20,800 bases of DNA from an uncultured Nitrososphaerota archaeon (GTDB lineage: Archaea > Korarchaeota > Korarchaeia > Korarchaeales > Korarchaeaceae), in contig CAZUBM010000027.1 in assembly GCA_964618805.1 (NCBI GenBank), positions 1-20,800 on the forward strand, given 5' to 3'. The notes beneath the pieces are model-generated. The model made no database searches, was not told the origin of the DNA, and saw only the letters and a program-made list of their open reading frames with translations. Positions 1 to 20,800 of this stretch are shown here, piece by piece. Numbering within the stretch: the stretch's first letter is position 1; each line of letters starts with the position of its first letter. A program made the translations under genes and the position numbers.

Positions 1-827
<827 letters not shown>

Positions 828-1018
828 CTGAGCCGCAAGGCCCTACCTTCTTTGCACGGAGGATTTTCGGGCTCTTTCAAGCGTGAGGGTGCCCCCCATT
901 ATGGGGGTTTTCCTCACGCCCACATTAAACGTGTTGCCACGATTGGAAAACGGGTTTCATCCAGTCGGGATTTTCCTTCATCCCGATCGGACCCGTTACC
1001 GGGACATCGTGGCAGTAC
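828..1018 (-). other. 5' external transcribed spacer of pre-16S rRNA
   Basis: Lies between the TATA box (1045-1038) and the mature 16S 5' end. Contains hairpins 919-881 and 1014-935. The segment ~875-840 likely forms the 5' strand of the processing stem, whose partner is outside the window. Confidence 0.75.
932..1014 (-). ncRNA. Putative H/ACA-box pseudouridylation guide hairpin within the rRNA leader
   Basis: Lower stem TGCCACGAT(1014-1006)/ATCGTGGCA(943-935) is followed directly by ACA (934-932). Pocket GTCCCGGT/TTCCA. Upper stem AACGGGT/ACCCGTT. K-turn CCGA + CTG-GA-TGA. Apical stem TCGGGAT/ATCCCGA. There are 14 nt from the pocket top to ACA. Confidence 0.75.
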
Positions 1019-1037
1019 CATATAGTGTTCTACGGTG

Positions 1038-1045
1038 TATATAAA
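1038..1045 (-). promoter_or_regulatory. TATA box of rRNA promoter
   Basis: TTTATATA on minus strand. Predicts a TSS near 1013-1019. Confidence 0.8.
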
Positions 1046-1058
1046 TATTAACGATCGG

Positions 1059-1997
1059 CTAGGCGACCAAAATAGCTTCAAAAATGGCTTTTGCAGTGTG
1101 CAGCCTATTCTCAGCCTGCTCAAATGCTACTGAATGTGGCCCATATGCAACCCCTTCTGTAATCTCTTGTCCCAAAAACCAAGGCTGACAGTGCATTACT
1201 ATTACATCTCCCTTAGCTAGGCTAACAAGGGCCTCATTGACTTGATAGGGAGGGAATACCTTCATCCTCCTCTCCACATCAGGAACCCCCATAGACACCC
1301 ATGTATCGGTGTAAATCACATCCGCTTCCCTAACGGCTTCTTTTGGGTCCTCAACTACCTCAATTAGACCTCCAGTCTTTGATGCTATCTCCCTTGCCCT
1401 TTCTAATATTAAGGGGTCCGGTTGATATGCTAAAGGGCATGCAACAATGTGGTGGTGTCCTTGAAGAGCTGATGCCAACATCAAGCTGTGGCTTGTGTTT
1501 GCACCACCGTCTCCTACGAAGGCGACCTTCAATCTTCTATCACCAAACCTCTCTTTCATAGTCATTGCATCCGCAAGAGCCTGCATTGGATGATATCTAT
1601 CGCTTAGCATGTTAACAACGGGAACATCGGCCCACTTTGCGAGTTCTAGAAGGGTTTCGTGCTTCTTCACGCGGGCTGCAATTGCATGAACGTATCTGCT
1701 TAAGACTAAAGCAGTGTCCCTTATCGTCTCCCCTCTAGAGATTTGAAGCGCAGCTGTAGGGAGTTCAAGGGGATAACCACCTAGTTCTCTTATGGCAACT
1801 GAGGTAGATACTCTAGTTCTTGTGGAAGGTTTTTCGAATATCAGCGCAACCGTCTTCCCTTTCAGGGGTTCGCCTGAGATCCTTCCTCTTTTATAATCCA
1901 TTGAGAGTTCTATTAGATAGTTGAATTCCTCTGGAGAATAATCCAATAAACTCAAGAGATTTCGACCTAAGAGAGATCTCCTCAGACTTCTTGACAA
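1059..1997 (-). CDS. argF: Ornithine carbamoyltransferase
   Basis: FEKPSTRT, HPMQ, DTWVSMG and QAENRLH motifs; HCQP in place of HCLP. TTG start with SD GGGTGA upstream. Confidence 0.9.
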   Translation of the reverse strand: MSRSLRRSLLGRNLLSLLDYSPEEFNYLIELSMDYKRGRISGEPLKGKTVALIFEKPSTRTRVSTSVAIRELGGYPLELPTAALQISRGETIRDTALVLSRYVHAIAARVKKHETLLELAKWADVPVVNMLSDRYHPMQALADAMTMKERFGDRRLKVAFVGDGGANTSHSLMLASALQGHHHIVACPLAYQPDPLILERAREIASKTGGLIEVVEDPKEAVREADVIYTDTWVSMGVPDVERRMKVFPPYQVNEALVSLAKGDVIVMHCQPWFLGQEITEGVAYGPHSVAFEQAENRLHTAKAIFEAILVA

Positions 1998-2027
1998 GGT
2001 ACTTCACCCACAACTTCATCATTCAAC

Positions 2028-2453
2028 TTATGAAGAACTCTTTGTTTTCGCCCCTTTTTGGGCTTTTTTCATTGCTAAGTTTATCCTTTCCTCTATTTGA
2101 CTAATTTGTGATTGAATTGATGCTAGAGCTTTCTGTCCTTGTTCTATCCTTGAATCCAGCTCCTCAATAGCTCTTTCAAGCGACATCTCAGCGTAAACAT
2201 TTGAGCCTAGAAGAACTAGTACCTTTTCTGGGTTTACGTTGTCAACTAACAGGCCAATAAAGTTGCCTGCAGGAACTATCATCCTATCCACGCCCTCTTT
2301 CCTGTCTCTAAGAGATTTCAAAGAGCGAAGCGTCTCTTTGCTCCTAACTAAGTCGTTTATTATCATGTTGAGACGATTTGCCTCATCAACTAAAGCCCTA
2401 TAGATAGCACTTAGCGTTTCAAGATCCTCTGCTCCTCCTCCTGAAGACGACAA
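2028..2453 (-). CDS. pfdA: Prefoldin subunit alpha
   Basis: Coiled coil - beta hairpins (IVPAG..., VLVLLGSNVYAE) - coiled coil; usual position after eif6. Start placed at TTG 2453 behind GGAGG (ORF track extends to 2513). Confidence 0.9.
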   Translation of the reverse strand: MSSSGGGAEDLETLSAIYRALVDEANRLNMIINDLVRSKETLRSLKSLRDRKEGVDRMIVPAGNFIGLLVDNVNPEKVLVLLGSNVYAEMSLERAIEELDSRIEQGQKALASIQSQISQIEERINLAMKKAQKGAKTKSSS

Positions 2454-2509
2454 TCCTTTTTCCTCCCACCCTAGATATTCCATCAAATAAGTTAAGTTTA
2501 AGTTATACC

Positions 2510-3178
2510 TCACTCGAGACCGAAGGCCTCAATTATAGTTTCAAGCTCCCAAGGGGTAGTAAGTTCTCCAACCAAAGCTCCTTTATCATTTGCAACTATA
2601 CCTAATTTTAGGTATCTAACTCCCCTATTCACTGTTCCTTTAAGGATATCAACTTCGAATAATTCCTTTAGTTTCTTAATCTCCTCATCCGATGTTTGAG
2701 GCGGGACTAAGCCGCCTTTATTTGTAACAACAGCTATGGATCCAGGTACTGGATAACCTGCAATCGTCCCCTTCATAATTTCCACCTTCAGCAGTTGCTT
2801 TATTCTCTCAGCCTCTCCTTCTTTGAACCAAGGGCTGATCAAAGCTCCATAATCGTTCGTAAGTATGACGTTTCCGAAGGCATTTATCGCAAAATCTAAG
2901 GGATATAGAGGAATTTCTAAGCTATTCTGAAGCAGTTCAAACTCCTCCTTTGTTATGAGATAAGGCACTAAAATACCATTTCTATTTCCAGAGAGGAATA
3001 TTCCCAGCAATTGGCTTTGGTAGATCAAAGTTTCTATTGGACTTACCCCGAAGCACTCGATTACTTTTTCCTTAAAGGATGATGGGGTGTGCTGGGGGAC
3101 AAACACCTGGTCTCCTATCGTTTTTACAAAAACCCCTATGTTCTCGTTACCCTGAAATTTAGTTTTCAAAACAGGCAA
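2510..3178 (-). CDS. eif6: Translation initiation factor 6 (aIF6)
   Basis: NIGVF, GNVILTND, GTIAG..PGS, GTVNRG, VANDKGALVG..TT..E repeats. Likely TTG start at 3178 behind GGTG (alternative GTG 3187). Confidence 0.96.
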   Translation of the reverse strand: MPVLKTKFQGNENIGVFVKTIGDQVFVPQHTPSSFKEKVIECFGVSPIETLIYQSQLLGIFLSGNRNGILVPYLITKEEFELLQNSLEIPLYPLDFAINAFGNVILTNDYGALISPWFKEGEAERIKQLLKVEIMKGTIAGYPVPGSIAVVTNKGGLVPPQTSDEEIKKLKELFEVDILKGTVNRGVRYLKLGIVANDKGALVGELTTPWELETIIEAFGLE

Positions 3179-3189
3179 GCATGACACCG

Positions 3190-3465
3190 TTACTCATGAG
3201 CTGGCAGGATCTTAACCAGCCCTTCCTCGTCATCATACTCTGCTCTAACTTTTATCGTTCGAGGGGGATTCTCTGCACCTTTACTCCAGATTAATGCGTT
3301 GAGTTCTGGGTGCATGATTATTTTTACATCTTTCTCAAGCTTCATTTGCTTTCTCACCCTCTCTTTTATTATTTTAGCCGTTCTAGCAGCCCTTTTCTTT
3401 CTGGGATACTTCTCTCTTACGATCGTACCAATTCTGAACACGAATTCCTTCACTATCTTTGCCAT
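3190..3465 (-). CDS. rpl31e: 50S ribosomal protein L31e
   Basis: PRKKRAAR..., LNALIWSKG..NPPRTIKV motif; ATG 3465 with SD GGGTG. Confidence 0.95.
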   Translation of the reverse strand: MAKIVKEFVFRIGTIVREKYPRKKRAARTAKIIKERVRKQMKLEKDVKIIMHPELNALIWSKGAENPPRTIKVRAEYDDEEGLVKILPAHE

Positions 3466-3476
3466 AAGGAACACCC

Positions 3477-3629
3477 TTATAGCTGAAGCCTGCTCCTTCT
3501 CCAGTTTCTAGTAGGTCCAGGCCTTACTTTTCGACCAGTCTTAAGGTAAACCCACAGGGGCATCCTTTTGTTCTCATTGATGGCCCTTGCATACCTAAGC
3601 TTGCTACCAAGAGATCTGTTTCTAGCCAT
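3477..3629 (-). CDS. rpl39e: 50S ribosomal protein L39e (50 aa, missing from ORF track)
   Basis: Hand translation MARNRSLGSKLRYARAINENKRMPLWVYLKTGRKVRPGPTRNWRRSRLQL; P.WV..KT and R.WRR motifs; canonical position before rpl31e. Confidence 0.96.
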   Translation of the reverse strand: MARNRSLGSKLRYARAINENKRMPLWVYLKTGRKVRPGPTRNWRRSRLQL

Positions 3630-3639
3630 AAAACATCCC

Positions 3640-3924
3640 TCAAATGACTCTTATGGTGAAATCCCTCTTTCCACTCTGACTTAATCTTGCAAGCAGAGTC
3701 TTTAACTCAGAATCTGATAGCCTTCTGTTGAGTTTCCCTGCAGAGTAAAGTTGGAGGAGATATATCTTGGCGTTCCTAGCCAATGTTGGTTTCACAAGCT
3801 CAACCCTTCTTAGCCTTGCCCAAGCTTCAGAGGTTAGGAGCTGTCTAACTATCATGTTTAGCTCCTGTTCTTTCCTTAACCTTTCAGCCTCCTCGCTATC
3901 TTGGGAATCTGGTATGTAGCTCAT
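3640..3924 (-). CDS. PDCD5/TFAR19-like DNA-binding protein
   Basis: [36 protein letters not shown]; canonical position after rps19e. Confidence 0.92.
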
Positions 3925-4373
3925 ATGATCTCTATCACCCCCGGTTCTCTTCCTATTTCGGATAAGATCTCTCCTGCTAATTTATCTAGCAATGACTGCC
4001 CTTTAGGAGTTATCTTTCTTCCTTTTCTCTCCACCTTCTCCAGCAATCCTGCTTGTTCCAGTTGTTGCATTATCTTTCTAATAACATGTCCGCTAGCCTT
4101 TCTAAAGTGTTCGGGTCTGACTCCTCTATCCTTCCTTCCTCCATATTTCGTCCTAAGCTTCTCAACCCCGATCGGACCTCTCAAGTAAATGGAGCGTAAA
4201 ATTGAAGCCGCTCTTATGTACCACCAATCCTCCTGTTGTGGCGGCCTCTCCCTATGACTCCCCGTTTTTACATATTTAGCCCATTCTGGAGGCTGGATCT
4301 CTGGTATTTCCTTGAGTTTTTCCTTCAATCTTTCTATAAGCAAATCTGCAGGAACATCTCTAGCAGTTGGCAA
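3921..4373 (-). CDS. rps19e: 30S ribosomal protein S19e
   Basis: [40 protein letters not shown] motifs. Likely TTG start 4373 (alternative GTG 4379). Confidence 0.98.
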
Positions 4374-4445
4374 CAGCACACCCCCTAACCGAACACGTCA
4401 TAGCCTCATCTTGATGCTAATATCCTAGTCGAAAAGCATGATATG

Positions 4446-4805
4446 TCAGCGTTTTAAACCTTCACGTAACTTCCTCTTCTCTCTGATGTAAGGTCGTCTA
4501 TTTATACTACCACATTTTAGACACCTTATCGTTAAATGAGGGTAATTCTCTGATCTAGTCCTTACAACTGCAGTAACTCCTGGGAATAACAAGGTCTTGC
4601 AGGACCTGCAGAACCTCCACTTCCACTCTGAAGGGATCGGTACCCTACATCTTATTGATATTTTCCTAGCAAGTTCTCCATATCTCTCTGCAAGCGAGAT
4701 ATCCTCTTTTGACACTTTATCAGCAAGTTTAAGCAATATCCTTATCCTTTGTCTTGCTATCCTCTTAGCCCTAAGCTTTCTCTCCTTAAATCTTTTCTTT
4801 CTCAA
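4446..4805 (-). CDS. rnp4: Ribonuclease P protein component 4 (Rpp21)
   Basis: IARQRI..L, FCRSC...PG...RCLKCG zinc ribbon. Likely TTG start overlapping the nep1 stop (TTGA) with SD AAGGTGG. Confidence 0.93.
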   Translation of the reverse strand: MRKKRFKERKLRAKRIARQRIRILLKLADKVSKEDISLAERYGELARKISIRCRVPIPSEWKWRFCRSCKTLLFPGVTAVVRTRSENYPHLTIRCLKCGSINRRPYIREKRKLREGLKR

Positions 4806-5482
4806 GGAGACCACCTTAGCGCATAGAAGAGATATGAAAGTAGCATGCAAATAGCTGCAGAAGCTGAAATTACTTCTTCACAGAGGCTGATTTTCTCATC
4901 AATGATCTCCCTAACCTTCTCTGAATAATCCCCGTGAGGAAAGCCGCCAACGATTATGACAGTATCTTGATTCAAAGCTTCCTTTGCCACTTTTATTGGA
5001 TCTTCCAACTTTCCTCTATCACTTAGTGCTATTTTGCGCTTGGGAGAAAGAATTTTGATGAGAGATTTTAGGTCTAAATTAGTTTCTTTTATGAGAGGTT
5101 TGTCCCTAGGACCTACACTCCCCTTTATGAGGAGCTGTTCCATTAGGCCAAGGAACCTGAGGTAGTTCCTGGGCAACCTTGTAGCTGGATCTACCTCAAA
5201 TATCCTTCCTTCGTATGTGTGTAGGTATAATTTCATGGGAAAACTCAGTTTAAGCGGAGAATCCAAAATTGCAAGCAAAACTCTATGCACTACATCTGGC
5301 CTACCTCTCTTCTCTTGGTCCGGAATGATCACTTCCTTTAAAGGAAGGAGGGATGAAATGTCAAAAACTATCTCTTTTGGTTTCTTGCCCCTGGATTTGG
5401 CCATCATCTTAATGGGTTGAAAAGAAGCCATCCTCTTTGGAACCAGTTCCAGAGAAGCATCAGCTACGATTATGGAGAGCAC
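4802..5482 (-). CDS. nep1: 16S rRNA pseudouridine N1-methyltransferase Nep1 (Emg1), SPOUT fold
   Basis: LELVP, RGRPDVVH, RLPRNYLRFLGLMEQLL and VGGFPHGD motifs; GTG start, probably leaderless. Confidence 0.96.
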   Translation of the reverse strand: MLSIIVADASLELVPKRMASFQPIKMMAKSRGKKPKEIVFDISSLLPLKEVIIPDQEKRGRPDVVHRVLLAILDSPLKLSFPMKLYLHTYEGRIFEVDPATRLPRNYLRFLGLMEQLLIKGSVGPRDKPLIKETNLDLKSLIKILSPKRKIALSDRGKLEDPIKVAKEALNQDTVIIVGGFPHGDYSEKVREIIDEKISLCEEVISASAAICMLLSYLFYALRWSP

Positions 5483-5500
5483 GATGTAAATTTCCTCTCA

Positions 5501-5510
5501 TTATATTAAA
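5501..5510 (-). promoter_or_regulatory. TATA box of nep1 operon
   Basis: TTTAATATAA 19-28 nt upstream of the nep1 GTG. Confidence 0.6.
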
Positions 5511-5528
5511 GCGGTTATTGAACGACAG

Positions 5529-5537
5529 TTTTTTAAG
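5529..5537 (+). promoter_or_regulatory. TATA box for tRNA-Gly/His
   Basis: TTTTTTAAG about 30 nt upstream of tRNA-Gly; divergent from the nep1 promoter. Confidence 0.55.
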
Positions 5538-5564
5538 CGATTTAGGAACTCGTTAAAAAGCAGA

Positions 5565-5663
5565 GCGGCCGTAGTCTAGCCTGGCAGGATGGGGGCCTGC
5601 CACGCCCCAGCGAGGTATTCAAGCCTCGGGGAAACCCGGGTTCGAATCCCGGCGGCCGCACCA
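5565..5663 (+). tRNA. tRNA-Gly(GCC) with 23-nt intron at position 45/46 (5611-5633); CCA encoded
   Basis: Acceptor GCGGCCG/CGGCCGC, anticodon arm GGGGC-CTGCCAC-GCCCC, T arm CCGGG-TTCGAAT-CCCGG. The insert forms a bulge-helix-bulge. Confidence 0.95.
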
Positions 5664-5693
5664 CTTGCATGTAAGTGTTATAAGCCTGTGAGT

Positions 5694-5765
5694 GGCCGCG
5701 GTGGCGTAGCGGTAGCGTGGGGGCCTGTGGAGCCCCTGGCCCGGGTTCGAATCCCGGCCGCGGCC
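5694..5765 (+). tRNA. tRNA-His(GTG), G-1 encoded, CCA not encoded
   Basis: G-GCCGCGG/CCGCGGC-C acceptor, anticodon arm GGGGC-CTGTGGA-GCCCC, TTCGAAT loop. Confidence 0.96.
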
Positions 5766-5901
5766 CTTCTTTCAGTAACAATCCTTTTCACGTTGTTCAT
5801 CAGAAGGAAAGATGTCAGAGCAATTATGCTATGCTGTTAGTTCCGAACAACTAATCGAATACACATTTATTTCCCCTTAAAGCAAGAATCAAAGGTTTGA
5901 T

Positions 5902-7215
5902 ATGAGGCGAATGTCTTCAGATCTAGAGGAAGCTTTAGCAATTCTCACAAAAGCCAAGGATAACATAAGGAGGAGGATAAAGGACATCGCTAAGATTGGA
6001 AAGGATCCTAGAGGTGGAGTAACAAGGCTAGCTTACACTTTGGAGGAGAACAAAGCATTTGAATACATTAAAGAGGTTGGAATCAGCTATGGGCTGGTTG
6101 CAAGGGAGGATCCTCTTGGAAACCTCTACCTCGAATTGCCGGGACCATCTGAAGAACTCGTGTTGATGGGCTCTCATCTGGACACAGTCCCAAGAGGAGG
6201 GGTGTTTGATGGCACTATGGGAATAGTTTGCTCGCTAGAGGTAGCTAATGCCCTTTCACAAGTCGAGTTAAATAAGAGGCTTGTTATAGCTGTTTTTAGG
6301 GCAGAGGAATCTTCTAGATTTAAGATCTCTCTCATAGGAAGTAGCATAGCTACGGGTCAATTAAAACCTAATATGTTGAAGATGAGGGATTCTAAGGGAA
6401 TCAGATTAAAGGAAGCTATTGAAAGCTGTGGTTTTCATCCTGATCGCTTAAAAGAAGCAAAACTCAACCTTGATAGAGTCAAAGCTTATTTGGAGTATCA
6501 TATAGAGCAGGGACCCGTGCTTGAAGCTTATGGATGTTCAATTGGAGTTGTTACGGCTATAGCAGCACCAATTAGATATAAGATTGGACTAAAAGGAAGA
6601 TGGGCCCACTCCGGTACTACTCCCATGGATATGAGAAAGGATGCTTTAGTTGCAGCTGCAGAGGTTATATTGACCGTAAAAGATGTTTGTTCAAGAAAAA
6701 GTGATGTTGTTGGCACAGTCGGAGATCTTGAGGTTCCTGGAGGCTCTATAAATAAAGTACCCGGGGAGGTCGTCCTCTATCTAGACATAAGGAGCGTTGA
6801 TGAAGAGGAAAGGAGGAATGCCCTACAAGAGATAATAAGGTCAGCTAAAAGGAAGACAGAAGCGCAAGGGGTTCTTCTAAATGCTAGGAAGATCGAAGAA
6901 AAACTTCCTCAAAGGCTTTCTAGCGAAATAATTGGGGTTCTAGAATCTGCATGCGATTCGATAGGTGCTGAATACTTGTTAATGCCTAGCGGAGCCAGCC
7001 ATGATGCATTGAGCTTCTCTAGGGTTGGAATTCCAACTGGAATGTTGTTTTGTCAAAGTAAAGGGGGGATTAGCCATTCTCCAAAGGAGTTTAGCAGTCT
7101 AGAGCATATCATGACTGGAGCTAAGGCTCTTCTAATAGCGGCATATGCATTAGCCTCAGACCATCATTTGCTTGATGATCGCAATCAAGGAAATTCCTTG
7201 AAGACAGAAATTTAG
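5902..7215 (+). CDS. M20 Zn-dependent amidohydrolase, hydantoinase/carbamoylase (allantoate amidohydrolase / N-carbamoyl-amino-acid hydrolase) family
   Basis: GSHLDTVP.GG.FDG, AEES.RF, EYHIEQGPVL, AHSGTTPM, SGASHDA and GGISHSP.E motifs. Start 5902 or 5911. Confidence 0.92.
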   Translation: MRRMSSDLEEALAILTKAKDNIRRRIKDIAKIGKDPRGGVTRLAYTLEENKAFEYIKEVGISYGLVAREDPLGNLYLELPGPSEELVLMGSHLDTVPRGGVFDGTMGIVCSLEVANALSQVELNKRLVIAVFRAEESSRFKISLIGSSIATGQLKPNMLKMRDSKGIRLKEAIESCGFHPDRLKEAKLNLDRVKAYLEYHIEQGPVLEAYGCSIGVVTAIAAPIRYKIGLKGRWAHSGTTPMDMRKDALVAAAEVILTVKDVCSRKSDVVGTVGDLEVPGGSINKVPGEVVLYLDIRSVDEEERRNALQEIIRSAKRKTEAQGVLLNARKIEEKLPQRLSSEIIGVLESACDSIGAEYLLMPSGASHDALSFSRVGIPTGMLFCQSKGGISHSPKEFSSLEHIMTGAKALLIAAYALASDHHLLDDRNQGNSLKTEI

Positions 7216-7244
7216 TATAACATCATCGGGTTCGCGGAAATCAT

Positions 7245-7250
7245 AAAAAA
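7245..7250 (-). terminator. T-tract terminator after tRNA-Ala
   Basis: TTTTTT beginning 5 nt downstream of the tRNA discriminator base. Confidence 0.55.
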
Positions 7251-7254
7251 GGAG

Positions 7255-7326
7255 TGGACCGGGCGGGATTCGAACCCGCGGCCTCTGGCTTGCAAAGCCA
7301 GCGCTCTACCACTGAGCTACCGGCCC
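7255..7326 (-). tRNA. tRNA-Ala(TGC), CCA not encoded
   Basis: GGGCCGG/CCGGTCC acceptor with G3:U70, anticodon arm CTGGC-TTTGCAA-GCCAG, TTCGAAT loop. Confidence 0.97.
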
Positions 7327-7406
7327 TTCTCTATATGAAAAATGGCGTTAAAAAACCTTGCCTTATTAAGTGATATAACGTAGGTGCGACAAGTGGGAAG
7401 TATGTA

Positions 7407-7415
7407 TTTTAAATA
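7407..7415 (+). promoter_or_regulatory. TATA box of ftsZ operon
   Basis: TTTTAAATA ~45 nt upstream of the ftsZ TTG; purine-rich SD GGAGGG in between. Confidence 0.55.
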
Positions 7416-7457
7416 GCCAGCGAGAGCCTATCCTGTGCTACGGGAGGGTAGGGTATA

Positions 7458-8621
7458 TTGAAATCATTGGCTAACAACGCCATTGAGGGTTTCCGGGGGC
7501 AAACTAAAGGTCCAAAGAAGATCATACCCGATGATAAATCTCTTCTAGAATTTGCACAGACAATACAGCCCCGAATTGTCATCATTGGTGTTGGTGGCGC
7601 TGGTTGTAACACAATCACTAGGTTGAACGGAATTGGTATAGAGGGCGTTGAGACAGTAGCTGCTAATACAGACGTTCAACATCTTCTAAGAACCGTTGCG
7701 TCGAGAAAGGTCTTGCTTGGAAAGCAACTATGCGGCGGATATGGTGCAGGAGCTGATTATAGGATTGGAGAAGAGGCAGCTAAGGAGAGCGCTGAAGAGA
7801 TAAGGAAGATTGTGGAGAAGGCTGATATCGTGTTTGTAACCGCAGGTCTTGGTGGAGGTACTGGAACCGGCGGAGCTCCGGTCATAGCTGAAGTTGCTAG
7901 GGATATGGGAGCTGTTGTTGTGGGAATTGTAACGCTTCCATTTGAAGCCGAAGGAGATAGAAGGAGATCTGTGGCTCAATGGGGATTGGAACGTCTGTCC
8001 AAAAACGTTGATACATTGGTTGTAATCAGGAATGACAGGATTTTGGAGATAACTGGAGAACTTCCAATGCATCAAGCTTTCTTGGTTGCAGATGAGCTGA
8101 TGGCAAGGGCTATTAAGGCAATATCAGATGTTGCCCAAAAACCAGCTTTAATAAACGTTGATCTAGCCGATCTGAGGACTATCTTGGAGAATGGTGGCCT
8201 AGCTTTAATGGGTGTGGGAGAGAGCGATTCTGAAAACAGGGCAATGAAGGCCTTGCAAGAAGCATTAGAAAATCCTTTGTTTGAGGGAGACATATCTGGA
8301 GCAACGGGTGCAATAGTTCACATATCTTGTGGTTCTGATTTTTCATTGGATGAGATGGGAGAGGTTCTTGAAGCGGTTGCAGGGATTCTTTCCCCTGAAG
8401 CAAACCTCATTTGGGGAGTTGGCCTTGAAGAGTCCTTGAAGTCCGCTGTAAGGGTGTTAGTAATAATAGTTGGGGTTAAATCTCCTATATTTGAGAAGAT
8501 CGCTAGAGCAAGAGAGCTTAAGGCAATTACTCCTACTGATTTAATAAGAGGATCTCGCAAAGTTCCAGGAGAAGAAAAAATTAAGGAATTAACTGATCAA
8601 TTAGAAATAGAGCGTATATAA
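7458..8621 (+). CDS. ftsZ: Cell division protein FtsZ (FtsZ1-type by synteny)
   Basis: [22 protein letters not shown] signature, PFEAEG, T7 loop INVDLADL; followed by secE-spt5-rpl11. Confidence 0.98.
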
Positions 8622-8632
8622 GGTGAATTACA

Positions 8633-8806
8633 TTGTCAAGCAAGCGATCGCTGAGAGATAAGATAGAAAAGACCCTAAAAGTAGCAGAAAAGCCTGATTG
8701 GAACGAGATTTGGACTATGTTAAAGATAACCTTGTTAGGCTTCGGTCTTGTTGGGGCAATAGGTTTTATAATTCAGTACATCTGGACCTTCCTAAGGCTT
8801 CCATAA
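8633..8806 (+). CDS. secE: Protein translocase subunit SecE/Sec61-gamma (57 aa, missing from ORF track)
   Basis: Hand translation MSSKRSLRDKIEKTLKVAEKPDWNEIWTMLKITLLGFGLVGAIGFIIQYIWTFLRLP; KP..E motif plus G..G.IGFII TM helix; TTG start with SD AGGTGA. Confidence 0.94.
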   Translation: MSSKRSLRDKIEKTLKVAEKPDWNEIWTMLKITLLGFGLVGAIGFIIQYIWTFLRLP

Positions 8807-8837
8807 AGCTTAGGTTAGGTATTAGGAGCTGAGATCC

Positions 8838-9323
8838 ATGAAACAACCGGCCCAGAAGAATGTAATATTCTTTGTAATTAGAGCTATAGCTGGACAAGAG
8901 GCTAAAGTTGCCTGGCTTCTTTACAAGAGAGCTGAATCGAGGGGCATAAGAGTTAAGTCGATTTTGGCTCTTCCCTCCCTGCGAGGCTACCTTTTCGTTG
9001 AGGCTGATAGGGAATATGATGTGAGAAGACTCGTTAGAGGGCTTCAGAAAGCCAAGATGATGAGGGCAAATCCCGTTACCATTGAAGAGATAGATTCCAT
9101 GATCTCAAAGGAACCTGAGAAAATAGAAGTAAAGCCCGGAGACGTAGTCAAGATAATAAAAGGGAACTTCAAGGGCTTCAGAGCTAGGGTTATATCGGCA
9201 CCAGAGCCTGGCGTAGAATCTAAGGAGAAGAGGTTCATAATAGCTACGCTCTTGGATGTTGGGAAGGACTGGGAGATAAGAATACCCCTAGAAAATGTGA
9301 AAATCCTCAGAGAAGAAAGCTAG
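8838..9323 (+). CDS. spt5: Transcription elongation factor Spt5 (NusG family)
   Basis: NGN domain (GQE, LRGYLFVEA) and KOW domain (GDVVKIIKGNFKG). Confidence 0.95.
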   Translation: MKQPAQKNVIFFVIRAIAGQEAKVAWLLYKRAESRGIRVKSILALPSLRGYLFVEADREYDVRRLVRGLQKAKMMRANPVTIEEIDSMISKEPEKIEVKPGDVVKIIKGNFKGFRARVISAPEPGVESKEKRFIIATLLDVGKDWEIRIPLENVKILREES

Positions 9324-9333
9324 GTGATCGTTC

Positions 9334-9816
9334 ATGCCAACTAAGGTTGTGAAAGTGCTAGTTGAGGGAGGAAAGGCTACTCCTGGACCTCCTCTTGGTC
9401 CAGCAATCGGTGGGCTGGGCCTTAACATAGGAGAGATAGTGAAAGAGATCAATCAAAGGACGAAGGAATACCAAGGCATGAAAGTTCCAGTAGAAATCAA
9501 GGTAGATCTAGATACAAAGAAATTTGAAATTGAGGTTGGAATCCCAGCAACTTCCATGCTAATTTTAAGAGAACTTGGGGTTGAGAAAGGCTCTGGTCAA
9601 ACTGGGACTCAGCAGGTTGGGGATTTGAAGTTCGAATCTATCTTAAAGATAGCTAAGATAAAGCTGCCAGACGCCAACACAAACTCCTTAAAAAGCATGG
9701 TAAAGATGGTGTTGGGTACAGCAGTTAGTATGGGCGTGACTGTTGAGGGAAAGGATCCAAAGGAACTAATAAAAGAAGTAGAGGAGGGGAAGTGGGACCA
9801 CCTATTGGAGGGTTGA
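9334..9816 (+). CDS. rpl11: 50S ribosomal protein L11
   Basis: GGKATPGPPLGPA, GTAVSMGVTVEG. Confidence 0.98.
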   Translation: MPTKVVKVLVEGGKATPGPPLGPAIGGLGLNIGEIVKEINQRTKEYQGMKVPVEIKVDLDTKKFEIEVGIPATSMLILRELGVEKGSGQTGTQQVGDLKFESILKIAKIKLPDANTNSLKSMVKMVLGTAVSMGVTVEGKDPKELIKEVEEGKWDHLLEG

Positions 9817-9819
9817 AAT

Positions 9820-10491
9820 ATGGGAAGTGAAAGCCAGCTAGAAGCTGCTTTAAAGAAAGTGATTGAGAACAGCCCTGAGAGGAAGTTCATAGAGTCGGTG
9901 GACATGACAGTCGTATTAAAGGGTATAGACCTAAAGAGGGATCCAAAGTCAAGGTTCTCAGAGATAATAGAGCTTGCACACCCGCCAAAGAACAGGACTT
10001 CAAAGATTGCGGTTATTGGGACCGGAGATTTCGCATTTAAAGCAAAAGAGGCCGGAGCTGACGCGGTTTTTGATCCTAGCGATATAATTGGCAAGAAAAA
10101 GAAGGATCTTAAGAAGTTGGTAAGCGAATATGATTTCTTCATAGCTCAAGCCGACGTTCTACCAAAGATAGTTCCAACTATCGGGCCTGTTTTTGGACCA
10201 AGGAATAAGATGCCGATTCCACTCCCAGTAACGAGGTCAGAAGACCTTCCTAACTTGATTGAGCGTTTAAGGCGGTCTGTTGTGGCAAGGATGATGAAAG
10301 ATCAGCCAGTATTTCATGTGAAAATAGGCTCGAGAGATATGGATGTAAAAGAGTTGGTTGAAAACGCTGAACGTGTAATTGAAGCCCTTAAGAGAAAGTA
10401 TGGCTCGCTTGATAGGTACCTTAAGACCATTTACTTCAAAACGACTATGGGGCCGGCAGAGAGGGTTGTGCTCGAGGGTGTAGCTAGATGA
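9820..10491 (+). CDS. rpl1: 50S ribosomal protein L1
   Basis: RKFIESVD, GPRNKMP, KTTMGP. Confidence 0.97.
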   Translation: MGSESQLEAALKKVIENSPERKFIESVDMTVVLKGIDLKRDPKSRFSEIIELAHPPKNRTSKIAVIGTGDFAFKAKEAGADAVFDPSDIIGKKKKDLKKLVSEYDFFIAQADVLPKIVPTIGPVFGPRNKMPIPLPVTRSEDLPNLIERLRRSVVARMMKDQPVFHVKIGSRDMDVKELVENAERVIEALKRKYGSLDRYLKTIYFKTTMGPAERVVLEGVAR

Positions 10492-11345
10492 AAGTCGTAA
10501 GCAAGAGAGCCGAGAAGGCAAAGCAGATGGAAAGAATAAAGAGGCTTGCTAAGGAGTATCCAGTGATCTTATTTGCAGATTTTGCTAGGGTGCCTGCCAA
10601 CGCGTTTCAGAGGCTGAGGAAAGAACTTGCTCCTAAGACCAAACTCGTTGTTATTAAGAAGAAGCTTGTACCCATAGCCTTCAAGGATTTAAATCGCCCA
10701 GGATTGCAGGAATTGCTTAATCACATGCCAAATAACCTGGTCATAGTATTCTCTAAGGAGAGCCCAACAAAGATCTACAAGCGCCTAATAGAAAGCAAGA
10801 TTAACGTCTTTGTTAAGCCTAATGACGTCGCTCAGAAGGACATAGTGATTCCTGAAGGGCCCACAGATCTAATGCCTGGCCCCATTCTCACAGATCTACG
10901 AGCTTTGGGGGTAAAAACGAGGATAAGAGGGAGTAAGATATGGATAGGCTCTGAAAAGCTTTTGGTCAAAGCTGGTGAGAGGATCGACGCAACCATAGCT
11001 GATGTATTGCATAAACTTGGAATAAAGGCGATGGAGGTGTACATAAAGCCATCTGCGGCCATCGATGCTGAAGGGGTGCTCTACCTTCCCGAAGTACTTT
11101 CTATGACATCTGATAGAATAGAACAGATGATGAGAGAGGCTTTCCAAAACGCGTTTAAGCTAGCCATTGAGGTAGGTGAAATAGACAAGACCACGGTGGG
11201 TGTTCTCATACAAAGGGCTTATGTAAATGCTCTTTCTCTTGCAACAGAAACTGGTTGGGTCAGCAAGGAAACCTTACCTGAGCTCTTAAGAAGGGCATAC
11301 ATTCGGGCTAAATTGCTTCAAGAAAGGGCGGAGAAAGCATCGTAG
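10488..11345 (+). CDS. rpl10: 50S ribosomal protein L10 (aP0)
   Basis: L10 fold, insertion domain GPTDLMPGP..., and three C-terminal helical repeats; no acidic tail. Confidence 0.94.
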   Translation: MKVVSKRAEKAKQMERIKRLAKEYPVILFADFARVPANAFQRLRKELAPKTKLVVIKKKLVPIAFKDLNRPGLQELLNHMPNNLVIVFSKESPTKIYKRLIESKINVFVKPNDVAQKDIVIPEGPTDLMPGPILTDLRALGVKTRIRGSKIWIGSEKLLVKAGERIDATIADVLHKLGIKAMEVYIKPSAAIDAEGVLYLPEVLSMTSDRIEQMMREAFQNAFKLAIEVGEIDKTTVGVLIQRAYVNALSLATETGWVSKETLPELLRRAYIRAKLLQERAEKAS

Positions 11346-11361
11346 TTTAATTTCAGTTCGA

Positions 11362-12894
11362 TCATAGATCAATGCACTCCAAAACAGCCCGAGGAATATA
11401 TTTTAGTAGGTCTGTCGCAACTAAGGAATACCCTAGATCTTTACATGCCAGATCTCCAGCCCTACCCGCTATATAGGCTGCAGCAGAGGAAGCCCTGAGA
11501 GGATCTTTGTGAACTGCAAAAAATGCCGATACCACCCCTGAAAGAACGTCTCCTGTGCCGCCAACAGTCATACCTGGATTTCCAGTTACATTGATTTTGA
11601 ACTTCTCCCCAAGAGAAGCTACGACGTCAACATGGCCCTTTAGTAGTACTGTTCCATTTAATTGACGGGAACCGAATAAAGCCAATTTTATCCTACCCTT
11701 TACGTCAAGTGGTGGCTTTTTCCCAAAAATATTTGAAAACTCTGAAGAGTGCGGCGTTATTATTAGCTTTGGCCACCCCATTTCCGGCTTTATGAATTTT
11801 AACGCATCAGCATCTAACACAACCTTCTTATCATTTTCTTTCAAGATCTCTAGCAACATGATTGCTGCTTCTCTCGTCTCAGGATATCTGCCAAGACCTG
11901 GACCTACCAAAATCACATCGCTCTTATTTGCTTCCTCTAAAATCGTTTTGACATCATTTTGCATGAGTTTATCCCTAGATTTCAGGGGAACTGCTATGAG
12001 ATTCGGATTCATGCTTTTTATGGGAATAATAGCTTTTTCAGGACCCATTATCAGCACTAGATCTGCTCCGCTCCTAAGAGCAGCTAAACCTGCTAAAGCA
12101 GGGGCTCCTGAGTACTTTGAGGAGCCCCCAACTATAAGTATCCTTCCAAAATCGCCCTTATGGCTCCAAGGTTCCCTCTTCCTTATGACAACTTTAACGT
12201 CGCCAGGACCACAAAGTATGAGAGATTCAGGTGGTGCACCTATCTTTTCAACAATCACTTCTCCACAAATTCCCTCCCTGAGCCCTGGTTTCAGCGAATG
12301 AAAGGTTACAGTTACATTCGCCTTCACGCATGCACCAGCTGCTTCACCGGTAAATGGATCCAATCCAGAGGGAGTATCTATGCTTAGAATTGGCGTATTT
12401 AAAGAATTAATTAGATCTATGGCATCTGCAATAAGTCCTCTTGGAGCTCCTCTCGTACCAGTGCCAAGAAGGGCATCAATTATTAGGTCCCCATCTTTTA
12501 CGCCTATAAGTTGCTCCTTTGAACTTATAACTTGAATTTCAACAGAGAGACCACATTTCTTTAGGATCTGGTAGTTGTACTTTGCTTCCTTGGCTTTTGG
12601 CTCGCCTCCTATGAGCAGGACCTTTACATTTGCTCCTAAGCTTGCTAAGTGTCTGGCTGCAACGATGCCATCTCCTCCGTTGTTCCCTCTGCCACAGAAC
12701 ACCAAAATTCTCTTTCCTTTCGGAGAATTCAGTATTTTCAGAGCATTTCTTGCAATTGCAGCCCCTGCGTTCTCCATTAATAGGAGCTTAGTTACTCCAA
12801 GCCATTCAGAATTCTCCTCTAGCACGATGTAATCTTCTCTGGTTGTGGGCTCAATTACGCGATTTATGACTTTATTCAAATTCAGCTCTTTCAA
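11362..12894 (-). CDS. nnr: Bifunctional NAD(P)HX epimerase/dehydratase NnrE-NnrD
   Basis: LMENAG, GNNGGDG, DALLGTG, DTPSG (NnrE); HKGDFG, GPGLG, DADAL, TPH..EF, GGTGDVLSG (NnrD). TTG start with SD GAGGGA. Confidence 0.96.
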   Translation of the reverse strand: MKELNLNKVINRVIEPTTREDYIVLEENSEWLGVTKLLLMENAGAAIARNALKILNSPKGKRILVFCGRGNNGGDGIVAARHLASLGANVKVLLIGGEPKAKEAKYNYQILKKCGLSVEIQVISSKEQLIGVKDGDLIIDALLGTGTRGAPRGLIADAIDLINSLNTPILSIDTPSGLDPFTGEAAGACVKANVTVTFHSLKPGLREGICGEVIVEKIGAPPESLILCGPGDVKVVIRKREPWSHKGDFGRILIVGGSSKYSGAPALAGLAALRSGADLVLIMGPEKAIIPIKSMNPNLIAVPLKSRDKLMQNDVKTILEEANKSDVILVGPGLGRYPETREAAIMLLEILKENDKKVVLDADALKFIKPEMGWPKLIITPHSSEFSNIFGKKPPLDVKGRIKLALFGSRQLNGTVLLKGHVDVVASLGEKFKINVTGNPGMTVGGTGDVLSGVVSAFFAVHKDPLRASSAAAYIAGRAGDLACKDLGYSLVATDLLKYIPRAVLECIDL

Positions 12895-12915
12895 TGAAAC
12901 ATCCCTCTAACGATC

Positions 12916-12979
12916 TGGGGCCTCAGAGCAGATCAGTTCTATCATGAGTCAATGCCGTCGCTAGTCTTCATCGGCCCCA
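12916..12979 (-). ncRNA. C/D-box 2'-O-methylation guide sRNA
   Basis: TGGGGCC-G-[C ATGAAGA]-12 nt-[D' TTGA]-CTC-[C' ATGATAG]-12 nt-[D CTGA]-GGCCCCA; 7-bp terminal stem; intergenic. Confidence 0.88.
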
Positions 12980-12994
12980 AGCTTCTTCAGGCTT

Positions 12995-13501
12995 TTAAGA
13001 ATTTAAATGGTTTGCAATTTCGTCTCTCCTCTTTTTAGCCTGAATCAGAGTTTTCAACATTTTAAGGTAATGAGAGCCAAGCCAATAGGCCTTATTACAC
13101 TTCTTACAAAGGTATATCCAAAGATGCCTCTTTAGAATCTCTTCAGGAATTCCTTCCACCTGATCCGTAGAAACCTCAACTAGCTTTGTGTTGCAATCAG
13201 GACACCTAGTTTCATGGAGATCTATCCTTAATGGTATCGATTCAATCTTGGATAAAAGAGCTAGGGCATCGATCACGTTAGCGCTTGCAATATACCTAGT
13301 CTTGATCCCCCCTCTCCAAGCCCTCTGAAAGAGAGATTGATCTCCAGTTATGAGGATTCTTTTCTCAGATTTAGCTACTTTCAAGAGGTCTTCGTCACTA
13401 TCTCCTACCTCTGAAACGCTCAATACATCACATCCAAGTATTCTTAGCCACTTAACAAGTTTTCCTAGCATTGCATCGATTACAAATGCTAATTTTTCCA
13501 T
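12995..13501 (-). CDS. Mut7-C RNase (PIN + Zn ribbon, DUF82) protein
   Basis: DAMLGKLVKWLRILG, RILITGD, RCPDCN, CKKC..YWLGSH. Confidence 0.92.
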   Translation of the reverse strand: MEKLAFVIDAMLGKLVKWLRILGCDVLSVSEVGDSDEDLLKVAKSEKRILITGDQSLFQRAWRGGIKTRYIASANVIDALALLSKIESIPLRIDLHETRCPDCNTKLVEVSTDQVEGIPEEILKRHLWIYLCKKCNKAYWLGSHYLKMLKTLIQAKKRRDEIANHLNS

Positions 13502-13638
13502 TCAGAAGACCTTGTTTCTTATTAACGGAGTGAGCCTTGAGGATCCTCAGATTTTGTCTATAAAAGATTTCCGATATAAAATTCTGTTTAACAATTTCTT
13601 GGTTCAAAAGAAATCTCTAAAGCGAAATTAGAGTGAGA

Positions 13639-13711
13639 TAGCCCCGGCCGGATTCGAACCGGCGTCGCCGGGTCCAGAGCCCGGCGTGCTTGGCCGCTAC
13701 ACCACGGGGCT
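13639..13711 (-). tRNA. tRNA-Gln(CTG), CCA not encoded
   Basis: AGCCCCG/CGGGGCT acceptor with archaeal A1-U72, anticodon arm CCGGG-CTCTGGA-CCCGG, TTCGAAT loop. Confidence 0.97.
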
Positions 13712-13736
13712 TCCCTTTGATTTGTAGAGAACCTAA

Positions 13737-14495
13737 TCATAAATCTTTCGAAGCTTCTTTTAACACCGTAGAGATGGCCCTTATTTCGCTTCTTATGCCC
13801 TTACTCTCTTCTATCTTCGTACCTATAACCACTATGTTTGCTCCAGCTTTTGCTCTCTCAGAAATTTGTTCATGAGTCCGCAGTCCCCCTCCGACAATTA
13901 GACCCAAGTTGGTTAAACTCGCGATCGATCTAATCACCTCGGTTGGCACAGGTTTTTCAGCTCCACTTCCTGCTTCCAAGTATATCCATCTCATTCCAAG
14001 CATTTCAGCGGCAAGCGCGTATGCTATGGCTATTTCGGGCTTTCTCCTTGGTATAGGATTGACCCATCCAACCCATCCAGCAGCAGTGGCATGTCCAGGC
14101 TCGAATATCAAGTAAGCTGTGGGTATTGGCTCTATTCCTAGCTTCTTAACCTTTGGAGCTGCAAGAGCTTGAGCCTGAATGATCCAGTATGGATTTCCTG
14201 AGTTTAAAAGAGACATGAACAGTATTGCATCTGCTCCAGGAACCACCCCATCTACGTTCCCTGGAAAAAGTACGACAGGTATTGTGGTTTTAGATTTTAT
14301 CGCTAAGATCTTCCTCTCTAGATCGGCTCCTGCAGCTATGGATCCTCCGACTAGAATCAAATCCGCTCCTCCTTCTTCTAAATCAGATGCAAGGTTGCCC
14401 AAATAATCTATGCTGACGTTGGCGGGGTCTATAAGGGTTGCCAGCAGAGTCCTTTCCATGCTCCTATCTTTCAAATACTTTTCAACGTTCTTCAT
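13737..14495 (-). CDS. Geranylgeranylglyceryl phosphate synthase (group II)
   Basis: TLIDP, ILVGGS, PVVLFPG, FMSLLNS, GWVG, YLEAGSGA, VGGGLR. ATG 14495 with SD GAGGGTGA. Confidence 0.95.
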   Translation of the reverse strand: MKNVEKYLKDRSMERTLLATLIDPANVSIDYLGNLASDLEEGGADLILVGGSIAAGADLERKILAIKSKTTIPVVLFPGNVDGVVPGADAILFMSLLNSGNPYWIIQAQALAAPKVKKLGIEPIPTAYLIFEPGHATAAGWVGWVNPIPRRKPEIAIAYALAAEMLGMRWIYLEAGSGAEKPVPTEVIRSIASLTNLGLIVGGGLRTHEQISERAKAGANIVVIGTKIEESKGIRSEIRAISTVLKEASKDL

Positions 14496-14555
14496 GTGGA
14501 TCACCCTCAATTTCCAATTGATATTTTTAATGAATTTCCATGGGACTTTCTTGAA

Positions 14556-15095
14556 ATGAAGGAAGGCCTAAGACTGCTGGCTATAGATGATTCCCCATTT
14601 AAGAGGGAATACGATGAAAAAACGTATTTAGTAGGCCTTACTTTCCGAGGCATGACGTTGGAAAGAGCTGATAAAGTTCAGATCACGATCGACGGTGATG
14701 ATGCACATGGAGGGATCGTAAAACTATATGAAATGGGGGGTAGGGAAGCTCAAATCATCCTGCTGCATGGAACTACTTTTGGAGGGTTTAACATAGTAAA
14801 CATTTTATCGCTATGGAAGCAGATCAACGTGCCGATTGCTGCTTTTTTGGAGAAACCTCCTCGAGAGCAAATAATTGTGAAAACGCTTGAACGGCTTTTT
14901 CCAACAAAAATTCATGTTTTCCTATCCAATCCCGGATATGAGGAGTTTAACACCCCTAAGGGCACTTTATATTGTGCTCATGCTGGTATTTCAGAAAGCG
15001 ACGTTCGAGAGTTGATCTCAATATACTCAATCGAATCAAAGCTTCCAGAGCCCATACGCATGGCTCATATAATTGCAGGGCTTCTAGGTAGATAA
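14556..15095 (+). CDS. DUF99 (UPF0215, endonuclease V-like) family protein
   Basis: RLLAIDDSPF, IDGDDA, G.TFGGFNIV, PEPIRMAH. ATG 14556 lies ~25 nt after TTTTTAAT (leaderless). The ORF-track extension overlaps the GGGPS start region. Confidence 0.88.
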   Translation: MKEGLRLLAIDDSPFKREYDEKTYLVGLTFRGMTLERADKVQITIDGDDAHGGIVKLYEMGGREAQIILLHGTTFGGFNIVNILSLWKQINVPIAAFLEKPPREQIIVKTLERLFPTKIHVFLSNPGYEEFNTPKGTLYCAHAGISESDVRELISIYSIESKLPEPIRMAHIIAGLLGR

Positions 15096-15229
15096 TGATC
15101 TAGTGGGATTTGGAAAAACGTTTTCTGATGCTTATTGGACAGTCTCTTTTAGCCAATTATTTTTTAGCAACATATCCTACTGAGCAAAAGATTGGGCTAT
15201 GAGAGGGATTTTCCTAGGGGGGTGTCATT

Positions 15230-17569
15230 ATACCATCATATGAGCCAAAGCTTAAGGAGAAACATTGGGTTCCTGAGATGGAACTGGAAATACAAAAGCT
15301 TTGGGAGGAAGAAGGGCTCTTCAAATTCAATGCTGACTCACCAAAGCCGAAGTTCTCGATAGATACACCTCCTCCCTATGCTAGCGGTAGATGGCACATG
15401 GGAGCCGCGATCCATTACTCACAAATAGACATGGTCGCAAGAACAATGAGAATGAAGGGCTATGAGACCTTTTTCCCCTTTGGAATCGATAGAAATGGAT
15501 TACCTGTTGAAGTTCAAGCTGAAAGGCACTATGGAGTGAACATGTTCGATGTACCAAGGGAAAAGTTCATTGAGATGTGCAAGACCTTTCTTGATGAGGC
15601 AGAAAATGATATACTATCGGTAGCAAAAAGACTAGGCTTAAGTGCTGATTTTAATAATCTATACAGGACTGATAGCGATCTTTGGAGGGCTGTAACTCAA
15701 AAGACATTTATCGATGCATGGAATGCTGGATTAGTATATGAGGATTACAAACCCAACAACTACTGTCCCAGATGTAGAACAACATTAGCGGACGCAGAAG
15801 TCGAATATGAGGAAAGATCTACCCTACTCGTTTATCTTAAATTCCGTATTGAGGATGGAGAAGAGGTTATAATCGCAACAACTCGTCCCGAGCTTTTACC
15901 AGCTTGCGAAGCTCTGATATTCAACCCTAATGATGATAGATATACCTATCTAGAAGGGAAGTACGCAATTACTCCGCTAGGTAAGAGAGTTCCCATATAC
16001 AAGCATCATTATGCAAGGCCAGAATTTGGAACTGGAATCGTGATGGTATGTTCCTACGGAGACAGGGCTGACGTTGAAGTGTTTAGAGATTTGGGTTTGC
16101 ACCCAACGGTCATAATAGATGAGGATGGAAGAATGACAGAAAAAGCCGGTAAATACAAGGGAATGACTGTTCAGGAAGCAAAAGAAGCCATGATAAAGGA
16201 CCTAGAGAAGGAAGGATATGTTGTGAAGAAGGAAGAAATACTTCAAAGAGTTCCAAAGTGCTGGCGATGTGGCACTACCATAGAAATTATAGCAATGAAG
16301 GAATATTATCTAAAGCAGAAGGAATTCGTAGAACATATAAGAAAACTGGCTAGTCAAATAAAATTCCATCCTGAGTGGTCCATTCAGTACCTTGAGAACT
16401 GGCTTAATTCCATCAAAACCGATTGGCCAATCTCACGTAGGAGATACTATGGAACAGAAGTGCCAATCTGGTACTGTAAGTCTTGCGGTAAACCAGTCTT
16501 GCCTCCGGGTGATAGGTACTACAAACCTTGGAAGGAAAAAGCTCCATTTGAGAAATGTCCCTACTGCGGGTCAAACGAAGGTTTTGAGGGAGAGATTAGA
16601 GTCTTTGATACGTGGATGGATTCAAGCATTTCTCCGCTCGTATACAACGGGTATGGATGGAACGAAGATCTATTTCAGAAGCTCGGACCCTCATCGCTGA
16701 GGCCCCAAGGGAAGGACATAGTTAGGACTTGGCTTTTCTATACCCTGCTTAGAGTTTATCAAATCTTAAAGAAACCCGCTTTCGAACATATCTGGCTCTC
16801 AGGTCTTGGGTTAGACCCAACAGGGCGTGCCATGCACAGGCATTTAGGCAACGTGATTTATCCTTGGCCTTTCTTGAAGAAGTATGGGGCAGATGCAGTG
16901 AGGATGTTTGGGGCTATGGAAGCGCACCACGGTTCAGATTATAGAATAAGCGAAGAAAGGATTGAAGGAGCTTTCAAATTCCTCCAAAAGCTGTGGAATG
17001 TTGCAAGGTTCATTTCAGCATTTCCTATTCCAGAAAGAAAACCATCCTTAACTCCAACTGATTTATGGATTTTGGGAGAAGCTAACAATCTGATAAAGAC
17101 GGCCCTAGAGGGTTACGATAAATTTGACTTCTTCGACCCAGCAGTAGGGATTAGACATTTCGTATGGGAGATCTTCGCCCCCCATTACCTTGAAATGATA
17201 AAGTACAGGGCTTACGGCGGGAACGTCCCAAAGGAACTACAGCTTGCAGCTTGGTGGACGCTTCATCAAGTTCTTAGGGTAATCCTCAGGCTTGCAGCTC
17301 CAATAATCCCTCACATAACTGATTTCATCTGGAGAAAGATATATGGAGGAAGTGTTCACAAACAGCTATTTCCAAAACCTAATCCTGAATGGGAAACCGA
17401 ATACGTTAAGTACGGGGAATCCATCATGAGCTTCAACAGCCGCATATGGAAGGAGAAGAAGATGAGAAATCTTCCATTGACTGCACCCATAAGCGTTCAG
17501 ATTCCAGAAGAGCTAAATTCCTTCAAAGATGACCTGATAAATCTTCACAACATCACTACAGAGGATTAA
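15230..17569 (+). CDS. valS: Valine--tRNA ligase
   Basis: DTPPPYASG.WHMG, GLPVE, ATTRPE, GTGIVM, DWPISR, FDTWMDSS, PQGKDIVRTW. First ATG is at 15278 but the start is probably ATA 15230 (see findings). Confidence 0.96.
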   Translation: MPSYEPKLKEKHWVPEMELEIQKLWEEEGLFKFNADSPKPKFSIDTPPPYASGRWHMGAAIHYSQIDMVARTMRMKGYETFFPFGIDRNGLPVEVQAERHYGVNMFDVPREKFIEMCKTFLDEAENDILSVAKRLGLSADFNNLYRTDSDLWRAVTQKTFIDAWNAGLVYEDYKPNNYCPRCRTTLADAEVEYEERSTLLVYLKFRIEDGEEVIIATTRPELLPACEALIFNPNDDRYTYLEGKYAITPLGKRVPIYKHHYARPEFGTGIVMVCSYGDRADVEVFRDLGLHPTVIIDEDGRMTEKAGKYKGMTVQEAKEAMIKDLEKEGYVVKKEEILQRVPKCWRCGTTIEIIAMKEYYLKQKEFVEHIRKLASQIKFHPEWSIQYLENWLNSIKTDWPISRRRYYGTEVPIWYCKSCGKPVLPPGDRYYKPWKEKAPFEKCPYCGSNEGFEGEIRVFDTWMDSSISPLVYNGYGWNEDLFQKLGPSSLRPQGKDIVRTWLFYTLLRVYQILKKPAFEHIWLSGLGLDPTGRAMHRHLGNVIYPWPFLKKYGADAVRMFGAMEAHHGSDYRISEERIEGAFKFLQKLWNVARFISAFPIPERKPSLTPTDLWILGEANNLIKTALEGYDKFDFFDPAVGIRHFVWEIFAPHYLEMIKYRAYGGNVPKELQLAAWWTLHQVLRVILRLAAPIIPHITDFIWRKIYGGSVHKQLFPKPNPEWETEYVKYGESIMSFNSRIWKEKKMRNLPLTAPISVQIPEELNSFKDDLINLHNITTED

Positions 17570-18496
17570 TTAACTCATCTCAGAGAGATACAGGGATCCA
17601 ACCCTTATAGCTAGCTTGGCAGCATCAATTGCTGTTTCTGCAAAGAGATAGAGGGTGGGTTCTATGCCAAAGGCCCCAGGATCGATTATCGCATCAGAAT
17701 CAGGATATTCCAAGAAAACCTTCTCAACTTCTTCAAAAAGCTCGCTATCCCTTGATTCAACCGGTAGGCCTTCTCTCCTCTTTATCTTTTCATATTTTAG
17801 TGCTAGCTCAGTGAGCACTGATTCTACGCCTCTAACGTATTTTATGTTAATTACGGCTGCTTTGGTGCTGTTTGCCCTTCTAACGGCCCTTAAGATCTCC
17901 CCATTGTGGGATGAACCGCCGAGCTCGGGAGAGGAAAATGCCTTTAATCTACCGTGATATCGCACTATTCTTCCAGGAATTCCTATGATTTTCTCGGAAG
18001 TTTCATCAGCTATCCTAGCTATATTAATGCCTACTTGAGGATAAAGATGAATCAGTTTTTCTGATTGATTTTCTATTATGTGAACAGCATCTTTTACATC
18101 ATTGACTACGTCGGGAGTTATCATTCCAGACTCCAGCCACATGCATATGCTACAGCCCTTCCCTAAAGATGGCAGCGCGTTATAGTGAACTTGACAGAAC
18201 TTTCCTTTCAGCTTCATGTCTTTGCAATACTGACAAATCAGCTCAACAGCAGTTTTTGCGTCCCAATTCGTCTTTAAACGCTTAACAATCTCCTGTGCAA
18301 GCCTCTCTGCTTCCCTTCCAAACCAAGTTGATTTAGGTTCTGCTCTTACAAGTTCACTTACGACTGGTTGAGTAACTCCAAAGAGTTCCGCGATATCCCT
18401 TTGCCTATATCCGGCTTCCCATAGCTTCTTTGCAACTCTAATCTTTAGATCTACAAGAAAGTAGCGCTCAATTATCTCACAAGGAGTTCTCAACAT
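17570..18496 (-). CDS. thiR: ThiR-type regulator: HTH domain fused to ThiN (thiamine-phosphate synthase-like) domain
   Basis: N-terminal PCE...QRDIAELFGVTQPVVS HTH plus a Cys/His cluster; C-terminal PQVGINI, PGRIV, GGSSH, INIKY, DPGAFGIEP ThiN motifs. Confidence 0.85.
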   Translation of the reverse strand: MLRTPCEIIERYFLVDLKIRVAKKLWEAGYRQRDIAELFGVTQPVVSELVRAEPKSTWFGREAERLAQEIVKRLKTNWDAKTAVELICQYCKDMKLKGKFCQVHYNALPSLGKGCSICMWLESGMITPDVVNDVKDAVHIIENQSEKLIHLYPQVGINIARIADETSEKIIGIPGRIVRYHGRLKAFSSPELGGSSHNGEILRAVRRANSTKAAVINIKYVRGVESVLTELALKYEKIKRREGLPVESRDSELFEEVEKVFLEYPDSDAIIDPGAFGIEPTLYLFAETAIDAAKLAIRVGSLYLSEMS

Positions 18497-18534
18497 AATT
18501 CACCTACAATCCCTAAGATGTGTGGTCTATTCTG

Positions 18535-18540
18535 TATAAA
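18535..18540 (-). promoter_or_regulatory. TATA box upstream of thiR
   Basis: TTTATA ~40 nt upstream of the start; SD AGGTGA present. Confidence 0.5.
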
Positions 18541-18558
18541 TTACAATTTCAATTGATA

Positions 18559-18664
18559 TGGCGCCGGGGGTGGGATTCGAACCCACGCGGCCCGAATGGG
18601 CCACCGGATCTCGAGTCCGGCCCCCTTCTTAGCCGGATTGAGCCTCTGGCTAGGGTACCCCGGC
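18559..18664 (-). tRNA. tRNA-Ser(CGA) with 17-nt D-loop intron at position 18/19 (18645-18629); CCA encoded
   Basis: GCCGGGG/CCCCGGC-G-CCA acceptor, anticodon arm CCGGA-CTCGAGA-TCCGG, long variable arm GGCCC-ATTC-GGGCC. The D-loop insert forms a BHB. Confidence 0.94.
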
Positions 18665-18686
18665 CCATTTATCAAATTCTTGAACG

Positions 18687-18693
18687 TATATAA
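18687..18693 (-). promoter_or_regulatory. TATA box of tRNA-Ser
   Basis: TTATATA 23-29 nt upstream of the tRNA 5' end. Confidence 0.55.
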
Positions 18694-18775
18694 TTACTTT
18701 CTGCTAAGCCAAAACCATGCAGGTGCCATAGCTCTAAATAACTCTATAAATTCAAGAGATAAAGAAGTGTTGGGC

Positions 18776-20221
18776 ATGGAAAATAGGGATATAGGGAACA
18801 TTGTCAAGGAATTCGCTGAAAAGGGGGTAATTATATCGCCTGAAGCCCTAAATCTCTTAAAGAAAGTTGATTATAGGGTATATTTGGACAATTTACACTT
18901 ATTAGGGGAAGATGTTGCGATCATTCTCCCTAGCCACCTTGAGGCAATCAAAAGGGCATTAGAAATAAAGGCCAAGGAAACGAGAATAACAAAGCCCGTA
19001 CAAGAGGTAATGTTAGAGTCGGCTGTTGAAATTGAGGAAATACCTGAAATAAAGCCAGTAAAAGGGGAGCTTGAGGAATTCATAGAGTACTTTCTCTCCA
19101 GATACGAGAGAATTTCAAAGCTATTTGGGGAGAACTTTTGCAGCCGGGCCAAGACCATTGCCGAGGCTAAGGTCGCAAAAAGGGGTGAGAAGGCTCTAGT
19201 AATTGGATTAATCCGCCAGAAAGTTGAGAGCAGGGATAAGAGGTTTTTAATCATAACTATAGAAGATAAAACTGGTTCAATGCCAGCTTTTCTACCACCT
19301 GAATACAAGAGGATTGGTGAAAGGATTACCCTGGATCAGGTGGTAGCTCTCAGGGGGACCACTACTGGTAATGGAGGGCTGAGTGTTGAAAGGATTATTC
19401 AGCCAGATATTCAAGAGCATGAGCCAAACAGAGCTGAAAAGAACGTAAAAGCGGTTTTAATTTCAGATCTTCATATTGGAAGCATGTATTTCAATGAAAA
19501 GGCCTTTAACTCATTTATCAAATGGTTACATACACCTGAAGCTAGATTAGTGAAATATTTGGTAATAGCAGGAGATTTGGTTGATGGGATCGGGGTCTAC
19601 CCCAATCAAGAAGAAGAACTCTTGGTAACAGACATTTTTGAACAGTTTAAGATAGCAGCCGAGCTGCTATCTCAAATACCAAGTCATATAGTGGTGATAT
19701 ACATACCTGGGAATCATGAGCCGGTAAGGCAAGCTGAGCCGCAGCCAAAGGTCCCTGAAAATTATGCATCCCCTTTATTGAGAATAGGTAGAGAGATCTT
19801 GCTCCTGCCAAACCCTTGTTACATTAAGTTGCATGGAGTTAGGTTCTTGATATATCACGGGCGAAGTTTAAATGCAATATTTAAGCACGTCCCGGGGCTT
19901 CAGCCAATATCACCAAGTACAGTCCCTCAAGCAATGAAGGAACTGCTAAAGGCAAGATCCTTAGTCCCCGTGTATGGAGAAAGTCCAATTGCGCCACAGC
20001 CTTTTGATTGGCTCGTAATAGATAGGGTTCCTGATGTGTTTCACACGGGACACATTCATGTCTACGGTTTAGATGAGTATAAGAGGGTAAAGATAGTTAA
20101 TACCGGCACATTTCAGAACCAAACTCCTTATCTAAAGAGCATGGAGATAACACCCACTACGGGAACAGCAGCTGTCATCAACCTTAGAACCCTTGACATG
20201 AAGATCATGCATTTTTCCTAA
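18776..20221 (+). CDS. polD1: DNA polymerase D small subunit DP1 (proofreading exonuclease)
   Basis: YF..RY, OB fold (IEDKTG), phosphoesterase motifs SDLHIGS, GDLVDG.GVYP.Q, PGNH, YHGRS, HTGHIH. Start moved to ATG 18776 because the longer ORF overlaps tRNA-Ser. Confidence 0.96.
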   Translation: MENRDIGNIVKEFAEKGVIISPEALNLLKKVDYRVYLDNLHLLGEDVAIILPSHLEAIKRALEIKAKETRITKPVQEVMLESAVEIEEIPEIKPVKGELEEFIEYFLSRYERISKLFGENFCSRAKTIAEAKVAKRGEKALVIGLIRQKVESRDKRFLIITIEDKTGSMPAFLPPEYKRIGERITLDQVVALRGTTTGNGGLSVERIIQPDIQEHEPNRAEKNVKAVLISDLHIGSMYFNEKAFNSFIKWLHTPEARLVKYLVIAGDLVDGIGVYPNQEEELLVTDIFEQFKIAAELLSQIPSHIVVIYIPGNHEPVRQAEPQPKVPENYASPLLRIGREILLLPNPCYIKLHGVRFLIYHGRSLNAIFKHVPGLQPISPSTVPQAMKELLKARSLVPVYGESPIAPQPFDWLVIDRVPDVFHTGHIHVYGLDEYKRVKIVNTGTFQNQTPYLKSMEITPTTGTAAVINLRTLDMKIMHFS

Positions 20222-20224
20222 CAA

Positions 20225-20800
20225 TCACCTTAAAGCAATGGATCCTAAGAGTTTCAGAGCCCTTTTAGGAGATACTATCATCGAAGTCACAACTTTCGTA
20301 TTTCCATAGGCTCCTCCATAACTCATTTTAGTTTCTATTAAGCCCTGAGAGGTAAGCTCATTTATAATACCGCTTACTCTCCTCATCGTCAAGGGTTCAG
20401 CCATATTCATCCTTGTTATAGTAAGATAGCTCCTGTATATCTTTCCTGTTCCAGGTCTTTCGTCTCCTGAGGCTAGAAGTTTTGCTATGGCTAGAAGAAC
20501 GAACCTGTGATGTAAGGGCAAGGACCTTATGGCTAATCCTAGCTCCTGTTCGTTAACAGCATCTATCGCTTTTTTTGCATGATCTACAGTAAGTTTTATG
20601 CTATTTTCCTTCTCTGCTATTTCTGCAGCCATTCTTAATACATCTATTGCACGTCTTGCGTCCCCACTTTCCCTTGCTATCTTAGCGGCGATGTAGTTTA
20701 TGGCCCCCTCCTCCCAAGTACCATCCCTAAGACCTAACCTGGCCCGCTGAAGTAAGATTGCTTTAAGCTCATCTGCATTATATGGGGGGAAATATATCAC
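20225..20800 (-). CDS. cdc6: Orc1/Cdc6 replication initiator, C-terminal part (5' end beyond right edge)
   Basis: IYFPPY..EL..IL..R, sensor-2 GDARRAIDVLR, winged-helix LT.RRVS.II.EL...GLI. Confidence 0.95.
   Translation of the reverse strand: MIYFPPYNADELKAILLQRARLGLRDGTWEEGAINYIAAKIARESGDARRAIDVLRMAAEIAEKENSIKLTVDHAKKAIDAVNEQELGLAIRSLPLHHRFVLLAIAKLLASGDERPGTGKIYRSYLTITRMNMAEPLTMRRVSGIINELTSQGLIETKMSYGGAYGNTKVVTSMIVSPKRALKLLGSIALR

What the first reader, a model, noticed from the sequence alone, without database searches (positions are those of the whole stretch)
932..1014. H/ACA guide RNA built into the 5' end of the pre-16S transcript, apparently aimed at its own 16S
Seen: right at the predicted rRNA TSS lies a hairpin with every archaeal H/ACA hallmark. 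It has a 9-bp lower stem followed immediately by ACA, a bipartite pocket (5' GUCCCGGU, 3' UUCCA), an upper stem, a K-turn (3-nt bulge CUG, tandem G.A, U.C, G-C, 7-bp C-stem), and exactly 14 nt between pocket top and ACA. Established: archaeal 16S h31 consensus AUUGGA(G/U)-U-CAAC-GCCGGGA contains the pseudouridine that Nep1 methylates (yeast 18S 1191 equivalent). Inference: guide UUCCA(AU) pairs with (AU)UGGAG immediately 5' of that U, and UCCCGGU pairs with GCCGGGA (7 bp). This leaves 5 nt unpaired rather than the canonical 2, so the pocket is non-canonical. The upper-stem CGUU could also pair with target AACG by strand exchange. This suggests a guide co-transcribed with its substrate, possibly acting in cis as a modification guide or folding chaperone. 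K-turns in archaeal rRNA spacers are known, but I know of no leader-embedded H/ACA guide. The target lies ~100 nt beyond the left edge, so I cannot verify the pairing. A weaker alternative target is GGAA-UU-GGCGGGG (E. coli U920 region).
Basis: partly seen in the sequence, partly recalled or inferred. Interest (0 to 1): 0.88.

Follow-up and report, generated by a model that had tools for sequence, protein, structure and literature searches.

The report
H/ACA guide RNA inside pre-rRNA leader
The first ~83 bases of this archaeon's ribosomal RNA precursor fold into a classic pseudouridine-guide RNA (box H/ACA) that most likely directs modification of the 16S rRNA made from the same transcript, an arrangement so far described only in Thermococcales.

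Summary
The hairpin is real. It lies on the minus strand at 1014..932 and starts 23 nt after a TTTATATA box. It has a 9-bp lower stem, ACA, a bipartite pocket, GA motifs, and 14 nt from pocket top to ACA.

It occupies the same place in all 37 of 37 genomes of its small phylum where the 16S leader could be seen. Its stems covary: 95% of cells are paired against 72% in shuffles. The pocket core and ACA stay fixed. It is single-copy and always in the leader.

So it is an H/ACA guide RNA at the 5' end of the pre-rRNA. Expression is untested.

The target is less certain:
- The window's contig ends before h31.
- The best match is canonical and lies 13 nt downstream (GGAAA-UC-UUACCGGGG), but shuffled pockets match as well 12% of the time.

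Across lineages, differing pockets all keep complementarity to h31. In Sulfolobus islandicus one H/ACA RNA guides exactly these two sites (U930 and U943).

A 2026 preprint already describes a leader-embedded H/ACA RNA (Pab19/Tba19). This is therefore a new member of a known kind.

The parts
1038..1045 (-). TATA box TTTATATA of the rRNA operon promoter; the hairpin begins 23 nt downstream
   Evidence: Read. It is invariant in the five same-genus leaders. A TATA-like box lies 21-24 nt before the hairpin in the other genera, as read. The start site is inferred, not mapped.
1006..1014 (-). Lower stem, 5' strand (UGCCACGAU)
   Evidence: In helix 1, 8 of 9 pairs show changes on both sides across 32 sequences.
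996..1005 (-). 5' guide strand of the pocket (GUCCCGGU, plus AA that can pair either in the upper stem or with the target)
   Evidence: The core CCCGG(U/C) is kept in families f1-f3 while both stems vary.
991..997 (-). Upper stem, 5' strand (AACGGGU)
   Evidence: In helix 2, 9 of 9 pairs show changes on both sides.
956..990 (-). Apical module with GA (988-987), AUGAAGG (981-975), CCCGA (969-965) and GAUGAA (961-956). These are probable L7Ae sites, read as two back-to-back K-turns that share a short helix.
   Evidence: The motifs were read and are kept across the phylum. The short shared helix covaries: GC17/GU7/AU3/UA1 and AU14/GC9/CG1 (helix 3). The K-turn register is inference.
949..955 (-). 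Upper stem, 3' strand (ACCCGUU)
944..948 (-). 3' guide strand of the pocket (UUCCA)
   Evidence: UCC is invariant in 24 of 24 unique family sequences.
935..943 (-). Lower stem, 3' strand (AUCGUGGCA)
932..934 (-). ACA box
   Evidence: It is invariant in 24 of 24 unique family sequences and present in the 7 further phylum hairpins.
881..919 (-). Second conserved leader hairpin (GCGUGAGG...CCUCACGC), role unknown
   Evidence: Read. It is conserved in the same genus, and similar hairpins are seen in other genera.
841..874 (-). 5' strand of the 16S processing stem; it lies downstream of the guide
   Evidence: The equivalent stretch of G002's leader is complementary to G002's 16S-23S spacer, as read. 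Applying this to the window rests on the alignment and is inference.
1..827 (-). 16S rRNA, model positions 1-807 only; the contig ends here, so h31 is not in the assembly
4802..5482 (-). Nep1/EMG1 gene (pseudouridine-N1 methyltransferase of h31), about 4 kb upstream on the same strand
   Evidence: (160.8 bits). Synteny comes compared.

Best explanation
The first ~83 nt of the 16S-23S primary transcript are a classic single-hairpin archaeal box H/ACA guide RNA.

Proposed mechanism (inferred):
- As the leader emerges, L7Ae binds the GA motifs, and Cbf5-Nop10 (with Gar1) binds the lower stem and ACA.
- The pocket strands (5' UCCCGGUAA, 3' UUUCC) then pair with the 16S head region about 1 kb downstream on the same precursor.
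- This places a uridine in the Cbf5 active site.

Predicted sites, in G002 numbering:
- U947 (E. coli ~979), in a canonical pocket.
- The h31 loop U934 (E. coli 966 position), in a loose pocket. Nep1 and Tsr3 would then hypermodify it.

The guide lies upstream of the 16S processing stem. It therefore stays tethered to its substrate until that stem is cut. Whether it later works in trans is open.
For: Shown:
- All geometric hallmarks are present.
- They match the published ranges: lower stem 7-9 bp, ACA distance 14-16 nt, GA stem 8-11 (PMC4652768, passages read).
- The hairpin is in the same place in 37 of 37 phylum genomes with a visible leader.
- Model R1 finds it in 31 of 31 phylum loci at E <= 6e-5.
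- Model R2 finds exactly one hit per genome, always in the leader, in 27 of 27 phylum genomes, and none in 124 other archaeal genomes.
- It is a single copy in G000.
- 95.0% of cells are paired, against 71.9 +/- 1.0 in shuffles and 38-55% when partners are slid. 21 of 23 pairs have double changes.
- UCC of the 3' guide and ACA are invariant while the stems change.
- Rfam gives a weak full-length match to the H/ACA family Pab19 (20.7 bits, E 0.29).
- Cbf5, Nop10, Nep1 and Tsr3 are encoded.

Target:
- The window's pocket gives GGAAA-UC-UUACCGGGG as the top 16S hit in G002 (14 bp, 2-nt gap).
- The h31 site recurs in 8 of 8 family lineages and has the highest summed score. The +13 site recurs in 7 of 8.
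- S. islandicus sR435, a classic H/ACA RNA, guides 16S-U930 (h31) and U943 (+13) with weak, mismatched pairings (PMC11077068, passages read).
- Positive control: a Pab19-type guide recovers its validated h34 site as a tied top hit.
Against: - No RNA data. No RNA run holds the stretch, so the start site, the 3' end and expression are all inferred.
- The window's own 16S ends at model position 807. Targets were therefore read on G002.
- Complementarity is not significant alone. Shuffled pockets reach the best canonical score in 36 of 300 trials, and the best any-gap score in 83 of 300.
- Other conserved rRNA sites score nearly as well across lineages: sums of 82, 81 and 78, against 93 and 83.
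- The h31 pairing leaves 5-6 nt unpaired. In G002 it is only 6+5 bp, and 22 of 40 sites are as good.
- U947 is C in G025 and G029.
- Lineage g5b has no +13 match.
- G029's own h31 pairs poorly with its 3' guide, 3 bp by my reading.
- Gar1 was not found. The Pfam model also misses one archaeal control, and the genome is 93.7% complete.
- The covariation alignment was fitted to the model, which favours the structure.
- The Rfam score is far below Pab19's gathering score of 55.
Confidence: 0.62

Rival explanations
1. It is a true H/ACA guide in the leader, but its real target lies elsewhere. Candidates are the 23S 3' half that could not be examined for this genus, a tRNA, or another 16S site. The h31-region matches would then be chance matches of a short GC-rich pocket.
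For: Shuffled pockets do as well in 12-28% of trials. Several other conserved sites score within about 10% of the h31 sites. The 23S of G002 is cut at model position 1956. sR435 of S. islandicus has eight targets, which its authors say shows how hard prediction is.
Against: Four different pocket types keep complementarity to overlapping windows of the same h31 segment. The two predicted sites coincide with two mapped pseudouridines that share one guide in S. islandicus. No 23S site recurs in all lineages.
Confidence: 0.17
2. It is an H/ACA-fold particle that acts as an assembly chaperone or processing factor rather than an enzyme guide, like eukaryotic snR30/U17. By pairing with both strands of the h31 stem it would hold the 16S head open during early folding.
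For: In families f1-f3 the pocket pairs with UUGGA and (C)GCCGGG. By my reading these are the two strands of the h31 stem, which leaves the whole loop free. The guide is tethered to the precursor. snR30 is a precedent (abstracts only, in the listing).
Against: The ACA-to-pocket distance stays at 13-17 nt in the automated parses, which suggests catalytic geometry is kept. In g1, g2 and g3 a canonical 2-nt pocket exists at or near the +13 site. The related Pab19 is catalytically active in vitro.
Confidence: 0.15
3. It is only a structured leader element, for example an L7Ae-binding or processing signal. The resemblance to H/ACA RNAs would then be coincidental.
For: Rfam finds no family above threshold.
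Against: The ACA box, the unpaired pocket sequences and the 14-16 nt spacing are conserved, while the stems change freely. One phylum member (G031) carries a pocket like that of Pab19, which has been shown to be active.
Confidence: 0.04

Closest known systems
Pab19 / Tba19 (Rfam RF02794), the H/ACA RNA in the 5' ETS of Thermococcales 16S-23S operons
   Same: It is a single-hairpin box H/ACA RNA encoded upstream of the 16S within the rRNA operon and aimed at that operon's own 16S, with a non-canonical pocket. I saw the same element in the leaders of G037 and G071. One member of the window's phylum (G031) has a Pab19-like pocket.
   Different: - Pab19 targets h34 (U1017).
- It has an extra 5' stem-loop and a 15-nt 5' guide.
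- It lies about 200 nt upstream of the 16S.
- The window's pocket sequence is different and shows no h34 match, by my reading.
- The window's hairpin starts at the predicted start site.
- The Rfam score is 20.7 against a gathering score of 55.
- My models do not detect Pab19.
sR435 of Sulfolobus islandicus (classic H/ACA RNA)
   Same: [quoted passage not shown] It guides 16S-U930 (the h31 hypermodified site) and U943, 13 nt downstream, through weak 8-11 bp pairings with mismatches. These are the two sites predicted here.
   Different: I could not see its sequence, which is in a figure and in supplements that are closed. The passages I read do not state its genomic location. It also targets 16S-U58, U477, 23S-U2597, a tRNA and crRNAs. 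Whether it is an orthologue is untested.
Yeast snR35 with Emg1/Nep1 and Tsr3
   Same: An H/ACA guide makes the pseudouridine in the h31 loop. Nep1 then methylates it and Tsr3 adds the acp group (the pathway as summarised). Nep1 and Tsr3 are both encoded here.
   Different: snR35 is a separately encoded eukaryotic snoRNA that acts in trans with a canonical pocket.
snR30/U17
   Same: It is an H/ACA RNP that pairs with pre-18S and serves processing rather than modification (abstracts in the listing).
   Different: It is eukaryotic and encoded separately. By recall it uses motifs at the base of its pocket. No evidence here points to a processing role.

Membership tests
Classic archaeal box H/ACA guide RNA | Lower stem of 7-9 bp closed by an ANA (usually ACA) box at its 3' side | tested here: met
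   9 bp followed by ACA. The automated parse of 24 sequences gives 6-9 bp plus ACA with a 0-2 nt spacer. ACA is invariant.
Classic archaeal box H/ACA guide RNA | 14-16 nt between the pair closing the pocket and the ACA box | tested here: met
   14 nt in the window. The automated parses of 24 unique sequences give 13-17 nt, mostly 14-16. The range is taken from PMC4652768.
Classic archaeal box H/ACA guide RNA | K-turn or K-loop, with a GA stem of 8-11 layers above the pocket | tested here: inconclusive
   GA/GA motifs are conserved and lie 9-11 layers above the pocket by my reading. In the window the register is ambiguous: 7 bp, then two mismatched or bulged layers, then GA. L7Ae binding was not tested.
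Classic archaeal box H/ACA guide RNA | Bipartite pocket complementary to an rRNA or tRNA site, leaving U-N unpaired | tested here: inconclusive
   There is a canonical 14-bp match to G002 16S U947, but shuffled pockets match as well in 36 of 300 trials. The window's own 16S is missing there.
Classic archaeal box H/ACA guide RNA | Expressed and bound by Cbf5-Nop10-Gar1-L7Ae | not testable with these tools
   No RNA run holds the stretch. Genes for Cbf5 and Nop10 are present. Gar1 was not found.
Rfam RF02794 (Pab19) | Score at or above the family's gathering threshold (55 bits) | tested here: not met
   20.7 bits, E 0.29. The element is not filed as a Pab19 member.
Leader-embedded (5' ETS) H/ACA guide | Lies between the rRNA promoter and the 16S, on the rRNA strand, with no separate promoter in between | tested here: met
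   The order is TATA box 1045-1038, hairpin 1014-932, 16S from 827. The same order holds in 37 of 37 phylum genomes. Co-transcription is inferred from position only.

The most novel reading that the evidence does not exclude
A guide RNA at the head of the pre-rRNA may be an old and widespread archaeal device. It would be a self-guiding precursor whose 5' ETS carries the H/ACA RNA that modifies the 16S head.

- The pocket has been re-aimed during evolution by sliding along h31 (AACGC, ACGCC, ACGCCG, CGCCGGG, GCCGGGA) and on to h34.
- In this phylum it would be the missing guide for the Nep1/Tsr3-hypermodified h31 nucleotide.
- It would also carry an unusual pair of back-to-back K-turns.
- Pab19 of Thermococcales may also serve h31.
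Probability: 0.35. Interest if true: 0.78.

Novelty: new member of a known kind. Interest (0 to 1): 0.6.

Why it matters
[quoted passage not shown] Its hypermodification is conserved from archaea to humans. From what I read, a guide for its first step in archaea is assigned only in Sulfolobus islandicus.

A 2026 preprint that found an H/ACA RNA in the Thermococcales pre-rRNA says it remains to be understood why it is there. The present case adds the following:
- The arrangement also holds across a second, unrelated phylum (37 of 37 genomes).
- Here the guide sits at the very start of the transcript.
- Its pocket sequence differs between families.

That makes the question testable by comparison. 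It asks whether tethering a guide to its substrate ensures early, complete modification of the 16S head.

Tried and rejected
- h21 site (16S ~575-600, inside the window). It gave the strongest duplex in g1, g2 and g3. The target sequence is not kept in G013, G006, G014, G017 and G008 while their pockets are. I rejected it as a family target.
It reads GGAAUUGACGGGG in G002 and appeared in none of the printed top hits of my scans.
- Pab19's h34 site. The window's pocket does not match it, by my reading.
- RNAduplex with an N linker. GC-rich hits dominated, so it was replaced by a base-pair count scan.
- RNAalifold on the plain MAFFT alignment recovered only the lower stem. The structure was set by hand on a 10-sequence seed.
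- Expression. No RNA holder is listed for the stretch.
- Organism name. The Nep1 protein scan returned three distant MAG records. One is a contig of the same length as G028's, titled Desulfurococcales archaeon. I only know that the phylum holds 43 genomes in the collection.
- Strict H/ACA detector:
  - On 45 leaders from other archaeal lineages it gave 5 candidates, against 0 on the reverse strands.
  - It missed the Pab19-like hairpin that I read by eye in G034's leader (L086). The window's own hairpin did not show among the printed top 25 of its genome-wide run, so it is insensitive.
  - Genome-wide in G000 it gave 173 candidates. None is a convincing canonical h31 guide.
- My first automated parse of the Pab19-type control failed. 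It was redone with boundaries set by index.
- Searches for print precedent. I found no paper describing this element in this phylum.

Full report
**What is in the window.** Rfam places the 5' 807 positions of an archaeal 16S rRNA on the minus strand at 827..1. The contig ends there. The assembly holds no other 16S piece and no 23S.

Upstream on the same strand lie, in order:
- a TTTATATA box (1045-1038);
- 23 nt of spacer;
- an 83-nt hairpin (1014-932);
- a second hairpin (919-881);
- the 5' strand of the 16S processing stem (874-841). The equivalent stretch of G002's leader is complementary to that genome's 16S-23S spacer.

**The hairpin.** It reads UGCCACGAU | GUCCCGGU | AACGGGU ... ACCCGUU | UUCCA | AUCGUGGCA | ACA.
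- The lower stem is 9 bp, ACA follows directly, and there are 14 nt from the pocket top to ACA.
- The MFE fold gives the same stems: -40.2 kcal/mol, z = -3.56.
- Published ranges for archaeal H/ACA motifs are lower stem 7-9 bp, ACA distance 14-16 nt and GA stem 8-11 (PMC4652768, passages). The hairpin fits them.
- A permissive Rfam scan gives one suggestive hit, a full-length alignment to the H/ACA family Pab19. It scores 20.7 bits (E 0.29), far below the gathering score of 55.

**Conservation.** The phylum has 43 genomes in the collection, and 37 have an assembled 16S 5' end. I saw the hairpin between a TATA-like box and the 16S in all 37.
- In family f1, 30 loci were examined. An automatic search found 27 and anchors set by hand found 3.
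- The other 7 were G022, G025, G027, G028, G029, G030 and G031.
- A covariance model built on 10 sequences found 31 of 31 phylum loci at E <= 6e-5. It found none of the five outside loci, apart from one E = 0.38 hit lying on a tRNA.
- A second model searched whole genomes. It gave one hit each, always in the 16S leader, in 27 of 27 phylum genomes, and none in 124 other archaeal genomes.
- There is one copy in G000.

**Covariation.** On the model-fitted alignment:
- 95.0% of cells pair, against 71.9 +/- 1.0 in shuffles and 38-55% with slid partners.
- 21 of 23 pairs show changes on both sides.
- The alignment was fitted to the structure, which favours it. The size of the effect and the plain sequences leave little doubt.
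- The stems change freely, yet UCC of the 3' pocket strand and ACA are invariant in 24 of 24 unique family sequences. That is the pattern expected of a guide.

**The apical part.**
- Across the phylum the conserved letters are GA next to the upper stem, then R-A-U-G-A-R-G-G, then C-C-(Y)-G-A, then (U)GA next to the upper stem again.
- I read this as two K-turns back to back that share a 2-4 bp helix.
- That helix covaries: GC17/GU7/AU3/UA1 and AU14/GC9/CG1.
- This reading is inference. L7Ae binding is untested.

**Proteins.**
- G000 encodes Cbf5 (DKCLD domain), Nop10, Tsr3 and Nep1/EMG1.
- Gar1 was not found. The model also misses one archaeal control, and the genome is 93.7% complete.
- Nep1 lies in the window (4802-5482, minus strand). 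It heads a cluster with Rpp21, S19e, L31e, eIF6 and prefoldin that runs towards the rRNA promoter.
- In family f1, 29 genomes show both the Nep1 gene and the 16S start. Nep1 lies 4.0-5.1 kb upstream of the 16S on the same strand in 25 of them. In the other 4 the two lie on different contigs.
- In family f3 it lies 0.6 kb away and is divergent (2 of 2 genomes).
- In f2 and in one f4 genome it is far away; in the other f4 genome and in f5 it is on a different contig (one search compared).
- This is a hint, not evidence, because the cluster is a general translation cluster.

**The target.** The window lacks h31, so I used G002 of the same genus. Its leader is 93% identical and it has a full 16S.
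- The other genera have GCCGGGA.
- Scanning G002's rRNAs with the window's pocket strands, read by coordinates, gives GGAAA-UC-UUACCGGGG as the top 16S hit. It has 14 bp and a canonical 2-nt gap, and the uridine lies 13 nt after the h31 U.
- Pockets with shuffled letters reach that canonical score in 36 of 300 trials. They reach the best any-gap score in 83 of 300. One genome's complementarity therefore proves nothing.

Twelve genomes with their own rRNAs were compared, grouped into eight lineages:
- The h31 site (UUGGA-CUCAA-CGCCGGG and variants, 5-6 nt unpaired) is the only site found in 8 of 8 lineages. It has the highest summed score, 93.
- The +13 site is found in 7 of 8 (sum 83). It is canonical in g3 (CGGGAA-UC-UUACCGGG); g2 has a canonical match two bases on (GGAAUC-UU-ACCGGGG).
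- Other sites come close, with sums of 82, 81 and 78.
- The pocket position that varies U/C faces G at h31, where both letters can pair. It faces A at +13, where C cannot. This is my reading.

**Wider comparison.** Other leader hairpins carry different pockets.
- Type B (f4) has GCGUUA / AAUCCA. This would fit the consensus h31 canonically (UGGAU-UC-AACGC). G029's own h31 differs at two positions, which leaves only about 3 bp on one side.
- Type C (f5, G031) resembles Pab19. It matches both h34 (12 bp) and h31 (UUGGA-UUCA-ACGCCG, 11 bp).
- Families f6 and f58, outside the phylum, have leader hairpins with AUUUCCAA/G. G032 (f6) matches UUGGA-UUCA-ACGCC.
- In a Thermococcales genome the Pab19-type guide recovers its validated h34 site as a tied top hit (14 bp of 14 distinct sites). 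It also matches h31 (11 bp).
- So different 5' guides are complementary to overlapping windows of one 16S segment, and all share UCCA against UGGA.

**Literature.**
- Pab19 is an active, non-canonical H/ACA guide for P. abyssi 16S U1017 (PMC2377435, passages).
- A 2026 preprint places its homologue Tba19 in the 5' ETS of all 34 Thermococcales genomes studied. It says the reason is not understood (section read).
- In S. islandicus the classic H/ACA RNA sR435 guides 16S-U930, the equivalent of yeast m1acp3-pseudouridine 1191, and U943, among eight sites. Its pairings are weak and mismatched (PMC11077068, passages).
- U930 and U943 are 13 nt apart, as are the two sites predicted here.
- I could not see sR435's sequence or location.

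**Verdict.**
- The leader position is shown by sequence order. Co-transcription is inferred.
- The target is probably the h31 to +13 region of the operon's own 16S. For this genus the +13 site is the better match, and h31 is the site that is conserved across lineages.
- The kind is known, so this is a new member of it. Features worth testing are the start at the very 5' end of the transcript, the re-aimed pockets and the possible double K-turn.

Noticed in passing
L073:5205-5496, L068:1087-1363, L072:5229-5516: In three family genomes (G008, G014, G012) the RNase P RNA gene lies within about 30-140 nt downstream of the 23S rRNA on the same strand. It may be part of the rRNA transcription unit.
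   Followed up: no
L065:1990-5537: The 23S rRNA of G013 spans 3548 nt, against 2993-3063 nt in seven relatives, although it matches the full model. It probably carries an intron or insertion of about 500 nt.
   Followed up: no
window 2028-5482 (minus strand): A gene cluster runs towards the rRNA promoter: Nep1, Rpp21, S19e, a dsDNA-binding (PDCD5-like) protein, L31e, eIF6 and a prefoldin subunit. A carbamoyltransferase gene (1059-1997) sits between the cluster and the promoter.
   Followed up: partly
window 5565-5660 (+): A tRNA match spans 96 nt for a 71-position model, so the gene probably holds an intron. A second tRNA follows at 5695-5765.
   Followed up: no
G000:C5:44777-44858 (minus strand; outside the window): This was the best-scoring candidate of a genome-wide H/ACA motif scan: 10-bp lower stem, pocket CCACAUGA / ACUAGU, GA stem of 10, and ACA. 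It had no match in G002's 16S or partial 23S. It may be a second H/ACA RNA with a target elsewhere.
   Followed up: partly
L084:299-367 (+) and the L118 leader: Two genomes of other archaeal families (f6, f58) have a hairpin with ACA about 90 nt upstream of their 16S. Its 3' pocket strand, AUUUCCAA/G, resembles the window's.
   Followed up: partly
window 205-260 (16S h21 region, minus strand): The pocket is also strongly complementary to UGGAAGAC ... CUGCCGGGGAU in the 16S of g1, g2 and g3, with a target hairpin in between. The site is not conserved in other genera.
   Followed up: yes
L136 (G037 16S, around position 917): The Pab19-type guide of a Thermococcales genome is also complementary to the h31 loop region (UUGGA-UUCA-ACGCCG, 11 bp). 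The passages I read do not mention this second possible target.
   Followed up: partly
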